Below are positions 1 through 64,000 of a stretch of 64,000 nucleotides of DNA, in pieces (within the stretch, counting starts at the first letter, position 1; the number at the start of each line of letters is the position of its first letter). The stretch is from a virus. The notes below the pieces were generated by a model, which was not told the DNA's origin, ran no database searches, and worked only from the letters and a program-made list of their open reading frames with translations. The stretch is taken from IMG/VR virus record IMGVR_UViG_3300024239_000016, positions 32,001 to 96,000 of that record, one strand, 5' to 3'. The translations under genes and the position numbers were made by a program.

Positions 1-2079
1 CTTACGGCGGTTAGTTCTGCGGAAACCAAAGCCTTCGTAATCCGGACTATTTTCAATTCCAGAAGAGTCAAAGTTAGCACCAGACATGTAATCGTACAAC
101 TGCTGCTTATTGAGGTTGCCTTCAGAATCAAGAAGGCCAGTAGCCTTTAGTTCGTCAGCATAACCAGCGTTGATTAGCGTCTGCAAGACCATCTGCTGGT
201 GATCCATTTGACCGGAGCTGTTCCTGTAGAGCTCTTGGAATTTGGATCGCTTATCCGAAAATCCATTAGTCTGCAGCGCTTTCCCGCTTTCATCGTAACC
301 AAATTTATTACGGAAAATAGCAGTTAGCTTATCAGCGTCATCGCCAGTAATGCCAGCGCGCAAATATGCATCGGTGTCGGTGTAACGGCGAGCATCGCTA
401 TTCTTCCCATGAATAGAGTCCTCCATTAACAAGTTGAAGAATTTATCACGAGCTTCTCTGGATACATTCGAGTTTTCATCGAATAGATAGTTCTCCAAAG
501 CTTCCTTGTTGTTCGCGATATTGGCACGAGTGCTCTGATTGATTACCTTACTAAAGACGGTGTCCGTCATTTGTTTCTTAGAGACGAACTCATCTTTGAA
601 ATGATCGTAAGTAATCATCTCAACGTTGGTGTTCCCAGTACGCAGCATTGTGAGCTCACGTAACTGACGAGCTAGCAATTCCGGGATTACTTTATTGATT
701 GTCTTGTCGGTCTTAGCCGTATAGATCGCATTCCCTTGTAGGTCACCCACGCCTAGTTTACTAAGCGCTACATCGGGAGACATATTTGGGAAGAGATCTT
801 TGAGCGCTCGTACAAATGGCAACGAATCACCAGCTGTGCTTTCCCTGAAGGCATCAGCGGCCCCAGGAATATCGCCAGCATACCGCAGACCTTCTTTAGT
901 AAAGTAGTGAAACTTCTGTGCGTATTTATTATTACGCAAGAAGTTTCCAACAGGGCTTTTACGTGAACGCTTTCCGAGCTCCATCATGAATTTCTCCATG
1001 ATGCCCTGCCCAGCTTGTTCAGAGAGCATATCGGTCATGCTCATTCCGTCGCCCATACCGGCCATGCTATCCATCATCTCAGCCTGATCGCCAAGAGCAT
1101 CCATCGCCATTGTGCCGGTTTCAAATGCCTCGCGCAACCGATCCATCTTCTCGCTCATGGCGCTCTTGAGATTAGCTCCAAACTTCTCCATGAATTCACG
1201 AGAACGATTACCGACATTATCGAGAGACTTCCCAATAAAGCGATTTCTGACAGCTTCACCGAAACGCTCGCTTGCTCGCAATTTAGCGTACTCAGGCAAA
1301 GCGGTATTCCGCATGATGCCATCAAGGCGCTGCATAGTCTCAGCAGCAAATCTACGTCCGTCATTTAGCGACTCAGCCTGCAAACTCAACATTCGCAAAT
1401 TGATCTCTAAACTCTTACGCTGATAATTGACAGTAACCGAGGTATTGTAGTTATCGATATTCTGCGAGGAGATACGGATGGCATTCAGGTACTTGACAGC
1501 TTCATTGTGCTGAAGCCCAAGCATCTTGTTACCGATTGCTGTCTGAACCAATTGCTGTTGCGCTAATGCAGTTTGAGCTTGACCTTGCCCCATTGCCATG
1601 GCGACTTGATTCTGGAGAGCAAGCTCGCGCAACTCGTCGGGAGACGGCCCACGACTACCATTATCACCTGACGGTAGTTTGGCAGCAAAGGCATCTATCT
1701 TAATGCCAATACCACCAGGTAGTTCCTTACCAATCGCAGGCAGAGCACGCTTAGCGCTCTTCGAAAGATCCCTAAATGCAGGATCTAATTCTTTAAGACT
1801 TTTATCGTATAGATCCCTGGCGACCGAGACGCCTTGGCTGAAAGCACGATCGACTTCCCCGAACTCTCTTGGAAGAGCTTTCAGGATAACTTTCTTGATA
1901 GTTCCGAAACCAGTGAGTGCATTAAAAGCACCACGGAACACACCACGACCTACTTTCGTAATAGCTGAGCGTTCGTCTGCTTTAGGCTCTTGGTACAGTG
2001 AGTCGTAACTTTCGAACTTGAAATCCAAGTCCATGTCGACATCAAAGTTATCCATCGCCATTCGTTCTTTTCTTGCCAT
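1..2079 (-). CDS. Large virion tail protein, phiKZ gp181-like (tape-measure/structural peptidoglycan hydrolase), N-terminal part; runs off the left edge
   Basis: Open frame from ATG 2079 (RBS AGAGGA) to base 1 (MARKERMAMDNFDVDMDLDF...YQRKSLEINLRML...NTALPEYAK). It is absent from the ORF track because no stop lies in the window. Divergent from the vRNAP beta' gene, as phiKZ gp181/gp180 are. Confidence 0.75.
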   Translation of the reverse strand, partial: MARKERMAMDNFDVDMDLDFKFESYDSLYQEPKADERSAITKVGRGVFRGAFNALTGFGTIKKVILKALPREFGEVDRAFSQGVSVARDLYDKSLKELDPAFRDLSKSAKRALPAIGKELPGGIGIKIDAFAAKLPSGDNGSRGPSPDELRELALQNQVAMAMGQGQAQTALAQQQLVQTAIGNKMLGLQHNEAVKYLNAIRISSQNIDNYNTSVTVNYQRKSLEINLRMLSLQAESLNDGRRFAAETMQRLDGIMRNTALPEYAKLRASERFGEAVRNRFIGKSLDNVGNRSREFMEKFGANLKSAMSEKMDRLREAFETGTMAMDALGDQAEMMDSMAGMGDGMSMTDMLSEQAGQGIMEKFMMELGKRSRKSPVGNFLRNNKYAQKFHYFTKEGLRYAGDIPGAADAFRESTAGDSLPFVRALKDLFPNMSPDVALSKLGVGDLQGNAIYTAKTDKTINKVIPELLARQLRELTMLRTGNTNVEMITYDHFKDEFVSKKQMTDTVFSKVINQSTRANIANNKEALENYLFDENSNVSREARDKFFNLLMEDSIHGKNSDARRYTDTDAYLRAGITGDDADKLTAIFRNKFGYDESGKALQTNGFSDKRSKFQELYRNSSGQMDHQQMVLQTLINAGYADELKATGLLDSEGNLNKQQLYDYMSGANFDSSGIENSPDYEGFGFRRTNRRK

Positions 2080-2106
2080 AACGAAATCCTCTTTAGGTTA
2101 AGCCCA

Positions 2107-3735
2107 ATGAAAAAGATCCTTACTCCGTTTAACCTGTTTCTGATGTTCCCTACCGAAGATGACCTGGAGGGAATTCGTCCAGTTACAGTCCTCGATACGT
2201 TCGCAGCTAACAAAGTTGACTTCCATGCAGACGGTCTTTTTTCGACCGAAATTTTTGGAAGAATCGGCGATGAGATTCGCGACTACCGCTACTCTTTCAT
2301 TGATATCCGGGCTCATATCTTCCATCCCATTATTTACGATAGCCTAATCCGATATAAATCGTTGTACGGCGGGATTATGTCTGGTAAGGAATTTGCTGTC
2401 TGGAATCCTGAAACCAATGACTTCGATCGGTCAAACGCTATCGATGGTAAAACAGGCTATCATTTCTTCATGAAGCACTGGATCGATATAAAGTTCAACG
2501 ATAGCTCATCGCGATATCGTAAAGAGATCACTGATACCCTTAACAAATATCAGCAGAATCCAACGTCCGATAAAGTCATCGTGATTCCAGCTGGCATTCG
2601 TGATGTTGAAATGGAAGCCGATGGTCGTGTAACAAAGAGTGAAGTCAATGAGTTTTATCAGCGGCTCATCTCTATCTCAAATGTGATCGATCGCCAAGCG
2701 CTCAAAAATAACCCAGAGTTCCTCGATAACTCGCGGTACTCACTGCAGATTACTTTCAATAACCTCTTTGATTATTTCCTGGACCTGATTGATGGCAAGA
2801 AGAAATTAGTTCCCGGAAAGTTTATGTCGCGTCGAGTTGCCTATGGTAATCGTAACGTCATTACGGCTATGGGTCCGACTATCAAAGAGGTTGGCGCGGC
2901 CGGTAACGTGACCATCAATCATACGCAGATTGGTATGTTCCATACTCTTAAGGGACTAGCTCCTATCGCTAAGTTCGCTATGCGGGAGAAGTTCCTTAAT
3001 AAGGTCTTTTATCGCCCCGATCAAATTGTTGAGCTGATTGATCCAAAGACCCTACAGCTGACGGAAGTAAAGCTTTCGCGGAAGCTCTACGACAATTGGT
3101 CCTCAGATGAAGGCGTTGAAAAACTGATTGAAAAGTTCCGGCCGGATGTCGGTCGACACGATCCAGTTAAAATCAACGGTCATTACCTGGCGTTAGTTTA
3201 TAAAGGCGATGACAATACCTTTAAAATCTTCCGTGATATTCGCGAACTCCCTGGTAACCTGAATACAGCAAATGTCAGTCCCATTACCTGGGCCGAGTTC
3301 TTATATCTTTCGGTTTACGAACGAGCCAATAAATACCCATTATGGATCTGTCGCTACCCTGTAGCGGGGAATGGATCGAACTATCCGTCCTTTACCTACA
3401 TCCGTACTACGGTGAAGACTCGCCAGATGCGAGAGCTGGACGATGCCTGGAATGTCGATTTGCAAAACACTGACAGGATAGCATGGCAGTTCCCGATTAC
3501 CGGTGAAGCTTTTGTCAATTCCACAATTCCTCATGGGTGTCAGATAGCTGGACTATCAGCTGACTTTGATGGCGATATGGTTTCGTCTAATTTTACCATG
3601 ACAGATGAGGCGATGAGAGAAACCCATGAGTATTTTGCCTCAAGACGCGCATATATTGGCACAGACGGCAAATTATCACGGAGTGTTTTCTCTATGTCTA
3701 TAAACCTGGTTAAACACAATCTTTTACGGAGTTAA
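2107..3735 (+). CDS. Virion RNA polymerase beta' subunit (phiKZ gp180-like), catalytic DxDGD subunit
   Basis: GLFSTEIFG, RNVIT, RYP and catalytic ADFDGD motifs; 542 aa; followed by the beta subunit. Confidence 0.93.
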   Translation: MKKILTPFNLFLMFPTEDDLEGIRPVTVLDTFAANKVDFHADGLFSTEIFGRIGDEIRDYRYSFIDIRAHIFHPIIYDSLIRYKSLYGGIMSGKEFAVWNPETNDFDRSNAIDGKTGYHFFMKHWIDIKFNDSSSRYRKEITDTLNKYQQNPTSDKVIVIPAGIRDVEMEADGRVTKSEVNEFYQRLISISNVIDRQALKNNPEFLDNSRYSLQITFNNLFDYFLDLIDGKKKLVPGKFMSRRVAYGNRNVITAMGPTIKEVGAAGNVTINHTQIGMFHTLKGLAPIAKFAMREKFLNKVFYRPDQIVELIDPKTLQLTEVKLSRKLYDNWSSDEGVEKLIEKFRPDVGRHDPVKINGHYLALVYKGDDNTFKIFRDIRELPGNLNTANVSPITWAEFLYLSVYERANKYPLWICRYPVAGNGSNYPSFTYIRTTVKTRQMRELDDAWNVDLQNTDRIAWQFPITGEAFVNSTIPHGCQIAGLSADFDGDMVSSNFTMTDEAMRETHEYFASRRAYIGTDGKLSRSVFSMSINLVKHNLLRS

Positions 3736-3741
3736 GCGCTC

Positions 3742-6700
3742 ATGCGTGATTATTATCAGTTTTTCTTCCGTAGCGTGGGTGCATGGAAGAGCGAATTAAT
3801 TACGAATCCGCAACTGCATCCGTTCGAAGGATTGCAGCTGCCTCGTAATTCAGCGTACCACATCTTGCCGGATGGTAGTGACTCTCCAACACCAAATCCC
3901 AATGATCCAATTCTGAAGGGATGGAGCAAGCCCATAAGCTTGCTCAACGTCCATCAGCTGGCTGTACTGGATGGAGAGCCACGTAAACTGGCTTACGATG
4001 TTGTTAGTGAATTCAATAAGTTCCTGACAGCAAACAACATGCAATTCCGTCGGATGAAATCCCTAGAACAGGTCGTCCCTGATGATCAAGCTCTGGTGGC
4101 AATTTCGTACATGGCTATCCCAAGGGCGTACTATTACGCCCAGACGAACTACTCAGAATGGCACTCGTATTACAACTTGATGAAAACTGTTTTTCAAAAA
4201 GTTGAGGAATTGGCGAACAACAGTAGCCGCCATCAGTTCCTGGTTTTCGATGCACCGGAGTTGGTGCCATCTCTAGAGTTGTTAAAATACGCCGAGCGCT
4301 CAGCAGAACTTGAGCGAAAGATTGTTAAGGACTTCAACACTCCAGGACGCCGCCTTGTTCTTGAGCTATTCAAATGGCTGGGAGCTGGCTATAACCAAAA
4401 CTCTCTTTTCTCACTGATCTCGCTGGCAAATCTAAGTAAGGTGAATTTGATTCTTCGCCACAAAGGAAATTTCATCCTGATCAATCTGGGCCTTTTGTTC
4501 TCTTGGAGATCTGCTCCAAAGACTGAAAAAGAAGTCTGGGAATTCTTCGGTAAAGAAGCAGGCCGCGGACAGATGCCGCTCCAGTACCAGCGCTGGTTGA
4601 TTCGGTTCTTTGCTGTTATTTCGAAGCTGGAAACGCCGAGTGTCGACGTTGAAAAATTGGACGCTGAGCTAAAGGCAGCCGGCGAAGAAATCATCGACGA
4701 TGCTTCCTCAGTTCCGTCCATCGCTAATAAAGCTGGCGCCGTGACTCAGGTAAACGATGACATGGATGAGGAAATGGATGATGGTCTGTTAGATGACAGG
4801 CCTTCTACCCCAGCAGAAAAAATTGATTTCGCTATCACGGAAGAGTTGGAAAAAGAGCTCGAGCGTGAGTTGGCCGTTCTCTCCAGAAAGAATGACAAGT
4901 ATGGTGAGGATGAGGAAGATATTCCTGTCACCGAAGTAGCGGAGATCTCCGATATCGATGCTCCGACCATCTACAATGCAGTTACTCGGAAATGCGATTA
5001 CCTGGCTGATCAGGGAGTTCTTAGCGCCGCAGAGTACAAGCGACATATTCGGCTATCTGAGAGCTTCAAGAAAATTAAGATCGACGGTAAGCCAGTCGAA
5101 GACTTAATTAAGAGAGATCCGATTAGCGTTGCTCTAGCTGAGCCGAAGTTGATACCGGATGCCGCAGGCGTTAAAGATAAGCGCATGCTTAAGTCATCTA
5201 TTTCGGAGCTGAACGAAGAGTATCAGAAACGCGGAATGTTGGCGGATACAGTAAGTTGCATCATGGCTATTCAGAAAGCCGCTATCTCGGTCACAGAGAT
5301 AGAAAAAGATCGCATCGATACCATCATGGGCAGCAGTGACGTTTATTCTGTTCGTTTGGTACCCGTTGAGGGCGAGCCCAGCACAATCAAAATTCGTGTA
5401 TCGGCTTGCAATGACGACGGTAGTTTTGTAGCCAATGGCACCAAGTATCGTCTTCGCCGCCAGAAGGCAGATGTGCCTATTCGCAAAATCAGCCCAAATG
5501 AGGTTGTGCTTTCCAGCTATTACGGCCCAAAGCAATTCATCACGCGAGGAGCTCGTAAGAACAACAGCTACGAAATCTGGTTAGCAGCTCAGATTCGTGC
5601 TATCGGTTTGGATGAAAATAACCAAACGATCACGGATTTGCATGTTGGAAATGATTTCGACCACGATTTCCGCTGCAACTATACGTACTCGGTTCTCGCT
5701 AGGAACTTCGCAGGATTCAATCTGAAAGGATTTGAATGCTCTTTCAACCATAAATTGCGAGAAGAGAGATTCGGCGCCGAGGCTATCAAGTTGTACGAGG
5801 GCGATAAAAAGCATGGTCGATTGATTTTTGGGAAATCGAAAGATGACCAATATCTGATCTTTGGCACCGATGGTCTAGTTTATATTGGCGCTGATAAAAC
5901 ATCGCGGTTGGTTGGCTCTTTTGAAGATTACGTTGGAATCGAAGAGTTCTCACCTGTTGAGCGGGCAGACATGCGCATCATCGACAAGAATATTCCGCTT
6001 GGAGTTATTCTGTCTTACGAGATGGGTCTGGAGACCATGCTCAAAGCGCTGCGTGTTAAATATGACAAGTTCGAGGGCAATATTCGGATGATGTCAAAAA
6101 GTAATACGCACTATGTCTTGCGATTCAAGGATTGTTGTTTAGTGATTTATCGCGATCGTGGCCGCTTGGATATGATCATCGGTGGTCTGATGGAGTACGA
6201 TGACTTCCTAAAGACTCGCACTCTGCGTGAGTTTAATAAGAAGGACATCTATCTACCGCTCTTAGAGAGCCGCAAGCTGACGCTGCGCTACTTGACAGAA
6301 ATCGACAACCTGTACGATCTGTTTATTGACCCAATCACTGAGTTGAACCTCAAGCGAATGAATGAGCCAACGACGTTCCGTGGGCTACTGTTGAGAGCCG
6401 TTGAGTTATTATTGATCGACTGGCATCCAACAGAAATGGATACAGAATACCAACAGCTCAAAGGTAACGAACGTATGGCCGGAGCTATTTACCGCGAACT
6501 GGTACGTAGCGTACGGAGACATCGTTCAAGATCCGATCGCGCTAGAGCTCCAATTGAGCTGAAGCCGCACGCTGTATGGAAAGCAATTGCTGATGACTCA
6601 GCTAAATTGCTAATGGATGAAATCAATCCAATTGCCCATCTGAAAGAAATCGAAGCCGTAACTTTCTCAGGAACTGGTGGTCGTACAGCTGAGACTATGA

Positions 6701-8037
6701 TGGCTAAATCGCGGATTTATACCAAGAAAGATATGGGTATTATTTCCGAAGCTAACGTTGACTCAGGCGATGTGGGCGTTAACATCTGGACATCGGCTAA
6801 CCCAAACCTTACCACTATTTACGGTAACACAAAACAGCTGGATGGAGATTACGACCCCACTAAGTTGTTTAGCACAACTACTCTGCTAGCTCCATTCGCT
6901 GAGAATGAAGATATGAAGCGAGCAGTTTTTACGGGAATTCAAAACCAGCACACCGTAGCATGTCACGGGTATAAACCACCACAGGTTCGTACCGGCTATG
7001 AATATGTGATTCCTCATCGAGTCGGTGATCTTTTCTGTACTACAGCTAAACAAGCCGGTGTCGTTGAGTCAGTAACAGATGACGGGATTGTTGTTAAATA
7101 CGCAGACGGTACGGTAAAGGGAGTTCAGCTAGGTCGTGTTTACGGCATTAGTTGCGGTAGTGTCGTGTCTCATTCACTGGTTTCAGAAATGAAACCAGGT
7201 CAGAAGTTCAAAGAAGGGGACGTCATCGCTTACAATAGCAATTTCTTTGCCAAGGATTATTTCGATCCGACAAAAGTGATGTTGAAGTTTAACACCACTG
7301 CAAAGATTGCTCTGTATGAGGCAGCGCTGACAAATGACGATTCCTCAATGATCTCCGTTGAGCTATCTGAGCGTCTGCGTTGCGATACGCCGCACGATCG
7401 CATGGTTGTTGTTAGTTTCCAGGATCATCTATCGAAAGTAGTTGGTGTCGGTACTGAAGTTGAGCCCGATGACATTCTCTGTTACATTAGTCCGAGCGTA
7501 GCCAGCTCAGCGACTGGTATTACAGATCAAGTGGCACTGGATGCCCTTACTGAGTGGAGTAATCAAACACCAACCGCTAAGTACAAAGGACGTATTGAGT
7601 ACATCGAGTGTTTCTATCATGGCGACCTCGAAAACATGTCTGAAACTGTGCGGAAGTTAGCTGAAGCATCTGACCGTCAGCGTAAACAGAAGCAAAAGGC
7701 AGCCGCTATGCCTATCTACTCCAGTATGGTCGATGATTCGTTCCGCAAAGATGGCGAGGCTATCCCCGTGGATAGTATGGTCATCAAGTTTTATATCGCA
7801 AGTAGCGAGCCAGCGGCTGTAGCCGATAAAGTGGTGTATGGTAATCAGTTAAAATCAGTCATTGGTGAAGTGATCAGTGGTGAGATTGTAACTGAGTCTG
7901 GTGTGCAGATTGAGGCTGTCTTCGGCCAGGCATCTATTGATAATCGAATTATTGATAGCTTTCCGCGTATCGGTGCCCTTACTACGCTTCTGAAGCTTAT
8001 CGCTACAAAAACAGTTTCAGCTTACCGTAATCAATAA
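3742..8037 (+). CDS. Virion RNA polymerase beta subunit (phiKZ gp178-like)
   Basis: 1431 aa; TFSGTGGR, ISEANVDSGDVG, EDMKR, DDSS and GNQLKSV beta-type motifs; synteny. Confidence 0.9.
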   Translation: MRDYYQFFFRSVGAWKSELITNPQLHPFEGLQLPRNSAYHILPDGSDSPTPNPNDPILKGWSKPISLLNVHQLAVLDGEPRKLAYDVVSEFNKFLTANNMQFRRMKSLEQVVPDDQALVAISYMAIPRAYYYAQTNYSEWHSYYNLMKTVFQKVEELANNSSRHQFLVFDAPELVPSLELLKYAERSAELERKIVKDFNTPGRRLVLELFKWLGAGYNQNSLFSLISLANLSKVNLILRHKGNFILINLGLLFSWRSAPKTEKEVWEFFGKEAGRGQMPLQYQRWLIRFFAVISKLETPSVDVEKLDAELKAAGEEIIDDASSVPSIANKAGAVTQVNDDMDEEMDDGLLDDRPSTPAEKIDFAITEELEKELERELAVLSRKNDKYGEDEEDIPVTEVAEISDIDAPTIYNAVTRKCDYLADQGVLSAAEYKRHIRLSESFKKIKIDGKPVEDLIKRDPISVALAEPKLIPDAAGVKDKRMLKSSISELNEEYQKRGMLADTVSCIMAIQKAAISVTEIEKDRIDTIMGSSDVYSVRLVPVEGEPSTIKIRVSACNDDGSFVANGTKYRLRRQKADVPIRKISPNEVVLSSYYGPKQFITRGARKNNSYEIWLAAQIRAIGLDENNQTITDLHVGNDFDHDFRCNYTYSVLARNFAGFNLKGFECSFNHKLREERFGAEAIKLYEGDKKHGRLIFGKSKDDQYLIFGTDGLVYIGADKTSRLVGSFEDYVGIEEFSPVERADMRIIDKNIPLGVILSYEMGLETMLKALRVKYDKFEGNIRMMSKSNTHYVLRFKDCCLVIYRDRGRLDMIIGGLMEYDDFLKTRTLREFNKKDIYLPLLESRKLTLRYLTEIDNLYDLFIDPITELNLKRMNEPTTFRGLLLRAVELLLIDWHPTEMDTEYQQLKGNERMAGAIYRELVRSVRRHRSRSDRARAPIELKPHAVWKAIADDSAKLLMDEINPIAHLKEIEAVTFSGTGGRTAETMMAKSRIYTKKDMGIISEANVDSGDVGVNIWTSANPNLTTIYGNTKQLDGDYDPTKLFSTTTLLAPFAENEDMKRAVFTGIQNQHTVACHGYKPPQVRTGYEYVIPHRVGDLFCTTAKQAGVVESVTDDGIVVKYADGTVKGVQLGRVYGISCGSVVSHSLVSEMKPGQKFKEGDVIAYNSNFFAKDYFDPTKVMLKFNTTAKIALYEAALTNDDSSMISVELSERLRCDTPHDRMVVVSFQDHLSKVVGVGTEVEPDDILCYISPSVASSATGITDQVALDALTEWSNQTPTAKYKGRIEYIECFYHGDLENMSETVRKLAEASDRQRKQKQKAAAMPIYSSMVDDSFRKDGEAIPVDSMVIKFYIASSEPAAVADKVVYGNQLKSVIGEVISGEIVTESGVQIEAVFGQASIDNRIIDSFPRIGALTTLLKLIATKTVSAYRNQ

Positions 8038-8084
8038 TTCAAGAAAGGATGGGGCGGGCAAATAACCCGCTCCTTTTTCTAAAT

Positions 8085-8288
8085 ATGAACATGCAAGTAG
8101 GACAATCACATCAAGTGCGCACAGCTGTGGCTGTGGGTAATCTGATCGATTTGACGTTCGCAATCGTGAACTCGATCGCTGGTAACGATATCTCGGACCA
8201 ACTGAATGGTGCTCCCATGACTCGCGAGGGTGTCGGTCAGTTGGTTATCGCCGATATCAACTCTTCAACCAAATACGCTCAGGGGTAA
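8085..8288 (+). CDS. Small hypothetical protein (start uncertain)
   Basis: Short ORF abutting the next gene; a hairpin plus U-tract at about 8052-8079 argues against the 8049 start. Confidence 0.5.
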   Translation: MNMQVGQSHQVRTAVAVGNLIDLTFAIVNSIAGNDISDQLNGAPMTREGVGQLVIADINSSTKYAQG

Positions 8289-8291
8289 GTC

Positions 8292-9809
8292 ATGCTGTCA
8301 AGAACATCTGTTGAGCAAGGCTTGCTTCTGGCGACTGCTCTTGATCAAGCTTTCAATGGCAAGCCAATGAGCTTGGTGCCAGTGGAAGGATCGCCACTGG
8401 CTGCGCTGGTCCGCATAACTGGCGCTACCGATCCTGGCGATGACTATGCGAAGTATCTGACTCGCATGGTGGCTGAGGCCGTAACTACCGATGACAAGAT
8501 CGATTCGACTCGCACTCTCATCGACGGCATTCTGTATCACACAAACAGCGAAGATCCAGTGACCAAACTGGTTCCTCACGACACAGTCCAGGAAGAGTTA
8601 GTCGAACTCCATGCTCCGGTTGTTGCTCAGCAGCTGGCGCACGCTCGCAATGTCGTCAAGCCCATGATTGAGCGCTTGATGACTATGGTCACGACTGAAC
8701 TGAATGGTCGCGTCAACAGCGCACTACTGGCTGCTAATGTGATCGAAGTTCGTACCCCTGTTGTCTTTAATGACCCAGGTATGATTCGGGCTCTTGAAAA
8801 GTACACGACTCTCAATTACAATCCAGACATGGTTTGTAGTTTTGCTCTTCCAGTTATGTCAGATGAAGCGCTTCGCGATCTGATCAAGACAGGTAGCCCA
8901 GAAACTGATGCGGCTATCGATGCTTGGTTGAGCACCGAAGGTGAAGGCTGGTTGACCCGTCTTTATACGGATTTCTTCACAGCCGCTACGTCAATTCGCG
9001 ATACGCAGAACCTGCATGGCTTCCTTCGCTATACTGCAAAAAATGTGGTATATGCACGCAATCTGCCCAATGTTGACATCTGTCGTGTCATCGGCCTTTT
9101 CATCCTGGCTGATGCGCTCTATGACAATCCGATTGAAGGCACTGCTGTTAAGCTGGAAGACTACAATCGGTACATGTCTGATCTCCGTGATTCACTCGGC
9201 GCTCTGTTGGTCAATGAGCGCGCAGAGTACTACCGGATGATCAATGATGAGCGACAGCTTGTCATTCGCGTTGAGGACAACACGACGCTGGTACGTGAGG
9301 AGCTCTATGAGCAATTCCTTGCGGAAGGAGGCGATGTCGAGATGCTGTATGGCAACGGTCTTCGTACCAAGCCCTACAGCTCTATCGATGAGCTACGTGC
9401 CCACTCCGATGAACTCCGTAGCGAGTGGCACCGTCATGTAGCCATTGCTCGTCAGGTAGAAGAGCGCAATATCGAGACCATCACGCGGAATATTTTCCGC
9501 CGTGCGGTGATCGACGTTATCGCGAGCCTCGATGAAGATCTGAAGAAGCACACCGAGCACATCTCTCGTATCTGGGAGCAGACGCTGGAAAACACAAGCA
9601 ACAAAGACCTACGAGACATATGCATGGTATCGACGCGTCTCATTTGTCGTGCAGTGTTCCCGCACACCGATGCCGAAATCATTATCGGTCTGACCAATGA
9701 AGTTGCTTCCAAGAATCCGGACATGAGCATTCGCGATGTGGTACTCGTTGCCACCATCAACTATGTTTGTGCTTGGGGTCGCAAACAACTGAAGCTGGTG
9801 CAGCAATAA
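8292..9809 (+). CDS. Conserved phiKZ-like protein (gp177-like position), probably structural
   Basis: 505 aa ORF between the vRNAP beta gene and the protease block. Confidence 0.6.
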   Translation: MLSRTSVEQGLLLATALDQAFNGKPMSLVPVEGSPLAALVRITGATDPGDDYAKYLTRMVAEAVTTDDKIDSTRTLIDGILYHTNSEDPVTKLVPHDTVQEELVELHAPVVAQQLAHARNVVKPMIERLMTMVTTELNGRVNSALLAANVIEVRTPVVFNDPGMIRALEKYTTLNYNPDMVCSFALPVMSDEALRDLIKTGSPETDAAIDAWLSTEGEGWLTRLYTDFFTAATSIRDTQNLHGFLRYTAKNVVYARNLPNVDICRVIGLFILADALYDNPIEGTAVKLEDYNRYMSDLRDSLGALLVNERAEYYRMINDERQLVIRVEDNTTLVREELYEQFLAEGGDVEMLYGNGLRTKPYSSIDELRAHSDELRSEWHRHVAIARQVEERNIETITRNIFRRAVIDVIASLDEDLKKHTEHISRIWEQTLENTSNKDLRDICMVSTRLICRAVFPHTDAEIIIGLTNEVASKNPDMSIRDVVLVATINYVCAWGRKQLKLVQQ

Positions 9810-9814
9810 ATAGG

Positions 9815-9846
9815 ACTAGCCTGGCCTTACGGCCGGGCTAGTTTTA
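9815..9846 (+). terminator. Intrinsic terminator
   Basis: ACTAGCCTGGCC-TTAC-GGCCGGGCTAGT followed by a T-run. Confidence 0.8.
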
Positions 9847-9860
9847 ATGAGGATCTGAAA

Positions 9861-10580
9861 ATGGATTTTAAAAAGCTTAAAAGGGATCCTAAGTATGTTT
9901 TAGGATTTCTTAAAACAGTCGGGAAACAAAGAGTCGCCACAAAAGAAATGCGCGTTCTCTTTCCATCCAGATTTACTGAACGAGGTCTTGCATCTCTTGG
10001 CCATGACAATTATGTCATTGGGTACGTGGCAATTGTTGTGGATGATAAGTTTACCACAATGAATGTACCGGCGATGGTCTTGTTTACTCCGTCTCTAATC
10101 AATGAGACTGAAGTGGGTGGAGTTGATTATCACGAATTTGTTTTCAATGCTGGCGATGTAGTTATTGGAAATACCGATATCGTTCAGCGAGATACCCTGA
10201 TTTACTATATCCTGGCAGAGTTCTTTTCAAAAGGGAATTTGCCGGCGTATATTGGGTTCTACGAATTCTCAGCAATTTTCGATAACGCAGACCGTTTTGC
10301 TGGAACTAAAGTGGTTTCGCAGCGGAAAGTTATTGAACTTTGGATCTCCCTCTTAGCGCGAAATCCAAAGAAACCGACTCAGTATTACGCTGAGACCATC
10401 GAATCCGAGAATGATATTGTGACGAGACCGCCTGAGATTGTGGGAATGCGTAATGTATCACTGATTGCATCAGGTACGCTAAACCGTTTCGGTGGTAGCT
10501 ATATGTACGATGGCATCATTAGCTCCCTTCTGAATCCTTCTACAGAGGTAGGGCTACTGGAGTCTGTTTACAGACAATAA
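9861..10580 (+). CDS. Conserved phiKZ-like protein (gp176-like position)
   Basis: 239 aa, RBS GAGGA, directly upstream of the head protease. Confidence 0.6.
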   Translation: MDFKKLKRDPKYVLGFLKTVGKQRVATKEMRVLFPSRFTERGLASLGHDNYVIGYVAIVVDDKFTTMNVPAMVLFTPSLINETEVGGVDYHEFVFNAGDVVIGNTDIVQRDTLIYYILAEFFSKGNLPAYIGFYEFSAIFDNADRFAGTKVVSQRKVIELWISLLARNPKKPTQYYAETIESENDIVTRPPEIVGMRNVSLIASGTLNRFGGSYMYDGIISSLLNPSTEVGLLESVYRQ

Positions 10581-10603
10581 TCATTTTTCGGAAAGTAAAG
10601 AAA

Positions 10604-11350
10604 ATGGCAAACCAAAATGCAATTCATTATGTCAGTACTGCGTTAGTTGATGCAAACAAATGTGGTAAGTTGAAGCGCGATAAGGAAGGCTACTACGAGA
10701 TCGTGCTCGGTGGCCTGAACGTCATTAACTCCACAGGCGCGGTATACACGATGGAAGGTGCCAGTGCACTGATGGATAAATCCAACTTGCTGAACCGCCG
10801 CTTGATGGCTCAGCGTTTGAATTCCGAACTAGGTCATCCGAAGCGTCTTCCTGGCCAGTCTGATGACGAATATTTTGCTCGCATTCTTTCGATCGAAGAG
10901 ACAAACGTTTGCAGCCACATTCGTGAGTTCCGTCTGGAGCCGCGCCAAGGTAGCGAAGAAGTGATGATCATCGGCTGGGTTAAGCCGAGTGGTCCGCATG
11001 GCGCGCATCTCGAGGCATCGTTCAACAATCCGAATGAAAATGTTTGTTATTCCATTCGTTCGTTTACTGATGACTTCCGTCACGGCTATACCCGTAAGAA
11101 AGTTCTGAAGACAGTGGTTACTTGGGATAAGGTAAATGACCCAGGTATTCATTTCGCAAACAAGCTGGACACACCCTCGCTTGAAGAACTCGATCACAGC
11201 ATCTTCACGCGCTCTCAGCTGGAGCGCATGATAAAGGATGCCAACGATGGTGGTCCCAGCATGGAGAGCATGCTGCTGTCGGCTCGCGATTTGCTATCAG
11301 CGCTGGGGCAGCCGATCGCGTCATCGACATCAGCGTTTATGCGCTGGTAA
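10604..11350 (+). CDS. Head maturation protease (phiKZ gp175 / T4 gp21 family)
   Basis: ELGHP (catalytic His), SIRS (catalytic Ser) and TWDxVxxPG motifs; C-terminal SLE/SME candidate autocleavage sites. Confidence 0.9.
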   Translation: MANQNAIHYVSTALVDANKCGKLKRDKEGYYEIVLGGLNVINSTGAVYTMEGASALMDKSNLLNRRLMAQRLNSELGHPKRLPGQSDDEYFARILSIEETNVCSHIREFRLEPRQGSEEVMIIGWVKPSGPHGAHLEASFNNPNENVCYSIRSFTDDFRHGYTRKKVLKTVVTWDKVNDPGIHFANKLDTPSLEELDHSIFTRSQLERMIKDANDGGPSMESMLLSARDLLSALGQPIASSTSAFMRW

Positions 11351-11621
11351 TTATGTCCGCCCGTGCCGACTTCAATGCGGTCTTAGAGATTGCTTCGGAT
11401 AAGGTCAGGAAAGATACACAAGTGGTAGAGGCTGTTTAGAGACCTCTACCACTTGTGATCCATATCACACCTAATCACTCAAGTCACAAAGCTGGAATTT
11501 CAAAATAAGAAATTATTAGAAGTTTCAACTGAGGCTAAAAAAAAACGGCATTTATGACATGGTGACATTTTTCCAGAGGGGACACCCCTCTGGAAAGTGC
11601 TTAGATTAACAAGGAAAGAAA

Positions 11622-12803
11622 ATGAAACGAAATGCTCCATCTGGTCTATTTACTCCTGATCCACGTACATATGCCTTCTCTCTTGAAGAGGCTCTTCTTG
11701 ATCTTGGTGCTGATTCTCTGGACGGCATTCAAGAGGTAATTGCTGAAATGGACGATGGTCCTGAGCTCACTCCAGAGACCGTTATCTCAGAAGAAGGAAT
11801 CGGAACAGATATCCGTAATGGTTTCGATGATCTCTTCCAGTACCAAGTTCTGCACTGGAAACATTTCCGCGATGTTCAGAATGATTTCTTCTCGGAGACC
11901 AATCCGAAGATAGCCCGCTACAACCAGAAGCTGAATGAAACGTGGCGTGAGTTTCAGGAAAAGAAGCACAAGTTCCGCGATGGAGAGCACCATCTATCAC
12001 TGATGGAGCTGTGGTACTTCTTCTCCAACAAGCAAGGTGCCTCGCGTAATGTGATTCGTGATCTACAGCAAGATACGGAATTCTCCAAGTTTGTCTTGGT
12101 AACCTATCGCAAGGCTGTCATCGATCAACTCTCCGCGCTGGCATCTATCGTTCAAGGAGCACGGCTGCATAGCTTGGCAGATTGCCATAAAGTTATCGAA
12201 GCCATTCAACGCTTGAAAACTATCGATGAGCTTTTCGATGACAAGTGGCTTGGCGAGGGACGTTACTTCAACGTCACTTCAGTTATCAAATCGGCAGGCA
12301 GTGTTGGTAAGGATTTTGAATTCGATGGTAAGTCATACTCGCGCGCCACTGAGCTGAGCTCCGGTGCGCGAGTTGTCGAGAAGAAATCAAAGGGCCATAC
12401 AGCCATGAAAGTTGTTGCTAATGTAACCAACATTGGCGCAGCTATCAAGGGATCATCGATCGCCCCAATGGAAATCTCTACCAATGAAATTGGCGAGATC
12501 ATCATGTTCGGTAAAGATTACGTTGCCAATCTCGATACTGGTCTGGAGCTCAGCAACAGCGCTGAGCGAGCAACCAATGCGCTCATGCGTGGCGTCGAAG
12601 CAATGCGTGGGAGCTCTCACATTCCTGCTGACGATATTCCCGAACTGCGTAAGTTTGTGAAATTCGTTGGTCAGGTTGCGGATAGTTATATTGCCGCGCT
12701 GAAGCAACCATTTGGTGCAGAAGTCATTCGCTCTATCAAAGGAGCCAAGTACTGCTACTACATTGGTCTGCGTTGCATATACAACGCCTCCAAATACATC
12801 TGA
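11622..12803 (+). CDS. Probable internal head protein with protease-cleaved propeptide
   Basis: Acidic N-terminus with S-x-E sites (FSLE, ISEE), the motif cleaved by the phiKZ gp175 protease. Confidence 0.55.
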   Translation: MKRNAPSGLFTPDPRTYAFSLEEALLDLGADSLDGIQEVIAEMDDGPELTPETVISEEGIGTDIRNGFDDLFQYQVLHWKHFRDVQNDFFSETNPKIARYNQKLNETWREFQEKKHKFRDGEHHLSLMELWYFFSNKQGASRNVIRDLQQDTEFSKFVLVTYRKAVIDQLSALASIVQGARLHSLADCHKVIEAIQRLKTIDELFDDKWLGEGRYFNVTSVIKSAGSVGKDFEFDGKSYSRATELSSGARVVEKKSKGHTAMKVVANVTNIGAAIKGSSIAPMEISTNEIGEIIMFGKDYVANLDTGLELSNSAERATNALMRGVEAMRGSSHIPADDIPELRKFVKFVGQVADSYIAALKQPFGAEVIRSIKGAKYCYYIGLRCIYNASKYI

Positions 12804-13183
12804 TGCAAAAGTCGATCATTCTTATTGATTTCGATGGCACCTGTTGTAAATCTAAGTATCCTGAAATCGGTGAGGATATTGGAGCAGAGCCGGTGCTAAA
12901 GAAATTAGTGGCTAAAGGCCATAAGCTGATCCTGTACACTATGCGATCAGGTAAGCAGCTAGATGATGCGGTCAGGTGGTTTGCTACACGTCAGATTCCG
13001 CTTTATGCGGTTGGTAAAGATCCTAACCAGCACAAATGGACATCCTCTAACAAATGCGCTGGCGATTTGGTTATTGATGATATCGGCCTTGGTATTCCTT
13101 TAATTCAGCCGTTAATTGGCGAACAGGCATACGTGGATTGGAAGGCAGTCGAAAGACTGCTGATAGATAGAGGGTATCTTTAA
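12803..13183 (+). CDS. HAD-superfamily phosphatase (capless, BT0820-like)
   Basis: IDFDGT motif I, YTMR motif II, K...DLVIDD motifs III/IV; ATG overlaps the previous TGA. Confidence 0.85.
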   Translation: MQKSIILIDFDGTCCKSKYPEIGEDIGAEPVLKKLVAKGHKLILYTMRSGKQLDDAVRWFATRQIPLYAVGKDPNQHKWTSSNKCAGDLVIDDIGLGIPLIQPLIGEQAYVDWKAVERLLIDRGYL

Positions 13184-13191
13184 TTAATCTC

Positions 13192-13222
13192 ATACCACAC
13201 GCCCCAGTGGGGCGTGTGGTAT
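13192..13222. terminator. Long GC hairpin, probable terminator
   Basis: ATACCACACGCCCC-AGT-GGGGCGTGTGGTAT. Confidence 0.7.
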
Positions 13223-13233
13223 AGAGTATTTCA

Positions 13234-13301
13234 TTTACATATAACCTTACTGAATAGCTTTAACAATTCCGTTAAAGCGCATCCATGCCAAGGAGAAAAT
13301 C
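13234..13301 (+). promoter_or_regulatory. Early-promoter/hairpin/RBS leader cassette, copy 1
   Basis: TTTACATATAAC (variant of the phiKZ early motif TATATTAC) + hairpin + CATCCATGCCAAGGAGAAAATC; near-duplicate at 44633-44702. Confidence 0.65.
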
Positions 13302-13703
13302 ATGGAAAACTTTGAAATGCTTCAGAATGAATTCCGCAACAAGCGAATCGGCAATGAGCAGTTCCAAATCATGTTGGCGATGATCCAGGAGATCGCCAAT
13401 TGCTCTGATGAAGAGCACACGAAGTTCTATCAAATGGCAACTGCCAATGAAGGCTGCGAGACAGTGAAAGCTGTGCTGGCAGACGCATCGAAGATGCGGA
13501 TTGCATTTGGTGCGATCGCTGGTGCGATGCAGCGCACCGGCGCATGTCCTGAAACTAAGGACAAGGTCAAGTTCGACGAATTCATCAACGCATTCATCGA
13601 TGAGCTGATCTTCATTGACCGGCTCAACCAGGGCGAAATCGAAGCCCTTGTGGCATCTATGACCAGAGACTGGATGGAACAAAATGCAGCCAATCCGTAC
13701 TGA
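13302..13703 (+). CDS. Hypothetical protein (probably early)
   Basis: Strong RBS AAGGAG, 133 aa. Confidence 0.8.
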   Translation: MENFEMLQNEFRNKRIGNEQFQIMLAMIQEIANCSDEEHTKFYQMATANEGCETVKAVLADASKMRIAFGAIAGAMQRTGACPETKDKVKFDEFINAFIDELIFIDRLNQGEIEALVASMTRDWMEQNAANPY

Positions 13704-13798
13704 AAAGCGCAGTCTTGACAAAAACCAGCCTACTTGGTTGGTTCGTAGTATCATGTTGATGATTATTGCCGGCGCTCTGTTAGCGTTGGCGATTTAAC

Positions 13799-13829
13799 AA
13801 AACAGCCCCAAAAGGGCTGTTTTTTTTTT
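13799..13829 (+). terminator. Intrinsic terminator
   Basis: AAAACAGCCC-CAAAA-GGGCTGTTTT followed by a long T-run. Confidence 0.85.
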
Positions 13830-13887
13830 GTTCAAAACCAAAGATATTGTGCTTAGCTCGTATTAATAAATCCACCGAGGACTCATC

Positions 13888-15228
13888 GTGAAACAACATC
13901 TTGAACTGGCTAAAGACATCATCGAAAATGGCAGCTATCGGCCTGGTCGCGGCAATCAACCGACGCGTGCATTATTCGGCAAGCAGATGACTTTCGATCT
14001 GATGGACGGATTACCAATCTCTACTACGCAATACATCGATTTTCGTTCGTTGCTGGCTGAACTTTTCTGGTTTCTTTCTGGCAGTACCAACAACGATGAG
14101 CTAATTCATCTTGGCGCAAAATTCTGGACTCCCTGGGCGCTCGAGGAAAATGTTCTCAAGAACACTCCCGTCGATGGTTATACTCGTGCTTGCTCGCTGG
14201 CTATCAAAATGAACCAGAGCGTTTCGGAAATGATCAAGCATCTGAATGGGCTATCTATGGGAGATGCTGAAGCTCTGATGCAAGAGTACGGCATTAAAGA
14301 CCACGAGTCAGTCGTCGCTATCAAAAAAGGATCGCTTGGCCCGATCTACGGGGAGATGTGGCGGAATTTCAATGGTGCGGATCAGATCGCTCAGCTGGTG
14401 AAAAATTTACTCAGCAATCCATATTCGCGGCGCCATGTTGTTAGTAGCTGGAATCCCAGCCTACTCCCAGATGAGGCTCTGTCCCATAGTCAGAATGTAA
14501 TGGCTGGTAAACAGGTTCTGCCTCCATGCCATCCGCTGTGGCAGGTATTTGTTGCTCCCGTCACACCTAAGCAGCTGGTCAAATATCTTCAACATAATCG
14601 GTTCGTTCTGCCATATATGATCAACTGCCAGGAGATGATCAACGAGATAATCTCAGAGCTGCAAAAACTATCTACCGATGGCTCGCGTTTATCAGCCAAT
14701 GAGAGAGATGAGCGGCTGAAAGAGATCGTTTCGATGTACCAATTCGAAAACACGTGTGAGCTAGTCGGGTATAGCGATAGTTTTAAACGTGAGAAGATCT
14801 CTCTTCCGATCAACCGCCTATCATTGCAGCTGTATGCTCGCTCGCAGGATTTCATGGTTGGTACAGTTGTGAATGTTCCGTCGTATGCAGTACTGACGCA
14901 TATTCTGGCCGCAGTGATCAATGCTGTTCCTGGCGATTACATCCACACCATGGGCGATTGCCACATCTACGAGAACCAGATCGATCAAGCACAATTGCAG
15001 CTGGATCGCAGACCTATGCCTCTACCAGCATTAGCTCTACCGGATCATTTTTACTCATACAACTGGGAGAAATATGTTCACTCCCGGCCGCAATACATGA
15101 TGAATATCTTTACTGATAGATCATTAGATCCTTACGGTCTTGCCGATGGCCATCCATTCTCACTTGATGATTTTAAACTATTGGGTTACGATCATCACGA
15201 GAAGATCAAGTACAAAGTTTTGGTGTGA
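13888..15228 (+). CDS. thyA: Thymidylate synthase with large insertions
   Basis: ELFWFLSGSTN, LGPIYG, SRRH, LPPCH (catalytic Cys), RSQD...N and GDCHIYENQ motifs. Confidence 0.95.
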   Translation: MKQHLELAKDIIENGSYRPGRGNQPTRALFGKQMTFDLMDGLPISTTQYIDFRSLLAELFWFLSGSTNNDELIHLGAKFWTPWALEENVLKNTPVDGYTRACSLAIKMNQSVSEMIKHLNGLSMGDAEALMQEYGIKDHESVVAIKKGSLGPIYGEMWRNFNGADQIAQLVKNLLSNPYSRRHVVSSWNPSLLPDEALSHSQNVMAGKQVLPPCHPLWQVFVAPVTPKQLVKYLQHNRFVLPYMINCQEMINEIISELQKLSTDGSRLSANERDERLKEIVSMYQFENTCELVGYSDSFKREKISLPINRLSLQLYARSQDFMVGTVVNVPSYAVLTHILAAVINAVPGDYIHTMGDCHIYENQIDQAQLQLDRRPMPLPALALPDHFYSYNWEKYVHSRPQYMMNIFTDRSLDPYGLADGHPFSLDDFKLLGYDHHEKIKYKVLV

Positions 15229-15334
15229 TCCAAGTTTTTTCAAGTATATATTTCATATATGAGTCGTAGCCTGATTTGTACTTCAAGTTACGGTTCGCAG
15301 ATATCTTAAGCCCATTCAAGTCAAGGAGTCTCGC

Positions 15335-16708
15335 ATGACCATCAATCGCAACATCGGCTCAGCCGAAGTCGTTACCGATATTCTGACCGAAGATCAGGTT
15401 ACCAGCAATGTCAGTCAGCCGTGCACCGCTGGCGACCCCCCGCCATCGTCTTTGGCTGCCGCACTCACGGCAGCGCTTGTGAATGTCCAGGTTAGCACCA
15501 AGTCGGAAAATCCCACCGATCTGAAGAACCTGGCAGACTATCATGCAGCTCGGCAAGCAGCAATGTGCTCCGGCTCTGGCGTCGAAGTTGATACGGAGGA
15601 ATTCGACAAGCCAATCAACCACTGCTATTCGACGACCGTTCCCAGCGGCGAATCGAATCAGGGCGCGCTGGCCGAAGCAACCGAAGATACCCTCCGGGGT
15701 ATGACCCCGCCGACATGTACCTACCACGATCTGCCGGAAGTCGTAGCAAGTCCTATTTCTTTGCCGGTAGAAGAATTATCGCCGGTCGATGATATTGCGT
15801 CGGATAATGCTTTGGCCGATGACTCCACTGTGCCTCTTCAGCAGAATACAGCGACGTCGCACATCTATAGCGAACTGCTCGAAGCAGATCTCACTGAGCG
15901 TGTCATTGGTGGGGCCCCGGGCCAAAAAGCACCGACCATTCAGTCTGCTGAAGACCTGGGCGATGCGACGGCAGCGGCTGCGTCTCAGAACAAACCGACC
16001 ATCAAGCCGAAAAAGAAGCCGAAACCGGCCAAGGTAGCAAAACCGGCACCGGTCGCTCAGCCAGCTCCGCGGCCTTATCAGGAAAAGATCTATAATCCTG
16101 ATGGCGTCACACAGGTCGCCAGCAATGTGCTGAATGTCGAACTGGCATTTGCGCTCAGGACCCACAAGGGCTATGAGTTCAATCCCGATTTCGGGAAAGA
16201 ACCCATGGAGACAACCGCAGTCGACTTTCGTCGGGTCATCCAGAAGCTGATCGACAGCGACAAGCTGTTGCCGCAGTCGGCTGACAGCCATTACCAATTC
16301 ATCGGTCGGTTTGTGCAGCTGTTTGGTTTGGTGCGCGCTGCTGTTATTCGCTCACCTGCTTGCTACAACACTTTCCGTGAAATGTACAATCAGGCTGTGC
16401 TGAATGACGCTCGTCCCAAGATCGAAGCCGAGATCATGCAGAAGATCGAGGAAGAATCGAAATTCAACTTCGCCACCACTGGCGATGCTGAGTACGATGA
16501 ATTCCTCGTGGATGTTGTGAAGTTCAACTGGGAGTTCGAGAAGACCGACTCCCGGATGGAATACGCTTTGTGCATTCAGCGGCTCAATTCGCTCGCACGG
16601 CGTGCTTACGAGAAAGCCGATCAGGGTAACCACATGTATCGGGTTACTCTGTATCATTACGCGACTGCCAGTGGCGTCAATCTGACGACACTGCTGGCCG
16701 GCTTGTAA
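15335..16708 (+). CDS. Hypothetical protein; low-complexity acidic/Pro/Lys-rich N-terminal half, helical C-terminal half
   Basis: RBS AAGGAG, 457 aa, TATATTTC-type motif upstream, terminator after. Confidence 0.8.
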   Translation: MTINRNIGSAEVVTDILTEDQVTSNVSQPCTAGDPPPSSLAAALTAALVNVQVSTKSENPTDLKNLADYHAARQAAMCSGSGVEVDTEEFDKPINHCYSTTVPSGESNQGALAEATEDTLRGMTPPTCTYHDLPEVVASPISLPVEELSPVDDIASDNALADDSTVPLQQNTATSHIYSELLEADLTERVIGGAPGQKAPTIQSAEDLGDATAAAASQNKPTIKPKKKPKPAKVAKPAPVAQPAPRPYQEKIYNPDGVTQVASNVLNVELAFALRTHKGYEFNPDFGKEPMETTAVDFRRVIQKLIDSDKLLPQSADSHYQFIGRFVQLFGLVRAAVIRSPACYNTFREMYNQAVLNDARPKIEAEIMQKIEEESKFNFATTGDAEYDEFLVDVVKFNWEFEKTDSRMEYALCIQRLNSLARRAYEKADQGNHMYRVTLYHYATASGVNLTTLLAGL

Positions 16709-16785
16709 TCTGCAGTACGCATTAAACAATAGAGGAGCCGTTAGGCTCCTCTATTGTATTTTTTTTTTACGCTATAGGACACAAA

Positions 16786-17052
16786 ATGATCATTGCACAA
16801 ACGAAACCTAAACCGGCCGGTATTAAGCTATCGGCAGTTCAGTTCAATGGCGACCCATCTGTTCATCCGAACATTTTTCATAGCACCGACCCAAAGCCGC
16901 ACTGGCGATTTGGTGGCGAAGACCACGGTGGTCCATATGACAGCGGCAGTTCTTACTTAGAGGAAGGGACATGGATTATTGGAACCGGAGTAAATTCTTT
17001 CCTAGTCGATAGCAAGACGTTTGAGAGAGACTGGCAGATAGTTTCTTTTTAA
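16786..17052 (+). CDS. Hypothetical protein
   Basis: RBS AGGA; AVQFNG...G-W-I-I...FERDW pattern common in small phage proteins. Confidence 0.7.
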   Translation: MIIAQTKPKPAGIKLSAVQFNGDPSVHPNIFHSTDPKPHWRFGGEDHGGPYDSGSSYLEEGTWIIGTGVNSFLVDSKTFERDWQIVSF

Positions 17053-17157
17053 CGGAATGTGTTAGAAAAAAATATAAGTATATATTCCATACACGTATGT
17101 GTTGTTCTTATGAGAACTTTTTCTTTTTTTTTCTAACAATGTAAAAAATCACAACCA

Positions 17158-17165
17158 TATATTAC
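17158..17165 (+). promoter_or_regulatory. phiKZ-type early promoter motif TATATTAC
   Basis: Exact TATATTAC in AT-rich intergenic DNA. Exact copies also at 46192-46199, 51971-51978 and 58427-58434; CATATTAC at 27302 and 43235. Confidence 0.65.
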
Positions 17166-17207
17166 AGCTATGACGGTAGTTAAATAATCTCAACGAAAGG
17201 AAAGCAA

Positions 17208-17762
17208 ATGAGTTATCCTGGGTTTCCAAATAGGGCTGGAATGCCTGTAATTGAAAACAACGCTATTCTGGATGCTGAACTTCAAGCAGCTGGAATCATT
17301 CCCATTTATGAGCAAGTGAGCAGAGAGCTAACCTCCGTGAAAAACGGACAGAGAGATAAGTTCACTCTTGAATCATGGGCAAAGAGCACTCTAGCAAATT
17401 TTGTCATTGAAGGATCTGGAGAAGTAAAAACGCACATTATCGGTTTCCTTCATGGCTGGGAATTCAAGCGCAATTGGTATTACTGGGTAGCGAAAGGACC
17501 TGGCATACCTCCTGAATATGCGTCGCAGCTACATCAGCTCCATGGGGCTTACGTCCGCGTCGATGGCCATGCATCTGGACCAGATCCGATCGAGTACTGT
17601 AAAGGATTTGCGGTCGGTAGCTACCATATCGACAAACCTGTCGGATTGCATGCTTTTGCGACAATGTTGAATCAGATCGTTGAGGATAATTTGAAATTCA
17701 GGGAAGCCAGAGCTTTTAAAAGACAGATTGCAAATCTTCGACCGAGACAAACTGGGAGGTAA
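17208..17762 (+). CDS. Hypothetical protein
   Basis: RBS AAGGA, 184 aa, GWxFxRxWYYW motif. Confidence 0.75.
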   Translation: MSYPGFPNRAGMPVIENNAILDAELQAAGIIPIYEQVSRELTSVKNGQRDKFTLESWAKSTLANFVIEGSGEVKTHIIGFLHGWEFKRNWYYWVAKGPGIPPEYASQLHQLHGAYVRVDGHASGPDPIEYCKGFAVGSYHIDKPVGLHAFATMLNQIVEDNLKFREARAFKRQIANLRPRQTGR

Positions 17763-17766
17763 GAGT

Positions 17767-18387
17767 ATGTTGAACTATAGCGACTTCGATCCGGTCTACT
17801 ATATACGGGCCATCAAAGAGGCCTATAGAGAACGCTGGGTTTTAAACGACCCTGCCCACAGAGAAGATCACTTCGACAATGTCTATGCAACGGCACTGAA
17901 GATCAATGATGATCTGCAGCTTGGGTATGATGAGAAGAGGATTGCAATTTTCGCCTATTTCCACGATTTGTTTGCATGGTCTCGTATCAACCACCATCAG
18001 CTCAGCTGTGCGTTCGTCCTAACTACAGACGACAAATTGATCTCAGACGTCGTTGGTCCACCAGACGTTCCGTTACTTGACAGATCGATTATTGCCTACG
18101 GATGTCTGGAGCACCGAGCCACGTTTAAGGGTAAATATTCTCATCATTTTTCCGAGCTGTGCTCAGCAGCCGATCGGGGCCTACCAACGGATGTACAGAC
18201 CTTAGTAGATCGAGCGATCAAATATAGAGCGCGCGATGGGGAGGTCACCAGCAGCATCGTGAGCGATGCGATCGCTCATGTGAAAGAGAAATTTGGCCGC
18301 CACGGCTATGCCAGGTACCCAAAACTGTACCATGATGCATTTGGCGACACTATCGAGAAACGCTATCAGGATATTGACAATCTTTGA
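17767..18387 (+). CDS. HD-domain metal-dependent phosphohydrolase
   Basis: HxxxH...FHD...HH...EHR...AADR; ATG 17767 after GGAGG. Confidence 0.85.
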   Translation: MLNYSDFDPVYYIRAIKEAYRERWVLNDPAHREDHFDNVYATALKINDDLQLGYDEKRIAIFAYFHDLFAWSRINHHQLSCAFVLTTDDKLISDVVGPPDVPLLDRSIIAYGCLEHRATFKGKYSHHFSELCSAADRGLPTDVQTLVDRAIKYRARDGEVTSSIVSDAIAHVKEKFGRHGYARYPKLYHDAFGDTIEKRYQDIDNL

Positions 18388-18388
18388 T

Positions 18389-18895
18389 ATGCCGGAAGTT
18401 CAAATGAAAAAATTACTGGCTCTTAACAAAGGTAGCAAGATGCGAGAAAGCATGCTCGCTTCTGTAATTCGCTCAGCGGTTGCTCTATCTATGAGTTCCG
18501 TAAAAAAGAAATTTTTTCTGTCGCTTAAGTACGGGGAAGAGTTACGTTGGTCAAATGACCTAGCACTGAATATCCGAGCGGAAATCGTCTTTAATCCATT
18601 AGAAAAATCAATTCAGATACATTCCCCATCGATAGATGGGGAATGTATCCCTGTTAAACTTGACATCGGTATCAATACCAGGGGCTTAAATCCATCGTCG
18701 ATCAAAGACGCTCTCTTTGCCGAGTGTATAAATCACGTCATTAAGGTGATTTTTCCAAAAGCCGAAATAAATCTAACCAAAGATAATCTAACTGATTTTC
18801 TTATTCAGCAAATAGAGCACACCTCCCCAGCGAAAATGAGAGAGGATCTTTACATTCGTTTAAGATGGATCAGTAGTAACTGTACATTTTTCTAA
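18389..18895 (+). CDS. Hypothetical protein (start uncertain)
   Basis: ORF in a tightly packed operon. Confidence 0.6.
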   Translation: MPEVQMKKLLALNKGSKMRESMLASVIRSAVALSMSSVKKKFFLSLKYGEELRWSNDLALNIRAEIVFNPLEKSIQIHSPSIDGECIPVKLDIGINTRGLNPSSIKDALFAECINHVIKVIFPKAEINLTKDNLTDFLIQQIEHTSPAKMREDLYIRLRWISSNCTFF

Positions 18896-18917
18896 ATACC
18901 CAACCTGGAGTAAAGAT

Positions 18918-19307
18918 ATGTCTGATTCCTTGAAAATCTCGATTGTAAGGCTTCTGGTTTTGAGACCAGATTTGCACATCGAAGACATAAAAGTAACTCG
19001 TAACAATCTGGATAACGGCATTGAAGTGTGCGTGAATCAATCAGTACAAGTTGTTATACTGCCTGATGATGGAGTATGCTTGGCGCAAGTAAACAAAACC
19101 ACCTACTGCGGAAACATTGTCAATCCGATTGACCAAACAGTTGAGTATTATATCACAGCAACTGTAGATATCTCGACTGGAGCGATATCTACCGTCAGCA
19201 ATACCAGAATAAACGGATCTATCCAAGAGATCAATCACGTGATTGATGTTTATTTTGACATTTCCGCTACTCGCTCTAATAAGAGAAGCAAAAGGAGGAC
19301 CCAATGA
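18918..19307 (+). CDS. Hypothetical protein
   Basis: RBS GGAG, 129 aa. Confidence 0.7.
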   Translation: MSDSLKISIVRLLVLRPDLHIEDIKVTRNNLDNGIEVCVNQSVQVVILPDDGVCLAQVNKTTYCGNIVNPIDQTVEYYITATVDISTGAISTVSNTRINGSIQEINHVIDVYFDISATRSNKRSKRRTQ

Positions 19308-19699
19308 ACATTGGCTTTAATATCAATACAACCCAAACAACGGAAGAGATTAAAGAGCTCCTCCGTAAGCGCATGCTGGACTTTGCGAAAAAGGAAATTG
19401 ATAACATGCTTATCACTCCTACTCAGATTGCAAATATGTCATCCAGGGAACTAAAAGAGCTGAACAATCAGACTGGAATGCTGCACGCTCTCATCAGCGA
19501 TAAGTTGAATAACTTTGCGCTAGAATACGCGGCTTCCGGTAAAATTGAAGCTTACATCGAGCGTAACGTTGATCACGCCATGGAGGTCGCAGTCAATAAA
19601 GCACTCGAACATAAAGCCAATGCGCTTGCTTTCAAAGCCATAAAGGATAGGAAATTCCCGATACCACTGGGCATCCCTGATATCCCTTTGATGGGTTAG
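19304..19699 (+). CDS. Hypothetical protein
   Basis: RBS AGGAGG, ATGA overlap with the previous gene. Confidence 0.8.
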   Translation: MNIGFNINTTQTTEEIKELLRKRMLDFAKKEIDNMLITPTQIANMSSRELKELNNQTGMLHALISDKLNNFALEYAASGKIEAYIERNVDHAMEVAVNKALEHKANALAFKAIKDRKFPIPLGIPDIPLMG

Positions 19700-19773
19700 C
19701 TGCATCTATAGGTAGGCTAGCATAGTTTGTTAGCCTACCAGTATATAGTGGCTTAATTAATTGGTAAAACGTC

Positions 19774-20100
19774 ATGAGCTCAAAGATCACGTATCAAAAA
19801 AGAAATGAACTTCTGCATGAGAAAATAAAAGATATCTGGAAGGATTGGTTGGGCTCTGAAGCAAAGCTTTTCAATGCGGTAATATCCGCCAACAAACAGT
19901 TGCTCAAGCCAATTCCAGGATCAAATGGATTATCGGTTTTAGTCATCGCGCACCCACGGGCCGATCAAGTATCGCTAATTGAAGACGTAACCGATGCTGA
20001 TTGGTGTTACGACCACGATGATCGGCTGCAAAATTTCCAGCTATCATTTTTTGGCAGGCTCTCGCGATCAGTGGTCAAAGAAAACACTCTTTCTATATAA
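19774..20100 (+). CDS. Hypothetical protein; may extend to 20342 by a -1 frameshift
   Basis: 108 aa ORF; the overlapping -1 frame is open from 20022 to 20342. Confidence 0.55.
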   Translation: MSSKITYQKRNELLHEKIKDIWKDWLGSEAKLFNAVISANKQLLKPIPGSNGLSVLVIAHPRADQVSLIEDVTDADWCYDHDDRLQNFQLSFFGRLSRSVVKENTLSI

Positions 20101-20351
20101 AGAAATCAATCGATGTATGTTCCAACTATGTACATCTGGAAGACTGCTTAGCGTTTAAGGTCTATATTCGCTGTATGCTAATGGCGCTCTACATCCATGA
20201 TGTTAGCGAACAAGATGGCTGGAGTGTCTGGTTTAGCTTCAATAAGAAAAGAATTAAGAATTTTCCAGAGCACGACAAAATAAAAGAATTTCGTCGCTTC
20301 CTGAATCAGCAGTCGATCGCCAAGATAATTGAATTAAAATAGGGGAAGGCA

Positions 20352-20591
20352 ATGAGATTTTTCAAATGGTTAGAAGATCTGTTCTGCTCAATGTTTGAAA
20401 CTGACCTCGATTACGAACCAATCAGCACCCGTGAATCTCAAAACGAGGCAAAAGAGCCCCTGGAATTCACCAATGTCGAAGATCTCAGTCCCCAAGTAAA
20501 ACACGAATTGGCTACAGAACTAATTAGCCGGACCAAATCGGAATTTACCTGGCGCAAAGCCAACCCATTACAAAATAAAACTGGAGAGTGA
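20352..20591 (+). CDS. Hypothetical protein
   Basis: Purine-rich RBS, 79 aa. Confidence 0.65.
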   Translation: MRFFKWLEDLFCSMFETDLDYEPISTRESQNEAKEPLEFTNVEDLSPQVKHELATELISRTKSEFTWRKANPLQNKTGE

Positions 20592-20592
20592 T

Positions 20593-21303
20593 ATGTCAGA
20601 TAGCGATAAGGTTAACATTGAGGATTTTTTCTTCGATGGAAAAATAGCCATTATGGCAGCTGAGTGGAACGTCAGTGAATGCGATTCGTTTATTTACTCG
20701 CATGGCCTAACAACCGCTGTTGTTAGCGATTCTTCTTCAGCGATACAGGCCGCGGTTGAAAAGCTCACCAAAGAAACTGGATTCAAGCACGACTTCAGCA
20801 TGTCAGCTGGCCGAGCTATTATCAAGCGTGCCCCAGTTAAGATCGGTACCGTAGTTTGGTTCAACAAAGCAAACTGGTTCCCAATTTCAGATCTGAAGCA
20901 TCTTGAAGAAATGCAAGCTAAGTTTGTGCTTGAAATTTCCAAGTTGAAAAAGAATCTGCGTGAGTCAGAGCTGGCAGAAGTAATACTCAACTGCCAAGAT
21001 ATCGATTGCATCGATATTGATCGTAAATACAGCTTTACGGCAATCAATCCGTGTAGCGGCAATGTGCATTCAGAAAGAGACGCGGTTTTGTTCCTAGCAA
21101 AGGACAAAGCGTTTCTAGAGGGAGCGCTGCCAGGATATCGTGCTAAGTGTATCGAACTTGGTGCCAATCCCGCACATATTGAATCGATAGATTTGCTGAT
21201 TGCGCGTGTCGCCGATTATCAGAAGAAGATTGAGTCCAAAATCCCAGATACGGACCTACCATGTGAGATTCGTCGATGCGTGGATGGTGAAGGAGTCCAA
21301 TGA
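20593..21303 (+). CDS. Hypothetical protein
   Basis: RBS GGAG, 236 aa, FLAKDKA...Y...C motif in the C-terminal part. Confidence 0.75.
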   Translation: MSDSDKVNIEDFFFDGKIAIMAAEWNVSECDSFIYSHGLTTAVVSDSSSAIQAAVEKLTKETGFKHDFSMSAGRAIIKRAPVKIGTVVWFNKANWFPISDLKHLEEMQAKFVLEISKLKKNLRESELAEVILNCQDIDCIDIDRKYSFTAINPCSGNVHSERDAVLFLAKDKAFLEGALPGYRAKCIELGANPAHIESIDLLIARVADYQKKIESKIPDTDLPCEIRRCVDGEGVQ

Positions 21304-22718
21304 ACTCGGATAAAGTAATGTGGCTGCTTGAAAAAATAGCAGCCACTGAATCGACCAGACAAAAAGAATCGATGCTGTCAAAATACGCAGAGCATCTTGA
21401 GCTACGCAGAGTGCTGGATTATGCATATAACCCGTACAAGCACTATGGCATCATCGATTTTGATTCTTTGGTTAGCGCGATAGAATCTGGTACATCGATT
21501 GGCTTCAAGCCATTCACTCCGCTAACTTGGTCGGTTCTGAATAAGATCATCGGTAAAAATGTACGTGGTATAACCGTGGATCAGTTATTACTACGGACTA
21601 TCGAGAGCATGACAAAAGAATCCGCATTGTTGTTAGTGCGAATCCTTAAAAAGAATCTACAAGCCGGCATCTCAGCGGCCGTTATTAATAAAGCAATACC
21701 AGAACTGATTCCTATTTTCCCGTATATGCGTTGTTCTGTTGCCAGCAGCAATTTATTGGATAGATACGACTTTGCAAATGGGGTGTTTGTTCAAAATCAA
21801 ATTGATGGCATGTATGTGGCGGTCTCTAAGCACTCGCACGATGACTGGTGTGTCACTACCAAAAATGGCGATGTAATTCCTAACGTCGTGATGAAGCCTA
21901 TTTTTACGTCGCTGAACAAGATGCCAGTTGGTTATCAGTTACATGGGGCTATAACTGTCAGTCAGGATGGAAAGCAGTTAGGTCGTGTAGCTGCTGAAAG
22001 TATTTTGAACGATCTAATGAGTACGTATAGCGATACCAGCTCAATCATTGACCTTGATGATCATGTAGAGCTAGTGTTTCATATATGGGACGTTATCAAT
22101 CACAGCGATTTAACCGCTGGTCGATGTGACCTCATGTACGGGATCCGTTACAAAATGCTTAGCGATTGCATCTCTAAGCGACCCAGGTATGTTAAGTTAG
22201 TAAAGTCAGAGATCTGCCACTCCCTCGATGAAGTATTAAAAGTGACTGGTAGAAATGTTAAAAATGGTTTTGAAGGGACTATAATCAAAAATTGGTTTGG
22301 TCCATGGACAGATGGCATCAGTCCAGATCAGGCGAAGATAAAACCAACATTCGAAACTAATCTTAAAATCGTAGGCATTCTTCACGGCTTACCTGGTACG
22401 AGGTTAGAGAATAAACCGGCGTCATGTATTTGCGAAACTGAGGACGGCTCGTTAACATCTGTAATCCCCATTGAAGAAATAGGAATGCAAAAATCCATCC
22501 AGCGCAATCAGGATCGTTGGTTAGGTCGAGTAATTAAGGTAGCTGCAAGTAACGTAACTACCAATTCGCTCGACGGTATGAAATCGCACTCACTCTTACA
22601 CGCTTACTTTAGCGCACCTCATTTTCGAACGGATTCAGATGTAGCGGATTCGATCGAACAAGTGTTTGCTCAATGTAAAGTCATGCTCAAAGGTAACATA
22701 GAACTAAAACCAGAATAG
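21300..22718 (+). CDS. ATP-dependent DNA ligase homologue (T4 gp30-like), apparently catalytically degenerate
   Basis: YAYNP, L-x-AGIS..INK, FPYMRC, x-x-DG, WD, EGTIIKN, W.DG.S.DQ.K.K and an OB-fold tail; motif I reads QNQIDG with no Lys. Confidence 0.8.
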   Translation: MNSDKVMWLLEKIAATESTRQKESMLSKYAEHLELRRVLDYAYNPYKHYGIIDFDSLVSAIESGTSIGFKPFTPLTWSVLNKIIGKNVRGITVDQLLLRTIESMTKESALLLVRILKKNLQAGISAAVINKAIPELIPIFPYMRCSVASSNLLDRYDFANGVFVQNQIDGMYVAVSKHSHDDWCVTTKNGDVIPNVVMKPIFTSLNKMPVGYQLHGAITVSQDGKQLGRVAAESILNDLMSTYSDTSSIIDLDDHVELVFHIWDVINHSDLTAGRCDLMYGIRYKMLSDCISKRPRYVKLVKSEICHSLDEVLKVTGRNVKNGFEGTIIKNWFGPWTDGISPDQAKIKPTFETNLKIVGILHGLPGTRLENKPASCICETEDGSLTSVIPIEEIGMQKSIQRNQDRWLGRVIKVAASNVTTNSLDGMKSHSLLHAYFSAPHFRTDSDVADSIEQVFAQCKVMLKGNIELKPE

Positions 22719-22787
22719 GCCCCTCGGGGCCTATTCTGTCCTCATTATTTATGGTGGCGATAACAGTTTAACTTTAGGATCCAACAA

Positions 22788-23477
22788 ATGACAACATTAA
22801 TTTCAAACGGTAATGTTTTCCTTGCTGATAAACGCACTAGCAGAAGCTCTGGCGATCAAAATAAACGCATGATTTGCCATAACTGCGGCGAATCAAAAGG
22901 AGCGTTCACTGACAATAAATCAAAAATTATTATACCGTCAGATGATGAACCTATGTATATCAATGGTGAGCGAGTTTTGGTAATCGGTTTTACCGGCTCA
23001 GTCATACCTTGTCTAGAGCTTCAGCTATTTATGTTAAAAGACAATGATATTGGTCTTTTCATGAAATCTTCGATAGCTGTACCAAATGCGATATCTAACC
23101 CATGGCCACTGAAGCAATTTAAGGGCACCGGATTTTTAGCAATCACAACAGATAATACTGGTAAGCGACAAACGCATAAGGTTAGTATTACTGACAGTCT
23201 CTTTTCCACCAGCCACTACGTCACCAAGAGCGGGATTGTTATTGGTCATGGGAGTGGGAATAAGTACGCACAAGCTATTTCAACGCTAGCCGGCGGAGAC
23301 ATAGGTGATCCAATTGCACACATGCGAATTGCCGCGTTCTTTGATAAAAGCACATCGGATAATTCATTTGATATCGCCACCATAAATAACGACAATAGTG
23401 TTAGTGTCCAAAAAAATTGTCACTATAAATCAACAAGCAGCGATTTAAAAGAATTTATAATGAGCAAACTTTTCTGA
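22788..23477 (+). CDS. HslV/proteasome-beta-like Ntn-hydrolase protease
   Basis: M-T-T start (Thr1 nucleophile), ADxR, SKI, GFTG and GSG..A motifs. Confidence 0.7.
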   Translation: MTTLISNGNVFLADKRTSRSSGDQNKRMICHNCGESKGAFTDNKSKIIIPSDDEPMYINGERVLVIGFTGSVIPCLELQLFMLKDNDIGLFMKSSIAVPNAISNPWPLKQFKGTGFLAITTDNTGKRQTHKVSITDSLFSTSHYVTKSGIVIGHGSGNKYAQAISTLAGGDIGDPIAHMRIAAFFDKSTSDNSFDIATINNDNSVSVQKNCHYKSTSSDLKEFIMSKLF

Positions 23478-23531
23478 TCGCATTAAGTAAACTAAGTAGC
23501 TATTTATTTAATTTTAAGGAAAATAACCACA

Positions 23532-24449
23532 ATGTTTTCATTTGAAAAATGGCATACCTCAAAAGAGGTAAATGAGCGTAGCGCAACACAAGTGGTCGGA
23601 GTATCCTCGATAGTTTTTCGCAACTGCAAGAAGCACATCACTTTTTCGCAACAGCTGAACAGCAGTCATTTTGTGCTCCCATTTGTGGATGAAATACCAA
23701 ATGACCTACCGCTAATTAGCGAGCGGATCATCAATGTTTCGATTCCAATGGAAACTGGGGTTTTTAAAAGAACCAGGATTAGTGAGATTGGTATCCAGAT
23801 GAGAGGTTGTATCCTTCGTGAGACAGGGAAATTTTACATCGAAAAACCAAAGCTGTCTTTCATTGATGTTGATTTATCTGGGCATCAGTTAGTTGAGTTC
23901 CTGGAAGCGATGACTGGTTACCTCAAGCCAATGGAATTCACGTTGCGTTGTATTGTCGCGGCTGCGTCAAGTGGCTTGGAGCTATCTGTAGATGAAGCTT
24001 TGCAAAATACCGATCCACTGATAACAGCTGTCATCTGGGATCCTAAGCGCGCTGATCAGGATCCCGGCCTCTATTTGTTTGGCAATGAGCACAACGAGCA
24101 GGTTGAACTGGCTATGGCCCGTTTTATTAAGCGTAATAATGGAAGATGCCCGGTCATGATTGGTTCGCCTAATATGGGCTCGTTAGAAAAGTTTACCTCG
24201 ATTAACGATGAAAAAGTAATAGGACATTTTACAGATGTGCGCAAAGAAGGAAATGTATTCCTTGGTGAGTTAGTAAAATCAAAGGGCACACTAGCGGCGG
24301 CATTACTCGATAAACCACTGCAATCGGAATTTGGTCTACGCACACTATGCAGGCATGTGCTTAACACCAATACAGGTGAAATGGAAAAGCAATTAGTCGA
24401 GATTTTATCAATTGGACTAATTGCCCCACCGAATGAAAAAGGGAATTAA
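23532..24449 (+). CDS. Hypothetical protein
   Basis: RBS AAGGA, 305 aa. Confidence 0.75.
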   Translation: MFSFEKWHTSKEVNERSATQVVGVSSIVFRNCKKHITFSQQLNSSHFVLPFVDEIPNDLPLISERIINVSIPMETGVFKRTRISEIGIQMRGCILRETGKFYIEKPKLSFIDVDLSGHQLVEFLEAMTGYLKPMEFTLRCIVAAASSGLELSVDEALQNTDPLITAVIWDPKRADQDPGLYLFGNEHNEQVELAMARFIKRNNGRCPVMIGSPNMGSLEKFTSINDEKVIGHFTDVRKEGNVFLGELVKSKGTLAAALLDKPLQSEFGLRTLCRHVLNTNTGEMEKQLVEILSIGLIAPPNEKGN

Positions 24450-24508
24450 AGTACGTTCCATCAAAGCAGCAATCGACGATCTACAATCTACCATGAGGAG
24501 ATGTTATC

Positions 24509-25078
24509 ATGAAAGCACAACAAGATTTAATCCGTATCCGTCCGCAAGATCCAGAAAAGCAATATCTAGAGATAGACGAAATGCGCTCTCTGATCAGCAC
24601 CAGTATAATCTCCAAAGACGAAAATTCGTCAGATAGCGACAATATCGCCGATTATCCTCGTGTATTTATCGACGAGTTGTTTTTCATGATCGGTAGCAGT
24701 GTGGTTTGTATGGACGCCGAGATAGAGCTGCCATTGCTATCTGAGCCAACTAATCCACCCGGATTAATGATACCCGTGGCGCACGAGCCATTGGTTGTCT
24801 GTAATCTTACAACAGACGAAGGGTATTCATTTAAAGTGACGTTACAATTCCATTTGTACGTAAATATACCGAAGTGGTTTGGTGGTAAACAGAAACACAA
24901 TGATTGTGATAATTTCTTTGGTATTTCCAGCTCTCCGGTTTGGATTCATCGAGTAGAAGTGATTGGTCCTGTTTTGGAAACAGCGGCGATTGATCTCAGC
25001 TGTCAAATTCTTGGCTATAATCTAGCAGTATTGCGAACACCCAAGAAATCCAATACTGCGCTCATCGCCGACGAGTAG
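24509..25078 (+). CDS. Hypothetical protein
   Basis: RBS GAGGAG, 189 aa. Confidence 0.75.
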   Translation: MKAQQDLIRIRPQDPEKQYLEIDEMRSLISTSIISKDENSSDSDNIADYPRVFIDELFFMIGSSVVCMDAEIELPLLSEPTNPPGLMIPVAHEPLVVCNLTTDEGYSFKVTLQFHLYVNIPKWFGGKQKHNDCDNFFGISSSPVWIHRVEVIGPVLETAAIDLSCQILGYNLAVLRTPKKSNTALIADE

Positions 25079-25082
25079 TGAG

Positions 25083-25646
25083 ATGAAACTATCATTTGCG
25101 ATCGTTCCAGCAACAGGAGCTCCATTCGAGTTTACCGAGGATTCCATCTCTTGGCTGATTGGTGTTATACCAGACCAAGGGGGTATGCGAGCAAATCAGC
25201 TTTCGTGCCATGCTGAGGAATTTACTCTTTCTTTAGATTCCGCTGGTCTAGATACCAACGCCATCAAAGTTTTTGTACTGGATTTTGGGGATGTAGAGAT
25301 TCAGGAGATGAGCGAGAGCTCATTATACCTTTTCATTGAGCTCAATAATAAACGCTGGATGGATCCAGAATTGTTAAGAGCCGATACCGTTGGTTCTGAC
25401 GCTAGATTTTCGAAGTTTTACGAAGAGCATCAACCGTTGTTAAAAGCTATTCTCAAATCTATCAAAGATGGATTTTTGAATTGTTCCATCGATGGGATTG
25501 AAGATCCTTTCATCCCTCTGATGAGCGGCGATATGATCATTGAGTTACCGCAGACCCAAAACAAATCCGTTGCCGATCTGATATCTTCGAGATTGGAAGA
25601 TAAACCATTACTTGAACTGGAAATACCATCAAGAACGATGCACTAA
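25083..25646 (+). CDS. Hypothetical protein
   Basis: 187 aa, operon-packed, followed by a hairpin at about 25652-25681. Confidence 0.7.
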   Translation: MKLSFAIVPATGAPFEFTEDSISWLIGVIPDQGGMRANQLSCHAEEFTLSLDSAGLDTNAIKVFVLDFGDVEIQEMSESSLYLFIELNNKRWMDPELLRADTVGSDARFSKFYEEHQPLLKAILKSIKDGFLNCSIDGIEDPFIPLMSGDMIIELPQTQNKSVADLISSRLEDKPLLELEIPSRTMH

Positions 25647-25737
25647 ACTAGATACCGATCCGGCTTAAGCCGGATCGGTATTAGATGATAGCAGCAGGGG
25701 ATTTTTTCTTTTTATAAATTGCGCAAAGGAAAGCAAA

Positions 25738-27240
25738 ATGCTTCAACAGAATTTACAGGTCCTGGCAAGTGCTCTTGGTCTTGATATTCATTATCTTCGT
25801 GAAAACGGCGGCGATCTCTCACAGCTGAGTGATGGTGACAAGACAAGCCTAGTAGCAGCACTGAACTCATTAAAAGAATACGCAAATTCTTACTTGGATG
25901 GCGTCATTCATGACGCATCTCAGTCGTCAGATCACGCGTACTCATCCAACAAGATTGAAGCCACTATTCAGTCAGCGATTGACCTGATCAAGGTAGGCGC
26001 TCCCGAGGCATACGACACGCTGAAGGAAATCGCTGACTACATCGCTCAAGATCAGACACAGATGTCAGGTATTTTGACATCGATGGAAAAGCTTGTGCGC
26101 TACGATCAGACCATGTCTTTGACTGAGCCGGAAAAGGCAAACCTTCACAACACTCTTGCCCTGGCCATCAGTCAGATTGGCATCGAGAGCATCTACGCCG
26201 GCTTCCAGCCCAAGCAATTCAAAGATGTGGAATTCTACGTTCCTCACTCTCTAGGCGGACGTATCTTCCAGATCATTGGCGATGATGTCTCGCAGGTAGC
26301 TATCGCCAACACATCGACACGTGCCCCGTATCCACCGAATCAGTTCATCAGCACTGAGTTCAGTAGCGATGGCGAGTTCTTCCTCTCGCATGAAGGTTAC
26401 CTGTCCGGTTATCCGAAGGTTCGTGTTGTGGCCCACAAGCGCAATGCCAATGGCACATTTGCAGAAACTGGCTATTACGATAACGTCCTTGCTCAATCCA
26501 TGCTGGCAAGTAAGCAGTATCCAAAGGTCGTCTACAAGCAGACTGCAAATCAAACTCAAAACTGGGCTCAGATCCTCGGCGTTAATGCGATTGATCGCAG
26601 CGATCCAGTTCAGCCTGTTGCAGCCGCCATCCATGGCAAAATGGCAGAAACTCGCGATGGTAGTAAACTAGCTGTCGCTATGGCTAATGGCAGTCTGCAT
26701 ATCCTCAGTGTTACGGATGGCAATCCGATGTCTTTTGCTCAGGCTGGTTCTGTGCCGGCTTCGCAATTCACAAATGCGATTTGCAATAACAGTATGGCAT
26801 TTAGCCCGGATGGCAAGATCCTAGCAGGCGCTTCGCGATACAATGCAACGAAGCAACTGGCTATTGTGGCTACTAGCGGTGGCGATTTTACTCAGCGCGT
26901 TTTACATGCGTTTGATACCGAGCAGGCGCTCCAGCCACGACTCTTCTGGGTTGACTCCAACACCATCGTTGTACAACAGAATACCAACTTGCAATTCTAC
27001 CGTATTCTGTTCGATGGAGTGAATGTCAGCGTGAGTCTCGTCAAGACGCTACCAGTGCCAGTCGGTATGATCATCGACGGCGTGACCGATGACGGCCGGC
27101 ATATCTTCATGCGTACTTTGGCAGGAGGAATGCGAATTCTTCGCCATGTCAGTGATTACCAGTACGATGTTCTTGCCAATATCACCACTGGTCCGACCAC
27201 ACTGGAATTGTCGCACACAAACTCTCGCCTTCTCGATTAA
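25738..27240 (+). CDS. Putative virion fibre/decoration protein: coiled-coil N-terminus plus beta-propeller-like C-terminus
   Basis: DKTSLVAALN, YSSNKI and GAPEAYDTLKEIAD motifs typical of phage fibre proteins; repeated FSxDG blades. Confidence 0.6.
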   Translation: MLQQNLQVLASALGLDIHYLRENGGDLSQLSDGDKTSLVAALNSLKEYANSYLDGVIHDASQSSDHAYSSNKIEATIQSAIDLIKVGAPEAYDTLKEIADYIAQDQTQMSGILTSMEKLVRYDQTMSLTEPEKANLHNTLALAISQIGIESIYAGFQPKQFKDVEFYVPHSLGGRIFQIIGDDVSQVAIANTSTRAPYPPNQFISTEFSSDGEFFLSHEGYLSGYPKVRVVAHKRNANGTFAETGYYDNVLAQSMLASKQYPKVVYKQTANQTQNWAQILGVNAIDRSDPVQPVAAAIHGKMAETRDGSKLAVAMANGSLHILSVTDGNPMSFAQAGSVPASQFTNAICNNSMAFSPDGKILAGASRYNATKQLAIVATSGGDFTQRVLHAFDTEQALQPRLFWVDSNTIVVQQNTNLQFYRILFDGVNVSVSLVKTLPVPVGMIIDGVTDDGRHIFMRTLAGGMRILRHVSDYQYDVLANITTGPTTLELSHTNSRLLD

Positions 27241-27352
27241 GTCGATATTCTATACATCACTACCGGGCAATGCCCGGTAGTGATGTATTTTTTTATAAAA
27301 ACATATTACTTTACTGATTTCCTACCATTGTTAATTTGGGAGAAGCAAATAC

Positions 27353-27733
27353 ATGAACAACCGACGCATTCGTCTCAAATCAATTCGCGCGAAGCTTTAT
27401 AAAGAGAACTGTATTATTCCGACCATAATCAGGAATGGTAAAGTCCTACGCAGAGCTCAACTGCGTTACGCCTACATCGAAAGCCGCCCACGTAAAAACA
27501 ATAAATCAAAACACAAATACGATACCTTTGCACATATCACATGCCCAAGTTGCGATGGCTTTGCTAGTCAGTACCGCTATGCCGAAACCGAAGAAGAACA
27601 AGCATATGAAGAAAAACAAATGTTGAAGCGCGGAGGCATTTTTCCGTATGCTGACATGTACGCATGTCGTGCAAAAATCGGCAATGGTGTATGTAGTAGC
27701 GGTTATAGCAACAAGCGCTATCGGTTTTCTTAG
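27353..27733 (+). CDS. Basic hypothetical protein with CxxC
   Basis: RBS GGAG, CATATTAC upstream, 126 aa. Confidence 0.7.
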   Translation: MNNRRIRLKSIRAKLYKENCIIPTIIRNGKVLRRAQLRYAYIESRPRKNNKSKHKYDTFAHITCPSCDGFASQYRYAETEEEQAYEEKQMLKRGGIFPYADMYACRAKIGNGVCSSGYSNKRYRFS

Positions 27734-27779
27734 TGATTTAATTCGCAGCACATTTATGTGATGTAAAGTAACAAACAAA

Positions 27780-28460
27780 GGGCACCTGCTAATAAACTAT
27801 CGGTAGTCAACGTGGCTGGCTATTAGAAATAATACCACGCTGCGATGGCGTAACGATAGAGTCGAAAGAAGCATAAAACATCTATTCATTTTGGCACGCG
27901 TAAAACCTTAAAAAGATAGATGGGTGAATCTGTTCAAAGTCGGCGAATGCTGCGTCCGTTAGGACACGCTAACGCCGAGCCAAAACAAGTTGTCCTATTC
28001 AGCCTAACCTACCTTTAGTCGGATGTACTTGACCGGTAGTATGGCGGGGATGTAAATGCTAGTTCAGGTAAAACACTACGGTGTAACTAGAATCTCGGGA
28101 GAGATCTAAAGACAGGCATTCTTGTGAGGTGTAGAGAGATGATGGACAGGACCTAAGTCTGCTGGCGATGATGTTTGTCGTTAAAACGAAGTTAACTCGA
28201 TAGTGATATGGATAAATTGCCTATCATGATGACCGTGTTAGCGTAAGGAAGCAGATATGGTAAAGGCGATCTCCGGACTACAACAATAGATGGACATGAC
28301 GCGTGCGTTGCGAGACAGCACAAATCACATACATCTCTGATCGTCGTAAGACGATGTAGTGAGTTTCCTTAAACTAAAAGTGCATCCCAGTGCTGGCCTT
28401 ATTAGCATTGCGTAGCCTGACAGCGTAACAGGTTAATTCTAGTTAAAGAAGAAAGTGCTC
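27780..28460 (+). ncRNA. Large structured RNA containing a group I ribozyme core (IC3/Azoarcus-like), copy A
   Basis: P3 CTGTTC 27930-35/GGACAG 28144-49; P4 TCGGCG 27940-45/CGCCGA 27973-78; P6 GCC/GGT; P7 G(A)GAGAT 28134-40/ATCTCC 28269-74; P8 ACC/GGT; P9 ACTACA 28277-82/TGTAGT 28355-60; no ORF. Confidence 0.85.
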
Positions 28461-28498
28461 ATGGATTAATACTAGGTAATCGCATCCATGACAGATGT

Positions 28499-28583
28499 GC
28501 CCAGGTGGCGAAATTGGTAGACGCACCAGATTTAGGTTCTGGCGCCTTCGGGTGTAGGGGTTCGATTCCCCTCTTGGGCACCA
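28499..28583 (+). tRNA. trnL: tRNA-Leu(TAG)
   Basis: Cloverleaf, anticodon arm CCAGA-TTTAGGT-TCTGG, long variable arm, encoded CCA. Confidence 0.95.
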
Positions 28584-28585
28584 AA

Positions 28586-28673
28586 GGAGATATGGCTGAG
28601 TGACTTAAGGTACTCCCCTGCTAAGGGAGCGTACAGAAATGTATCGTTGGCTCGAATCCAACTATCTCCGCCA
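28586..28673 (+). tRNA. trnS: tRNA-Ser(GCT)
   Basis: Anticodon arm CTCCC-CTGCTAA-GGGAG, long variable arm, G73, CCA; the T-loop starts with C. Confidence 0.92.
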
Positions 28674-28696
28674 AGAATTCAATAGTTGTTTTCATT

Positions 28697-29221
28697 GTGA
28701 GGGATCGAATGAAAAATCGTGTCAGTAAATACTTGACTAAGAAGTGCGCTCTGGAACTGCGTATCGTAATTGAGAATTTCAATTACGATAAAATCACCGA
28801 TGTTCAGCACATGACCGGTGTGACCGGTAGGCTTTGGCAAGCAGTTGGCTCGGAATTTGATGCACTCCAGTTAATTTTAATTGATTTTGAGCTGCTCCCA
28901 GATAACAAAACCGAAGCTACCTGCTATATTTTCGTGAGTATCGGCTACAATCCATCTGATGCTCTGCCCGCGTTACATCAGCTCCAGTTGTTTATTGACA
29001 AATACTCAGCGCGACTTGCCGATACAGACGTAACTCCCGCTAAGCTTCGTATGGATGGGGTATCAAAAGCATTTCGCTTACAAGCATCAAAGCGCGCCGA
29101 ATTTTTAGGTGATAAACTTGACGCCTCTATTTTCTTCAATCCTTTGCGTAAGAAAGTGTTGCGTGTCATTGCGGATGTGCACGAAAACTGCACAGGAACT
29201 CTGTGCATTGAGCTAAAGTAA
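28697..29221 (+). CDS. Hypothetical protein between tRNAs (start may be ATG 28709)
   Basis: 174 aa with protein-like composition. Confidence 0.7.
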   Translation: MRDRMKNRVSKYLTKKCALELRIVIENFNYDKITDVQHMTGVTGRLWQAVGSEFDALQLILIDFELLPDNKTEATCYIFVSIGYNPSDALPALHQLQLFIDKYSARLADTDVTPAKLRMDGVSKAFRLQASKRAEFLGDKLDASIFFNPLRKKVLRVIADVHENCTGTLCIELK

Positions 29222-29226
29222 AGACC

Positions 29227-29300
29227 GCCCCCGTAGCATGAAGGTCGTGCAGTTGATTTGTAATCATCAGGTGACAGTTCGATTCTGTCCGGGAGCACCA
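29227..29300 (+). tRNA. trnT: tRNA-Thr(TGT)
   Basis: Anticodon loop TTTGTAA, T-arm GACAG-TTCGATT-CTGTC, CCA; one mismatch each in the acceptor and anticodon stems. Confidence 0.88.
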
Positions 29301-29328
29301 ATTTAAAATTTCAATCAGGAGAATTACC

Positions 29329-29517
29329 ATGTGGCCAGATCCAGCATGGTACTTCGATGATTTAAGTATTTTCAAATACTGGGTAGATCAATTCTATTCG
29401 ATGGCTTGCAAACTCCGCTCCATCTTTAGCTGGCAGGCTGAAGAGGACCCATCCGTTACTGCCATGACGGAAGACGGTAGCAAGCTCGATTGGAAATTAC
29501 CGCCCCTTCGGGGGTAA
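29329..29517 (+). CDS. Possible small ORF (62 aa) embedded in structured RNA
   Basis: RBS AGGAG plus ATG, but enclosed by a 15/16-bp long-range helix. Confidence 0.4.
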   Translation: MWPDPAWYFDDLSIFKYWVDQFYSMACKLRSIFSWQAEEDPSVTAMTEDGSKLDWKLPPLRG

Positions 29518-29790
29518 TCATCAGAGTACCACACAAACCGGAACCAGTTCCTGTACCGGTAGCTTTAAGCTCAATAGCCTCGTAGGAGGGTGAGGGATAG
29601 TTAATGGGCGCTATATCGACTTTGTCGTGATACCCATGAAATCGGTTAGCAGAGCCGATGGGCGACTTCTGTTAGTATCAAGCGTTGAGGCTATGTTCAG
29701 GATTGTATTTGGGCATTCGACCATCTGTTTTAGATGTCTGGTTCGACTCCAGTAATGATACGATCTAGGGATCCCTTGGGTCCCTATTCT
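29330..29790 (+). ncRNA. Candidate structured RNA upstream of tRNA-Leu(TAA)
   Basis: Helices 29347-62/29516-31 and 29574-81/29687-94; T-arm-like CTGG-TTCGACT-CCAG at 29738-52. Confidence 0.5.
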
Positions 29791-29834
29791 AAAGTGATTT
29801 ATTTTACAATTATTTTAGAATAGTAAACTTTAAT

Positions 29835-29919
29835 CCGCGGGTGGCGAAATTGGTAGACGCATGAGACTTAAAATCTCACACCGAAAGGTATATGGGTTCG
29901 ACTCCCATACCGCGGACCA
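29835..29919 (+). tRNA. trnL: tRNA-Leu(TAA), intron-less
   Basis: Anticodon arm TGAGA-CTTAAAA-TCTCA, variable arm, T-arm, CCA. Confidence 0.93.
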
Positions 29920-29950
29920 TATCTTCTTAATCAACGAAAGAAAGAAAATT

Positions 29951-30298
29951 ATGTCACGTAAAGAACATAAAGGTCAAAAATTCGATCTTGCTTACGGCGT
30001 AGATCGCTATAGTGGGGCTTTCGTTCAGCTCTTCCAATCTCCGATGGACGATCAAGATGGCGCTTTCCTCAACGTGGATTCCCACGGAGTGCGTCTCGAT
30101 GAAGATCATCCCGAACTGCCCACTGAGCTCACCAAAGTGATCTCGGGGCTGAAATTGGCTTTCTGCCGTTATAAGGAAGCTCACAACGATAATCCGAATC
30201 TCTCGGTCGATCATGTGCTGCATGTTGCCCGCGCAGCTGATCAATTCGATACCTTCTCGGAAAAAGAAGTGTATCAGGTCTTTGGCGATAACGCTTGA
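29951..30298 (+). CDS. Hypothetical protein
   Basis: ATG 29951; the ORF-track start lies inside the tRNA. Confidence 0.75.
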   Translation: MSRKEHKGQKFDLAYGVDRYSGAFVQLFQSPMDDQDGAFLNVDSHGVRLDEDHPELPTELTKVISGLKLAFCRYKEAHNDNPNLSVDHVLHVARAADQFDTFSEKEVYQVFGDNA

Positions 30299-30309
30299 AA
30301 AAAAAAAAG

Positions 30310-30877
30310 CATGTGCTCGCTATTGTCTGAATAGTAAAGAAAGCACGGACTTACTGAGTCCGATAGTGAGGCAGTCCTGCATTGTCGTCAGATCAAGGCC
30401 TATTCATGATAGGTACAGTTTGACATCAGACTCTGGCAGTTAGGCTGATCAGAAGTGGAGCCGTGATAGTTCCGGATTTCGCAAAACCCTCAGATTACTT
30501 CTGTGGTCAGATGCGAGAGATGATGGAGTACCAGTGTCGAAGAGTGTGCGAGGGTGAACCTAGCGCTCTTAAACGGTCGACTAAATCAGAACTGATATTT
30601 GGCTATCGGCGATGAGGATTGGTTTAGAATCATGCCAATGTTCGAAATCCAAGTTCAAGGAGTTTATTGGGTAGTGATGAGAGAACTATCCTAGATACGT
30701 TTTCTCATCACTAGAACAGACGACATCCAGGCGAAACTGGGTTAAGTGAACTAGACCCACCAATCCATAGCACATAGGTGAATACGCACTCCCTTAGGTC
30801 TAGAGTGTCAGTAGTTCGCGCGGACTACCTCGACAGCATCGCCCTTGCAAAGCGGTGCTGTCCTGGAAGTGCGCATG
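30310..30877 (+). ncRNA. Large (about 570 nt) structured RNA directly upstream of tRNA-Pro
   Basis: Terminal helix CATGTGC 30310-16/GCGCATG 30871-77; 15-bp stem 30672-86/30699-713; stems 30616-23/30759-66 and 30832-42/30852-62; no credible ORF. Confidence 0.7.
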
Positions 30878-30884
30878 AAATTGT

Positions 30885-30961
30885 CCGTTCGTAGCGCAGC
30901 CTGGTAGCGCATCTGTTTTGGGAACAGAGGGTCGCAAGTTCGAATTTTGCCGGGCGGACCA
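30885..30961 (+). tRNA. trnP: tRNA-Pro(TGG)
   Basis: Anticodon arm TCTGT-TTTGGGA-ACAGA, C1-G72, A73, CCA. Confidence 0.95.
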
Positions 30962-30985
30962 TTCTTATTTTACCAAGAGGTAATC

Positions 30986-31228
30986 ATGCAATCAAACCAT
31001 AAAAAAGATGGCGTTGAAGCAATAAAAGAGCTGATCAAAGAAGTATGGAATACGCTCAAACGGCTTATCGAAGACTGTTTCATTAAACTGATGCAAAAGC
31101 ACATCAGGTGCTCTAGCAAAAAGAATTGGGTAGCGCGCAGCTCAAGTATTTTTTCTTTGGGCGACCGCAAATTACTTGGCATCAGGCGACATACCCCTGA
31201 TCGTTGGCTAGGTTATATTCGGAATTAG
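30986..31228 (+). CDS. Hypothetical protein
   Basis: RBS GAGGT, ATG 30986. Confidence 0.65.
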   Translation: MQSNHKKDGVEAIKELIKEVWNTLKRLIEDCFIKLMQKHIRCSSKKNWVARSSSIFSLGDRKLLGIRRHTPDRWLGYIRN

Positions 31229-31249
31229 TAACATTGGGAGCGGTGTAAC

Positions 31250-31675
31250 ATGAATCTTCATTTCACATCCCCTAGCGTTGGGAGCGATGTATGGATTGTC
31301 AAGGAGGATAAAATCCTTGGCACTGGCGCTGTAGTGGGATTTGATGGACAAGATCGACTGAGTGTGATGTTAAAAGACGCTGCAGCGAACGATCTACTTC
31401 CTCTGACTACCGATGACTTAAAAAGCATTGGTTATGGTTATTTATTTATCGGCTATGATGCGAATACGTGCGATTTACATCGTAATCAGGCAATAGTCGA
31501 TCTTATCAAAGATGACAGCCCTCTAATTGGCACTTCCATTGTTGATAAATTTAAACTCCGCTATGGTCTTGTTAACGACCGTTTCAAAAATGTCCCTGGT
31601 TATCGCGAAGCGTGCATCATGGAAGTCGGCCAGTCATTGACTGAACTACCCCAGAGGTCCTGTGATGGTGCGTAG
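31250..31675 (+). CDS. Hypothetical protein
   Basis: RBS GGAG, 141 aa. Confidence 0.75.
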   Translation: MNLHFTSPSVGSDVWIVKEDKILGTGAVVGFDGQDRLSVMLKDAAANDLLPLTTDDLKSIGYGYLFIGYDANTCDLHRNQAIVDLIKDDSPLIGTSIVDKFKLRYGLVNDRFKNVPGYREACIMEVGQSLTELPQRSCDGA

Positions 31676-32219
31676 AATATTTCAGAGCAGGGATTTACCG
31701 TGGCGTCAGCGTGTTACAATTGTTGTTGTCAACGATAACGGGAATGTCCTCATCGCTAATCAGCCCCCGTTACCGCCTTATAACGAAAAAATGCTGACCC
31801 TACCTGGAGGCGGCATTGAGCCAGGACAGACTCCAGAAGAGGCAGTAGCAGCTGAGCTTCTTGAAGAGGTTGGCGTCAAAGTAAGCGGCATTCAGGTACT
31901 TGACTGTCATACATTCGAAGAGCCGTTTACCGTGCTAAAGCCAGGAGAAGGTACCCCAGTTCAAATCGAGCGTCGCAAGTTGTTTAAAGGCGTACAATCT
32001 GTTGCTTATTTTGCCAAGTTCGAACGCACCATCAATGGTGGTAAAGGCACTGGCAATGATGCAATGGAATGGGAATGGTATCCGTTCCATAGGGCTACTG
32101 GAATAATGCTCGCTCAGCGTGCCCTGGCAATTAAAACTGGAAGAAATGGAAAGCTCCATATGTTCATGGCAGACGCGATCAGGGTCGCTAAAGACCATTT
32201 TTATAAAATAGAAAGCTAA
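31662..32219 (+). CDS. Nudix hydrolase with a divergent Nudix box
   Basis: LPGGGIEPGQTPEEAVAAELLEEVG. Confidence 0.85.
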   Translation: MMVRRIFQSRDLPWRQRVTIVVVNDNGNVLIANQPPLPPYNEKMLTLPGGGIEPGQTPEEAVAAELLEEVGVKVSGIQVLDCHTFEEPFTVLKPGEGTPVQIERRKLFKGVQSVAYFAKFERTINGGKGTGNDAMEWEWYPFHRATGIMLAQRALAIKTGRNGKLHMFMADAIRVAKDHFYKIES

Positions 32220-32249
32220 ACTGCTCGCTAGTATGAGCGGGTGAAGCTT

Positions 32250-33230
32250 CAATTAGGGCATTACCGAAAAATACGCTGGTAGTAGTGAAGAGATTCTTGT
32301 ATCGATGACAGATAGCTGTCGGTATTTCCGTGTCATGGCGGATAGATCAGCGAGTACTTTACACGGAACAGCGTAACCGAAAGGCGGTAAAACAACACCA
32401 TGAAAGCGGACATCCGCGCGCACATGTGTAGTACCGGTCATACAGACCGGAACGAGCTACTCTGACGCGATGGAAAAAATGGGCTGCCATAGTGGAGAAC
32501 TCTTAGTAGTGTTTAGGATAGCTGTGAGACAATGAAGCTCAGTCGCCAGGTTGAGTGGAGTCATCCTTGAAATAGCAGCCATAAACGGAGTTCAGTTGAA
32601 TGCAGTGTGATGAATCGTACGCCGCGTGGCCAGGCGATGAAATCACATTCCTCGGAAAGTCGGCGAATGTTTGATGTGTAAGGCCGTTGGGTCTCCGTGA
32701 GAGCGGAGACTGGAACAAGGTGAAACGGCGTTGAGTCGTCAGTGCTAAACTAACGAACAACGAGGCTGGGTCGAAAGATGCCGCTTACTGGATGTTCGAA
32801 TCGTCCCACAATACTAACGCCGAGCCAAGTCTGTGTGATCCGTAATGGGAAAATCGCCTCTGTAAAAAAGTCCAGTGTGCGAGGATGCTGTTGCGAACTA
32901 TCAGAAAGGTGTAGAGAGTAGACCCGAGGGACCTAAAACAATTTGTCGATAATAGCTATTGGATCACTTCATCGCGCGCCGCGGGGTGTTGGTCTAGTAA
33001 CAGGTAGCTTAGATGGGTTGTCATGGTAGAGGCGTATTCCAGACCACAAACAAAATCAGGGCTCCTAAAGAAAGAGTAACGCCTGTTTCTGGTAGTGAAA
33101 ACTATAGTGGTAGGCTTCCTAAGCCTGTATCTCCTGTTCTAGACATAGGGGATGGTTTCTTCAATAGAAGCAGTACCACGAGATAATATCGGTATTCTTA
33201 GATACTATCGTAAAACTCGTGCACAAAGAG
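32250..33230 (+). ncRNA. Very large structured RNA containing a group I ribozyme core (IC3/Azoarcus-like), copy C; ends approximate
   Basis: P3 CCTCGG 32650-55/CCGAGG 32924-29; P4 TCGGCG 32660-65/CGCCGA 32818-23; P6 GCC/GGT; P7 G(A)GAGTA 32914-20/TATTCC 33035-40; P8 ACC/GGT plus ACAATTT/GGGTTGT; P9 ACCAC 33043-47/GTGGT 33107-11; no ORF. Confidence 0.87.
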
Positions 33231-33237
33231 TTCAGTA

Positions 33238-33325
33238 GGGGGTTTGGCAGAGCGGTCGATTGCACTGGTCTTGAAAACCAGCGATGGGAAACCATCCGTG
33301 AGTTCGAATCTCACAGCCCCCGCCA
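33238..33325 (+). tRNA. trnS: tRNA-Ser(TGA)
   Basis: Anticodon arm CTGGT-CTTGAAA-ACCAG, long variable arm, G73, CCA. Confidence 0.96.
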
Positions 33326-33330
33326 ACAAA

Positions 33331-33875
33331 GGAGATCTGATTGCGAAGTCTTGGTCGTAAAGTTTTAATTCTTACGGCCTCGTGTCTTTTGGCAGCTACG
33401 TTTCCTCTTATCGTTTTTGGATTAAGCAACAAAGCTCAATCTGTCGTATGCTTACCGTCCCAGTTAGTAGGACTGGATAACAGTAGTTCAGTACGGAAAG
33501 CAGATAGCTGGTTAAGTGATGTTGATGAACAATCGGCACGCCTTGCCGATCCGCAGCGCCCTATCAGCGCATATAACCCAAATCGCCTAAGAGCTAATGC
33601 AAGACATGGTAAGGGACCATGAGTCTGCACCCAAACTACACCAGGTCACGTGTAAACACTCACAAACAAATACCACTCGTGTGGTAGAGCGTTAGAAGCT
33701 AAAGCTATGGTAGCCGAAGATGATTGTGGATCGTACATCGAACATAATTCCTGATCAGAGTTACGATCGATAAGATGCGACCATTGAAGACTCAGAGCCA
33801 ACCAACGATTACGCTATAAAGAAGCAAAGGATTTATCCGAGCGCACTGTGTCGCATTAAAGGTGGATCCGACAGT
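33331..33875 (+). ncRNA. Candidate large structured RNA directly downstream of tRNA-Ser(TGA)
   Basis: Long-range pairs 33352-59/33776-83, 33406-13/33768-75 and 33382-88/33601-07; many local hairpins; followed by a 13-bp hairpin at 33881-33910. Confidence 0.55.
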
Positions 33876-33975
33876 TTCAATTGCAGACTGAGAAAGCTCT
33901 CAGTCTGCAATCCAGTTTGTATCTTACCGTGTACCAACTGGATTGCACGACTGTGTAAAAGTTAGATAGAGATAA

Positions 33976-34185
33976 ATGCCAAAATTTACTTTACATCAGT
34001 ATAAATTAGTCAATTGCTCTTTAGCTAAAGCTCTTGGCGACAACAGCGCTAAAACCGTAATTGACCTTGCAAGAGGTCGAGTGTGCCCAATTTGCCATAA
34101 TTATAAAAATGGCGGATGCGCGGCTTCTCGTAAATTGTTGGAGTTAAGAATGAACAAAAAAATTAACGACGAGATCCCACTGTAG
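33976..34185 (+). CDS. Small hypothetical protein with CxxC
   Basis: 69 aa, CPIC. Confidence 0.5.
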   Translation: MPKFTLHQYKLVNCSLAKALGDNSAKTVIDLARGRVCPICHNYKNGGCAASRKLLELRMNKKINDEIPL

Positions 34186-34241
34186 CGTTCAGCGAGAATG
34201 CCAAAAGATAGTCTTTTGGACGCTGAGCGCGGGAGAGAATC

Positions 34242-34496
34242 TTGTCCAGATCACTGCGTGTGTATAAAACCAAAGTTAAGAAATTGGCTAGGTTAAAAAG
34301 GATTACTGCCAAGAGTTACGCTGCCATCGGTTTTGTAAAGGTAAACGTTCTGTTACAGACTCCTAAAATCTGTAGTTGTCATATGTGCGGCAATGCAAGA
34401 AAGCACTATAGGCGCCGCACGCTTAAAGAAGAGCGCGACCTTGTTGATTACAAGGAGCAGCTTAAGAGCCTTTCGTTGATCCCTTCCTACAGGTAG
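34242..34496 (+). CDS. Small basic protein with TPK-x-CSCxMCGNxRK motif
   Basis: Motif recognised from small phage/bacterial proteins; TTG start after GGGAG. Confidence 0.65.
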   Translation: MSRSLRVYKTKVKKLARLKRITAKSYAAIGFVKVNVLLQTPKICSCHMCGNARKHYRRRTLKEERDLVDYKEQLKSLSLIPSYR

Positions 34497-34499
34497 ACT

Positions 34500-34805
34500 A
34501 ACTTGGGTGATTGTAGGAGTAGCCCAAAAATAAGCCGTAACAAGCTGGGAAGAAAACCCAGTACCATTTTAGCGAATGGTGAGGAGTGTTACGGAGCCAT
34601 GATGAGTTATTTTAACCAACGACCAATCAGGATTCTCGAATCTAAATGCGACATATGGCCTTAGTGACATCATAGCGGCTGACCACTCGGCAATATATGG
34701 CTGGCCGGCCCGGTCCCTGGCGCGATCCGCGAGTGCTCGCGGATATCCGCCGCTGCCGACTTGTTGCAAATAGATGGATCCAGATGTAACTCAATATTGG
34801 TGTAC
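34500..34805 (+). ncRNA. Candidate structured RNA (about 300 nt)
   Basis: Stems 34535-42/34587-94, 34604-10/34786-92 and 34687-92/34754-59, hairpin 34725-44; followed by terminator hairpin 34808-31. Confidence 0.5.
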
Positions 34806-34911
34806 CGCAGCACGCCCCTAGGGGCGTGCTGTAGTTAATTTATTTTTTATTTATTTTAGAAAATTCTTTTATTAATTTTTAATAAAAGAATCTTTTATAA
34901 GGAACAAAATC

Positions 34912-35757
34912 ATGGGAAAAGAAGCTAATGTGACTAAGCCACTAGCTGTTATAATTAAAGGTAACCCAAAGTACCTTGATAAGAAAGAAATCAAACCAAT
35001 CGCCGATGAATTTTACAAGACAGTAAAAAATCTTCTTGAAGAACAAGGCTTCCATGTAACCTTTGACAGTGGCGAGGATTTCACCAAACCGGATATTGCT
35101 GCCAAGGTATGGGTAGCGCATTCGCGTGGAATTGGAAGATTACAATATGCACCGGATCATATCAAAACCGTAGCTTTAGATACCAAAAATGGAAAAGATG
35201 GCACTGACCCAAAGCATTATCAGCTTTCTTCTAAGGATATAAAAAACCTCAATAGTTTAAAAGAAGAACCCTCGTCCGGTACGGTGCCATTGACATTAAA
35301 TCTTCTCGACGAATACATCAAGTTCAGGCAACAATCGCATAAAGAGAGCGATTATGTGAACGCTCTCTCGAAAAATGATGCTGTGAAACAAATCAGTGAG
35401 CAAAACAAGGACAACAAAACAGCTCTAGTTGCTCTGAAGGACGGAGAAATTGTCGGTCAGCTATTTGTTACTGCGCCGACTAAAAAACGCAATATAGCGA
35501 TCATCAATCTGATCTCGGTTCTAGAATCTGAGCAAGGAACCGGATTAGCGCATCGTTTGATGAAGAAAGCTATCTGGATCGCGGAAGACGCTGATTGCGA
35601 CAAACTTCAGCTGATTGTCAATAATAAAAATGAAAAGGCAATCAAGTTTTACAAAAAACACAATTTCAAGCCAATTAACAATTACTCAACTCGCGCCACT
35701 ACTTATGAACTCGATCTTCCTTATGATCGAGACTTAGGCGATCACGAATACAGATAA
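34912..35757 (+). CDS. Two-domain protein: small alpha/beta-hydrolase-like N-terminus plus GNAT acetyltransferase C-terminus
   Basis: AHSRG elbow-like motif; V..SEQGTGLAHRLM (acetyl-CoA motif A) and N.KAIKFYKKHNF. Confidence 0.75.
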   Translation: MGKEANVTKPLAVIIKGNPKYLDKKEIKPIADEFYKTVKNLLEEQGFHVTFDSGEDFTKPDIAAKVWVAHSRGIGRLQYAPDHIKTVALDTKNGKDGTDPKHYQLSSKDIKNLNSLKEEPSSGTVPLTLNLLDEYIKFRQQSHKESDYVNALSKNDAVKQISEQNKDNKTALVALKDGEIVGQLFVTAPTKKRNIAIINLISVLESEQGTGLAHRLMKKAIWIAEDADCDKLQLIVNNKNEKAIKFYKKHNFKPINNYSTRATTYELDLPYDRDLGDHEYR

Positions 35758-35760
35758 GCT

Positions 35761-36075
35761 ATGAAAAACGCACAGAAAATACACACGACAACAGCTGAAG
35801 AAATAAAAGCAGCTGTAATAGCGGCAGGGGTAAGTTCAACCAAATTAAGGGAATGTAGCATCTGTGGAACGAAGTTATTTTATTCGTTTGATCAAGAAGT
35901 AATTAGAAACTCCGATGAGAAGGGAGTCTTCTTCACATCAGAATGTGAGTGCACTTCTTTCGGAGTTGCTCCGCAGCCAAGAACGTGGGAAGATATCGCG
36001 TTTTTGATTAATTTACAAATCACCACCGAGAACTACAATAAGGCTCGCCAACTCTTTTTCTTAGATCCAATCTAA
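35761..36075 (+). CDS. Hypothetical protein, possible Zn ligands (CSIC, CEC)
   Basis: 104 aa. Confidence 0.7.
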   Translation: MKNAQKIHTTTAEEIKAAVIAAGVSSTKLRECSICGTKLFYSFDQEVIRNSDEKGVFFTSECECTSFGVAPQPRTWEDIAFLINLQITTENYNKARQLFFLDPI

Positions 36076-36153
36076 ACTCACCATCATGAAAATCAAATTC
36101 TATCAAAACTACGACTCGGATTAAATATTTTAATTAATCCGGGGAGTATCCAG

Positions 36154-36528
36154 ATGTCCAGAACCGTTCGTAGGAAGAACTTGGCTTATTTGTACAATCG
36201 TTATGTCGAAAACATCGATTGCATTTATGTTATCGGTAACGTTATTTACATTAAGCGCGACTGGCGGTTTGAGCTGTGTGAGGTCATGAAGCTCAATCGC
36301 ATCAACATGTCCGATCCGGATGCCTACGTCGCGTGCGAGCGCGCTCGCTTTCATTCGGACGCCAGGCGTATCAGCAGTCGCGAAAAGCCCAATAAATTTG
36401 GTCGCAAATACCTGCAACGCAGTTATCGTAACTATGTCAAAAATGCTATTCGCAATGCCGTTAAAACTGATCTGGAGAACTATCCTGTCATTCCGCGACG
36501 CTACATCTGCGCTGGCTACTTTGACTGA
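36154..36528 (+). CDS. Basic hypothetical protein (MSRTVRRK start)
   Basis: RBS GGGGAG, 124 aa. Confidence 0.75.
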   Translation: MSRTVRRKNLAYLYNRYVENIDCIYVIGNVIYIKRDWRFELCEVMKLNRINMSDPDAYVACERARFHSDARRISSREKPNKFGRKYLQRSYRNYVKNAIRNAVKTDLENYPVIPRRYICAGYFD

Positions 36529-36574
36529 CAGTAAAGGAAATGTGTTTAAGATTTTTTTGAACATATATTTCTAT

Positions 36575-37240
36575 TATGAGTTCGGCCAAGTTTCATAGTC
36601 TGAATTCATTCCCGGTACTAACTTACCGTGAGATCGTAACGATCGGGTTGGAGTCGTATAATCGAGCACCTGTACCGCGCCGGGGAATCCTCTCGAGGAT
36701 ATACTCGCCGCATCGACATAATCGGCGCCTTGTAGTATTGGCCCCGACAGTCTGAGAAACACATCCGCGTAACTTCGGGTGGAGTTTACTTTACGTGGTT
36801 TTTTACTCGATGAATGCTTGTAGAATTGATGCGTTGTAAAGGACAAATCTTTTTAAACGATTACAAGCTCGACGGAGTCGGTTGCCCTACACTGACTCCG
36901 AGACAATAGATGCAGTAGGGATGGCTAGTTTCGCTAGGTCTGATTAAGGCGAGCGAAAGGTGGAGTGCAGATTTTTAGCAGATAGGTGTCGCGACCGACC
37001 CGTTAAATTTTTGCGCGTAGAAGCCCATAGTCAGCACCGCCGCCATCCGGGTGATGGCAAAAGTTAGATTGCAATTTTATCGAAAACACGCTCGTAGGCT
37101 GACATCACGTCGATCTGCTCTGCGTCGGTGTAAACAGCCGTGCAATCAGTTAGTAGCTCGCGATAGCTACCGTCTGGGTCGTGTGTGGAAACACGATCCT
37201 TTCGATAGTTCTTGCGTAAGGGGTACATCCCCTGTTTTAC
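36575..37240 (+). ncRNA. Candidate large structured RNA(s) with an H-type pseudoknot
   Basis: 10-bp stem 36873-82/36891-900 whose loop CCCTAC 36885-90 pairs with GTAGGG 36915-20; nested stems AGCAGAT/ATCTGCT, ACCGAC/GTCGGT and GTCAGC/GCTGAC. Confidence 0.6.
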
Positions 37241-37272
37241 ACACCTCCCTTCGGGGAGGTGTGTATTTTTTT
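37238..37272 (+). terminator. Intrinsic terminator
   Basis: TACACACCTCCC-TTCG-GGGAGGTGTGTA followed by a T-run. Confidence 0.9.
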
Positions 37273-37297
37273 ATGCTGTTTAATTTAAGGAGACAAA

Positions 37298-37564
37298 ATG
37301 AGCAGCGACAATGTAGATGACGATTTAAATAGTCGTCGTATGGCTAAACAGTTACTAGCGATGGAATTAGCTAGTCATTTTCACCAGCAGGCCATACGAC
37401 TGCGTGCAAAATCCATGCATGCAAAAGCAATAGCGGATATGCCTGAAGGGGCAATTGATGCGGATGAGCTGTCCGAAGTTGTCCGTATGGCCGGTAACTA
37501 TGCTGCGTCCACTATAACTCTCGGTATGGATATCTACATTGATCCAACTGGTGAGTCATTGTGA
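37298..37564 (+). CDS. Hypothetical protein
   Basis: RBS AAGGAG. Confidence 0.75.
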   Translation: MSSDNVDDDLNSRRMAKQLLAMELASHFHQQAIRLRAKSMHAKAIADMPEGAIDADELSEVVRMAGNYAASTITLGMDIYIDPTGESL

Positions 37565-37690
37565 AAACGGTTTTCTTTATCCTGGTATCCGGAGCCGCAT
37601 GGCTCTGGATATTTTCAAAAATTGAACCTATGTGGTTAGCTGTCTTGCGAGCAGCCTACATAGGTTATTCTTTTATATAGGAGTTTAGCT

Positions 37691-37924
37691 GTGCCTTATG
37701 GAATCGATCAGCTGCGTGTACCAACCACCAAGTCCGAGCGAGAGGACAAAAAGTACGACATGAACGACGTAATGCGAGCGGCGCGCCTCCGTATGGAAGG
37801 CAATGGCATTTGCATAAACGCCATCAGTCGCCGTCGCCTAAACAAAAATTCGCGATTTACCATGATTGAGTTGAATCAAATAGTTGACGAAGTTGTCGAC
37901 GATTCCAACTTCTACAACCAATGA
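37691..37924 (+). CDS. Hypothetical protein
   Basis: RBS AGGAG, GTG start. Confidence 0.7.
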   Translation: MPYGIDQLRVPTTKSEREDKKYDMNDVMRAARLRMEGNGICINAISRRRLNKNSRFTMIELNQIVDEVVDDSNFYNQ

Positions 37925-37933
37925 GGAAATGCC

Positions 37934-38725
37934 ATGAAATTCAGCTACGCGCACTTTCCGAAGGGAACAGTGTTTGAGATCGGTGAGCTCGCTACCAGAT
38001 TAACGGATAGTCAGACGCAACACGAGGTGGAGAGTTTATATTCGGTTTATCCTGGCACATATGTGATCAATACAACCAGCTTTATTGAACGGGAATACCC
38101 GATCTACAATGACGATAACACACCGTCTGGCGAGACTCGAAAAGAGCGCACTCAGGTATGCCTGAATATCGATCACGTTACAAAAATAATCAAACGTGGT
38201 GCTGGCAGTGTTGTATTTGAGGCAGAACCTGAGCCTCTAGCCAAATGGTCTATTCCCGTCAGTAAGCCCTCGAGAAGCAGCTATATCGGCTATGAAAACG
38301 TTTGTCCTTTCAGTGATGTAATTCTATCATTAGTCGAGAAGCAGTTACATACCAAGCACGATTCCTGGGTTGATATGAATCGATTGACCTTGTATGTACT
38401 CGCTCATGGTGCGATCAGACGGAAGGCTAACGGCATAAATGATCCTTTTACGGGTGACCAAATGGCCATTCGCAAAAGGAAATTGAAAAGCATAATTCGC
38501 CGAAATCTTAATCGATTTTTAATCCCGATAAGAGAAGCTGAAGCCGAATATTTGCGAGAAAGAGATAACGACTATGCCCGTGATGATCTTTTCTGGTTTC
38601 AGCATGATGTAGTCGATGAAGTTGATCAGGACGACTCAGCTGATGATGGACTGTTCGGTCATGCTCTGGATGAAAGATTCGCTCTCTCTAGCGATGATCT
38701 CCATGAGGATGAACGTAAAATCTAA
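37934..38725 (+). CDS. Hypothetical protein with acidic C-terminus
   Basis: RBS GAGGA, 263 aa. Confidence 0.8.
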   Translation: MKFSYAHFPKGTVFEIGELATRLTDSQTQHEVESLYSVYPGTYVINTTSFIEREYPIYNDDNTPSGETRKERTQVCLNIDHVTKIIKRGAGSVVFEAEPEPLAKWSIPVSKPSRSSYIGYENVCPFSDVILSLVEKQLHTKHDSWVDMNRLTLYVLAHGAIRRKANGINDPFTGDQMAIRKRKLKSIIRRNLNRFLIPIREAEAEYLRERDNDYARDDLFWFQHDVVDEVDQDDSADDGLFGHALDERFALSSDDLHEDERKI

Positions 38726-38873
38726 TTAGTTAAGCCAGAGATGCCCGTGTATTGTCTAGTCTAAAAATAGCCCCATTTGGGGCTATTTTTTTTTTATGTG
38801 TCGGCCCCATTGCAAATCTGATGACATGTTTATAAACTTTTTTCTTCCCAATAAATATACAGGAGATTAGCTC

Positions 38874-39227
38874 ATGAGCGGCGATCTGCTTACCGAAATT
38901 CGTGATGTTTTGCAAAACATCGGTATCGATATCCACACGATCTCATCTGCACTAATGCAAGTTCGAGAATTTGGTGAAGACTTAATGAGCGTTGAACGTA
39001 GCGATCGCGATGAGAATGATGTTTTTCGCATTGTGAAACACTTCCGCGATGATGGGACTCTCTATCGCAAATCGACGCTATCAGGCGGTACATCGCCAGA
39101 ATACACGTCGTATGTCATTGAGTACTATGATGCAACAGGATTGACTGTTGTACAAACTCGAGCATACACCATGACGTACAGCAATGGCGAGATGGTTTCT
39201 CGCACCTACGTGCCACCGCAGCCATAA
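38874..39227 (+). CDS. Small putative virion-associated protein
   Basis: RBS AGGAG; first gene of the fibre-like operon. Confidence 0.7.
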   Translation: MSGDLLTEIRDVLQNIGIDIHTISSALMQVREFGEDLMSVERSDRDENDVFRIVKHFRDDGTLYRKSTLSGGTSPEYTSYVIEYYDATGLTVVQTRAYTMTYSNGEMVSRTYVPPQP

Positions 39228-39239
39228 AGGAAACACAAA

Positions 39240-40532
39240 ATGCTGCAAGATTTCAGACACGGTACAGCAGTCTCCAAGAGACATATGTCAGCTCATCTAA
39301 CCACTTATTTGAAGTTAGATGAAATTGGTCAGACAATACCGCCAGTGGTTGATGGTCTAATTCCAACTGAATTCATTCCGACACCAGCTGGTACTACTGC
39401 GTTTACTATTTTAGATAAACAGAAGCTAGATGGTATCCAGGCCGAAGCTCAAAAGAACGTCGCCACTAATCTGTCACTAGGTGGTACGGACGATGTAGTC
39501 CATGTACAGAGTAGCACTGGTAATTTTGTTACTCTTCCAATAGTCTCGAATTTGCGCGCTGGTCTCATGACCAGATCTATGTTTGAGAAACTAGTTGGCA
39601 TTGAGGAGGGTGCTCAGAAGTGGCGATTGCCGACACTTACCGAACTCAATCTAGATCAGGTGGACAACACACCAGATTCGAATAAGCCAGTTAGCGTATC
39701 GCAGCAAGCGGCGTTAGATCTCAAAGAACCATCGATCACTGCTGGTACAATTGCCCAGTATTTTTCAGGTACTAAGACATGGCGTAACCTTGCCGCAGAT
39801 GTCCGTAATGTAGTTCTCACTGGACTATCGGCAGGTGTGGCTAGCGCGATTATAGCTACTGATACATTGCTGGAAGCTTTGGCTAAGTTGCAAAAACAGC
39901 TAGATGCAAAAGAGAACGCACTAAGCCCAGGTAACGCCACGCAATATTTCAAAGGGGATAAAACCCTGGGTAGTTTTGTAGATGATGTAAAAACTGCAGC
40001 AATTCAATCTGTCCTGACAGGTATCTCGTTCATTTCCGGAACAGCTGTAGTTGAAACAGATTCCATTCTGGTAGCTATTGGAAAGCTACAGAACAGAATC
40101 AATCATTTCACGACTGTCACCAATGCCCTAATGGCCGAGCTGATCAACAAAGCGTCACTGGCGCAGGCCAATGATTTTCAGCAAAAGATGTCAGTAGCCG
40201 GTACACTGACCGTTTACGCTGGAGCGTTCACTCCGTCTGTACCTTTGCAGTTCAGTGCGGCTGGGATAAATATTGACCCTGCGGCATCAAACTCATTTGA
40301 GGTGGGTACGCTCACTGCCAATACATCTCTTGTAATAGACTCAGGCGTCACTGGCCAAACCATCCAAATTCGGTTTCAGCAGGATGGAATCGGCAATAGG
40401 ACTGTATCGTTGCCGGCTGACGTAAAAGCATCAGGTACTTTGTTAGCGACAGCAAATAGAGCCAGCTGGTTGTGTGTTACTAAAGCAGCCAATGGTAATT
40501 GGGAAGGAAACTGGTTCCAGGTACCTTCCTGA
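39240..40532 (+). CDS. Putative tail-fibre/fibre-shaft protein
   Basis: KxKLDGI repeats, L.QVDNT.D.NKPVS..QQ.ALD, duplicated QYF.G.KT...TD..L.A..KLQ units, C-terminal QDG.G.RT domain. Confidence 0.7.
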   Translation: MLQDFRHGTAVSKRHMSAHLTTYLKLDEIGQTIPPVVDGLIPTEFIPTPAGTTAFTILDKQKLDGIQAEAQKNVATNLSLGGTDDVVHVQSSTGNFVTLPIVSNLRAGLMTRSMFEKLVGIEEGAQKWRLPTLTELNLDQVDNTPDSNKPVSVSQQAALDLKEPSITAGTIAQYFSGTKTWRNLAADVRNVVLTGLSAGVASAIIATDTLLEALAKLQKQLDAKENALSPGNATQYFKGDKTLGSFVDDVKTAAIQSVLTGISFISGTAVVETDSILVAIGKLQNRINHFTTVTNALMAELINKASLAQANDFQQKMSVAGTLTVYAGAFTPSVPLQFSAAGINIDPAASNSFEVGTLTANTSLVIDSGVTGQTIQIRFQQDGIGNRTVSLPADVKASGTLLATANRASWLCVTKAANGNWEGNWFQVPS

Positions 40533-40595
40533 AAATCTAATGATTTTATACATCCAGGGCAGTGCCCTGGATGTATTGTTTCGGAGATATAAATC

Positions 40596-41579
40596 ATGAG
40601 TTTTGCAGTAAGATCTTTATTCGGAATGGCAGATAGCGGACCGGTATATCCACCAAACAAATATATAGCGAAGATAATTCCGGACGCTCCGATCGATACA
40701 AATCGAAAGGTGACGTTAAGTTTTATTAGCGTTGGAGAAAAGTTAATTGACTGGGGCGACGGTCAGACCTCAATTGCTCCTTCAGGATCAGTTAATGTAT
40801 CGCATTCGTATGCGCAATCTTCGAATGAGCTCACTCTGACCATAGAAGGCGGAACAATATCCGCTATAGTTTTTCAGGGTACCGAAGCACTTCGATCAGT
40901 GGAGTCATACGGAAATTACCAATTATCTCAGCACCTCTTCACATCATCTAGAAAACTCATACGAGTGCCAGTACCTCCCGCATCATTTAGATCGATGTTA
41001 AACATGTTTAACTCGTGTAGCGAATTTAATCAAGATATTGGTGACTGGGATACCTCGCTCATAACTAACATGCGAGGTATGTTCTCTGGAGCATCTGCAT
41101 TTAACCAGGATATAGGTGGCTGGAATACCGGATCAGTTACTACGATGGAGAGCATGTTTCAAAATGCAATCTCTTTCAATCAGGATCTAAGTATGTGGGA
41201 TGTGAGATTGATACCCCAGGCAGCGCCGGCGTTTGATCTGAACACACCGGCCTGGAATAAGCTAAATCGCCAGCCGATTTGGGGAACGGCCGGCAATCAA
41301 CCAATTGAATTAGATTGGATAAATCGAGATCCAGCCAGCGGTGAACATTACCAAATAAACGTATCGCATTGGGCGGAAAATCGTCCAATATTATCGGAAT
41401 ACAATAATTACTCTGTTCTATGGAATGGCACTACAATCTATACCCAGAATACACCAAATCAACTACCTCCTGATTACGTAGATGTAGGAGGGTATCGATA
41501 CTTTAAAGGAACGTATCGAGAAGGTGATCCTGGCTTTGGTGCGTATTTTCACGGAATCTATAGAGTACCAATTGTCTAA
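40596..41579 (+). CDS. BspA-like/DUF285 surface-repeat protein with PKD-like N-terminus
   Basis: IDWGDG; tandem FNQDIG.W.T..(I/V)T.M..MF repeats of about 25 aa. Confidence 0.85.
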   Translation: MSFAVRSLFGMADSGPVYPPNKYIAKIIPDAPIDTNRKVTLSFISVGEKLIDWGDGQTSIAPSGSVNVSHSYAQSSNELTLTIEGGTISAIVFQGTEALRSVESYGNYQLSQHLFTSSRKLIRVPVPPASFRSMLNMFNSCSEFNQDIGDWDTSLITNMRGMFSGASAFNQDIGGWNTGSVTTMESMFQNAISFNQDLSMWDVRLIPQAAPAFDLNTPAWNKLNRQPIWGTAGNQPIELDWINRDPASGEHYQINVSHWAENRPILSEYNNYSVLWNGTTIYTQNTPNQLPPDYVDVGGYRYFKGTYREGDPGFGAYFHGIYRVPIV

Positions 41580-41612
41580 AGTTTCTTTTTAACTTAATCA
41601 GGGATATGTAAA

Positions 41613-42740
41613 ATGGCTGGTTTCTTAGAGCTGCATAATTTACGGAGGGTGATCGCTAATCCCAATATTCAAAGACCGTGGGTGCGATCCCCTCTTTACT
41701 TACATTTACCAGAGATTCAAGCGCAAGACCAGCGATTCGTTGGTCTATACGCTATTTTTCCAACAAATAGCTATCTTGCCTTCAGATGCCACGGCAACTA
41801 TGTCGTCGATTGGGGCGATGGTCAGATTCAATCATTTTGGGGCGGTCAGGCTGCTGAGCATTTTTATAATTTCAGCAGCATACCGACATCTACAATTGAA
41901 GATCGGGGTTTCAAACAAGTCATTGTTCAAATCTACCCTCAGTCAAATCAGAATCTTACATCTATTGATTTGAATGTCAAGCACAGCTCAGCAACTGGTC
42001 CAGCCTCTTTAATGACCGGATGGACTGATATCGAAGTCAATGCTCCTCAGCTGACTTCTCTGCAGATTGGTGGTAGTTGGTCGGCTATTCAGCATAGATT
42101 GCTCGAGCAATTTGCACTCACTAGTTCTAAACTAGCCGATTTTAGTTACTTCTTTAATCAGTGTTCAGCTCTGAGAAAAGTAGTAGCTCTAGAAACATCA
42201 GTGTCAATCACGACAATTGAAGGCATGTATCGTAATTGTCACTCCCTTGATGAAATTGTTACGATGGATGGGGCCAACGTATCTAGTTTCAGATACCTAT
42301 TTGAGAATTGCTATAAACTCAGAAAGTTACCGGAGTTAAATTACAGCAATGTAACAAACATGAGCTACATGTGTGCAGGCTGCGTATCGCTCGAATCGAC
42401 TCCAGTTATCCCATCAGCTAAAGCCACTAATGCTGCTTATATGTTCAGCGGTTGCGCTAACTTAAATCAGATCACAGACATCAATATGTCTAAAGTCACA
42501 AGTGCCGGATCGATGTTTGCCGACTGCGTGTCGCTCAAAAAGGCCATTCTGAGCGGCGCTAAAACTGACCTAGATCTAAGCGATGCTAAGCTGTCTATCA
42601 TCGATCTACTTGCTCTCTTCGGTAGTCTTGGGTCTACCAGTAACAAGATTATTAACGTCTCAGGTAGTTGGGGGTCAGCGGCCCTAACAGCAGCTCAACG
42701 TAACATAGCTCTGAATAAGGGCTGGACAATCATTGGTTAA
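41613..42740 (+). CDS. BspA-like leucine-rich-repeat protein
   Basis: VDWGDG; repeats of (M/F)F..C..L; C-terminal IALNKGWTI cap. Confidence 0.8.
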   Translation: MAGFLELHNLRRVIANPNIQRPWVRSPLYLHLPEIQAQDQRFVGLYAIFPTNSYLAFRCHGNYVVDWGDGQIQSFWGGQAAEHFYNFSSIPTSTIEDRGFKQVIVQIYPQSNQNLTSIDLNVKHSSATGPASLMTGWTDIEVNAPQLTSLQIGGSWSAIQHRLLEQFALTSSKLADFSYFFNQCSALRKVVALETSVSITTIEGMYRNCHSLDEIVTMDGANVSSFRYLFENCYKLRKLPELNYSNVTNMSYMCAGCVSLESTPVIPSAKATNAAYMFSGCANLNQITDINMSKVTSAGSMFADCVSLKKAILSGAKTDLDLSDAKLSIIDLLALFGSLGSTSNKIINVSGSWGSAALTAAQRNIALNKGWTIIG

Positions 42741-42749
42741 GGAAACAAC

Positions 42750-43181
42750 ATGGCTTTCTATAAAAAGTTAGATACCGGAGAAATCGCAAGTGCTGGATTA
42801 TTCGTTTACGGTATTAATTACACGCTCACTGCTGACAATTTAGCTAATCTCAATTTACCAATCGACGGATGGCATTGGTTTGAAACTCGGACTGAGGCCG
42901 AGACTAAGCTCAATCGTGTCACCAGACTCATGAAGAGTCAGGCTAAGTTAGCTTTAGCTGCGACTCCGTCAGCCCAGTACCCTGGCAAGAGTTTGTACGA
43001 TCTGATCGAGATCTACATGTCTCAGCCAACAACTCCAGCCCAGCACAAAATCGCTTGGTACGATACACAGATATTCGAAAGGGATTCGCCGTCTCTTCTC
43101 CTTATCGCGCAGATGTTCCAACTGACTGATGAACAAATAGATGAACTATTTGCTCTCGGTGCGACGTTTGAAACTTTCTAA
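42750..43181 (+). CDS. Putative fibre-associated/assembly protein
   Basis: PIDGWHWF and C-terminal W....F.R.SP.L......L..EQIDELF..G motif of phage tail-associated proteins. Confidence 0.65.
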   Translation: MAFYKKLDTGEIASAGLFVYGINYTLTADNLANLNLPIDGWHWFETRTEAETKLNRVTRLMKSQAKLALAATPSAQYPGKSLYDLIEIYMSQPTTPAQHKIAWYDTQIFERDSPSLLLIAQMFQLTDEQIDELFALGATFETF

Positions 43182-43301
43182 AATATACATACCAGGCCAA
43201 TGGGCCTGGTATGTATTTAAATTTATTGTACTTACATATTACGACCATGAGAGCAATGTATTCTCTCATATTCTTTTAATTTCTCTAGGAAACTAGCCGT
43301 C

Positions 43302-43772
43302 ATGGAAACAGTACCAGAAGTAGAAGAAGTTCCAAAAGTAGCAAAACCGATGCCGTGGGACTGGATGGACCTGACAGAAAATGCTCTTAATCGAGCATTG
43401 ACTGGATTCAATCTTTCCTGTCAAAAGAAAATCAGCGCGCCGTTCGAATCGGTCGAAGAAGAAAAATTCTATTACTATCTCCTCGGCCGCAACAGCGTCC
43501 AATCGTGGGATTTGCGCAAACCCTACATCATCACCTCTGGGCTACTGACTGATCAGACTCTGGCTTCAAGTCCAGCCCAGCATCGGCGTGTACCCGATGC
43601 AAGGAAGGAAGCAGAGCGTCTTTCCAAGAAGCACAAAGACACTCCCTTCTATATCTGGGGTGCAGTCGGTGCGTATGTCAATGGCCAAGCCGTGCAGTTC
43701 TCACCAGCACTACATCAGTTCCAGCTTCAATCAACGACCAACCAGGACGATGACAATGAGACCAATCTTTGA
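43302..43772 (+). CDS. Hypothetical protein
   Basis: 156 aa, CATATTAC upstream. Confidence 0.7.
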   Translation: METVPEVEEVPKVAKPMPWDWMDLTENALNRALTGFNLSCQKKISAPFESVEEEKFYYYLLGRNSVQSWDLRKPYIITSGLLTDQTLASSPAQHRRVPDARKEAERLSKKHKDTPFYIWGAVGAYVNGQAVQFSPALHQFQLQSTTNQDDDNETNL

Positions 43773-44169
43773 ACGCATTGTGGGCGCTGAAAATAATACC
43801 AGCAGCTCTTACAACCGCAATACACCTGAACGCATTTCTACGCCAGCATCGCGACCACTGCCGGATGAAGCAACAGTCTGGCAATTTGTGGCCATCGGTA
43901 AGCCGAACATCGCTATGACGCTACCTGAGCTGAAGGAATCCACCATTCGCAATACAGCGATCAAGTACGCCACCAAGCTCATGGAAAACATGTTTGTCGG
44001 CCAGAACAACAAAGATGTTTGCGTTGTGGCTTATGCTCGTGTGGGCCTGGCAATTTGGCGAGAGCAGTTTCATATCGGCTACAATCACGAACTGAATCGT
44101 ATTGAAGTTGTTCCGTACACCATTCCGGGCGTCTTCAAAGAAGCAATCAAAATGCTTCGGGTTTATTAA
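43756..44169 (+). CDS. Hypothetical protein, paralogue of 44232-44564
   Basis: ATG 43756 (or 43750) after AGGA; WQFVAI...WR..F. Confidence 0.7.
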   Translation: MRPIFERIVGAENNTSSSYNRNTPERISTPASRPLPDEATVWQFVAIGKPNIAMTLPELKESTIRNTAIKYATKLMENMFVGQNNKDVCVVAYARVGLAIWREQFHIGYNHELNRIEVVPYTIPGVFKEAIKMLRVY

Positions 44170-44231
44170 ACTCCAGCATATATGCCCGGCAATGCCGGGC
44201 ATATATGCTTAACGACAGAAGGTAGATACCC

Positions 44232-44564
44232 ATGAAAAAAGCCGCGATTCGCGATTTCACCAAGATACCTACTAATTGGCAGTTTGTTGTTATTGCCAAT
44301 GATGGTAATGCCATTGCATTACCAGTTAACAGAACTCCAATGATTTTAGCAGGCGCTATTCATTTAACAGAACAGCGAATGAAGTCGGACATTACCGCTG
44401 GCGCCCTGCAGCCATATGTCATCTACGGTATAGCGTTGATTGGCATTGGCAACTGGCGCATTGTGTTTGCCAGGCAATATAGCGACGGTAACATCACCCC
44501 TCGGCTGGTCGATCTCACCGAAGAGACAAATGCAAAAATAATGCGGTGCATCTACCCATTTTGA
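44232..44564 (+). CDS. Hypothetical protein, paralogue of 43756-44169
   Basis: WQFVVI...WR..F. Confidence 0.7.
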   Translation: MKKAAIRDFTKIPTNWQFVVIANDGNAIALPVNRTPMILAGAIHLTEQRMKSDITAGALQPYVIYGIALIGIGNWRIVFARQYSDGNITPRLVDLTEETNAKIMRCIYPF

Positions 44565-44632
44565 TGTAGAGCACGCGGCCAAGATCTCCTGGCCGCGTGC
44601 TCCTTTTTTTTTATGTGCTTTAGCCATTTATA

Positions 44633-44702
44633 TTTACATATAACAGCATTGATAAGCTTTAGCAACATCGCTAAAGAGATCATCCATGCCAAGGAGAAAA
44701 TC
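44633..44702 (+). promoter_or_regulatory. Early-promoter/hairpin/RBS leader cassette, copy 2
   Basis: Near-identical to 13234-13301. Confidence 0.65.
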
Positions 44703-45161
44703 ATGGAAAAGCAAATTGCTCGTCGCGCCAAGCGTTTTACAGAAGTGTATGAGGCTGCCGAACAGATTCCATTCAAAACGGAATGGTCCAATGGCACCGG
44801 CTATTTCAACTTCGCAGTTGGCGCCAGTCGCCGCCCATCGCCGCATGCCCCGGTAATTCCGGTTGGCGAGGTTCGTGCATCAGCGACACCGACCGGCCGC
44901 CGGTTGTTGTTCATCTCGACCTATCTCGGTCTGATGGTGATCTTTGATCGCTATGACGATCGTAAAGATGTCTTCACTTACAATGAAGACGACCGAATTC
45001 GGTCGGGACGCTGGGTATCGGAGCGTGCTATTTCGGACGACGACATGGAGTTCCTTCTTGGGCTCCAAGGCGCATCTACGATCCGGGGTGGTATCGCTGA
45101 TGTGATTCGTGAAGTTCGCGAGCACATCATCACAGACCTCAAGAAAGGAAAGGGGGCGTGA
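44703..45161 (+). CDS. Hypothetical protein (EW.NGTGYF motif)
   Basis: ATG 44703 after AAGGAG. Confidence 0.8.
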   Translation: MEKQIARRAKRFTEVYEAAEQIPFKTEWSNGTGYFNFAVGASRRPSPHAPVIPVGEVRASATPTGRRLLFISTYLGLMVIFDRYDDRKDVFTYNEDDRIRSGRWVSERAISDDDMEFLLGLQGASTIRGGIADVIREVREHIITDLKKGKGA

Positions 45162-45162
45162 G

Positions 45163-45522
45163 ATGAAAATCAAGTTTAACAGCTCCTTGCCCGATGCCCC
45201 AGGTTTCTCCAAGGAGACTTCGACTGAAGAATTGCTGGCAATCTTCTTGTCAATCTCTCAGCTGGTCAAGGATTGTCATAGCGATCCAGTCATTCATCAG
45301 TGGGTATTTCTCAACGGATACATTTTCATCCTTGGCAACTTCGGCAAACTGGCGTTCAATAGAACGTTTACCGCTAAGCTGTCAACCGCAACATCCGTGT
45401 GGATTGGAGACCACAATGGCCAAAAGATCCGAATGGATTCGCCAAATGAGTTTGGTATATCGACCCTGCTAACACTTTTGGGTCGCGCGCCATATGGCGT
45501 GTATCAGATCGACGAGGAATGA
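45163..45522 (+). CDS. Hypothetical protein
   Basis: ATG 45163 immediately after the previous stop. Confidence 0.7.
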   Translation: MKIKFNSSLPDAPGFSKETSTEELLAIFLSISQLVKDCHSDPVIHQWVFLNGYIFILGNFGKLAFNRTFTAKLSTATSVWIGDHNGQKIRMDSPNEFGISTLLTLLGRAPYGVYQIDEE

Positions 45523-45619
45523 AGATGGACAGTGCTGAATTGTGTTTTGTAGCGTCATTGGTTGGTCTGGCTGTATTTTCTATCTACCAGATCAGTAAAC
45601 TTTTTTGAAGGAGAAAATC

Positions 45620-46135
45620 GTGTTGAACCAAATCAAAGCAGTGGTGTTTTGGGCAGTTGTCGCAGTTACTGCTCTTGTTCTCACTGGTTGCAGTGATGAA
45701 GCCAAGACGACTGATACCAAGTCGCCGACCGGCGTAGTTGTTGCCGCTGTGGATGAGAATCCCGGCTGGCTCAGCTCTTTTGGCCAGGGCGTGCATGAGT
45801 ACAGCGCGGCCAGTTCTACCGGTCAGCTGACAATCGCTTGTATGGATGGTGACAATGTCCATGCCATTGCCACTATCTCCGGCCAGGATTACTCATCCCT
45901 GACCTATGAAAGCCAGTTTGACGTTGAACTGGATGGTGTTGTGATCGAAGCCCCGTTTGCTCTCCCGAGTCGTGGTGATGGCGAAAAGGCTGATGTCTTC
46001 TGGGCTGCTATGCGCAACGCAAAAACCATAGCAGTGATCAAAAATGGGCAACGTGCTGAGATTCCCACCAAGGGAATCAAGGAGACAGTTCCCGAGTTGA
46101 ATAGCGCCGCTAGCGCTTGCCAGCTCACGTGGTGA
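45620..46135 (+). CDS. Predicted lipoprotein
   Basis: GTG after AAGGAG, hydrophobic signal peptide and lipobox LTGC; terminator at about 46139-46169. Confidence 0.75.
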   Translation: MLNQIKAVVFWAVVAVTALVLTGCSDEAKTTDTKSPTGVVVAAVDENPGWLSSFGQGVHEYSAASSTGQLTIACMDGDNVHAIATISGQDYSSLTYESQFDVELDGVVIEAPFALPSRGDGEKADVFWAAMRNAKTIAVIKNGQRAEIPTKGIKETVPELNSAASACQLTW

Positions 46136-46230
46136 TTAAGAGCCCCCTGAACGGGGGGCTTTTTTTTTTACTTTAAAAAAAATAATAAGTGTATATTACT
46201 AAAGTGTTACAACCTACGGAGTGACTTAAA

Positions 46231-46545
46231 ATGGAAATCGAAATTGGTGATCGTTCTGTCAGCCACTTACGAGTCTGCGACGAATGTGAGGGTGTGTATT
46301 CCAAGAGCATTGAACCGAACCAAGAGGAGTGGGAAGATATTCTGAGAAAGGCAGAATTAGGACTACTCATCATTACCGAATCGGCAGATGATATCGATGT
46401 TCGTGAATCGTATTTCGTTTGTGCCGATTGCAATAATTCCACCCACATAGATGATACTAGCGGAGAAGATCTCCGTAAACCGGAAGATGACGAAATCATC
46501 TTTCCCCACCCGTTTTTCAAAGCTGATTTTACCAAGCCAAAATAA
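46231..46545 (+). CDS. Acidic Zn-finger-like protein (two CxxC)
   Basis: CDEC and CADC; TATATTAC upstream. Confidence 0.7.
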   Translation: MEIEIGDRSVSHLRVCDECEGVYSKSIEPNQEEWEDILRKAELGLLIITESADDIDVRESYFVCADCNNSTHIDDTSGEDLRKPEDDEIIFPHPFFKADFTKPK

Positions 46546-46599
46546 TGTTTACAAAAAAACAGGCCTTGGCTCAGCTATTTCCAAATGTAAAGGAAAATC

Positions 46600-47343
46600 A
46601 TGACCAAGTTTGCCATTGTCTCTACCAAGCTGGTAGATCCGAAACACGATGAGATTTTGCAACTCAGTAGCCTAGTCAATGAAATTAAGCTGCTGAGAAA
46701 CCCCGAAGAAAAGATTGAATTACTCGATCTGGATACCGATAGCCGTTCATGGGAAGACCCAATAACTATCCAGATTGACCCATTCACCTACAACTACCAA
46801 CATCACTTTGTTTATAAGCTGACAAATCAGCTCGGTAAAACATGGTATTTTGGTGGTCGCGATATCAGCTTTCTAGCTCTGGTCGCGCTTGCTGTTCAGC
46901 GCAATGTGTCTTTTGTACCTGGCGAAGGTAGCGAGTATTTCTGGTTACTGAATAAGCATGTGGCTGTTTCCAGAACGATCGACCGAGTAGATCATGGGTC
47001 AAGAAGGATCTACGCGCAGACTGTTATTTCCGATCTCATCGGAAGTGATGAAGTCATCGAAAACTTCTTACGTGGCAGGACGTTGAGCTCTGTTGCAGCC
47101 CAAGCACAAGAAGTTTTTGAGCAGTTGCTGATTCAACGCAATAGTCAGCAGTGCGGTTGTATTCCACAGCACCATCTTTTCTATATGGTACTTGAGGATC
47201 ACGTACTGGGAGTAAACAACGACGACTATACTGAGAAGCGCTACTTTGAGCAATTCAAAGATCGCCTAAACTTGCGCGATAAAGATCGCCTGAACTCGAT
47301 CAATGAAGCGTGGGAAAAGTATTGGTTGAAATCTGGAATTTAA
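46600..47343 (+). CDS. Hypothetical protein
   Basis: RBS AAGGA, 247 aa. Confidence 0.8.
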   Translation: MTKFAIVSTKLVDPKHDEILQLSSLVNEIKLLRNPEEKIELLDLDTDSRSWEDPITIQIDPFTYNYQHHFVYKLTNQLGKTWYFGGRDISFLALVALAVQRNVSFVPGEGSEYFWLLNKHVAVSRTIDRVDHGSRRIYAQTVISDLIGSDEVIENFLRGRTLSSVAAQAQEVFEQLLIQRNSQQCGCIPQHHLFYMVLEDHVLGVNNDDYTEKRYFEQFKDRLNLRDKDRLNSINEAWEKYWLKSGI

Positions 47344-47381
47344 TACATGGCGCCCTAAGGGCGCCATGTATTTTTATTTTA

Positions 47382-47861
47382 TTAAAATTTACGCTTTTCC
47401 AATTCCCATTTAAGGGCATTTACTATTGGGCGCTTAGGATTAGTAGCAAGCCTATAAGCTGTAACTCCAGCCATGATAAGCTTATGCCGCCATTTCTCAA
47501 CACCCAGAACTTTCATCGCCTCATCGAAAATTTCATCGATCTCTTTACGATCGATTGTTTCCACAGAAACCACACCATCGCGAATACGCGTGCACATATA
47601 TCGCTCGCACAAATAATCATGCAGAACAGTAGCTTGTCCGTAAGATCCCCAAGCTGGGATCAGAGTGTTCACTGGAAAGAAAACACTAGCGCCATCGGAT
47701 AAAAATCCAGCCGGTACATCTACCCAGCGGGCCGATCCTAGCGCACCAATGTAATAACGAAAAGCATGCGCTGTCCGCCAATAATCCTTACCCAGTGCGA
47801 CAGATGCTTCTTTATCGTAAATCATCGCAGATGGACTATCGAAAAGTGTAAAGCTGCTCAT
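47382..47861 (-). CDS. DUF1353-family protein
   Basis: VPAGFLSDGASV...YGQATVLHDYL...R.E.D.IF.EAM..LGV. Confidence 0.85.
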   Translation of the reverse strand: MSSFTLFDSPSAMIYDKEASVALGKDYWRTAHAFRYYIGALGSARWVDVPAGFLSDGASVFFPVNTLIPAWGSYGQATVLHDYLCERYMCTRIRDGVVSVETIDRKEIDEIFDEAMKVLGVEKWRHKLIMAGVTAYRLATNPKRPIVNALKWELEKRKF

Positions 47862-47945
47862 TAGCGCCCCCTAAATGTTTTTAATGCTCATTAAATACAG
47901 TAAAAAATAGTAGCAGCTATAACTGAGATGACCGGAGGATAGTAA

Positions 47946-48503
47946 GTGATCGATTCCCTTCTAAAGAATTTTAACGAGCCATCATTTGCATTGTTAAAAG
48001 CGATTGCTAATAAACCAATGCAAGTATCGTATATTTCATTTAAACAAGAGGTAGGATTCTACGCAGCTGTTGTAAGTGGATTTTCACTTAAGTCATTAAT
48101 TAGAGATTTGGAAGGGCTAACTGGAGATGAGTTAGAGAACTTTATAACTACAATCTCATTGATCGTTGGCGAGTTTCTGTACGAGTATATCACCATTGGA
48201 ATGGATGTAATTCTTGCGACTTGCTCTAATCCAAGTAAAAACAACTACAATCATTTCAGTCAATCTTCTACCAATGAACTTACAAAAACAATCCTAAGAA
48301 AATACATAGAAGAAAGAATAAAAACCAAAAGCACTGATTTTGATAAATTAACGTTTACCCTAATCGCTGAGACAGATAGCGAACAGAATTACGGCAAAGA
48401 TGTAACTGGATTTGTTTTTAAAGCATCAGTGATAAATCCTGATAACCCTAATAAAGAAACGCGCAAGCTAATCTCTTGCGAGCTAAGATATCGATGCAAT
48501 TAA
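47946..48503 (+). CDS. Hypothetical protein
   Basis: RBS GGAGG, GTG start. Confidence 0.7.
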   Translation: MIDSLLKNFNEPSFALLKAIANKPMQVSYISFKQEVGFYAAVVSGFSLKSLIRDLEGLTGDELENFITTISLIVGEFLYEYITIGMDVILATCSNPSKNNYNHFSQSSTNELTKTILRKYIEERIKTKSTDFDKLTFTLIAETDSEQNYGKDVTGFVFKASVINPDNPNKETRKLISCELRYRCN

Positions 48504-48519
48504 ATAACAAGGAGCGCTA

Positions 48520-49800
48520 ATGCCTTATTACACCTCAGAAGGTAAGATCAGCCTGATTCCGTCATCGGCTGAAATCGCCAGCAAATTAAAAGTTGGCACC
48601 TACACTGTCGTGCAAGATCGAGATAATAAAACCTACTATCTCGAAATAACAGCAGATATGGAAAACTCCGAAGGTCTCTTCGGCCTGAAGGAACGAGCCG
48701 AACGAGTCGTGAGGACATTCCTCGATCGCAAGCGCAGCACTGGCGTTCTTGCAAAAGGACCGCAAGGTACCGGCAAGACTGAACTGGTGCGCTGTATTTC
48801 CTACACCTTGCGCCAAATGGGCATTCCGACCATTTTGGTCAATGGTTCGTTTCGTGGACCAGAGTTTATTCAGTTCATGACCGACATTACGGATATCTGT
48901 TTTGTTGTTTTTGATGAGTTCGAAAAGAATTTCTCGATGTCAGAACAAAATCAACTACTTACGCTCTTCTCCGGAGTAAGCAGTGGTAAGAAGTTGTTTC
49001 TGCTGACTGCCAATGACGGCAATGCCATCAGTAAGTACTTTAACAGCAGACCAGGGCGTTTGCTGTATTCGTTTACAATGACTGGTCTTTCGCCTGAAGA
49101 CATCCGTGCTTACAGCGAAAAGCACCTGAAGAATAAAGATCATCTGGAAGACCTGATAGCTTTTGCGCAAGCTAAGGTTGTTTTCACTGTCGATATGCTT
49201 GAGTCTGTGATCGAGGAAATGAACAGATACAACGAATCGATCGAGGATATCAAGGACTTCATCAATATCGCCGATATTGCGGATTACGCTTGCTATGTTG
49301 GTTTGTTGACTGATAAAGACGGGTTAGTCGTCTGTACTCAGTCTGTTTCTCTGAACTCAACTCCACCACAGCTGAGTAATCGCCAACTGAACTTCCGTGT
49401 TTTGGTAAACGAATACACGGATCACGAAGGTAAAGTAGTGCCGCTCGAGAAGCCGCAAGAAACCATGGAGCAGCACGTAATCAAGCAAAGCAATTTGCTC
49501 GCGCTCAATCGGCAAAACAAAACGTATGTGTATAGATCAACAAATGGCCGGATGATTGCTCTTCTGCAATCATCTTTGTTTGGGAGTAATGCTGATCCAG
49601 ATGACTGGCAATCACGAAACGTCATCTCCGATGATCAGCAAACGGAAATCTTTGAAACCATTCGCAATCACCCGTGGTACAACGATGAAAAATCAATCAC
49701 CACATCCGTTTCATCAGGCCTTGCGAAAGCTGTTACCGCAGCAATGGCCCCTAAAACAGATAGTACCAAGATGCTCACAGCGTCAATCACAGGGCTATGA
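48520..49800 (+). CDS. AAA+ ATPase
   Basis: Walker A GPQGTGKT, Walker B VVFDEFEK, sensor TAN, RPGR arginine finger. Confidence 0.9.
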   Translation: MPYYTSEGKISLIPSSAEIASKLKVGTYTVVQDRDNKTYYLEITADMENSEGLFGLKERAERVVRTFLDRKRSTGVLAKGPQGTGKTELVRCISYTLRQMGIPTILVNGSFRGPEFIQFMTDITDICFVVFDEFEKNFSMSEQNQLLTLFSGVSSGKKLFLLTANDGNAISKYFNSRPGRLLYSFTMTGLSPEDIRAYSEKHLKNKDHLEDLIAFAQAKVVFTVDMLESVIEEMNRYNESIEDIKDFINIADIADYACYVGLLTDKDGLVVCTQSVSLNSTPPQLSNRQLNFRVLVNEYTDHEGKVVPLEKPQETMEQHVIKQSNLLALNRQNKTYVYRSTNGRMIALLQSSLFGSNADPDDWQSRNVISDDQQTEIFETIRNHPWYNDEKSITTSVSSGLAKAVTAAMAPKTDSTKMLTASITGL

Positions 49801-49931
49801 GGTCGGTTATATCTGTGGATTTGCAAAAGGCATAAGTAGTGCCATAGTTTTCGTTAGTCTAATTCTGATTTTAATTTGAGATTACAGGTGGGGATCCCCA
49901 CCTGTAATCTCGTCTTTTATGGAGTAAGTGA

Positions 49932-50366
49932 ATGTCTGCTTCAATGTCGGCTGATGTTTGTATCCCGGTTGTGATCCGTATCGCTCGTATCAATGGTGGT
50001 CGCGATATGGTGCCTGCTGTACTCGCAATTCCGGAGGATGTGTTTGATGCAACCAATGAGAATCAGCGTCTCTTGTTGGTCTCCCAATACGCTTTTGATG
50101 ACATGAAAAAAGTCAATGACAATCAAAACAATAGCGGTACATTGATATCAGTCAGCGGCCCTGACAAGATCGAACGACTCTTTTTCATCGAATCGTTCAG
50201 TGATCACTTGGATAGCTCGACGGAAAAACTGGTACGCATGGTTGCCGCCACATCGCCCAAGCCCGTGACCGCTACTGGCTCTACGGCAAAGGTAATACGC
50301 CGCATGTTGCGCGACCAAGCAATCGAGCGCGTTGGAAAAGGAGAAATAAATAAATGCGCAGCTTAA
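49932..50366 (+). CDS. Hypothetical protein
   Basis: RBS GGAG, 144 aa. Confidence 0.7.
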   Translation: MSASMSADVCIPVVIRIARINGGRDMVPAVLAIPEDVFDATNENQRLLLVSQYAFDDMKKVNDNQNNSGTLISVSGPDKIERLFFIESFSDHLDSSTEKLVRMVAATSPKPVTATGSTAKVIRRMLRDQAIERVGKGEINKCAA

Positions 50367-51130
50367 TCACTTTACTTAAGTGGCGAGCTTTAGGTGGGAT
50401 CCCAACTTTCCTTGTCATCGAAGGATTGGACGGATCTGGTAAATCTACACTCTGTAAGCAAATAGCTTGCGAGCTGCTAGACCCTGAGATGGACATACCG
50501 ACAATCATGTTACGCGAACCAGGCGGAACTACTGGCGGTGAGATACTTCGTAGACTGATTATGGAGAATCCCCTCAATCAGTCCACTACGGCATTAGCTA
50601 TGACGCTTTCGCGTGCTCTGTTAAACTCAGAGGTAATTCTTCCTGTCATGAGAGCCGACTACACCGGTAAAACAGCTCCAGTGATCATTTGTGATCGGTA
50701 CATTCGTTCTACTTTTGCTTACCAAATAGCAAATGACGATTCGCAAATTGCTGACGCCAATCGCAAGATGGTGAGCCGGTTACACGATCATTATGTCTCG
50801 GCTAAGGAAATGGCGCTACCGGATTTCGAGATCGTTTTAGACGTAGATTTCAGCACGTCTATACGCAGGTTAAGCTTTCGCAACTCTGCTGAGATTAACC
50901 GGCTAGATATTGTGATCGAAACAGACGATAAGAGCCAATACGAGGAAAAAAGAAAGCTATTTGAAGCTCGTCGCGCTGCCATGATCGGCGATTACGAAAT
51001 ATGGCTTAAACAAGTCAGGGATAAATGCCCTGCTACTCTCGCTAAGGAAAAGCATTCGTACTTTAACGCGAGTACAGAGTTCTCCGATCTACTTAGAATG
51101 ATAGATTTTCATTTCTTGCAGTTTCTGTAA
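50354..51130 (+). CDS. tmk: Thymidylate (dTMP) kinase
   Basis: IEGLDGSGKST, REPGGT, CDRY..S..AYQ and PD motifs. Confidence 0.92.
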   Translation: MRSLITLLKWRALGGIPTFLVIEGLDGSGKSTLCKQIACELLDPEMDIPTIMLREPGGTTGGEILRRLIMENPLNQSTTALAMTLSRALLNSEVILPVMRADYTGKTAPVIICDRYIRSTFAYQIANDDSQIADANRKMVSRLHDHYVSAKEMALPDFEIVLDVDFSTSIRRLSFRNSAEINRLDIVIETDDKSQYEEKRKLFEARRAAMIGDYEIWLKQVRDKCPATLAKEKHSYFNASTEFSDLLRMIDFHFLQFL

Positions 51131-51193
51131 TTGAGTGAGCGGTAAATTCAAGAGCCTACCCAGGCTCTTTTTTTTTAATTCAAGGAGAATATC

Positions 51194-51955
51194 GTGGCTC
51201 TATTGAAATTAGGTTCCAAAGGTTTTGAAGTTGGTGCAGTTCAAGGCGCGCTTGGCTTGCCTGTAACAAACGTCTATGACAAACCAACCATGGAGAAAGT
51301 GCGCGAGTTCCAAGCCAAATCTGGTCTTCTGAATGATGGCATCTTCGGGCCAACGACCCGTAACCAATTGTTTGGTATGACCAAAAACGTCATTACCGAA
51401 CAAGCCTATACAGAGTGCGCAAAACGCCTTGATGTAGAGCCAGCAATTCTGAAAGCGTTCGCCACTGTCGAGTCCCGCGGTGATGGATTCCTGACTGACG
51501 GACGAGCAAAGATTCTGTATGAGCGCCATTGGGCCTACAAGCTCCTCGAACAAAAGGGCATGGATGTTGAGAACATGCAGCTTCTCATTCCTCGGCTGGT
51601 GAATAAAACACCGGGCGATTACCTGGATGGTGCCGGCTCGTGGGAAAAATTCGAGATCATGGAAATGATCGATATGGACGTCGCGATCCAGTGCTGCTCG
51701 TGGGGTACCTTCCAGATCATGGGCTTTCACTGGAAAGAGCAAGAGTGCAGTTCACCGCTTGAGTTCATGCAGAAAGCGATGACTAACTCTACAGCTCATC
51801 TTGAAATGTTAGCTGAGTTTATCCGCGACAATGCCAAGTTACACAAGGCTATCCGTGAAAAGAACTTCTTGTTAATGGCGCAAATCTACAATGGTCCAAA
51901 TCAAAAGGGCTACGACAAAGCCATGGCCGAGGCTTTCTCTCGTTACTCAAAGTAA
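51194..51955 (+). CDS. Modular endolysin: peptidoglycan-binding domain plus DUF3380-type N-acetylmuramidase
   Basis: L..GS.G..V..VQ...FQ...GL..DGIFGP.T; VESRG.GF, KILYERH, SWG.FQIMGFHW and YNGP motifs. Confidence 0.92.
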   Translation: MALLKLGSKGFEVGAVQGALGLPVTNVYDKPTMEKVREFQAKSGLLNDGIFGPTTRNQLFGMTKNVITEQAYTECAKRLDVEPAILKAFATVESRGDGFLTDGRAKILYERHWAYKLLEQKGMDVENMQLLIPRLVNKTPGDYLDGAGSWEKFEIMEMIDMDVAIQCCSWGTFQIMGFHWKEQECSSPLEFMQKAMTNSTAHLEMLAEFIRDNAKLHKAIREKNFLLMAQIYNGPNQKGYDKAMAEAFSRYSK

Positions 51956-51984
51956 ACAATTTTTTAACGATATATTACTGTAAT

Positions 51985-52320
51985 GAGCATAGTCGTAAGT
52001 GTCCTACTCACTTCCTATGTTCCACTCCGTTCTGACTAGCGCAAGATGGTTAGAATGCGAGTCGTTTGTTTGGTGGTAGTCGATGCACCCGGAGCCTGCT
52101 TCTTAACCGCAGGTACTGGCTCTCTCGATGCGGACCCACTAAGCAAATTAACGCCGTCCAAATGCAACACCGGTGTAAGCGTTTGGATGTGCTGCTGAGA
52201 GCGCAGCTGTTAGCCCAACTGGGCTAACAGATGTCTTTTCATCAATCTCTTAATACAGGCGTTAAGAGACGTAGGGAGTTCTGGTGAGCAGCCTGATCGC
52301 CAAAATACTTTTCAATCAAG
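51985..52320 (+). promoter_or_regulatory. Long structured 5' leader or ncRNA after a TATATTAC promoter
   Basis: Closing helix 52011-20/52269-78 enclosing several hairpins, including CTGTTAGCCC-AACT-GGGCTAACAG. Confidence 0.6.
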
Positions 52321-52332
52321 AGGAAACAACTC

Positions 52333-52812
52333 ATGACCACCGTTACCGCCGAAGTCGATGTCAAAGGTCACAAGGACTCGACACAACTGATCATCACCAA
52401 AATCAACGACCTCAAGGGCATCGTGCTGGAATCCACCGGCTCATCCGTGATCGCCGATGGCGTTTTCGAAAAGACCCTGCCCGAAGGCATGACCGCCGAT
52501 ACCGTCGCCAGCGTCCTGTCGCACATCAATGACTTCAATGCCGCCGCCGCCGATGTCGCCACTTCCCAGGCCGTCCCGTTCATCGTCTCGAATCCCGAAT
52601 TCACTGCCGAACTCTCCGTTCCCCTGGTCAAGGGCAGCGCAATCAATCTGCTGATCGAAGGTACCAAGGAAACCTCGGATGGCAAGGGCGGGCGTCAAAC
52701 CGTTCATGGCAGCGTTGCCAGCAAGCTGACCGTTCGTGGTTGGAAGGCCGGCGGCTTCGGTATCGTCAAGTCCCAGTTCCGTGCGGCTTGCACTGCCGGT
52801 CTGAACAAGTAA
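52333..52812 (+). CDS. Hypothetical protein, probably highly expressed
   Basis: Strong C-ending codon bias unlike neighbouring genes, RBS GAGGA, terminator hairpin after. Confidence 0.85.
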   Translation: MTTVTAEVDVKGHKDSTQLIITKINDLKGIVLESTGSSVIADGVFEKTLPEGMTADTVASVLSHINDFNAAAADVATSQAVPFIVSNPEFTAELSVPLVKGSAINLLIEGTKETSDGKGGRQTVHGSVASKLTVRGWKAGGFGIVKSQFRAACTAGLNK

Positions 52813-52902
52813 CAACAACCAGGCTTAAGTACTGACCTCCCCATATGGGGAGGTCAGTTACTACCTTGTATGTTGTGATTAGTCTTTTTTTTTAAGGGGA
52901 GC

Positions 52903-53268
52903 ATGATGAACAATCTGTCGCCGGAGAAAGCTAGGCTTAGCAAGCTACTCAGAGCTCGCTTACGCGCACGATCGCGGTTAGTTGAGATGCTCCTATTAGA
53001 CGGAGCTGAAAACGAACCTGTGTCGATTATAGCATAGCTGCAAGCACTAATAGCTGAGATCAATTTCTTTCAGATTCAGATATTCGAATTAAATCAAGAA
53101 ACATCCGATGAGCTATCCAAACAAGCTGGCCATCATCTTTATGTAGAGCTATCTACATCTGGTCTAAGTAGAGGCACTGACGATATTTTAAAGTTGTCTC
53201 AAGCTATGCGCGCTAGTAAAACATCATCGCTCATATGTCAGGTAGAGCCGATCAGGAGAGTTAAATGA
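52903..53268 (+). pseudogene. ORF interrupted by one in-frame TAG (53035-53037)
   Basis: RBS GGGGAG plus ATG; the frame continues for 76 codons after the TAG to a TGA overlapping the next ATG. Confidence 0.55.
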
Positions 53269-54476
53269 ATTCAATCAAAGAGGTATTTGATACGCTTTGC
53301 GGCGACCTCAAAATCGATACCCGCCTTATGAATCTAATCAAAGCCTTTCGCATTGGCTTTGTAAATAAGAACAGCGACCACATTGACTTCTTCGGTGGAC
53401 ATCTGACAGGAGTCCACTCGATCAAGTTTACCAATGCGGACTACTTCCGCTGGTTTACCGAGATTGTGCAAGTGGATGAAGCTGAGTTAAAGGCAGCCTT
53501 ACATAGTCTCCCGACTATTGATAAGACACGTAAGGTTTCGTCAAATCCACTTTACCTATCATGTCTGTGGCTTGCTCATAAATTCCATAATTCGCCACTT
53601 TTAAAAGAAGACAAGAAACACGAAGCAATCGTAGAAACTTTCTTAGTGATGAATTTCCGTTTCATCACGCAGCTGCATAGAAAATATTTTCCTTTTCCAG
53701 CTAGGCGCGAAGTAGCTGAAGCAGCCCACGCTGAACTCTCGATGAAGTTTCGTTTGAAAGCCGATGGCAACTGGCTAAATTCTCTTGAAATTCGCTCTAC
53801 TCACATCTATGAGAAATACAGCGACGTAATCGCTAAATTCAACGATGATAAGAAAATTACAGATTGCCTAAGTGATGCTCAAGGTCGTATTAATAATCGC
53901 CTCAAGAACATTACTGGTGTATTCCGAGATATTCACCGCGCTGGTAAGACAATGAGATCCGTGTCTGATACAGTCGGTTTCGATGGCGCTAATATACTTC
54001 GCGATAAGGTGAATAGCGTCACGCTGTATAAACAGTATATCTTGTCAGCTCTCATCGATGAGCGTACATTTATCAAGGAAGAAATTCTGGACGTAGTGAT
54101 GCGTATTCTGCCCGCTGTCCCAGAGAAACATTTCCGTACAACTCTTATCTGGATGGTAAAGAATTTTGGTAATGCTAAAAGTGGCATTATCGAAACCGTT
54201 GTAGATGAGCTGCTGACTCACTCGTTTACGTATCTGTCAAAGAACAAATCCTTAGTGACAGGGTCTGTTGATTTGGTCTCCCTGCTTTCGAATCTACGAG
54301 GTATCTATACGTCATCCAGAACGAAAGAAGATGCTCTTATTAAGTTACGCGATGACATCGAAGGAATTGTAGAGACCGCTACTGGTATCCATAATCGTAA
54401 CAACTTAGCTGCAATTCGTACAGCGGTTATGTTGTATATCGTTACACGAGCCTACACTCGTAACCACTATGCATAA
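53265..54476 (+). CDS. Conserved phiKZ-like virion protein (gp32-like position)
   Basis: 403 aa, FFGG.L.GV motif; convergent with the sheath/tube operon. Confidence 0.65.
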   Translation: MNSIKEVFDTLCGDLKIDTRLMNLIKAFRIGFVNKNSDHIDFFGGHLTGVHSIKFTNADYFRWFTEIVQVDEAELKAALHSLPTIDKTRKVSSNPLYLSCLWLAHKFHNSPLLKEDKKHEAIVETFLVMNFRFITQLHRKYFPFPARREVAEAAHAELSMKFRLKADGNWLNSLEIRSTHIYEKYSDVIAKFNDDKKITDCLSDAQGRINNRLKNITGVFRDIHRAGKTMRSVSDTVGFDGANILRDKVNSVTLYKQYILSALIDERTFIKEEILDVVMRILPAVPEKHFRTTLIWMVKNFGNAKSGIIETVVDELLTHSFTYLSKNKSLVTGSVDLVSLLSNLRGIYTSSRTKEDALIKLRDDIEGIVETATGIHNRNNLAAIRTAVMLYIVTRAYTRNHYA

Positions 54477-54485
54477 GGCATAATA

Positions 54486-54514
54486 ATACAGCCCGCCATT
54501 GGCGGGCTGTATTA
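54486..54514. terminator. Bidirectional terminator between convergent genes
   Basis: TAATACAGCCCGCC-ATT-GGCGGGCTGTATTA (ends approximate). Confidence 0.75.
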
Positions 54515-54526
54515 GAATTTATGACG

Positions 54527-55057
54527 TTATTTCTTGAATATATCAACCGGGCTGTTGACCACGGTACCACCTTTGCTAACAACAAAGGCTTCCATTGAAT
54601 CGATCATCCGCGATTTGGTCATGTGCTCACCAATAGCCAATTCACGCACACCGCCATCAGCGTTTGCATCATTCACCATCACGTAGCGGACAGCTTCCTT
54701 GTCGTTTTCAAACTCATCGACATTGGCGACTAAATCATCCATGCTACTTGGTGTAACAAGATCCAGACGAGTAGCCCAGACATACGTTTTTGGTACCTCT
54801 GTGGTGTACTCGATCGAGTTTTCCGACAGAGCACCAATCAGCTGTTTGGCCAGATGTGAATCATTGGCTTGGGATTCGGTAGACGGAGCGCCCATCTTGC
54901 TCTCCCCTGTAACAGGATCATCGACCGCATAGATTTGGTTTAGTGCCTGAGTATAAATCTCGGACAATGGACCATTCACGACGATTGGTTTTTCCTGTTC
55001 TGGCGGAGGAGAAGTATTAGGTAAACCAGCACTAACAATTTTGCTAAATATCCGCAT
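54527..55057 (-). CDS. Conserved phiKZ-like protein (gp31-like position)
   Basis: GPLSEIYTQALN motif, S-x-E sites; downstream of the tail tube gene. Confidence 0.6.
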   Translation of the reverse strand: MRIFSKIVSAGLPNTSPPPEQEKPIVVNGPLSEIYTQALNQIYAVDDPVTGESKMGAPSTESQANDSHLAKQLIGALSENSIEYTTEVPKTYVWATRLDLVTPSSMDDLVANVDEFENDKEAVRYVMVNDANADGGVRELAIGEHMTKSRMIDSMEAFVVSKGGTVVNSPVDIFKK

Positions 55058-55207
55058 TTTGTTTCCAATCTCAGTATCAAAAAAGAAGTCCCATGTACTC
55101 CATAGCTACCAGCAGGGAGGGGCTCGTATTTTTCTCGCTATCTCATACATGGGACCTAGAAAAAAGGCCGTTATCCGCTTAGGCCTTTAAGGAGATACTG
55201 AAACCTA

Positions 55208-56074
55208 TCAGACTTGCTGGTTGACCAGAGACTGAACGTTGTTACGCAGGCCGACATCAAGAGCATCGATGTTAGCTGCGATGCCAGTCATACCGGCAGC
55301 GCGACGTGCAGGATTGGCACCGACGATCGAAATGGTGTCCATGACCTGCTTCGCAAGTTGCTTGACGCCACTGCTAACCTGCTGAGTCATCGTGAACGGA
55401 ATATCGTAAACGATCTGCTCAAGACCATTGGTGATCTCACGACGGCCAATGATTTCGCCAGATGTCTTCGGCGTGATGTTGAAACCAAGCCAGGCTTCGA
55501 CCGGGTACTTATTGGTCGGATCGGGTTCGTACGCCAAGATCGTAGCAGCGTAGTTGTCCATCAGCGTGTCATCGACATCCAGGCCTGCGGTGGTGATGAG
55601 CGGAGCACCGAAGTCAGGATCCATCAAGCAGTACTGAGTCCAGAACTTGTTGAATTCCACGATCGGCTTGCCGTAGCGTTCAGGAATACGAAGAACCGGA
55701 TTGGAACGCTGACGAGTCGAATGACTGACCTGCTCAATGACTTCACCAGAACGGCCATACGGAGTTGACTCGTGTTCGAGATCAATCGTTTGGTTGAAGC
55801 CATCAATAGACAGCGGCAGGAGTTCGAACATTGCTTTCAGGACACCGTAGTAGTACTTCGGATTGTCCGTCTTCTTGAAGAACTCAGGTCCCTTCAAAAC
55901 AATGACGTTCAGATTACGGCGCAGATGCAACTGAGAAGAGCACAGCTCGACATATGACGTAGCTTGACCCATCTGACCACCACGGCGAGGATCCAGCATG
56001 GGTGCCAAGCGACCACCATCCCAGCCGTTTCCTTGACCATGATGCATGAGCGCATCGGTTAGGCGAGTTACCAT
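55208..56074 (-). CDS. Tail tube protein (phiKZ gp30-like)
   Basis: 288 aa directly after the sheath gene; GGQMG, ERYG.P and EPDP motifs. Confidence 0.8.
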   Translation of the reverse strand: MVTRLTDALMHHGQGNGWDGGRLAPMLDPRRGGQMGQATSYVELCSSQLHLRRNLNVIVLKGPEFFKKTDNPKYYYGVLKAMFELLPLSIDGFNQTIDLEHESTPYGRSGEVIEQVSHSTRQRSNPVLRIPERYGKPIVEFNKFWTQYCLMDPDFGAPLITTAGLDVDDTLMDNYAATILAYEPDPTNKYPVEAWLGFNITPKTSGEIIGRREITNGLEQIVYDIPFTMTQQVSSGVKQLAKQVMDTISIVGANPARRAAGMTGIAANIDALDVGLRNNVQSLVNQQV

Positions 56075-56145
56075 TTTATAAAATCTCCAAAACGGATTAA
56101 GTTAATAGGGAGAGCTTTCACTCTCCCTACCAAGCGGGGATGGAA

Positions 56146-58245
56146 TTAGTTCGAGCGACGTACCGCGCGAACATCCAGAGTCATGACGGTCCGTGCAGGA
56201 TCGCCAGCAACAATCACCTGATTATGCCATGCATAACCAAGCAACCTGTCACGACCTTCGATGTTGGTTACAACTGAAGTATCGAAGATGCCGGCAAACT
56301 TGCGGTCCAGCAAACGCTCGTATTCCTTGGTCACTTCTTCCTTGAATTCGTCTGCAGTGAGTGTCACATTACCAGAGTAGGTAGCATGAACTCGAGCGCC
56401 GAGGTACTGAACTTCGGCACAGGCAAACGCCGCAAAGACGGAATTGAGGATGGAGGTATCGTCCGGATAGACGGTTTGCAGAGACGGCATGTACAGGCTA
56501 CCGGCCTGATCCCATGCAGCGACCCAGTTCATGCCGTTGTTCCAATCAACAGCTTGGGCGCTACCTGGCACGAACGTAGCGTTCACATCAGTAAACAGCT
56601 TGATCATGTTGCGCGGATTGCGATCCGGAATGAACTCAGACTTCCAGCGACCATTACCAGCGCCCATCATCTGGGAGAACCAGTCCGCAACTTCAACGAT
56701 GAGCGGAAGCTCGCCCTTGAAGACACTGTCGATCTTGGTACCGTGACGACCGATGATGAAGCAGCGGTTCGTTGAAGTACCGTGGAAGGTTGATTCAGGA
56801 TACAGGCGAGCCAAGCTCTGAAGAACAAGAGCGCGCGATGATTCCTGAGATGCAGTCAGCCGAGGCTCACCAACCGTGTATGTCGTCAGACCAAGGACCA
56901 GGTCCTTTCGCGAGCCGATGAACGGAATGAGCTTCTTCTTGTTATCCATCGTGAACCCGGTGTCGTAGAAGACACGAACCGGATACTTCAGGACTTCGGA
57001 GTACGGATGATTGGGATTGGCCCAGTTAGCAATTTCGCTAACCACAGCAGCTTCGTAGTTTTCCTGATTCATCTGACCATCAGAACCACCGACCATGTAA
57101 TGCTGAGATTCTTTCACCAGCAAAATGGAATCGGCATCTTCGGTATTGATCTGTACGGTCAAGTACGGAGCACCAGACAGGCTGCGACCACTGATCATGT
57201 TCATCAGGTACGGCTTATCGGCTTTGCCAATCAGCTCCTCAGCAAAATGCTGATCGGACGACTGAGCTTGCTCAGCGGCCATCAATAGGCCCAGGATGGT
57301 GCGAACATTGTCGTCGTAGACATAGAAGTCTTCGAACTGACCATAGATCGGCGCCTCACCAGTTGTTTGAACCGGTTTGAACATTTTGAGGAAATCCTCA
57401 CCGACGTAAACGTCCTGCTCAACACGACTGTTGTAGGAACCAGGCTTGAGAGTTAGCTCCAGCGAGTCTTCATTCCAGTTGGTCTTGACGTTCTTGCCAG
57501 TGGAATTGGCTGTTTCGCGGTAGAACTGAGCGATACGGAACGGGAAAGCCTCTGCCTTCGGGTCGCTCAGGAGAGCAACGTCAGGAGTCAGCTCATCCAT
57601 CTCGGTGTTTGCCCAGATGGAAATACCACGCGAGTTGCCATCTTCGCCCGGATCAGGCGGCAGGATGTCGAAAATCGGATAACGACGCGACTGCAGAGTC
57701 TCGCCATTTTGATCGATAGCCTGATTGCCATTGGACTGAGCCATACGACGGAAAGTCGTTAGGTTATTGCTATCCAGGGTGATCGGACCACTGACCCATT
57801 TCAGTTTGTAACCGGTACGAACAGCACCAGTCGGGATTTTTTCGCCCTGCTCAGTCAGAACAAAGAGACCTTGTTCATCGCGTTGAAATTGCGGAACATC
57901 AAACGGACCAAGCAGATCAACGCTGATGCGCAGCGAGGCCATTGCGGCGCCAGGTGCGAAGAGACGCTCGATTGCCATTGTGTTTGCGCGATGGGCAAAA
58001 ACAGCATACAGCGGAGTCGCATGAGTGGCATACTTGCCATTTTCATAAAACGACTCATCGCCGTAAACAAGATTGGCACGGTTCGGACTCATGAACTGCA
58101 AGCCACCCTTACCTTTCTTGGCGTATGTATAGATAACCGGCATGTGCTGCGGTCGCTCAGCTACAGCGACAGGAGCGGTCCGACCAGAGTCATCCTCGAC
58201 TCCACGCAGAATTAACCGCGGTGAAGCATTGTCGTAGAGGTTCAT
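56146..58245 (-). CDS. Tail sheath protein (phiKZ gp29-like)
   Basis: About 699 aa from ATG 58245 (RBS CAGGAG); G.EDDS, PQHMP, GGSDG, YDTGF, YPES..HGT and TVYPDDTSILNS motifs. Confidence 0.88.
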   Translation of the reverse strand: MNLYDNASPRLILRGVEDDSGRTAPVAVAERPQHMPVIYTYAKKGKGGLQFMSPNRANLVYGDESFYENGKYATHATPLYAVFAHRANTMAIERLFAPGAAMASLRISVDLLGPFDVPQFQRDEQGLFVLTEQGEKIPTGAVRTGYKLKWVSGPITLDSNNLTTFRRMAQSNGNQAIDQNGETLQSRRYPIFDILPPDPGEDGNSRGISIWANTEMDELTPDVALLSDPKAEAFPFRIAQFYRETANSTGKNVKTNWNEDSLELTLKPGSYNSRVEQDVYVGEDFLKMFKPVQTTGEAPIYGQFEDFYVYDDNVRTILGLLMAAEQAQSSDQHFAEELIGKADKPYLMNMISGRSLSGAPYLTVQINTEDADSILLVKESQHYMVGGSDGQMNQENYEAAVVSEIANWANPNHPYSEVLKYPVRVFYDTGFTMDNKKKLIPFIGSRKDLVLGLTTYTVGEPRLTASQESSRALVLQSLARLYPESTFHGTSTNRCFIIGRHGTKIDSVFKGELPLIVEVADWFSQMMGAGNGRWKSEFIPDRNPRNMIKLFTDVNATFVPGSAQAVDWNNGMNWVAAWDQAGSLYMPSLQTVYPDDTSILNSVFAAFACAEVQYLGARVHATYSGNVTLTADEFKEEVTKEYERLLDRKFAGIFDTSVVTNIEGRDRLLGYAWHNQVIVAGDPARTVMTLDVRAVRRSN

Positions 58246-58513
58246 TATTAAAATCTCCTGGATCAAAAGAAAACAATTAATCGACGTAGCATAAATGACT
58301 TAAGACGTCTAGCTAGGTCACATCCTAAATTACTAAGCTACAGCCCCAAAGAATTGTATGGTAAAGCGATGAAACTCCTTACAGGCTGCTCACCGATCAA
58401 TTGTTGATTACGATCATCAACTAACCTATATTACGGCTCGTTGAATGCTCATATCAGTTAGTTTGGAATGGCCTGATTAGGGTGATTTAAAAATTTAATT
58501 TTGGAGTCAAAAC

Positions 58514-59473
58514 ATGTCAGTTTTTCAATCCGCATATCACACCGAAGCCATGGCCGGGCATGAAACCAAGATCAAACGCCTGACCGATAAGCTGCAACAG
58601 CTGCGCATGAACGACTACATCACTCCCCTCACCAAGGAGCTAGTCGAAAAGGCCGGCTCCTTAGAGATGAGCGATAACCTCAATTTGGGAGTGATTCGCC
58701 TGATCGTTGGAACTGCAAATGAGAGCAGTATCGAAAGCTTCGATCAGCCAGTCATTCTGTTTACGAGCGCAGGCGAAGTCGCAGCAGTGGTAATTGATGT
58801 TCGTCCTTTCATCAAACACACGAACTCAGTCGGTGAGTGGGTCATTCGCGTTCCTTACGAATTCAATTTTGCTGTTCTTCGTGCTACGCTCGCATACCTT
58901 TGGGCGAGTGGCGATCAGCGGCACATCCAGTCGCTTTCTCGTCTACCTTGCATGCTCTTTGCACGATGGATCGCTGATAGCATTTCTCGCCGCTTCGGCC
59001 TCAACCCCGAAACTCAAATGAAGATCGCTGTAGTTGCAGCTATCCATTACATCAAACTTTTCAGCGATGACGATATCGCCACTGTGGATAAAGTCCGCAC
59101 AATCGGCATCATCGCAGCAGCCACTGACATGAGCTCGTCGAATATCGAAACGATCATGCAACAGATCGATGGCACAGGAACTTCTCTAGAAGATCTGTCT
59201 GAAAACATCATCAATGTAGCAGACACTCCGCGTTTGGAAGGCTTCAATAAAGACATCCTTCTTACGGCAGTAACTGGTGTTTGGTATGGCGCTAACGGTC
59301 GGACTGTAGCGGCCGTAGCTCTGCAATATCCTCCAGTATGGATCTCTATGCTGCTGGCTGCATCTATTATCCGTGGTTTTGCACAAAGTGGCATTGCAAA
59401 ACTCTTTTATAAAACAGAGAATAAAGAAGTCGCGCAACTGCTAGCTTCCGTCTTTGGCCTACTGCGTGAATGA
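58514..59473 (+). CDS. Conserved phiKZ-like virion protein (gp28-like position)
   Basis: 319 aa, divergent from the sheath gene. Confidence 0.65.
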   Translation: MSVFQSAYHTEAMAGHETKIKRLTDKLQQLRMNDYITPLTKELVEKAGSLEMSDNLNLGVIRLIVGTANESSIESFDQPVILFTSAGEVAAVVIDVRPFIKHTNSVGEWVIRVPYEFNFAVLRATLAYLWASGDQRHIQSLSRLPCMLFARWIADSISRRFGLNPETQMKIAVVAAIHYIKLFSDDDIATVDKVRTIGIIAAATDMSSSNIETIMQQIDGTGTSLEDLSENIINVADTPRLEGFNKDILLTAVTGVWYGANGRTVAAVALQYPPVWISMLLAASIIRGFAQSGIAKLFYKTENKEVAQLLASVFGLLRE

Positions 59474-59482
59474 GGAACAAAT

Positions 59483-62035
59483 ATGCTCGAGAATTTTCTC
59501 CAGGCGCACGTCAGAAAGAATCTCTGGTGTAGCCCAGCTCAGGATAAGCAAGCGATCTTCAGCCCAGCCAGACTATCGATGTTTCCTGGAGATCTGAGCT
59601 ATTTTTACCTGAACTACAAAAAGTACGATTTACCTGATCAGTCGAATCGTTATTTTGTTTACATGATTGGCAAGCTGCATGCTGATCGTCTTGGTATCGC
59701 TCCAGTTACTGGTTCTTGGAAGAAGCTTAGCGATGCCTGTAACGAACAGCAGATGATCATTCATGTCTACACGACAAATGGTGTATCGTATCCGCTCCAT
59801 CGTTGCTTCTACCGGTACAACTCCGATGGTAACTTGTTATTTGCAATTCCCAGCATTTCAAAATTTGGTATCAATCTAGAGGTAGAGCCGATCTACATCA
59901 AGTTTTATACCAATGCCTATTTCTTCACCGATGAGAGTAGTTCCATCCCTGACGAGATAAAAGTAATTGGTCAGACAGCCGGCGATATCAATGACATTGT
60001 TGCTTTTCAGAATGCAACCGATCCTTACAGGAATAATGCACTTGGTAAAGCGGTGTTTTATGTTAACGGATATCGCGTTGATCGCGTGCATCCTGGGAAC
60101 GCTAAGTCCGGTGATTCGATCGAGATGGTCTACGACGGTACTGTTCGGACAGAGTTTGTAGTTCCGATATCTGAACTGAAAGATTTTGTCAGCATCGTCG
60201 ATAATGAACCAAAGTACCTGGTGATGAATCCAGAACGTCGTGAGATGATCGATTACGTGGATGACTTGGAATTCTACATTTCATCGCACATCGATATTCG
60301 TCGGGCTGTCTATTACCATAAGAACATGGGTAACCCGAGATCAGCGCGGATGGTGACGCATCAGGATTATTCGATCCGTGTAGCATCTGTGCTGAGCCTG
60401 TGCCAGGCGCTGGGTATCGAAAACGCAGCTGATGCTTTTCTTACGGTAGTGATTCGTAAGGGCGGCTATGTGCGCGATCTGAAGACAAACGCCAATCGGA
60501 CACACGAGTTATTTAAGCTACCGTTTGCTAAACGAATGGCAGCGATGGTTGGTGTAGAGTCAACGGTCGATGTTTGGCGCGCTGCAAATCTTGAAGCATC
60601 TGCTTACACTGAGGTGATGGGCTTGCTACGAATGCCTGTTTCCCTTCAGCTCACAGAGGATGCACTCGGATACAACAGTATATCCACTATTCTCGGCGAA
60701 AGCCCGCTTACGCCATTCCTCCAAAGCGGAATCAAGAGTGTGCATCTTCCGTATGGTTTGGTAGATCGCGCTACGGTTTACAACTATGACATCAATGGTA
60801 AGCTGATCAATCACTCAGTTCATCATGGATTAGGGGAAGATGTTGTAGTCCCAGCCAATACAGATTTAGTTCAAGCTTTCAGCGGCATTGCCGACACCAT
60901 GTTTGACGATCAGTACGGTCAGACATTTGTTATTCAGCCGTTCAACGAGTATCGTTTTTATAAAGCCAAGAAAGTCGGCGATGAAAGCAAGCTTGTTTGG
61001 GAAGATGTAACAGGCAGTAATGATTATCTGGCTGGCCCTACCGGTGGTGCTTGGAACATTGATCTGAGTCAGTATTCTGTTATCGTCAGAAGCGATGCTA
61101 AATTTGTGCATCGTGAGATTCAGCACAGTTCTTTATTTGGCACAATTGAAGTCTTGCTAAATGAAGTTGAGGGCAATCTGCAGACAAGAATGCAGGTACC
61201 ACCAGGTACCGTAGATGTTTTCTTGAACGATTACCTATTGACAAAGAACATCGATTACCGTTACACATTCCCTCGTGTCACGGTTCTGAACAAGAAGCAT
61301 CTGATCAATCCTGGTGTAGCTACGCAAAAGATAACAATTCGCTGCATGGCTTTCCCGAGAAAAGATCTAACGAGCGAATCTCTGGAAGATATCGGATTCA
61401 TTGTCGCTGGTCGCTTGTCAAATAACAGCCGCTACGATCTTCGCGATGATAAAGTGCAGCAAATCGTAATTGGTGGCTGCGTTCACCGCGTAAATGAGAT
61501 TCCATTTGCTGAGAATCTGGAATTTTCACCGTATCTGGACTCTATGAACGGCACGCCGTATCATGTAAAAGATATCATTGTTCCAACTCGTGGTCTGACC
61601 GTTAGTAATACTGTCGATTTACGTGATCGGAGTTTGATCGTCGATAAACAGATTAGCAACTACATGTCTGTTAAGTTACCGGATAATCTTGGGGATGAGT
61701 TTTACACGATCCCTGATAAATATCCTGTCGTTTCCCCATTCTTTGCTCGAATGACAGTTATCGCTAAGGCGGGCATCATTCCTCGCGAGGACATCAGCGG
61801 ACACCTTACTGATGAGCGGGTCATCGAACTATGTAATCCATACGTGGAATTTCTCGAACACGATCCAACTCAAGCTGGTAAAGAGATTGACGATCGTTTT
61901 GTTATTGTGATTCCGCACATGTACGATTACGTAGTCGATCTTACACCGGAGCAATATCGTTTCCTCAGTCGAGTCAATAAGCTGATTTGTAACAGCGTGC
62001 TTGATATGAGTCACTTTTACACCATTTCCTCCTAG
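59483..62035 (+). CDS. Virion structural protein (gp27-like position)
   Basis: 850 aa, N.WC.P.QD.Q, RMVTH.DYS and YDLRDD motifs; synteny. Confidence 0.7.
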   Translation: MLENFLQAHVRKNLWCSPAQDKQAIFSPARLSMFPGDLSYFYLNYKKYDLPDQSNRYFVYMIGKLHADRLGIAPVTGSWKKLSDACNEQQMIIHVYTTNGVSYPLHRCFYRYNSDGNLLFAIPSISKFGINLEVEPIYIKFYTNAYFFTDESSSIPDEIKVIGQTAGDINDIVAFQNATDPYRNNALGKAVFYVNGYRVDRVHPGNAKSGDSIEMVYDGTVRTEFVVPISELKDFVSIVDNEPKYLVMNPERREMIDYVDDLEFYISSHIDIRRAVYYHKNMGNPRSARMVTHQDYSIRVASVLSLCQALGIENAADAFLTVVIRKGGYVRDLKTNANRTHELFKLPFAKRMAAMVGVESTVDVWRAANLEASAYTEVMGLLRMPVSLQLTEDALGYNSISTILGESPLTPFLQSGIKSVHLPYGLVDRATVYNYDINGKLINHSVHHGLGEDVVVPANTDLVQAFSGIADTMFDDQYGQTFVIQPFNEYRFYKAKKVGDESKLVWEDVTGSNDYLAGPTGGAWNIDLSQYSVIVRSDAKFVHREIQHSSLFGTIEVLLNEVEGNLQTRMQVPPGTVDVFLNDYLLTKNIDYRYTFPRVTVLNKKHLINPGVATQKITIRCMAFPRKDLTSESLEDIGFIVAGRLSNNSRYDLRDDKVQQIVIGGCVHRVNEIPFAENLEFSPYLDSMNGTPYHVKDIIVPTRGLTVSNTVDLRDRSLIVDKQISNYMSVKLPDNLGDEFYTIPDKYPVVSPFFARMTVIAKAGIIPREDISGHLTDERVIELCNPYVEFLEHDPTQAGKEIDDRFVIVIPHMYDYVVDLTPEQYRFLSRVNKLICNSVLDMSHFYTISS

Positions 62036-62046
62036 GGAGAAAATCA

Positions 62047-63759
62047 ATGGCAGACAATAACGAACAGAGCGTGGATCCGGGTGTCGTCGGCACTGATGGA
62101 TTCCCGCCTGTTTACCAGCCCCATCGTCGCTTCACTACGTTCCGTGAAGAAGAGCTGTTCATGGGACTAGCTGGTAATAAAAAATACGTTGGCAACGTGG
62201 GTGATATCGTCTACTCTGTTGTCGGTAATCGGATCTATCACAAAGAGATTGTTTACGTTGATGAATCCACAAAGATTCCGACGTTACGCAAGCTCGAAGA
62301 GCCAGACGAAGACACGACGCTCACAGATGAAGAGCTTCTCCTTGGTCGTGGCCCCGGCACCGATTCGGATACGTACCGGATCTTCATTGACAAATCAGTT
62401 CGTCCTTTCTATGCAGCAATCGATGCTCGGTTGGACATCCGTGGCAGCATGGCTAGCATTGGCCGTCTGTACAAAGGCGCTGATGTCTATGACGAAACTG
62501 GTCGTATCAGTCTCCTCTATGATGCCAGCGGTAACTTCTTAGGGAACGATATCCCTTTGCAGTTAGTGGATCGCCAAGATAATGTGGCGGTGAAAATCAT
62601 GCCGCCGTTCAATACGTTGGCTGATCTGGACGATGGTGAGCGAGTCACTGCCCTTTTCCTGAGCGACGAAGGCGGAATGATCTCTACCCGGCAGCTGACA
62701 GTTGTTAACTCTGGATTCATTTTCAAGAGCGATCGCCATCTCCGCTATGTAACAGGCATTTCGTTGCGCACGGACTATTTGTCCTCATCTGACCCAAGCA
62801 TCATCGATTTCCCAATCGGAACCACTCAACTCAGTATGAACTTACGAGGTGTGGTGCATTACTCGAATGGCGATGAAGTCGAGATGCCAGTAGATGGTAC
62901 GAAGTTTGAGTTCATCGGACTGGATAACTTTCTGGCTACCTCACCAGGTAAGCGGTTCAAGGGTTTCCTGAAATACAAGCTCTCGGATGAAGAGGTTCAT
63001 TTTGGCGGAAGCGTAGTTGGTGCTGAGCGTTTCTTCCAGAGCGAATACACTATCCGCACTCTTGTTCAGGATGGAGCATATTCGGTTAAGTTGTTCGCAT
63101 ATCCGAATTGGATCGATCAGACCAACGGCTATCGGATGGAATATTTCCTGATGAACCTAGATCGCAGCATTTGTCAGCGCGTTACACCTCATGTGCGCCT
63201 TGGCGAAAACTCACCTGCATTCGAGCCATTGTCACTGGGCATCAAGCAGAATCTGAATGTACAGCTGGACCTCAACAAGGCCTTGCCGTCATTCAAGAGC
63301 CATCTGCACGCACAGGTCATTGGCATCTCTCTCATTACTGCTGGTGGTGAGTCAGGTACTAACTGGCGCGTTGAGTACGAGCCTGGTCAGAATCCTCAGT
63401 TTGGAACTGGTAACTATGGAGAGATGGTCTTCATTAATGCCAATCTGAAACGAGTGAAGCTCGATATGGGTCTCACAGAGCAGAGCGAATGGCTGGAACG
63501 ACTCTATCGTACCAGCAAGCCTCTGATGAATGTGGTCACTGAAGCCGACGCTCCATCGCCCACTCATTTTGCCATCATCACCAATGCATTCAGGACGGAG
63601 CATCTTCTGAGCGAATGGCGCGATGTGTTTGATCTTGGCCAGGAGATCTACCATGGCCACACCCTGTACGTTGAGTTCTTCCGGCGTACGGTAAACAACG
63701 ATCTGCACTTAGCGATTGCTGGTATCCCTCTGCGGCAAGTAGCCGCTTTTACCTCATAA
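62047..63759 (+). CDS. Virion structural protein (gp26-like position)
   Basis: 570 aa, V.GTDG..P.Y.P and AYSVKLF.YP.W motifs; precedes the terminase. Confidence 0.7.
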   Translation: MADNNEQSVDPGVVGTDGFPPVYQPHRRFTTFREEELFMGLAGNKKYVGNVGDIVYSVVGNRIYHKEIVYVDESTKIPTLRKLEEPDEDTTLTDEELLLGRGPGTDSDTYRIFIDKSVRPFYAAIDARLDIRGSMASIGRLYKGADVYDETGRISLLYDASGNFLGNDIPLQLVDRQDNVAVKIMPPFNTLADLDDGERVTALFLSDEGGMISTRQLTVVNSGFIFKSDRHLRYVTGISLRTDYLSSSDPSIIDFPIGTTQLSMNLRGVVHYSNGDEVEMPVDGTKFEFIGLDNFLATSPGKRFKGFLKYKLSDEEVHFGGSVVGAERFFQSEYTIRTLVQDGAYSVKLFAYPNWIDQTNGYRMEYFLMNLDRSICQRVTPHVRLGENSPAFEPLSLGIKQNLNVQLDLNKALPSFKSHLHAQVIGISLITAGGESGTNWRVEYEPGQNPQFGTGNYGEMVFINANLKRVKLDMGLTEQSEWLERLYRTSKPLMNVVTEADAPSPTHFAIITNAFRTEHLLSEWRDVFDLGQEIYHGHTLYVEFFRRTVNNDLHLAIAGIPLRQVAAFTS

Positions 63760-63849
63760 GTAAGCATATATTCCTACCGCCAATGGCGGTAGGAATATCT
63801 ATTTTTGGTTGATAGAATGACTATAAATAAATAATGGAGCTAGTCCGCG

Positions 63850-64000
63850 ATGATTCTTTTTTTAGAAGATTGGGGACGTTACCCTACAGCCTTACCTGAT
63901 TTCGATACGCCGAACAGATCTTTTGTTGAGCTGTGTGCTAAGTACAAGCTCATGGGAGTTAAAAATCATTTATTCCCTTTGGCGCTAGTAAATCAGAAAC
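63850..64000 (+). CDS. terL: Terminase large subunit, N-terminus (phiKZ gp25-like); runs off the right edge
   Basis: MILFLEDWGRYPTALPDFDTPNRSF...MGVKNHLFPLAL; synteny after the gp26-like gene. Confidence 0.75.
   Translation, partial: MILFLEDWGRYPTALPDFDTPNRSFVELCAKYKLMGVKNHLFPLALVNQK

Follow-up and report, generated by a model that had tools for sequence, protein, structure and literature searches.

Two orphan group I ribozymes lie upstream of tRNA genes in the tRNA cluster of a distant phiKZ-like jumbo phage

Described relatives and the setting of the locus

Group I introns of subgroup IC3 occur in tRNA-Leu(UAA) of cyanobacteria, tRNA-Ile of Azoarcus and tRNA-Arg(CCU) of Agrobacterium. Two segments of the phage locus described here, A and D, agree with these introns in how the P3-P9 core blocks are ordered and in their sequence, in the P3/P7 pseudoknot, in a GNRA-capped P9 and a terminal G, and in a short P1 (3-5 bp) whose guide lies immediately 5′ of P2. 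Unlike those introns, A and D lack tRNA exons, and an intact anticodon-arm-like hairpin follows their terminal G rather than flanking the intron. A also lacks a 5′ splice-site partner, and D, at about 870 nt, carries P2.1, P5 and L1-stalk-like extensions.

The lariat-capping ribozyme GIR1 of twin-ribozyme introns (Didymium, Naegleria) is group-I-derived and no longer splices; it cuts just 3′ of its own core, near the terminal-G position, and so generates the 5′ terminus of an RNA downstream. The role proposed below for A and D would be analogous, in that cleavage 3′ of the core would make a downstream 5′ end, but GIR1, a eukaryotic ribozyme with a rearranged core and no P1, reacts by branching, whereas A and D keep a standard IC3 core and a guide. 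GIR1 had no match in our scans with all Rfam families. In a 5′ UTR of Clostridioides difficile, a c-di-GMP-II-controlled group I ribozyme reacts so as to mature the message that follows it, and not to repair a gene. A and D might be likened to it as group I ribozymes in non-coding RNA, but the genes downstream of A and D are tRNAs, and the all-family Rfam scans detected no riboswitch aptamer at either. GOLLD and ROOL resemble the segments in setting alone, since phage tRNA clusters harbour large structured RNAs in either case, and match them in neither sequence nor structure.

The locus groups the tRNAs and small genes of a giant phage, a distant phiKZ-like (multisubunit-RNAP) jumbo phage, and its transcription runs rightward in long units. 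Its six tRNA genes (Table 1) are the only tRNAs called in the 194-kb genome. Relatives of A and D usually occupy tRNA-Leu(UAA), yet the gene here is intron-free. A first-pass annotation had described the region as ORF-poor, interleaved with tRNAs and rich in long stems. Six tRNAs and seven ORF-poor blocks (about 4.2 kb in sum) are indeed present, and ORFs inside the blocks had no family match in PHROG or Pfam, but the segments placed at 29330 and 33331 both open with plausible small genes (ORFs 29329-29517 and 33341-33622). According to a crude codon-usage gene call of the whole genome, 7 of the 24 non-coding gaps of at least 250 nt fall within the 9.5-kb island, which is 4.9% of the genome; the median spacer elsewhere is 64 nt. 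The blocks are rich in stems relative to coding controls (folding z from −2.4 to −6.8 versus −0.3 to −1.9). Nevertheless, because long spacers elsewhere in the genome also reach z values of −5 to −6, this richness is not special for the phage.

Table 1. Features of the tRNA cluster (window positions) and guide/loop classes of the orphan ribozymes
Feature	Position	Strand	Remarks
ORF-poor block A	27734-28498
Ribozyme A	27780-28363	+	orphan group I ribozyme; block alignments, covariation, model R1, nhmmer block matches
A guide (IGS)	27780-27783	+	GGGC
A P2/P2.1 domain	27786-27874	+	GGUAGU...GCGUAAC motif
A P3	27930-35 with 28144-49	+
A P4	27940-45 with 27973-78	+
A P7	28136-40 with 28269-73	+
A P9	28340-55	+
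A terminal G	28363	+
A 3′ hairpin	28362-28375	+	AGUUU-CCUU-AAACU; read from sequence
A tail	28376-28498	+	123 nt, hairpin to tRNA-Leu(UAG)
tRNA-Leu(UAG)	28499-28583	+
tRNA-Ser(GCU)	28586-28673	+
tRNA-Thr(UGU)	29227-29300	+
Small ORF before B	29329-29517		good ribosome-binding site
ORF-poor block B, spacer	29518-29834	+
B hairpin	29761-29782
tRNA-Leu(UAA)	29835-29919	+	intact
ORF-poor block C	30299-30884	+	586 nt, ORF-free, very stable fold
tRNA-Pro(UGG)	30885-30961	+
ORF-poor block D	32220-33237
Ribozyme D	32256-33113	+	32246-33113 including candidate P1; orphan group I ribozyme; model R1, covariation
D candidate P1	32246-49 with 32256-59	+	6-nt loop
D P2/P2.1	32260-32393	+
D L1-stalk-like domain	32510-32585	+	mimic of 23S rRNA H76-H78, between P2.1 and P3
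D P3	32650-55 with 32924-29	+
D P4	32660-65 with 32818-23	+	encloses ~150-nt P5 extension
D P7	32916-20 with 33035-39	+
D P9	33091-33107	+
D terminal G	33113	+
D anticodon-arm-like hairpin	33111-33127	+	UAGGC-UUCCUAA-GCCUG; read from sequence
tRNA-Ser(UGA)	33238-33325	+	starts 124 nt past terminal G of D
ORF-poor block E, spacer	33623-33975	+	two strong hairpins 33880-33945; z −4.2
ORF-poor block F	34497-34911	+	~310-nt well-defined fold
F intrinsic terminator	34807-34832		strong; then promoter-like motif 34838-34861
ORF-poor block G	36530-37297	+
G promoter-like motif	36552-36571		TTTTTTTGAACATATATTTC; recurs at two other genome places
Guide/loop class GGG/CCU			A, D, L044, L045
Guide/loop class GGU/ACU			L037, L039, L041, L043
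Guide/loop class GCC/GGU			L038, L046, L080, L081, L093

Complete group I ribozymes in spacers upstream of tRNAs

A and D are complete group I ribozymes that lie in spacers upstream of tRNA genes (135 nt upstream for A and 124 nt for D) and interrupt no gene. The full set of conserved group I blocks occurs in the same order in A, D and phage tRNA introns. Across P3, P4, P7 and P9 (22 pairs in 13 relatives), pairing holds in 97% of cells, compared with 27-43% when partners are slid, and 14 of the 22 core pairs show double-sided changes; none of 500 shuffles reached the observed values. The covariation proposed as a check on the segments is thus present in P3, P7 and P9 of A and D, with compensatory differences in P3 (CUGUUC/GGACAG in A and CCUCGG/CCGAGG in D) and P7 (GAGAU/AUCUC in A and GAGUA/UAUUC in D), and both ribozymes keep all 54 invariant columns.

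Model R1, built without A and D and searched against the 64-kb window (the whole stretch of DNA analysed, 64,000 nt), matched only D (96 bits, E = 7.6e-20) and A, the latter at a far lower score (25.6 bits, E = 2.5e-4, at 28120-28368). The two were also the sole nhmmer matches in the whole genome. The Rfam group I model RF00028 recognised neither A nor D and likewise missed every tRNA-hosted relative.

A and D belong to the bacterial tRNA-intron (IC3-like) group I lineage and descend from bacterial or phage tRNA anticodon-loop introns of the tRNA-Arg and tRNA-Leu type. About 30 relatives reside in tRNA anticodon loops, and direct relatives in phage contigs are hosted by tRNA-Leu(UAA), tRNA-Met(CAU) and tRNA-Arg(UCU), whereas A and D have neither tRNA nor protein exons. 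A search of their flanks found no tRNA halves, the Nudix gene preceding D is intact, and no reading frame 3′ of A's terminal G stays open beyond 16 codons. A homologue search with the tail of A was negative.

Such ancestry might suggest that A and D are decaying relics of intron-bearing tRNA-Arg and tRNA-Leu genes, with eroded exons and dead or irrelevant catalysis. D retains a D-arm-like GCUC-GCUAGUAU-GAGC in its 5′ flank and an Arg(CCU)-like anticodon arm in its 3′ flank (with its threshold at 90%, ARAGORN reports a pseudo tRNA-Arg(CCU), 33083-33156, because of this arm), A is strongly diverged, as its R1 score shows, and the terminal G is gone from some orphans. We nevertheless consider this improbable, given that the invariant core columns are all kept, that every helix difference is compensated, that a genome with such short spacers retains two diverged copies and that the same architecture, with covarying hairpin stems, recurs in at least 11 other contigs.

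Guide-hairpin complementarity and a proposed processing reaction

The 13 orphans (A, D and 11 others) are placed immediately upstream of tRNAs or ribosome-binding sites. All 13 have a hairpin of 4-6 bp at the terminal-G position, and in all 13 its loop complements the orphan's own guide, in three covarying classes (Table 1); the stems vary among orphans with pairing preserved. The hairpin starts at the terminal G in A and spans it in D, and in both the loop CCU complements the guide GGG. We checked the guide position by eye in at least seven tRNA-hosted relatives, in which tRNA anatomy sets the splice site. The terminal G of group I ribozymes is required solely for the second step; it is replaced in 3 of the 13 orphans versus none of the approximately 30 tRNA-hosted members.

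We propose that first-step chemistry serves RNA processing in these ribozymes, rather than exon ligation or gene repair. The guide beside P2, three nucleotides long and GGG in A and D, would pair with the CCU loop of the hairpin at the terminal G, a guanosine cofactor would attack 3′ of the U in CCU, and cleavage would part the ribozyme and all upstream RNA from the downstream tRNA precursor, whose new 5′ end would gain an added G. Because A and D have predicted group I chemistry and a guide-matched 3′ hairpin, their release would not need the RNase P punctuation suggested earlier. To the reading as a whole (a phiKZ-like cluster in which A and D are orphan group I ribozymes engaged in guide-hairpin RNA processing and the other five segments are spacers or UTRs) we give roughly even odds, about 0.5. 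Against processing, forming a 3-bp P1 with nucleotides of a 3-4-nt loop would be a steric challenge if the hairpin stayed closed. The guide/loop classes might in part stem from three separate origins with inherited complementarity rather than ongoing selection, and terminal-G loss in three orphans could equally be a sign of decay. GGU is atypical as the 5′ side of an anticodon loop, which argues indirectly against pure relic status.

Alternatively, A and D might be ordinary self-splicing introns, selfish or neutral, in the non-coding spacers of tRNA precursors, with P1 formed upstream, the 3′ hairpin beginning the 3′ exon and no role beyond their own excision. D in particular might splice conventionally through its canonical upstream P1 (GCUU 32246-49 and GGGC 32256-59). 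A GCUU...GGGC arrangement also occurs in L045, A and D keep the terminal G, and L037, L039 and L041 have possible upstream partners. Guide-complementary triplets within 30 nt upstream are found in several orphans at roughly chance frequency, however, and the guide of A has no upstream partner within 60 nt. Self-splicing would also leave the 13 of 13 loop-guide complementarity in three covarying classes unexplained; the core has no host gene whose function would preserve it and is accompanied by no homing endonuclease gene, and three orphans lack the terminal G. We therefore regard it as possible but unlikely.

The L1-stalk-like domain and the remaining segments

The L1-stalk-like domain of D matched positions 2135-2206 of the Rfam LSU model (50.4 bits, E = 5e-12), a match at the gathering threshold that searches of smaller stretches did not reproduce, and it was aligned to E. 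coli rrlH. With the domain as query, nhmmer gave E values of 1e-9 to L053, a bona fide tRNA-Leu intron, and 1e-5 to 23S rRNA; the domain also occurs in L101, a jumbo-phage spacer near tRNA-Leu, and is absent from A, L044 and L045. The common fold of D, L053, L101 and E. coli has 20 pairs, of which 13 are compensatory, and D shares with the ribosomal L1 stalk both the helices and the conserved unpaired nucleotides UAGGAUAG, GAAG, CGCCAG, UGGAG and CCUUGAAAUA. Unlike the ribosomal stalk, the domain is embedded in a ribozyme rather than in rRNA and has a putative binding role. None of the bacterial species representatives carry the H76 variant of D, and the domain is therefore not a recent rRNA capture.

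Modules of this kind hold tRNA elbows in the L1 stalk, RNase P (S-domain) and T-box RNAs (stem I). By this likeness the domain may dock the elbow of the neighbouring tRNA or of one in trans, with ribosomal protein uL1 as an alternative partner. That D, and perhaps A, act in trans, with the domain docked to a tRNA elbow and GGG paired to C-C-U of an anticodon loop so that the tRNA is cleaved or remodelled, seems to us highly improbable. The domain is common to three phage RNAs adjoining tRNA genes, elbow docking by such modules is established and the cis hairpin imitates an anticodon arm, but A, L044 and L045 do not carry the domain, a 3-nt guide offers little specificity, no target emerged, and uL1 or the cis tRNA might just as well be the partner of the domain.

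The first-pass annotation took the seven segments for an RNA island and suggested a set of large RNAs, likened to GOLLD, ROOL and theta ribozymes, that tRNA processing (RNase P and 3′ trimming) may set free. The island stands in so far as at least two of the seven segments, A and D, are large structured RNAs just upstream of tRNAs. Moreover, A, B, C and D abut tRNA 5′ ends and E follows a tRNA 3′ end, C, F and G are ORF-free and well folded, and G is equipped with a promoter-like motif and a terminator of its own. The proposed class does not hold, however: both identifiable segments are group I ribozymes, and Rfam at E ≤ 10 gave no match in the segments to GOLLD, ROOL, HEARO, tmRNA, RNase P or small ribozymes. 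The other five segments (B, C, E, F and G) had no homologues anywhere and fold no better than ordinary long spacers of the genome, the folding of B being marginal, which makes such a set quite improbable. The most plausible reading of these five is as structured spacers or UTRs with promoters, terminators and hairpins. Predicted thermodynamic stability is the one feature that would argue for stable non-coding RNAs among them, and only C and G are candidates.

C ends 1 nt from tRNA-Pro (z of −5.9 and −5.25) and had no Rfam match at E ≤ 10. In G, about 690 nt past the promoter-like motif lack a plus-strand ORF, up to a terminator at 37238-37265; a minus-strand ORF of 54 aa (37064-37228) scores as coding, but a homologue search gave no real homologue and its reality is doubtful. 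Only at a lowered threshold does ARAGORN call a weak tRNA-like 3′ element in B, with its T-arm (CUGG-UUCGACU-CCAG) near 29737-29751; the z of B (−2.6 or −0.37) depends on the bounds, significance being lost with a slight shift. The ORF upstream of E (33341-33622) had no family match and has a weak codon score (0.035 per codon) and, by eye, a signal-peptide-like N-terminus; it may encode a small secreted or membrane protein. An AT-rich promoter-like motif in B (29797-29820) is repeated in F (34838-34861). F has z values of −6.8 and −4.7, with an MFE structure near the centroid, and is probably a structured 3′ UTR.

The tRNA island and its ORF-poor blocks

The window covers bases 32001-96000 of a 194,227-bp IMG/VR virus genome whose large ORFs match phiKZ-type multisubunit RNA polymerase beta subunits and virion proteins. 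Polymerase identity to the closest cultured phages is only ~37%, and no close relative was found at the DNA or protein level in phage records (megablast and blastn), in viral contigs or in a collection of 5.8 billion protein clusters, the query for the latter two being a neighbouring 500-aa protein.

Both ARAGORN and Rfam call the six tRNAs that the first-pass annotation had placed in the island (27734-37272), and these are all the tRNAs of the whole genome. We called genes greedily with a codon-usage log-likelihood trained on 91 long ORFs, on which scale real genes reach ~0.22-0.24 per codon. Gaps of at least 250 nt number 24 genome-wide, and seven of them fall within 27.7-37.1 kb of the window, which is 4.9% of the genome. 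The seven ORF-poor segments of the earlier annotation correspond to blocks A to G (~4.2 kb in total), with two of its segment starts lying at plausible small genes. PHROG and Pfam returned no match for a protein-coding reading of the blocks.

Coordinates of features in and around the island (window positions, plus strand unless noted)
Feature	Position	Details
Block A	27734-28498	
Ribozyme A	27780-28363	guide 27780-27783; terminal G28363
Block B	29518-29834	
Block C	30299-30884	586 nt; ends just before tRNA-Pro
Arm-like hairpin in C	30346-30362	CGGAC-UUACUGA-GUCCG
Block D	32220-33237	
Ribozyme D	32246-33113	terminal G33113
Candidate upstream P1 of D	32246-49 and 32256-59	GCUU with GGGC
LSU-model match in D	32510-32581	model positions 2135-2206
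Block E	33623-33975	
Block F	34497-34911	
Block G	36530-37297	
Plausible small gene	29329-29517	good ribosome-binding site
Plausible small gene	33341-33622	weak codon score; N-terminus signal-peptide-like by eye
Strong terminators	27252-88, 34807-32, 37238-65	bracket two transcription units
First promoter-like motif	36552-36571, 15235-15254, -24765 (genome 7235)	TTTTTT..AA.TATATATT(T/A)C
Second promoter-like motif	29797, 34838	ATTTATTTT..ATT(T)ATTTTAGAA

The long stems attributed to the island are real in the sense that all seven blocks fold more stably than dinucleotide shuffles (z from -2.4 to -6.8; five coding controls, -0.3 to -1.9), but five of nine long spacers outside the island reach values of -3.2 to -6.0. 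Stability alone therefore does not set the island apart, and the value for block B falls to -0.37 with other bounds. ORF-free spacers of 400-530 nt that fold like the island segments (z -4.9 to -6.0) lie at window positions 18388-18917 and 43182-43587 and at genome positions 6810-7297 and 24095-24584. The long spacers of this genome show no similarity to one another except for two AT-rich promoter-like motifs, the first of which is similar to the AT-rich early promoters of phiKZ-like phages.

The comparison with GOLLD and ROOL that accompanied the original description finds no support, there being no Rfam match for it in the island. The best match to the ROOL model (E 0.35) lies outside the island, elsewhere in the genome, and the GOLLD model has no match. 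Searches for tmRNA, RNase P RNA, small self-cleaving ribozymes and riboswitches gave no Rfam match at the gathering score or at E<=10, and ARAGORN called no tmRNA, with low-threshold noise only. The island observation is partly confirmed, with two segments identified (A and D) and five left without assignment.

On present evidence none of these five, B, C, E, F and G, can be called a structured non-coding RNA. B offers only a weak tRNA-like T-arm with an adjoining hairpin, E is a spacer with two hairpins and F resembles a structured 3' UTR closed by a terminator. The strongest remaining candidate for an unidentified RNA is C (z -5.3 to -5.9), which has no Rfam match and no homologue among 754 kb of DNA from phage tRNA islands. 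We discounted its long-range 7-bp "pseudoknot" pairs as evidence, since by our estimate ~10 are expected by chance in a segment of its length. A hairpin near its 5' end has a 5-bp stem and a 7-nt loop, the proportions of an anticodon arm, which may be chance. In G, the promoter-like motif is followed by ~690 nt free of plus-strand ORFs and then by a terminator; a 54-aa minus-strand ORF scores as coding and matches only repeats in giant proteins, with no real homologue. The sequences CUGACUCCGAGACAA and CAUAGUCAGCACC had suggested a third, diverged group I core in G, for which block HMMs and the covariance model give no support, and an ARAGORN call of a "tRNA-Val with a 301-nt intron" in the same block has a poor acceptor and poor arms and was read as spurious.

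Two group I ribozymes in blocks A and D

Segments A and D have in common, in the same order, the short blocks GUCGGCGAAUG, CUAACGCCGAGCCAA, GGUGUAGAGAG and GGACCUAA. Using these blocks as search patterns against viral and metagenome contigs, we recovered ~54 distinct relatives, most of which split a tRNA at the anticodon loop, with exons directly readable as tRNA-Leu(UAA), tRNA-Met(CAU) or tRNA-Arg(UCU). Because they interrupt tRNAs at this position, the relatives count as bacterial tRNA-type group I introns.

In an alignment of 15 sequences, A and D included, covariation supports the helices P3, P4, P7 and P9, which follow the canonical order and include the P3/P7 pseudoknot, as in the IC3-like tRNA-intron lineage. 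Across the 22 pairs of these helices, 97% of cells are paired, compared with 27-43% when the partners are slid, and 14 of the 22 pairs change on both sides; none of 500 shuffles reached the observed values. A and D each have their own compensated P3 (CUGUUC/GGACAG in A, CCUCGG/CCGAGG in D) and depart from the usual P7 form, GACUA/UAGUC, with GAGAU/AUCUC and GAGUA/UAUUC, respectively. The 54 invariant columns of the alignment hold in both, and the joining and active-site nucleotides of J3/4, P4', J6/7-P7 and P7'-J7/9 are present. After P9, the terminal G of each aligns with that of the tRNA-hosted relatives.

A covariance model built from the 3' half of 11 relatives, with A and D left out, has exactly two matches in the 64-kb window, D at 96 bits (E 7.6e-20) and A at 25.6 bits (E 2.5e-4), and block HMMs detected no further copy of the family in the whole genome. 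The Rfam group I model RF00028 matches neither A nor D at E<=10 and also misses every tRNA-hosted relative, so that it is uninformative for this lineage. These results indicate that A and D are group I ribozymes of the IC3-like tRNA-intron lineage, with putative guanosine-dependent self-cleavage or splicing activity.

No tRNA halves were found around A or D, the Nudix gene upstream of D is complete and the other flanking ORFs are complete or unrelated; we therefore classify the two as group I ribozymes rather than as gene introns. Any reading frame entered downstream of the terminal G stops after a few codons, and the tRNA-Leu(UAA) of the phage itself carries no interruption. The upstream flank of D carries a faint tRNA trace, a D-arm-like GCUC-GCUAGUAU-GAGC, and a perfect 5-bp arm with a 7-nt loop (UAGGC-UUCCUAA-GCCUG) spans its terminal G, which ARAGORN at lowered stringency reads as tRNA-Arg(CCU). 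Eleven further relatives are orphans of the same kind and sit ahead of tRNA genes or ribosome-binding sites. Flanking direct repeats, a possible sign of target duplication, are not significant in 11 of the 13 orphans.

Guide-matched hairpins of the orphan ribozymes

We set a rule for the guide, the IGS just 5' of P2, by eye on the tRNA-hosted members, in which tRNA anatomy dictates the splice site. In these, P2 is preceded by a C or U, and the guide is the 3 nt directly 5' of that nucleotide; it pairs with the last three exon nucleotides (GAG/CUU, GUG/CAU and GGU/ACU). In all 13 orphans, the guide is complementary to a hairpin loop, the hairpin starting at the terminal-G position. The guide GGG faces a loop of CCU(U/A) in A, D, L044 and L045 (L-numbers denote phage or viral contigs or loci), GGU faces ACUU in L037, L039, L041 and L043, and GCC faces GGU(U/A) in L038, L046, L080, L081 and L093. 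The hairpin stems vary inside each guide class while their pairing is kept.

The terminal G is not needed for the first step of splicing and is essential for exon ligation. It is replaced in three of the 13 orphans, versus none of ~30 tRNA-hosted members. D has a candidate upstream P1 of canonical form, and L045 likewise has GCUU...GGGC. For A, no upstream guide partner was found within 60 nt; a P1 at U27790/G27802 was considered and rejected, as alignment with tRNA-hosted relatives assigns this stretch to the conserved P2/P2.1 domain.

From the guide/loop rule in the 13 orphans, the loss of the terminal G and the missing upstream partner in A, we infer that the hairpin loop may be the ribozyme's own substrate. 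Guanosine attack after the loop U would then cut the ribozyme off from the RNA that follows it. The closest known functional analogue is the GIR1 lariat-capping ribozyme.

The L1-stalk-like domain of D

The Rfam bacterial LSU model matches part of D at 50.4 bits; this score is right at the gathering threshold, and searches of smaller stretches did not reproduce the match. Direct alignment with E. coli rrlH supports the match: helix differences are compensated, and the unpaired motifs UAGGAUAG, GAAG, CGCCAG, UGGAG and CCUUGAAAUA are identical in the two. Across D, L053, L101 and E. coli, helices H76, H77 and H78 share 20 predicted pairs, 13 of which are compensatory. Another phage population (L053, L062, L079 and L090) has the same module at a different site, the P6 extension, of an intron within tRNA-Leu(UAA). 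The module also lies at 3903-3988 of L101, a 295-kb phage contig, in an ORF-free spacer of 470 nt (L101:3557-4028) located ~600 nt upstream of tRNA-Leu(UAA). This spacer has no group I core and carries a GGUAGU...GCGUAA motif resembling the P2.1 domain of the ribozymes. In L053:12176-13030, as in the other three members of its population, a large group I intron splits the tRNA and the P6 extension ends in the module, just 5' of P7.

An origin of the domain by recent acquisition of host rRNA was rejected. The H76 variant of D occurs in no bacterial species representative, which indicates that the domain is no fresh rRNA fragment, and the domain has no blastn match in E. coli genomes.

The ribosomal L1 stalk touches the tRNA elbow and binds uL1. 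By analogy, we infer that the domain might dock a tRNA, in cis for L053 and a neighbouring or free tRNA for D, or else bind uL1. The literature searched contained no paper tying L1-stalk-like modules to group I introns.

We consider it possible, with a probability of roughly 0.3, that the orphan tRNA-type group I ribozymes, A and D included, form a distinct class of phage RNA-processing enzymes. Such enzymes would carry out only the first, guanosine-dependent step, cutting in the guide-complementary loop at their own 3' end and thereby generating mature 5' ends on the tRNA precursors or mRNAs that lie downstream. In some, such as D, an L1-stalk-like module would have been added to hold a tRNA elbow; besides the ribosome, RNase P and T-box RNAs, these would be a fourth natural user of this docking device. 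Neither the 13-member guide/loop covariation, nor the selective loss of the terminal G, nor the L1-stalk-like domain was reported in the papers searched.

Group I ribozymes are textbook selfish introns, rendered harmless through splicing. A recurrent exon-less class with an intact covarying core and a guide-matched 3' hairpin, placed ahead of tRNAs or ribosome-binding sites, would alter this picture and would show the group I fold put to use by phages for RNA processing, as in eukaryotic GIR1. If the L1-stalk-like domain docks tRNA elbows, it would extend a universal tRNA-recognition device to self-splicing RNAs and provide a structural way into the question of how tRNA introns place the anticodon loop. 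Given that the Rfam group I model misses the whole lineage, such elements are at present left unannotated in jumbo-phage genomes.

Several other loci were noted in the search. A tRNA-like gene (L040:6921-6987; Rfam tRNA, 34 bits) lies inside the P5 extension of a group I intron, which in turn splits tRNA-Arg(UCU) in a 250-kb phage contig, and L019 has a similar tRNA-like insert in its P2.1 region. On the minus strand of L054, a few bases after a terminal G at reverse-strand position 1096, a second group I 5' domain follows (GGGUC guide, P2, GAAAAAU, GGUAGU), forming tandem ribozymes. In a 156-kb viral contig, a permuted tmRNA gene (L011:12137-12508; Rfam 83.5 bits; ARAGORN tag ANDSIFEQRLAA) ends a 15-tRNA array.

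Follow-up and report, generated by a model that had tools for sequence, protein, structure and literature searches.

In the Tetrahymena L-21 ScaI-type endonuclease, an exon-less group I ribozyme, the guide sequence binds a short substrate that guanosine cleaves after the wobble U, and in Clostridioides difficile the c-di-GMP-II riboswitch group I ribozyme occupies a 5' UTR leader, where the choice of GTP attack site sets the point at which the RNA that follows begins. The lariat-capping ribozyme GIR1 of twin-ribozyme introns is likewise derived from group I; it does not splice but acts at its own 3' end, releasing the downstream RNA and marking its 5' end (PMC2219692). The IC3 introns of tRNA genes, including those of Azoarcus tRNA-Ile(CAU), cyanobacterial tRNA-Leu(UAA) and Agrobacterium tRNA-Arg(CCU), form very short guide pairs with anticodon-loop nucleotides (bioRxiv 10.1101/2020.01.27.920355, PMC13168695). 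Here we describe two elements, ribozymes A and B, in a window of viral DNA (the whole 64-kb stretch analysed); they lie in intergenic stretches within the tRNA cluster of a big phage and have the same core blocks and helices as these IC3 introns, and also their GAAA tetraloop, 11-nt receptor and lack of an ORF. In contrast to them, A and B have no tRNA exons, their P1 substrate is tethered on the 3' side, 6 nt past P9, rather than coming from a 5' exon, and their terminal G lacks a set position. At ~600 and 885 nt they are also three to four times longer than the 205 nt of the IC3 tRNA introns, because of insertions in P2, P5, P6, P8 and P9.

The sequence-only reading had reported ordered blocks common to the two copies, and four such sets could be located in each: P3-J3/4-P4 (27929-27945 in A, 32648-32665 in B), P4'-P6 (CGCCGAGCCAA; 27973-27983 and 32818-32828), J6/7-P7-P3'-P8 (GGTGTAGAGAG...GACCTAA; 28128-28156 and 32908-32936) and J8/7-P7'-P9 (ATGGTARAGGCG...CCRGACYACAA; 28257-28284 and 33023-33049). 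The compensatory changes it had described also hold, each helix pairing in both copies with differing sequences: TCTGTTC/GGACAGG in A against TTCCTCGG/CCGAGGGA in B for P3, GAGAT/ATCTC against GAGTA/TATTC for P7, and CTACA/TGTAG against CCAC/GTGG for P9. An nhmmer profile built solely from 136 introns shown to split tRNA genes matched only these two loci in the window at E<0.1, in collinear order (E 2.3e-10, 3.8e-4 and 0.045 for A; 1.5e-7 and 1.5e-11 for B), a sequence match that is far above chance. Likeness to an Azoarcus-type core was tested on genome sequences, with a 31-mer as the probe; it is present in 29 betaproteobacterial genomes, within split tRNA(CAU) genes, and the blocks of A align collinearly at 70-89% identity with one such betaproteobacterial intron fetched from its genome, bearing that likeness out. 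Profile matches, helices and this alignment agree in assigning both copies to IC3-like group I cores. A and B are ~68% identical, counted in MAFFT-aligned columns, and the P8 tetraloop receptor is canonical in A and variant in B. Judged by sequence, both are intact IC3-type ribozymes descended from phage and bacterial tRNA-gene introns.

The Rfam model RF00028 gave no match to A or B even at E<=10, an outcome that the sequence-only reading had listed, together with a lack of GTP-dependent reactivity, as speaking against its claim. That test is invalid here, as at its gathering threshold the model also misses 12 of the 12 first-found relatives, several of which demonstrably split tRNA genes; only the compact relative L018 passes (50.7 bits). 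A and B are apparently missed because of their large peripheral insertions.

Ribozyme A, which like B lies on the + strand, extends from its guide sequence to the end of a 3' hairpin (27777-28375), as placed by collinear nhmmer matches and helices, with boundaries from family comparison. The internal guide sequence AAAGGG (27777-27782, positions -6 to -1), in the register of relatives with a tRNA-fixed splice site, lies directly 5' of P2 and is complementary to CCUU at 28367-28370. The P2 domain (27783-27926), read by eye from family covariation, is closed by a long-range helix, CACC (27783-86)/GGTG (27923-26), inside which lie a conserved 5' module reaching 27812, the hairpin GGCGTAAC...CGAAAG...ATAAAAC (27847-27879) and a P2.1 stem, CATCTAT/ATAGATG; across the family the P2 pairs vary (CACC/GGUG, CAUU/GAUG, CUAGCG/CGCUAG, CAUAC/GUAUG, CACAC/GUGUG) by direct reading rather than by a formal covariation test. 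The segment from the P3 5' strand to the start of P6 (27929-27983; nhmmer E 2.3e-10) holds one side of a 7-bp P3 (27929-35), J3/4 AAA, P4 (27939-45), a short P5 hairpin and P4' CGCCGAG (27973-79). From J6/7 to the start of P8 (28128-28157; nhmmer, helices and the Azoarcus-type alignment) come the P7 5' strand GAGAT (28136-40), the P3 3' strand GGACAGG (28144-50) and, in P8, CCTAAG (28152-57), half of an 11-nt tetraloop receptor whose motif, CCUAAG...UAUGG (28256-60), was read directly. The J8/7-P7'-P9 segment (28257-28360; nhmmer, helices) comprises J8/7 ATGGTAAAGGCG, the P7 3' strand ATCTC (28269-73) and P9, ACTACA (28277-82)...TGTAGT (28355-60), with an inserted hairpin. The linker and 3' hairpin (28361-28375) are placed by a fixed 6-nt offset, guide complementarity and the hairpin fold; the 6-nt linker is GAGTTT, with a candidate terminal G at 28363, and the hairpin (28362-28375) has the loop CCT|T and the 3' stem AAACT, the predicted reactive bond being U28369|U28370.

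Ribozyme B spans 32243-33127 when a possible upstream P1 partner is included (nhmmer, helices and hairpin; 5' fold z = -3.4). This possible conventional P1 (32243-32258), taken from an MFE fold with GCUU/GGGC and GGUGA/UUACC, would place a candidate 5' splice site after T32249 in GAAGCTT|, with a 6-nt loop and the guide TTAGGG at 32253-58. Its P2 domain (32259-32639, by family comparison) is closed by CATT (32259-62)/GATG (32636-39) around the 5' module, a lengthy extension and, at 32360-83, a AGCGTAACCGAAAGGCGGTAAAAC hairpin; the GAAA hairpin matches those of two relatives, L011 and L386 (blastn). The P3 5' to P6 segment (32648-32828; nhmmer, helices) consists of P3 5' TTCCTCGG, J3/4, P4, a 146-nt P5 insertion and P4' CGCCGAG (32818-24), and is followed by J6/7-P7-P3'-P8 (32908-32937; nhmmer E 1.5e-7, helices) with P7 5' GAGTA (32916-20), P3 3' CCGAGGGA (32924-31) and CCTAAA at the start of P8. 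J8/7-P7'-P9 (33023-33111; nhmmer E 1.5e-11, helices) carries J8/7 ATGGTAGAGGCG, P7 3' TATTC (33035-39), P9 ACCAC (33043-47)...GTGGT (33107-11) and, in the P9 region, a GTGAAAAC tetraloop arm. The linker and 3' hairpin (33112-33127; offset, guide complementarity, folds) have AGGCTT as the 6-nt linker, in which G33113 or G33114 is the candidate terminal G, and the loop CCT|A, with U33120|A33121 as the predicted reactive bond.

The P2 extension of B also contains a module like the 23S rRNA L1 stalk (around H77-H78), detected on the + strand at 32510-32581 as a local match to positions 2135-2206 of the RF02541 model (50.4 bits, E 4.6e-13). Among tRNA-elbow docking modules, which include the ribosomal L1 stalk, the T-box Stem I apex and RNase P (PMC3664808, PMC4810234), it scores as part of an L1 stalk and keeps the conserved loop sequences of the stalk, but it is embedded in ribozyme P2 rather than in rRNA. 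A homologous module, 83% identical with compensatory changes, lies in P6 of a true tRNA-Leu intron (L233:12689-12760), where the tRNA body is in cis. The module is a peripheral add-on whose docking partner is plausibly a tRNA elbow or the ribosomal protein uL1.

Around the two ribozymes we found neither a split gene nor a coding insert, as had been proposed from the sequence. Intron-aware ARAGORN was blank at both loci, yet it recovers the split tRNAs of controls and detects such genes at 106 of the 144 relatives; the ORFs inside the elements are just 43-73 aa, the sole one in A being 43 aa, and a Pfam scan of three ORFs in B (57-73 aa) returned no match. Each element does end close before a tRNA, with gaps of 123 nt (A) and 110 nt (B). 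The boundaries themselves had to be revised: both start further 5', at guide sequences (27777-27782 and 32253-32258) each followed by a large P2 domain, and both are closed by 3' hairpins (28362-28375 and 33112-33127). In L009 and L012, two free elements of other phage contigs that are closely related to each other, the core and hairpin are conserved and peripheral loops and flanks have diverged, a pattern that speaks for selection, and homology stops just past the hairpin.

All ten free elements of this small sample (A, B and eight in other phage contigs, the closely related L009 and L012 among them) carry a hairpin with the loop consensus U-NNU-W-A exactly 6 nt past the P9 3' strand; at offset 6 an NNU is paired to the guide at -1 to -3, the pair at -3 being a U.G wobble, and has a U before it and an A two positions after. 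Three guide/loop types covary (GGG/CCU, GCC/GGU and GGU/ACU, the loops of A and B being CCU), and cross-pairing between types was seen in 0 of 62 cases. None of ten controls, with introns in tRNAs or stem-loops only, has such a matching NNU at offset 6; one of them (L026) pairs at all three positions, with C replacing U at the third. On folding, 9 of the 10 free-element segments form hairpins, whose stems differ. In a register control checked by eye (L005, L006, L011, L026, L233a and L040), tRNA-fixed junctions have the last three exon nucleotides paired with guide -1 to -3, again with U.G at -3, and in three elements (L008, L028 and L034) the upstream site matches this register. At the sequence level, then, the hairpin loop resembles a spliced anticodon loop and pairs with the guide in splice-site register. 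An AU test gave p 0.30, compatible with a single origin of the free class as well as with repeated ones.

We favour, at a rough probability of 45%, a tRNA-intron-derived ribozyme whose P1 substrate is tethered in cis and which would cleave itself and release the RNA downstream. A possible, if doubtful, alternative is that these are selfish self-splicing introns in non-coding spacer, which use an upstream 5' site and a terminal G and ligate their exons; in this view the 3' exon simply opens with the hairpin, which aids P10 or folding. The upstream GCUU| of B complements its guide in a P1 extendable to 9 bp, so B could simply splice, and conventional upstream-site splicing is possible for this copy. 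Furthermore, an AG within 2-5 nt past P9 is kept in 9 of 10 free elements, which may therefore still splice at a 3' site, and two conventional introns (L040 and the second L233 element), each hosted by no more than a stem-loop that it interrupts in the loop, indicate that non-tRNA hosts exist in the family. Yet an upstream NNU that pairs entirely by Watson-Crick rules across an L1 loop of 6-25 nt is present in 3/10 free elements, about the chance rate by our own estimate, against 9/9 controls, and no upstream splice-site complement was found in A, L009, L020 or L037. This suggests that most free elements have no conserved 5' splice site; the sequence-only reading had not fixed these sites with confidence. 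The terminal G is the third linker nucleotide in 10/10 controls and in only 4/10 free elements. With a 3-bp P1 and an untethered exon, the exon would be lost after step 1. Moreover, splicing leaves unexplained the NNU with U.G at exactly +6 in all ten, as P10 would involve the guide from position -4 on and leave -1 to -3 aside.

It is unlikely that the ribozymes instead act in trans on tRNA anticodon loops (tRNA-Arg(CCU) for A and B), with the cis hairpin as a pseudo-substrate displaced by the real tRNA and cleavage or reverse splicing as the outcome. The loop U-NNU-W-A resembles anticodon-loop positions 33-38, and the hairpin of B together with T33111 can be drawn as a perfect 5-bp stem with the 7-nt loop UUCCUAA, the form of the tRNA-Arg(CCU) anticodon arm, with which the guide of B can pair over 6 nt. 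L1-stalk heads dock tRNA elbows (PMC3664808), as the module of B would in this scheme, and that module recurs in the true tRNA-Leu intron. Against this, the module is limited to B among free elements scanned with a sequence motif, the loops are mostly 4-6 nt rather than 7, a U stands at position 37 in 7 of 10 free elements, which is unusual for tRNAs, and the benefit to the phage is not evident.

We consider it very unlikely that the elements are decaying relics of intron-bearing tRNA genes, such as tRNA-Arg(CCU), without present function. Their tRNA-intron ancestry is clear, and the hairpins retain the ancestral tRNA junction, ACU|UAA in L009 and L012 being the junction of L006 and L008; but core helices, P8 receptor, guide and hairpin are intact in A and B despite ~68% identity, the L009/L012 core and hairpin were conserved while loops diverged, and simple decay should strand one half of the anticodon stem on either side of the ribozyme, whereas all ten elements carry an entire hairpin at one and the same 6-nt spacing. 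Most improbable are introns within a larger, uncharacterised structured non-coding RNA gene, as the sequence-only reading had also offered: the 3' flank of B folds better than shuffles (z -2.7) and several long non-coding stretches lie within the surrounding 10 kb, but the flanks of A fold no better than shuffles, a comparison with 3.3 Mb of fetched sequence gave no relatives for the flanks of A and B, the flanks of related free elements bear no relation to one another and hold no common exon sequence, homology ends after the 3' hairpin, and in other phages such elements directly precede a CDS or tRNA.

The earlier suggestion of a domesticated stand-alone ribozyme is compatible with this evidence and is sharpened by the conserved cis substrate hairpin, the reaction itself being a prediction. 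In the cis-tethered reading, the partner strand of P1 is supplied by the hairpin 6 nt past P9 rather than by an upstream exon, and the RNA would fold into a closed complex like the post-ligation state. A 4-nt hairpin loop cannot pair fully with the guide above an intact stem, and some opening of the stem is therefore required. What argues for chemistry at the hairpin site is one feature, the invariant U.G wobble; a pseudo-substrate that blocks or stabilises the ribozyme would yield much the same sequence pattern. The L-21 ScaI ribozyme is engineered and works in trans, whereas the substrate of A and B is natural, in cis and on a hairpin; the C. difficile ribozyme comes with genuine exons plus an aptamer, whereas A and B show no aptamer and no Rfam riboswitch match was found at either. 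The proposed reaction follows the same logic as that of GIR1, with no sequence relationship past the group I fold; the GIR1 core, however, is remodelled without P1 or P2 and its 2'-OH forms a 3-nt lariat, whereas A and B keep a standard core, guide and U.G site, so that the expected chemistry is ordinary guanosine attack. Guanosine would thus probably be used for self-cleavage at the loop U, and the ribozyme may thereby free itself from the downstream tRNA precursor, or from an mRNA in other phages, and the RNA so released would carry an extra G at its 5' end.

The two ribozyme copies of the tRNA cluster, copy A (27777-28375, plus strand) and copy B (32243-33127, plus strand), are by their sequence real group I ribozymes, and the original observation is thereby confirmed; the mechanism that we attach to them below is proposed. 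A profile HMM built from 136 compact introns, all from split tRNAs, matches the window at these two places alone, in collinear order and with best E-values of 2.3e-10 (copy A) and 1.5e-11 (copy B). The ordered blocks that the sequence-only reading described as shared are present in both, and the P3, P7 and P9 strands that it called compensatory are complementary in each copy despite their differing sequences; across 49 elements, 37 different P3 strands occur, in helices mostly of 5-8 bp. Both copies also have the P3-P8 pseudoknot, P4-P6 and a P7 with J6/7 and J8/7. The Rfam group I model RF00028 gives no match even at E<=10, either in the window region or in the whole 194-kb record. At its gathering threshold the same model misses 12 of 12 first-found relatives, several of them splitting tRNAs, and is passed only by the compact relative L018 (50.7 bits); large insertions (100-380 nt) are therefore the most likely reason why it stays silent on the window.

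We assign both copies to the IC3 (tRNA-intron) type, an assignment made by sequence kinship rather than by subgroup models. The proposed likeness to the Azoarcus intron held up: blocks of copy A align collinearly, at 70-89% identity, to a betaproteobacterial tRNA(CAU) intron, and an Azoarcus-type 31-mer is found in 29 betaproteobacterial genomes, within split tRNA(CAU) genes whose introns measure ~205 nt. The nearest relatives interrupt tRNA-Leu, tRNA-Arg and tRNA(CAU) genes. IC3 features seen here include GAAA hairpins in the P2 domain and CCTAAG...TATGG in P8 of copy A, which holds a canonical 11-nt tetraloop receptor. Known tRNA introns, with their U-1 and terminal-G rules, have been summarised (bioRxiv 10.1101/2020.01.27.920355), and structures of the Azoarcus pre-tRNA have been described (PMC13168695).

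Family comparison places an internal guide sequence, numbered -1, -2, -3 and so on backwards from P2, directly 5' of a long-range P2 helix whose 3' strand lies immediately 5' of J2/3 and P3. The P2 strands, read directly, are CACC/GGUG in copy A, CAUU/GAUG in copy B and, elsewhere, CUAGCG/CGCUAG, CAUAC/GUAUG or CACAC/GUGUG, so that the helix appears to covary across the family. Between these strands lies an elaborate P2 domain with a conserved CGAAAAAUG...GGUAGUC module and a GAAA-capped hairpin. Since guide sequence and P2 domain precede the core, the elements begin at about 27777 and 32253, well upstream of the starts first given for them. The copies do seem to be ORF-less, with no Pfam match for any of three short ORFs tested inside copy B. 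The 3' flank of copy B (33106-33237) folds better than its shuffles (z -2.7), with a predicted GUGGU/ACCAC stem around three hairpins; this GUGGU is also the P9 3' strand, and the two pairings compete.

Neither copy interrupts a recognizable gene. Intron-aware ARAGORN finds no split tRNA at either place and recovers its positive controls; complete tRNA genes start 123 nt (copy A) and 110 nt (copy B) downstream of the elements, and the upstream ORFs stop before them. The virus record of 194 kb is estimated to be 73% complete, and the window covers its bases 32001-96000. The 27.3-33.7 kb region of the window holds six tRNA genes, every one on the plus strand, along with short ORFs and several long stretches that lack a credible ORF; genes adjoining the ribozymes encode, among others, a Nudix hydrolase and a GNAT acetyltransferase. 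Two such stretches, 30300-30884 and 29520-29834, lie directly 5' of tRNA-Pro and tRNA-Leu(UAA) and give no Rfam match, no group I profile match and no relatives among the fetched loci. Likewise, blastn found no relatives among the fetched loci for the remaining non-coding parts of the island or for the peripheral insertions, the L1-like module (see below) and the P2 GAAA hairpin excepted. Promoter and terminator scans gave nothing informative, blastn of both ribozyme regions against 50,697 phage records returned zero matches, and a search of viral contigs for syntenic relatives (possible intron-less alleles) through the Nudix protein upstream of copy B yielded none.

The same gene-less situation recurs in eight more phage elements (L007, L009, L012, L014, L020, L029, L035 and L037), bringing the free elements, which split neither a tRNA nor a CDS, to ten. 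Downstream of these eight lies a tRNA in two cases and a CDS in five, the L020 locus ending before any gene; by-eye comparison of translations reveals nothing obvious in common among the genes downstream of the free elements. No exon sequence is conserved between related elements, and exon-to-exon pairing across the intron is possible in copy B and L014 only. The free elements L009 and L012 are relatives of each other that lie in unrelated contexts: core and 3' hairpin are conserved, peripheral loops and flanks have diverged, and the similarity stops just past the hairpin.

Family members whose splice junction is fixed by a tRNA set the register: the three exon nucleotides just before the junction pair with the guide at -1 to -3, U.G falling at -3, and from -4 onward the guide pairs with the 3' exon (register checked by eye in L005, L006, L011, L026, L233a and L040). 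An upstream site that fits is also present in L008, L028 and L034. Each of the ten free elements carries, exactly 6 nt past the P9 3' strand, an NNU triplet that pairs with guide -1 to -3 in this splice-site register, again with U.G at -3 (10/10). This substrate strand 3' of the ribozyme is CCU at 28367-69 in copy A and at 33118-20 in copy B, each pairing with GGG. Three guide/triplet types occur and covary (GGG/CCU, GCC/GGU and GGU/ACU), and a guide of one type never pairs with the triplet of another (0/62). A complementary NNU at the same offset is absent from tRNA-class controls (0/10); in one of them, L026, all three positions pair, but the third is C instead of U. The NNU is always preceded by U and has A two positions after it, and it is placed in a hairpin loop whose stems vary between elements; checked on the sequence, the hairpin of copy B can take the form of a perfect 5-bp/7-nt arm whose anticodon position is occupied by CCU.

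These pairings suggest that the P1-forming strand, once supplied by the 5' exon, is now part of the 3' tail of the ribozyme itself, which would make the tail a mimic of ligated exons with P1 and one or two P10 pairs. Full-text literature searches returned neither a phage tRNA cluster with exon-less group I ribozymes nor a 3'-tethered P1 substrate. We envisage that free guanosine attacks after U28369 in copy A and U33120 in copy B. Such an attack, in effect the classical endonuclease reaction of exon-less group I ribozymes carried out in cis, would cut the ribozyme loose from the tRNA precursor downstream and leave that precursor with an extra G at its 5' end. A stable product-like complex in place of cleavage would also fit most of these data, as would a pseudo-substrate hairpin that is displaced by a real tRNA. 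For mere closing or blocking, a Watson-Crick pair at -3 would suffice, and the invariant U.G is the mark of a reactive site; real chemistry at this site is therefore favored.

A more conventional alternative is ordinary splicing, which copy B could perhaps perform, given its decent upstream P1. A fully complementary upstream site with a normal-sized L1 loop is found in all nine controls assessed and in 3/10 free elements, by our estimate about what chance would provide, and a terminal G at linker position 3 is found in 10/10 controls and 4/10 free elements, its position varying across the free class and L035 having none at all. Candidate terminal Gs lie at 28363 (copy A) and 33113/33114 (copy B). 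Introns at CDS ends, with the stop codon after the terminal G or split as U|AG, were rejected on inconsistent frames in L009, L012, L035 and copy A.

The most far-reaching reading of these data, at a probability of roughly 35%, is a natural "substrate-tethered" group I class that either self-cleaves with GTP or holds a pseudo-substrate awaiting tRNA, some members carrying an L1-stalk-like module. Its members would descend from tRNA introns that gave up exon ligation, with the cis anticodon-loop mimic 6 nt from P9 as their sole substrate. GTP-dependent self-cleavage would free downstream tRNAs or mRNAs with a 5' G tag, or, alternatively, the mimic would stay in place as a pseudo-substrate and give way to a real tRNA; some members may use the L1-stalk-like module to grip tRNA elbows.

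That module occupies 72 nt of the P2 domain of copy B (32510-32581) and matches the 23S rRNA model RF02541 at model positions 2135-2206, the L1-stalk positions, with 50.4 bits (gathering score 50; E 4.6e-13); it is not a fragment of an rRNA gene, and blastn against E. coli genomes found nothing. A counterpart, 83% identical and with compensatory changes in the terminal hairpin, occupies P6 in a true tRNA-Leu intron at the metagenome locus L233, where Rfam does not report it at E<=1. Related ribozymes thus carry the module in two different peripheral positions, and full-text searches give no L1-stalk modules in introns. L1-stalk heads dock tRNA elbows (PMC3664808), and such a module would be useful to a tRNA intron. 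L233:12190-13510 holds two related introns in tandem, the first, with the module in P6, splitting a full tRNA-Leu(UAA) and the second lying in the loop of a bare stem (AGGGA...UCCCU) that resembles an anticodon arm and has no further part of a tRNA around it.

Pattern scans recovered first 12 and later more than 100 phage loci, plus 119 metagenome loci, and intron-aware ARAGORN places split tRNAs, chiefly tRNA-Leu(UAA/CAA) and tRNA-Arg(UCU), at 106 of the 144 phage elements and 86 of the 119 metagenome ones. The metagenome scan brought ordinary bacterial tRNA-Leu introns and no additional free elements, and two extra scans for the ornate subfamily gave mostly chance matches or already-known loci. 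A tree built on 132 core columns intersperses the free elements with tRNA introns (7 changes for 8 rows); a single origin is not rejected by the AU test (p 0.30), the alignment being too short to reject it, and nearest-neighbor identities favor neither history.

The family is varied in its hosts and insertions. An intron of L011 that interrupts a tRNA-Arg(UCU) gene harbors a whole tRNA-like gene in its own P5 loop (L011:6921-6987; RF00005, 34.3 bits), and the P2 extension of the L008 tRNA-Leu intron (minus strand) contains an insert with tRNA-like ends (GGGATGGCGGAACGGTAGACGC ... GTTCGACTCTTACTCCCT) that neither ARAGORN nor Rfam calls. L040 (minus strand) is a conventional member whose intron occupies the loop (ACAU|AAAA) of an 11-bp hairpin made by its two exons, the host being a stem-loop that is neither tRNA nor CDS. 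Protein-coding genes of phage contigs are split as well (L068, L081, L121, L082, L093, L140, L150, L052, L077 and L124), some with an apparent long reverse-strand ORF, noted by eye, just upstream of the intron. A permuted tmRNA gene (L005:12137-12508; RF04321, 83.5 bits) adjoins an ornate tRNA-Leu intron within a phage tRNA cluster.

The ornate phage lineage is missed by the Rfam group I model, which its compact relative L018 passes, and intron-split tRNAs and free ribozymes of large phage genomes are therefore likely going unannotated. Should the L1-stalk-like module bind tRNA, the elbow-docking motif of the ribosome, RNase P and T-boxes would gain a fourth context. The architecture of the free elements parallels, in nature, that of group I constructs engineered to cleave in cis or in trans and may inform their design. 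To our knowledge, group I ribozymes occur in nature almost exclusively as introns, the lariat-capping ribozyme being the sole established exception with a changed job. If our reading is true, the free elements would constitute a second natural group I lineage outside any gene, with its substrate at its own 3' end, and another route from selfish intron to an RNA-processing or tRNA-directed device.

Follow-up and report, generated by a model that had tools for sequence, protein, structure and literature searches.

A group I ribozyme of the tRNA-intron type without exons and with a putative substrate hairpin in a phage tRNA array

Positions 27780-28375 of the window probably make up an entire IC3-type group I ribozyme, which interrupts no gene and carries its own substrate in cis as a hairpin at its 3' end. 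The window is the whole stretch of 64,000 nucleotides that was analysed; it covers 32001-96000 in an IMG/VR virus record of 194 kb that is about 73% complete. The RNA, called element A in the following, has no exons, and its internal guide sequence (IGS) matches a triplet in the 3' hairpin. From these two properties together we infer an exon-less, intron-derived ribozyme with a pseudo-substrate in cis. Observed are the homology of the core, the covariation of the helices, the lack of exons and a match of IGS and triplet whose register is fixed.

Almost all genes of the window are encoded on the plus strand, as is A. An ORF-poor island extends from 27734 to about 34900 and contains six tRNA genes. 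Its first ORF-free stretch, 27734-28498, is the region of A and is bounded by the stop codon of a 126-aa ORF on the 5' side and by a complete tRNA-Leu(UAG) gene (28499-28583, plus strand), which directly follows the 3' tail of A. Just 5' of the small ORF preceding A a strong hairpin resembling an intrinsic terminator (17 bp and a T-run) is located at 27252-27288, after which a new transcription unit probably starts. Splicing as an extension of the ORF 27353-27733 was considered and rejected, as the gain would be two codons only. A second element, B, which is a paralogue of A, lies at about 32256-33125. Two more ORF-poor parts of the tRNA island (30310-30877 and 33331-34900) match neither Rfam nor the intron model R1 described below. 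A blastn comparison with phage GenBank entries gave no match, and the neighbouring proteins, used as bait, did not lead to related phages.

Model R1 was built from an alignment of 26 tRNA introns confirmed by ARAGORN. Its matches in the window are A, with 64.6 bits and E 4e-20, and B, with 59.9 bits, and no others; a search of the whole 194-kb record returned the same two places. The conserved core of IC3 group I introns, P3 to P9 with J3/4, J4/5, J6/7 and J8/7, is present in A. According to the R1 alignment P3 (CUGUUC 27930-35/GGACAG 28144-49) encloses the P4-P6 domain, so that the unit spans 27930-28149 and includes J3/4 (AAA), P4 (27940-45/27973-78), a small P5 (27952-69) and P6 (27980-28131) with an insertion of about 130 nt. 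The G-binding helix P7 (GAGAU 28136-40/AUCUC 28269-73) encloses P8 (28158-63/28250-55), which has an insertion of about 85 nt and the CCUAAG/UAUGG receptor motif, and J8/7 (28256-68). P9 (ACUACA/UGUAGU, 28277-28360) contains internal branches and a GUAA-capped P9b at 28340-55, a layout that recurs in L041, L039 and B. The minimal P5 and the large insertions of P6 and P8 had already been described in the initial annotation, and we find both insertions (27980-28131 and 28158-28260) to be free of credible ORFs. The G-binding site of A reads GUAG-A-GAGAU/AUCUC-C and, compared at the sequence level, has the same first two pairs as all relatives. The G-C pair that binds guanosine, the A-U pair next to it and the bulged A in front are retained while P7 covaries.

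A and B share exact core blocks and their single-stranded core joints are identical. The catalytic core (J4/5, J6/7, J8/7 and the G-binding pair) is the same in both elements though the helices differ, and the sequences of P3, P7 and P9 have diverged with pairing maintained in both. Their 5' halves were misaligned by MAFFT because the insertions occupy different arms. In the 5' domain of B, 72 nt (32510-32581) are scored by Rfam as positions 2135-2206 of bacterial 23S rRNA, the L1-stalk region (50.4 bits, E 5e-12). This segment has its own closing stem, GGCUGC/GCAGCC, and may, as a mimic, bind ribosomal protein L1. At the other end of B, ARAGORN with relaxed thresholds calls a weak tRNA-Arg(CCT) at 33083-33156, whose anticodon arm is the 3' hairpin of B and whose other arms are poor. 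The corresponding idea, that the tail of B is the 3' half of a tRNA-Arg(CCU) with an acceptor strand pairing to 32559-65, was dropped, since it relies on this relaxed call, in which the acceptor stem contains four G.U pairs and the D and T arms are weak.

The core blocks of A and B are present in 53 viral contigs. Several of these are assigned to Intron_gpI by Rfam, and in the intron mode of ARAGORN many of the loci sit in tRNA anticodon loops. Rfam, both at the gathering threshold and at E up to 10 (26500-34500), makes no group I call for A or B. RF00028 run on the whole record missed both elements as well, and it does match compact relatives; ornate group I copies of this kind therefore escape standard annotation. 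Covariance models of the GIR1 lariat-capping ribozyme, GOLLD and ROOL found nothing at E up to 10 over 26500-34500. Strict patterns specific for A and B had 0 matches in the viral contigs, a scan of metagenomes gave only compact tRNA-Leu introns and chance matches, and a genome scan with the P3 pattern gave only compact tRNA-Leu introns and chance matches in coding sequence. In four soil metagenome contigs (L131, L063, L125, L141) the P4 motif TCGGCGAA is repeated two or three times on the 5' side of the intron core, with a spacing of about 250 nt in L131 and about 500 nt in the other three, which may reflect tRNA-Leu(UAA) genes with introns arranged in tandem.

The IC3 subfamily to which A belongs has a large additional 5' domain; it was drawn from the IC3 loci and three further pattern scans and is found only in viral contigs. 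The consensus pattern of this domain has 0 matches in 185,579 prokaryote genomes and seven in viral contigs. A was aligned with 12 relatives. Six members of the subfamily are introns of 563-703 nt that end in GUGGUACG at the exon boundary. The host gene is tRNA(CAU) for L016 and L147/L212, tRNA-Leu(UAA) for L148 and L150, and tRNA-Arg(UCU) for L152. The sixth, L052 (6288-6871, minus strand), has no surrounding tRNA; its own flanks form a 13-bp hairpin in whose loop it sits, an arrangement that may represent a half-way stage between a tRNA intron and an exon-less ribozyme. As side features, the intron of L152 carries in P5 a tRNA-like insert with the motifs GTTCAGTTGGTAGA and GGGTTCGAGCCCC (L152:6915-7000), and the P6 insertion of an exon-less member, L226, contains two T-arm-like modules, GTGGTTCAACTCCAC and GCGGGTTCGATTCCCGC (1263-1330, minus strand).

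In the true introns the terminal triplet of the 5' exon is followed after 9-25 nt by the matching 3-nt IGS, CACC, a 4-nt strand of a helix named hX, an A-run, and P2 onward; in the tRNA exons of L016, L148, L150, L152 and L147+L212 the last triplet matches the own IGS. The subfamily order is IGS-CACC-ACCG-AAAAA-P2...YCGAAAGR-CGGU...GGUGAAU-P3, and A aligns base for base with the 5' layout of the true introns. Its IGS, GGG at 27780-27782, corresponds to the GUG or GAG of the tRNA introns, which pair with CAU or CUU 5'-exon ends. The extended 5' domain of A comprises about 150 nt. CACC 27783-86 pairs with GGUG 27923-26 and closes the domain (27783-27926); the sequence CACCU/GGGUG, tried as a P1, is this conserved helix and was rejected. 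UGCU 27787-90 and AGCA 27870-73 form hX (27787-27873), P2 (27797-27859) is a hairpin of CUAUCG 27797-802 and CGAUAG 27854-59 with a GAAA tetraloop at 27826-29 and a pair probability of 0.99, the mini-hairpin UC-GAAA-GA (27862-27869) shows the YCGAAAGR motif conserved in the family, and the hairpin P2.1 (CAUCUAU/AUAGAUG) occupies 27879-27922.

A helix table of 11 members reveals compensatory changes in hX, P2, P3 and P7, and the pairing CACC/GGUG occurs in 10 of the 11. Helix hX reads ACCG/CGGU in eight members, UACG/CGUA in L052 and UGCU/AGCA in A, and P2 reads UGCACUG/CAGUGCA, UACGCUG/CAGCGUA and others in the relatives. When the 5' domain (27780-27929) is folded alone it forms exactly the family helices, with a z-score of -2.87, the domain-closing helix in the centroid fold and the GGG of the IGS unpaired.

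Seven members of the subfamily are exon-less: A, B, L039, L226, L036, L149 and L153. The intron search of ARAGORN found no split tRNA and no tmRNA at A, with thresholds at default and relaxed, and it found nothing for the other six; as controls, 71 of 73 intron-bearing tRNA-Leu genes and the true introns of the subfamily of A were recovered. No Rfam family was found in the flanks of A at E up to 10. Within 45 nt 5' of the GGG only two UUU triplets (three G.U pairs) and none with a C could serve as partner of an upstream P1, in contrast to the true relatives, which have exact IGS-matching triplets 9-25 nt upstream. The failure of the initial annotation to find a U-G P1 by eye is hence borne out, and its suggestion that a cis 5' exon is lacking is supported. 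In L036 and L153 a GGU also occurs 16-18 nt 5' of the IGS, and a conventional 5' splice site is thus possible for these two. The intron end formed by GUGGUACG and the following exon is altered in all seven. G28363, predicted earlier as the terminal G, lies at +3 after P9 and aligns with the terminal G of the true relatives; among the exon-less members a G at this position is kept in A, B and L149 and lost in the other four. The core tree is poorly resolved, and the seven exon-less members do not count as independent lineages; with 148 columns it is too short to decide between a single and a repeated loss of exons.

A tRNA intron that has lost its host tRNA and drifts without function would also have no exons, a variable terminal G and a sequence which, like those of A and B, is no longer recognised by the general group I model of Rfam. 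Such a decaying relic is nevertheless very unlikely. The seven exon-less copies come from different phage contigs and keep every core helix by compensatory changes, the IGS/triplet match occurs in one register in all of them, and a tightly packed phage carries two diverged copies, each with large additions.

The initial annotation had proposed that the sequences on either side of the core pair and close it into one unit, the flanks being halves of a small structured RNA. The pairings themselves are real: GGGCAC 27780-85 pairs with GTGCTC 28455-60 (6 bp, one G.U), and TGCTAATAA at 27787-95 is the exact reverse complement of TTATTAGCA at 28399-407. Positions 27780-95, however, align with the IGS, CACC and hX in true introns, where the 5' splice site is situated 9-25 nt further upstream, and are therefore ribozyme and not exon. 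What had been taken as the 5' flank is the IGS with the first helices, and ARAGORN finds no split tRNA or tmRNA around the core. Since the 5' strand of the 9-bp helix is inside the ribozyme and overlaps hX, the long-range helix would have to displace a conserved local one. Both partner strands on the 3' side belong to a tail specific for A (28376-28498), which has no counterpart in the relatives and also holds a hairpin at 28460-90. Folded alone the tail is no better than shuffles (z -0.63).

Conservation of the pairing in homologues, which the initial annotation itself had named as decisive, is not observed. The pairing is absent in B, L036 and L149, where equivalent segments show chance-level complementarity, and is impossible in L039 and L153 because only 7-10 nt separate the 3' hairpin from a tRNA; the enclosure of the core by its flanks thus fails by this measure. 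A Watson-Crick run of at least 9 bp between a 20-nt 5' segment and the 123-nt tail arose in 6 of 1000 shuffled tails, and with a 5' segment of 65-67 nt the count was 28 in 1000 shuffles and 65 in 2000. For GGGCAC a partner of 6 bp, with G.U allowed, was present in 340 of 2000 shuffled tails (17%). The 6-mer is therefore at chance level, while the 9-mer is real and somewhat unusual (0.6-3%) and, being rarer than chance, may have a meaning in A. The mean pair probabilities in the RNAfold ensemble are 0.33 for the 9-bp and 0.16 for the 6-bp helix. Forcing both helices gives -214.3 kcal/mol against a minimum free energy of -216.3 kcal/mol, a cost of 2 kcal/mol, and the family helices score worse in this nested energy model (-209.9 kcal/mol).

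That the two sides are exon halves of a small RNA which pair around an intron and are joined by splicing is the least probable of the explanations we weighed. The rarity of the 9-bp complement, the small energetic cost of both helices and the position of L052 in the loop of a 13-bp flank hairpin speak for it; they are outweighed by the alignment of 27780-95 with intron sequence, the two UUU triplets as the only offer to GGG within 45 nt upstream, the absence of the pairing in five exon-less relatives and a tail in which Rfam finds nothing at E up to 10 and whose fold is not above that of shuffled sequences. The pairings of A with its tail are A-specific and in competition with conserved helices; at most they represent an inactive alternative conformer, in which the 9-mer may sequester hX.

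The initial annotation overlooked a different contact between the two ends. Each of the seven exon-less members has a small hairpin 0-2 nt behind P9, and a strict complement of the member's IGS, ending in U, is found at exactly +7 to +9 after P9 in all seven and in none of the five true introns tabulated. The terminal U of the triplet forms a wobble pair with the first G of the IGS. Two classes occur, GGG/CCU in A, B, L039 and L226 and GCC/GGU in L036, L149 and L153; the hairpin stems differ in all seven and the loops have 4-7 nt. In A the hairpin AGUUU/AAACU (28362-28375), which begins one nucleotide past P9, displays CCU 28367-69, and the P1-like helix of GGG 27780-82 with this triplet contains the wobble U28369.G27780. 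As far as can be judged from the sequences, the helix of IGS and triplet is the only 5'-3' contact conserved in the family, and its fixed register is the signature of a P1 with a built-in downstream substrate and not of an intron. The pairing is short (3 bp), the CCU of A lies in a loop of 4 nt whose closing A-U pairs have to open, and the isolated 3' hairpin has a very low probability in the full-length nested fold. A pairing like P10, between +10 to +12 and the nucleotides 5' of the IGS, was inconsistent between members and was discarded.

The contact could also be a structural lock without chemistry. The IGS and CCU would then dock a pseudo-substrate that holds the fold shut, and A would be a stable scaffold RNA with its function in the peripheral insertions, P6 and P8 in A and the L1-stalk-like module in B. 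The loss of the terminal G in four of the seven exon-less members would suit a scaffold, as would peripheral domains that are large and different between the copies and the 72-nt rRNA look-alike of B (50.4 bits). The U.G wobble, which is recognised in group I ribozymes when P1 docks, would be read by a lock too. A mere scaffold would not need a whole catalytic core that is identical in A and B, and we consider this explanation unlikely.

Highly improbable in our opinion is a ribozyme acting in trans, whose IGS would recognise a cellular tRNA by its anticodon loop (CCU for tRNA-Arg, GGU for tRNA-Thr) with the cis hairpin as decoy or autoinhibitor. The ancestors did recognise anticodon triplets, and the hairpin of B, a 5-bp stem with the 7-nt loop UUCCUAA, has the exact geometry of the tRNA-Arg(CCU) anticodon arm. 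Three base pairs, however, give no specificity in trans, the loops of 4-7 nt are mostly unlike anticodon loops, and the fixed +7 register argues for a contact in cis.

For the preferred reading, an exon-less ribozyme with its substrate in cis, the following course is conceivable. The hairpin triplet CCU would dock on the IGS in the active site, and the linker between +3 and +7, three nucleotides long, could allow P1 and the G position to dock together. A bound exogenous guanosine would then attack after U28369, and the cut would free the ribozyme from the downstream tRNA transcript. A would in this case be a self-processing RNA and not an intron. The reading predicts GTP-dependent cleavage after U28369 which is rescued by swaps of IGS and triplet. 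More tentatively, and with some doubt, the exon-less members can be seen as a phage family of free-standing RNA enzymes derived from tRNA introns, which would use their own substrate hairpin and guanosine to cut or circularise themselves out of a tRNA operon transcript and whose enlarged arms would be cargo modules, such as the L1-stalk mimic of B.

IC3 group I introns are known from the anticodon loops of bacterial and phage tRNAs, such as Azoarcus tRNA-Ile(CAU) and cyanobacterial tRNA-Leu(UAA) (PMC13168695, PMC3984707). A resembles them in its core blocks (J3/4-P4, P4'-P6, J6/7-P7-P3' and J8/7), its P8 CCUAAG/UAUGG receptor motif, its GNRA-capped P2 and P9b and a 3-nt IGS that is read against a triplet ending in U. 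It differs from them in that it has neither tRNA exons nor an upstream 5' splice site, in that the matching triplet is downstream, 6 nt after P9 and in a hairpin, and in that it has an additional 5' domain (about 150 nt) and extensive additions in P6, P8 and P9 and is missed by RF00028. With the tRNA introns of its own subfamily (L016, L147/L212, L148, L150, L152) A shares the 5' domain and the core, but it is not located in a tRNA gene and lacks the end formed by GUGGUACG and an exon. In the literature we found no description of exon-less tRNA-type group I ribozymes in phages.

In twin-ribozyme introns the GIR1 or lariat-capping ribozyme, whose core is rearranged and lacks the classical P1 and G site, makes a 3-nt lariat (PMC2219692). 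Like GIR1, A is derived from group I and is itself no intron, and it would process the adjacent RNA; unlike GIR1 it keeps the classical core and is not matched by the GIR1 model of Rfam at E up to 10. An allosteric group I ribozyme together with a c-di-GMP-II riboswitch is present in an mRNA leader of Clostridioides difficile, where it splices two exons under control of the ligand. A would be comparable as a group I ribozyme used in RNA processing and not in the repair of a split gene, whereas no aptamer is seen in A. GOLLD, ROOL and the theta ribozymes are large or catalytic RNAs beside phage tRNA genes, and A shares their setting as a structured RNA without ORFs within the tRNA array of a phage; it has a group I fold and no match to them in sequence or structure (Rfam). 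To our knowledge group I ribozymes are found almost only as introns. If our reading is true, the conserved exon-less lineage with its built-in substrate would be the second natural recruitment of a group I ribozyme to another job, after GIR1, and would bring a self-processing RNA into phage tRNA operons.

Follow-up and report, generated by a model that had tools for sequence, protein, structure and literature searches.

We know group I ribozymes almost only as introns. In the lariat-capping ribozyme GIR1, a group I core has taken on a task different from splicing, and two large structured RNAs, GOLLD and ROOL, occur in the neighborhood of tRNA genes in phages. On the ribosomal side, uL1 binds the junction of helices 77 and 78 (H77/H78), and the operators of the L11/L1 operon mRNAs imitate this junction only. 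The double T-loop of the L1 stalk docks the tRNA elbow via the 2112/2169 platform, a device that RNase P and T-box Stem I employ as well (PMC3664808), and in assays of group I splicing uL1 ranked with the strongest RNA chaperones (PMC1920258).

Full-text literature searches revealed no phage-encoded or stand-alone L1-stalk RNA. Taken singly, the parts of the phage RNA described here, namely an L1 stalk and a group I core of the tRNA type, are of known kinds. To our knowledge their combination is new, since we know of no other orphan, expanded group I core joined to a ribosomal tRNA-binding module, and the arrangement is more unusual than the one proposed in an earlier note on this DNA.

Genomic setting and the group I core

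The window, i.e., the whole 64-kb stretch of DNA analyzed, comprises bases 32001-96000 of a 194-kb IMG/VR virus record with an estimated completeness of about 73%. A noncoding gap (32220-33237) sits between a NUDIX gene and a tRNA-Ser gene, the latter belonging to a run of six plus-strand tRNA genes (Table 1). The gap contains no credible ORF, as the earlier note had claimed for the part upstream of P3, the longest plus-strand ORFs counting 47 and 57 aa, and a blastn search in distant mode with the 1-kb stretch produced no match among 50,697 phage records. As part of the reading developed below, we lean toward regarding 32250-33237 as a single ornate ncRNA of about 990 nt in a large-phage tRNA island, the end of the transcript being putative. 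We refer to its ribozyme as copy C, and to a second orphan core kept in the same genome as copy A.

Table 1. Features of the ncRNA region and its flanks, in window coordinates
Feature	Position	Strand	Evidence or remark
NUDIX-family ORF	31662-32219		Upstream neighbor of the ncRNA gap
Conserved 5' domain	32250-32395	+	Common to G001 (L173 985-1142)
Outer helix of 5' domain	TTACCG 32261-66 / CGGTAA 32385-90	+	One mismatch in G001
Inner helix of 5' domain	TACGCTG 32272-78 / CAGCGTA 32369-75	+	Two double changes in G001 keep pairing
Linker hairpins, e.g., CCGGTC...GACCGG	32396-32496	+	Window copy only, MFE fold only; absent from G001
L1-stalk copy (H76-H78)	32497-32593	+	Rfam LSU_rRNA_bacteria, alignment A3, isolated fold
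TTGAATGCA	32596-32604	+	Internal guide position and sequence of real tRNA introns (consensus uuGaGugc), by eye against A4 and R1
P2 GTGTGAT/ATCACAT and inner hairpin	32605-32648	+	Lacks the GAAA loop of real relatives
P3 5' CCTCGG, J3/4 AAA, P4 5' (G)TCGGCG	32650-32665	+	Pair with CCGAGG 32924-29 and CGCCGA 32818-23
P5 and extension of ~115-150 nt	32666-32817	+	Spacing of P4 (32660-65) and P4' (32818-23) against A4
T-arm-like hairpin GGATG TTCGAAT CGTCC in P5 extension	32790-32806	+	T-arm scan; perfect TTCGAAT loop
P4' CGCCGA(G), then CCAAG ... GAAAGG = P6 and extension of ~55 nt	32818-32907	+	nhmmer 32808-32838, E 0.15, collinear
J6/7, P7 5' (G-A-GAGTA), P3' CCGAGG, P8 5' GACCTAAA	32908-32941	+	nhmmer 32902-32941, E 5e-5; CM R1
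P8 extension (~70 extra nt), P8' ATGGTA, J8/7 GAGGCG, P7' TATTCC	32942-33042	+	nhmmer 33019-33116, E 5.4e-8
P9 ACCAC/GTGGT, 33-nt insertion, GGTAGTGAAAACTATAG GAAA-loop hairpin	33043-33114	+	Terminal G homologue at 33114
3' tail, four hairpins	33115-33237	+	Predicted fold; first hairpin AGGCTT/AAGCCT pairs G33114
T-arm-like third tail hairpin	33155-33171	+	T-arm scan
tRNA-Ser(tga)	33238-33325	+	Downstream neighbor, same strand; ARAGORN and Rfam

An nhmmer profile derived from 73 phage tRNA group I introns matched copy C in collinear blocks (Table 1) and also matched copy A. A covariance model (CM), R1, built from 24 such introns and run unfiltered over 27000-34500, gave copy C 31 bits (E 4e-8) and copy A 25.8 bits, everything else in these 7.5 kb staying at E ≥ 0.1; these scores carry a partial circularity, the introns having been fetched with window-derived motifs, and the alignments reach well past those motifs. 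The CM alignment of the 5' half of copy C was distorted by insertions and was left out of the P1/P2 assignment. The window has two occurrences of the motif GGTGTAGAGAnnnGAnnnnnnnnACCTAA, at 28128 and 32908, where none is expected, and the motif was found in at least 119 viral contigs; 111 of the motif-bearing viral loci are tRNA genes whose anticodon loop is split by introns of about 200 nt (ARAGORN, introns allowed). Rfam, searched at gathering thresholds and, over 27000-36000, with E up to 10, retrieved no Intron_gpI (RF00028), GOLLD, ROOL or GIR1. This silence carries little weight against a group I assignment because RF00028 passes just one of ten real phage tRNA introns and misses the other nine; the Rfam group I seed alignment is without any bacterial intron (Williams, bioRxiv 10.1101/2020.01.27.920355).

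The core of copy C runs in the canonical order P3-P4-P6 and P7-P3'-P8-P7'-P9, in which P3, P4, P7 and P9 were checked to pair, and its P3-J3/4-P4 layout recurs in copy A, in the homologue G001 and in real introns. The guanosine pocket (G, bulged A, G-C) is kept in copies C and A and in G001, whereas the remainder of P7 varies with compensation (GAGTA/TATTC, GAGAT/ATCTC and GACCA/TGGTC, respectively). In copy C, the 5' strand of P7 supplies the G, the bulged A and then the G of the guanosine-binding pair, and its P7, which includes one G.U, is found identically in real tRNA introns (L181, L160). J3/4, J4/5 (AA) and J5/4 (AA) are likewise kept, and J8/7 measures 6 nt as in real introns. The 3' end of copy C, GGTAGTGAAAACTATAGTGGTAGG, is that of tRNA introns, whose next base opens the tRNA 3' exon, and is identical in the introns of L181 and L184-L188. 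G33114 aligns with the terminal G of 111 tRNA introns, the last G of real introns that end in ...TATAGTGGTAGG; hence the terminal G that the earlier note had placed at 33114 is indeed the homologue of the terminal guanosine.

Neither copy C nor copy A is flanked by the halves of a split tRNA (ARAGORN, introns of up to 3000 nt, lowered thresholds included), and no resemblance to a tRNA 3' half was seen downstream of 33114. A low-score 'tRNA-Arg' at 33083-33156 and a low-score 'tRNA-Val' over the P5 extension were both unconvincing, with no counterpart in G001. Judged by these profile, CM and ARAGORN results, the core is homologous to tRNA-type (Azoarcus/cyanobacterial, IC3-like) group I introns, and the earlier note was supported in describing a group I ribozyme core that has large insertions at its periphery and lacks a recognizable host gene.

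The sizes given for these insertions also held. The P4-P4' spacing of 152 nt, as against about 37 nt in real tRNA introns, agrees with the proposed P5 insertion of about 140 nt, and the hairpins said to extend over some 120 nt after 33114 occupy 123 nt. The independent expansion proposed for copies A and C stands in part: only copy C has the P5 insertion and copy A has by far the larger P6 insertion, whereas P8 and P9 are expanded in both. A scan of the 64 kb for T-arms (5-bp stem, TTCRA loop) returned nine matches, namely five in the tRNA genes, the hairpins at 32790 and 33155, and two elsewhere. At the end of the tail, AGAGTTC 33227-33 is complementary to GAACTCT 32497-503, a match at chance level by repeat statistics. 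Folding energies did not differ significantly from those of shuffles (z -0.75 for 32252-32610; z -1.27 for the 3' tail), and support must therefore come from sequence comparison.

An L1-stalk copy on the ribozyme and its placement in G001

All complementarities quoted in the earlier note are present at the positions given, including both helices of the 5' domain (TTACCG 32261 with CGGTAA 32385, TACGCTG 32272 with CAGCGTA 32369), GGCTGC 32482 with GCAGCC 32575, GTGTGAT 32605 with ATCACAT 32642, and the 7-bp GAACTCT/GGAGTTC, whose last pair is U.G. Among the quoted 5' pairings, compensatory support from the single homologue G001 was obtained for TACGCTG/CAGCGTA only. The structured 5' domain of about 400 nt described there is a composite of the conserved 5' domain, with the conserved strings GCATYACCGAAAAATAC (5' start) and GAAAGGCGGTAAA, of window-specific hairpins and of an L1-stalk copy. 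Of the multi-stem region, GGCTGC/GCAGCC conflicts with the better supported H77 pairing of that copy and probably does not form.

The 72 nt at 32510-32581 match Rfam LSU_rRNA_bacteria at positions 2135-2206 only, with 50.4 bits (threshold 50) and an E of 4.6e-12; these positions are 23S helices 76-78, the L1 stalk. The copy comprises H77 (GCTGT 32521-25 / GCAGC 32576-80), H78 (GCTCAGTC/GGTTGAGT) and the T-loops TAGGATAG and TTGAAATA, and all the conserved single-stranded nucleotides of the stalk, in the T-loops and at the H77/H78 junction, are present. Its basal stem, which closes the isolated fold, is formed by GAACTCT 32497-503 and GGAGTTC 32587-93, where helix 76 continues in rRNA. Since this stem brackets the L1-stalk match and occupies the place of helix 76, the helix formerly proposed as P1 with its internal guide sequence (IGS) is the basal stem of the stalk. 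Recent capture from a host 23S gene was considered and rejected, the best of 17 pattern-selected bacterial 23S L1-stalk segments being identical at 63 of 72 positions.

No other LSU segment was detected by Rfam in the window search or in the phage loci that carry L1 copies. A pattern scan of viral contigs returned about 20 L1-stalk elements, with isolated copies in about 12 large-phage contigs; according to Rfam, these are isolated pieces of some 80 nt and not rRNA genes, several of them lying inside tRNA arrays. In four loci (L124, L126, L134 and L160), the copy is found about 57 nt upstream of a tRNA-Arg gene. Each phage copy carries its own basal stem, and the sequences of these stems are unrelated. 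In alignment A3, which joins 13 phage copies (the window and 12 others) with three rRNAs, 90.9% of the cells are paired and 15 of the 18 pairs show double changes, a result matched by none of 500 shuffles and to be compared with 36-47% in slid controls. Pairing reaches 100% in H77 and in the lower stem of H78, and 86.6% in upper H78. Outside the search pattern, columns T22, G42, A43, C46, C54, A67, C70, T75 and C87 are invariant. At the equivalent of base 2112, U replaces G in the window, G001, L131 and L151.

The Ribosomal_L1 domain (PF00687) was not detected in six records, the window's genome and five other phages with L1 copies; hence, any protein partner would be the host's. Orphan T-arm hairpins were not seen beside the L1 copies of eight of 12 phage loci, and in the other four the matches lie more than 900 nt away, except for one in L134 that probably belongs to the downstream tRNA-Arg. 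Isolated L1-stalk copies recur across large phages, often amid tRNA genes.

G001, the only full homologue, lies on a 205-kb phage contig (locus L173, ~985-1930) and scored 39.6 bits with R1. It shares with the window the 5' start, the string GAAAGGCGGTAAA, the inner helix, P2 (at the same place, AGTGATAG/CTATCACT in G001), P3 (CTTCTC/GGGAAG), P4, P7 and the 3' end, as well as ACCACAAAC...TATAGTGGTAGGCT and a hairpin tail. In G001, this tail folds into five hairpins from the same G (z -8.2), analogous to the window tail and unrelated to it in sequence, and in both RNAs the homologue of the terminal guanosine is paired in the predicted hairpin that opens the tail. J8/7 counts 3 nt in G001 versus 6 nt in the window. 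The L1 copy of G001, together with its own stem, is placed in the P6 extension between P4' and P7, so that this stem cannot be P1 there; the 5' domain directly adjoins P2, with no helix before P2 matching GAACTCT/GGAGTTC. The presence of the same module at two peripheral sites of the same ribozyme, as far as the two sequences tell, argues for a functional link over a chance neighbor.

Pattern scans of viral and metagenome collections yielded no third member of this fused family. Patterns of the 5' domain retrieved, from viral contigs and metagenomes, G001 only, plus chance matches in coding regions (L189-L193); the P9 pattern retrieved G001 plus ordinary tRNA introns only, and a pattern linking the L1 end to the R element detected no further RNA with the stalk in P6. 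With two members in the family, there is little covariation to support the 5' domain and the extensions.

A proposed free-standing scaffold and the competing readings

We assign slightly better than even confidence to the reading that copy C is not an ordinary intron but a ribozyme scaffold that has been domesticated, stands free of any host gene and carries a module for docking to an elbow, for binding uL1, or for both. The 3' two-thirds would be a core descended from compact introns of about 200 nt that split tRNA genes of phage arrays, onto which the two-helix 5' domain, the extensions of P5, P6, P8 and P9, the 3' hairpin tail and the L1-stalk copy may have been grafted. The group I fold would then serve as a stable body, possibly still self-processing, and the function would come from the L1-stalk module, which would stack on a tRNA-type elbow, bind the uL1 of the host, or do both. 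Such an elbow might belong to a tRNA or be provided by the RNA's own T-arm-like hairpins (32790-806, 33155-71). Because the L1 copy keeps the whole head and not just the uL1 site, elbow docking appears likely, either in trans on a tRNA or in cis on a T-arm-like hairpin of the RNA itself, and binding of uL1 appears plausible. No information on the geometry of the elbow was given in the cryo-EM paper on the Azoarcus pre-tRNA.

Several observations weigh against the free-standing reading. The window core looks fully competent (J3/4, J4/5, J8/7, guanosine pocket, terminal G), which would fit a working intron too, and GAACTCT/GGAGTTC has its U.G at the correct end. The J8/7 of G001 is shorter and the two RNAs may differ in activity. 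The U at the 2112 equivalent also tells against the reading, as do the other phage L1 copies, most of which are without adjacent T-arm-like hairpins. Finally, the fused family numbers only two members, and the folding z-scores of the window are not significant.

An intron would need a P1, for which three candidates exist: the 32497/32587 helix (U.G), GTTC 32590-93 with GAAT 32598-601 (C-G), and GCATT 32258-62 with AATGC 32599-603. None of them is conserved in G001, and no P10 is evident for any. In real relatives, the IGS adjoins P2, where the window has TTGAATGCA. This guide-like string, in which GAG is changed to GAA, can pair with GTTC 32590-93 through a C-G instead of a U.G. Both intron models discussed here rank below the free-standing reading.

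The second candidate would make copy C a real intron with its ancestral P1, spliced after C32593, the stalk forming the 5' exon of a host that would be an L1-stalk small RNA upstream of tRNA-Ser. We consider this model unlikely as a whole, even if ACGGAGTTC...TTGAATGCA resembles in position and sequence the exon end and guide (GGACTT...TTGAGTGC) of real tRNA introns, a resemblance judged by eye. A C at -1 would be natural, since a sizeable class of tRNA introns has one (bioRxiv 10.1101/2020.01.27.920355), and the four loci with an L1 copy upstream of a tRNA offer a parallel to the proposed host. Its P1, however, would lack a U.G and would consist of no more than 4 bp closed by a 4-nt loop, and the placement of the stalk inside the ribozyme of G001 fits poorly. 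The string GAGTTCAGT is found at 32588 and again at 33228, just before tRNA-Ser; as an insertion scar, this 9-nt repeat was rejected, being at chance level with three such repeats in 1.1 kb.

Marginally more doubtful is the model of the earlier note, a self-splicing intron with GAACTCT/GGAGTTC as P1 and the 5' splice site after U32503. On this model the P1 loop would have taken up the L1 copy as an insertion of 83 nt, and the spliced product would consist of the 5' domain followed by the 3' hairpins. Its 7-bp helix ends in the U.G expected at a splice site, the P1-recognizing elements (J4/5 AA, J5/4 AA, 6-nt J8/7) and the terminal G are intact, and group I introns elsewhere tolerate large P1-loop insertions. 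Yet every L1-stalk copy carries such a helix as helix 76, and in G001, with its stalk in P6, there is no equivalent before P2. The candidate guide lies 11 nt from P2, which it adjoins in real relatives, and P10 is missing. The supposed 5' exon is kept in G001, where it looks like a part of the fold, and the homologue of G33114 is sequestered in a predicted hairpin in both RNAs. The P1 and the splice site of this model were thus probably wrong.

To much the same degree, we doubt that copy C is a decaying, functionless orphan intron that came to lie by chance beside an unrelated L1-stalk small RNA and hairpins. The missing host gene, the degenerate guide (GAG to GAA), the lost GAAA loop of P2, the shortened J8/7 of G001 and the weak folding z-scores of the window would suit decay. 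Against it, two strongly diverged RNAs of about 0.9-1 kb in gene-dense genomes keep the 5' domain, the core helices with compensation, the guanosine pocket, the P9 GAAA hairpin, the 3' end and the L1 copy, and the same genome keeps copy A.

Least probable, and taken together as quite improbable, are a trans-acting tRNA-directed ribozyme, in which the stalk head would take hold of the elbow of a tRNA, from host or phage, much as T-box Stem I and the specificity domain of RNase P do, while a core that ancestrally recognized the anticodon stem-loop as P1/P10 would cleave, ligate or reverse-splice the anticodon loop, and a weaker variant in which the stalk would dock the RNA's own T-arm-like hairpins, the ribosomal E-site contact being reused as a tertiary brace. 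If true, the trans-acting ribozyme would do with RNA alone what anticodon nucleases or tRNA repair enzymes do.

Comparison with known systems

On the free-standing reading, a conserved, host-less core, fourfold expanded and fused to a ribosomal tRNA-binding module, would represent a rare recruitment for another job. Should the module bind tRNA or uL1, fragments of ribosome architecture may serve phages as free RNAs acting on translation or tRNA metabolism, and the two architectures (stalk before P2, stalk in P6) would constitute a natural experiment on the function of the module.

The group I introns of tRNA anticodon loops (Azoarcus tRNA-Ile, cyanobacterial tRNA-Leu) share with the window RNA the core blocks, the helices and the 3' end. 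In contrast to them, the window RNA is without tRNA exons, is about three to four times longer, has a P2 without the GAAA loop and no clear P1 or P10, holds its terminal G in a predicted hairpin, and adds the 5' domain and the L1-stalk copy. Compared with GIR1, GOLLD and ROOL, its core is of the canonical tRNA-intron type and matched none of them in Rfam at E up to 10.

The window copy of the bacterial 23S L1 stalk keeps the T-loop and junction nucleotides and both helices and passes the Rfam LSU threshold alone. It differs from the stalk in being an isolated piece of about 97 nt without rRNA context, in the U at the 2112 equivalent and in its unrelated basal stem. The uL1 operator of the L11/L1 operon mRNAs is likewise a nonribosomal RNA imitating the 23S uL1 site, to which the window copy adds the whole elbow-docking head.

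The T-box Stem I apex and the RNase P specificity domain, which are also double T-loop elbow binders (PMC3664808), would be the closest functional analogy if the module grips tRNA; the window module differs from both in being a near-copy of the ribosomal version, and its tRNA binding is a prediction. What they have in common is a double T-loop module joined to an RNA; the RNA of RNase P has, in addition, a catalytic core that acts on tRNA.

L1-stalk copies in other loci

The ORF-free stretches surrounding the L1-stalk copies (isolated pieces resembling 23S rRNA helices 76-78) of L131, L153, L144, L136, and L151 extend over 0.5-1.9 kb, and no group I signal was detected in them with R1, the covariance model derived from 24 phage tRNA group I introns. 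Given this lack of R1 signal, the L1-stalk module seems to have been added to a number of distinct non-coding RNAs of phages. The stand-alone copies of L124, L126, L134, and L160 belong to phage contigs of 105-410 kb, where each shares its strand with the tRNA-Arg and is surrounded by dense tRNA arrays. An L1-stalk-like match was also observed in a Candidatus Saccharibacteria MAG (L214, 6002-6026), with flanks unlike the 23S flanks of other bacterial matches; it may represent a stand-alone copy.

Coordinates of L1-stalk copies, hairpins, flanking genes, and copy A
Feature	Locus	Position	Strand	Details
L1-stalk copy	L131	11902-11961		within ORF-free stretch
L1-stalk copy	L153	10309-10369		within ORF-free stretch
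L1-stalk copy	L144	10628-10688		within ORF-free stretch
L1-stalk copy	L136	2495-2553		within ORF-free stretch
L1-stalk copy	L151	3913-3972		within ORF-free stretch
L1-stalk copy	L124	4448-4507	+	stand-alone; tRNA-Arg ~57 nt downstream
L1-stalk copy	L126	1648-1707	-	stand-alone; tRNA-Arg ~57 nt downstream
L1-stalk copy	L134	4730-4789	-	stand-alone; tRNA-Arg ~57 nt downstream
L1-stalk copy	L160	395-454	-	stand-alone; tRNA-Arg ~57 nt downstream
T-loop-like hairpin	window	32790-32806		GGATG TTCGAAT CGTCC; 5-bp stem, 7-nt loop
T-loop-like hairpin	window	33155-33171		GTTTC TTCAATA GAAGC; 5-bp stem, 7-nt loop
NUDIX hydrolase domain gene	window	31662-32219		flanking; E 4e-17
GNAT acetyltransferase domain gene	window	34912-35757		flanking; E 4e-15
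Copy A, second orphan group I core	window	27779-28498		upstream of tRNA-Leu(tag); R1 25.8 bits

tRNA-like features and repeats in copy C

Both tabulated T-loop-like hairpins are internal to the RNA of copy C, the orphan group I ribozyme, and only two non-tRNA hairpins of this type occur elsewhere in the 64-kb window. ARAGORN, at a lowered threshold, called a tRNA-like fold at 33083-33156, whose 'anticodon' hairpin (TAGGC TTCCTAA GCCTG) begins at the terminal G and bears a 7-nt loop with U33 and A37; this fold has no counterpart in G001, the only full homologue of copy C. The 9-nt sequence GAGTTCAGT appears both at the stalk stem's 3' strand (32588-32596) and directly before tRNA-Ser (33228-33236), and GAACTCT (32497-503) is perfectly complemented by AGAGTTC (33227-33). 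Statistically this is no more than expected by chance, with three repeats of 9 nt occurring over 1.1 kb.

Phage tRNA introns and related cores

Group I introns of ~200 nt split 111 phage tRNA genes (IMG/VR loci L002-L120 and L181-L188), 70 of them tRNA-Leu-taa by ARAGORN; Rfam Intron_gpI passes one of the ten such introns tested. Around ~800-1400 of L160 (- strand), ~380 nt upstream of its L1-stalk copy, a tRNA gene is apparently split by a ~500-nt intron whose P7 (GAGTA/TATTC) exactly matches the one in copy C. In copy A, P5 is compact, P6 spans ~150 nt, both P8 and P9 are enlarged, and there is no L1-stalk copy. The J8/7 of G001 (L173, 1721-1735) comprises only 3 nt (AAA), compared with 6 nt in copy C and in real introns, and the G001 core may be catalytically altered.
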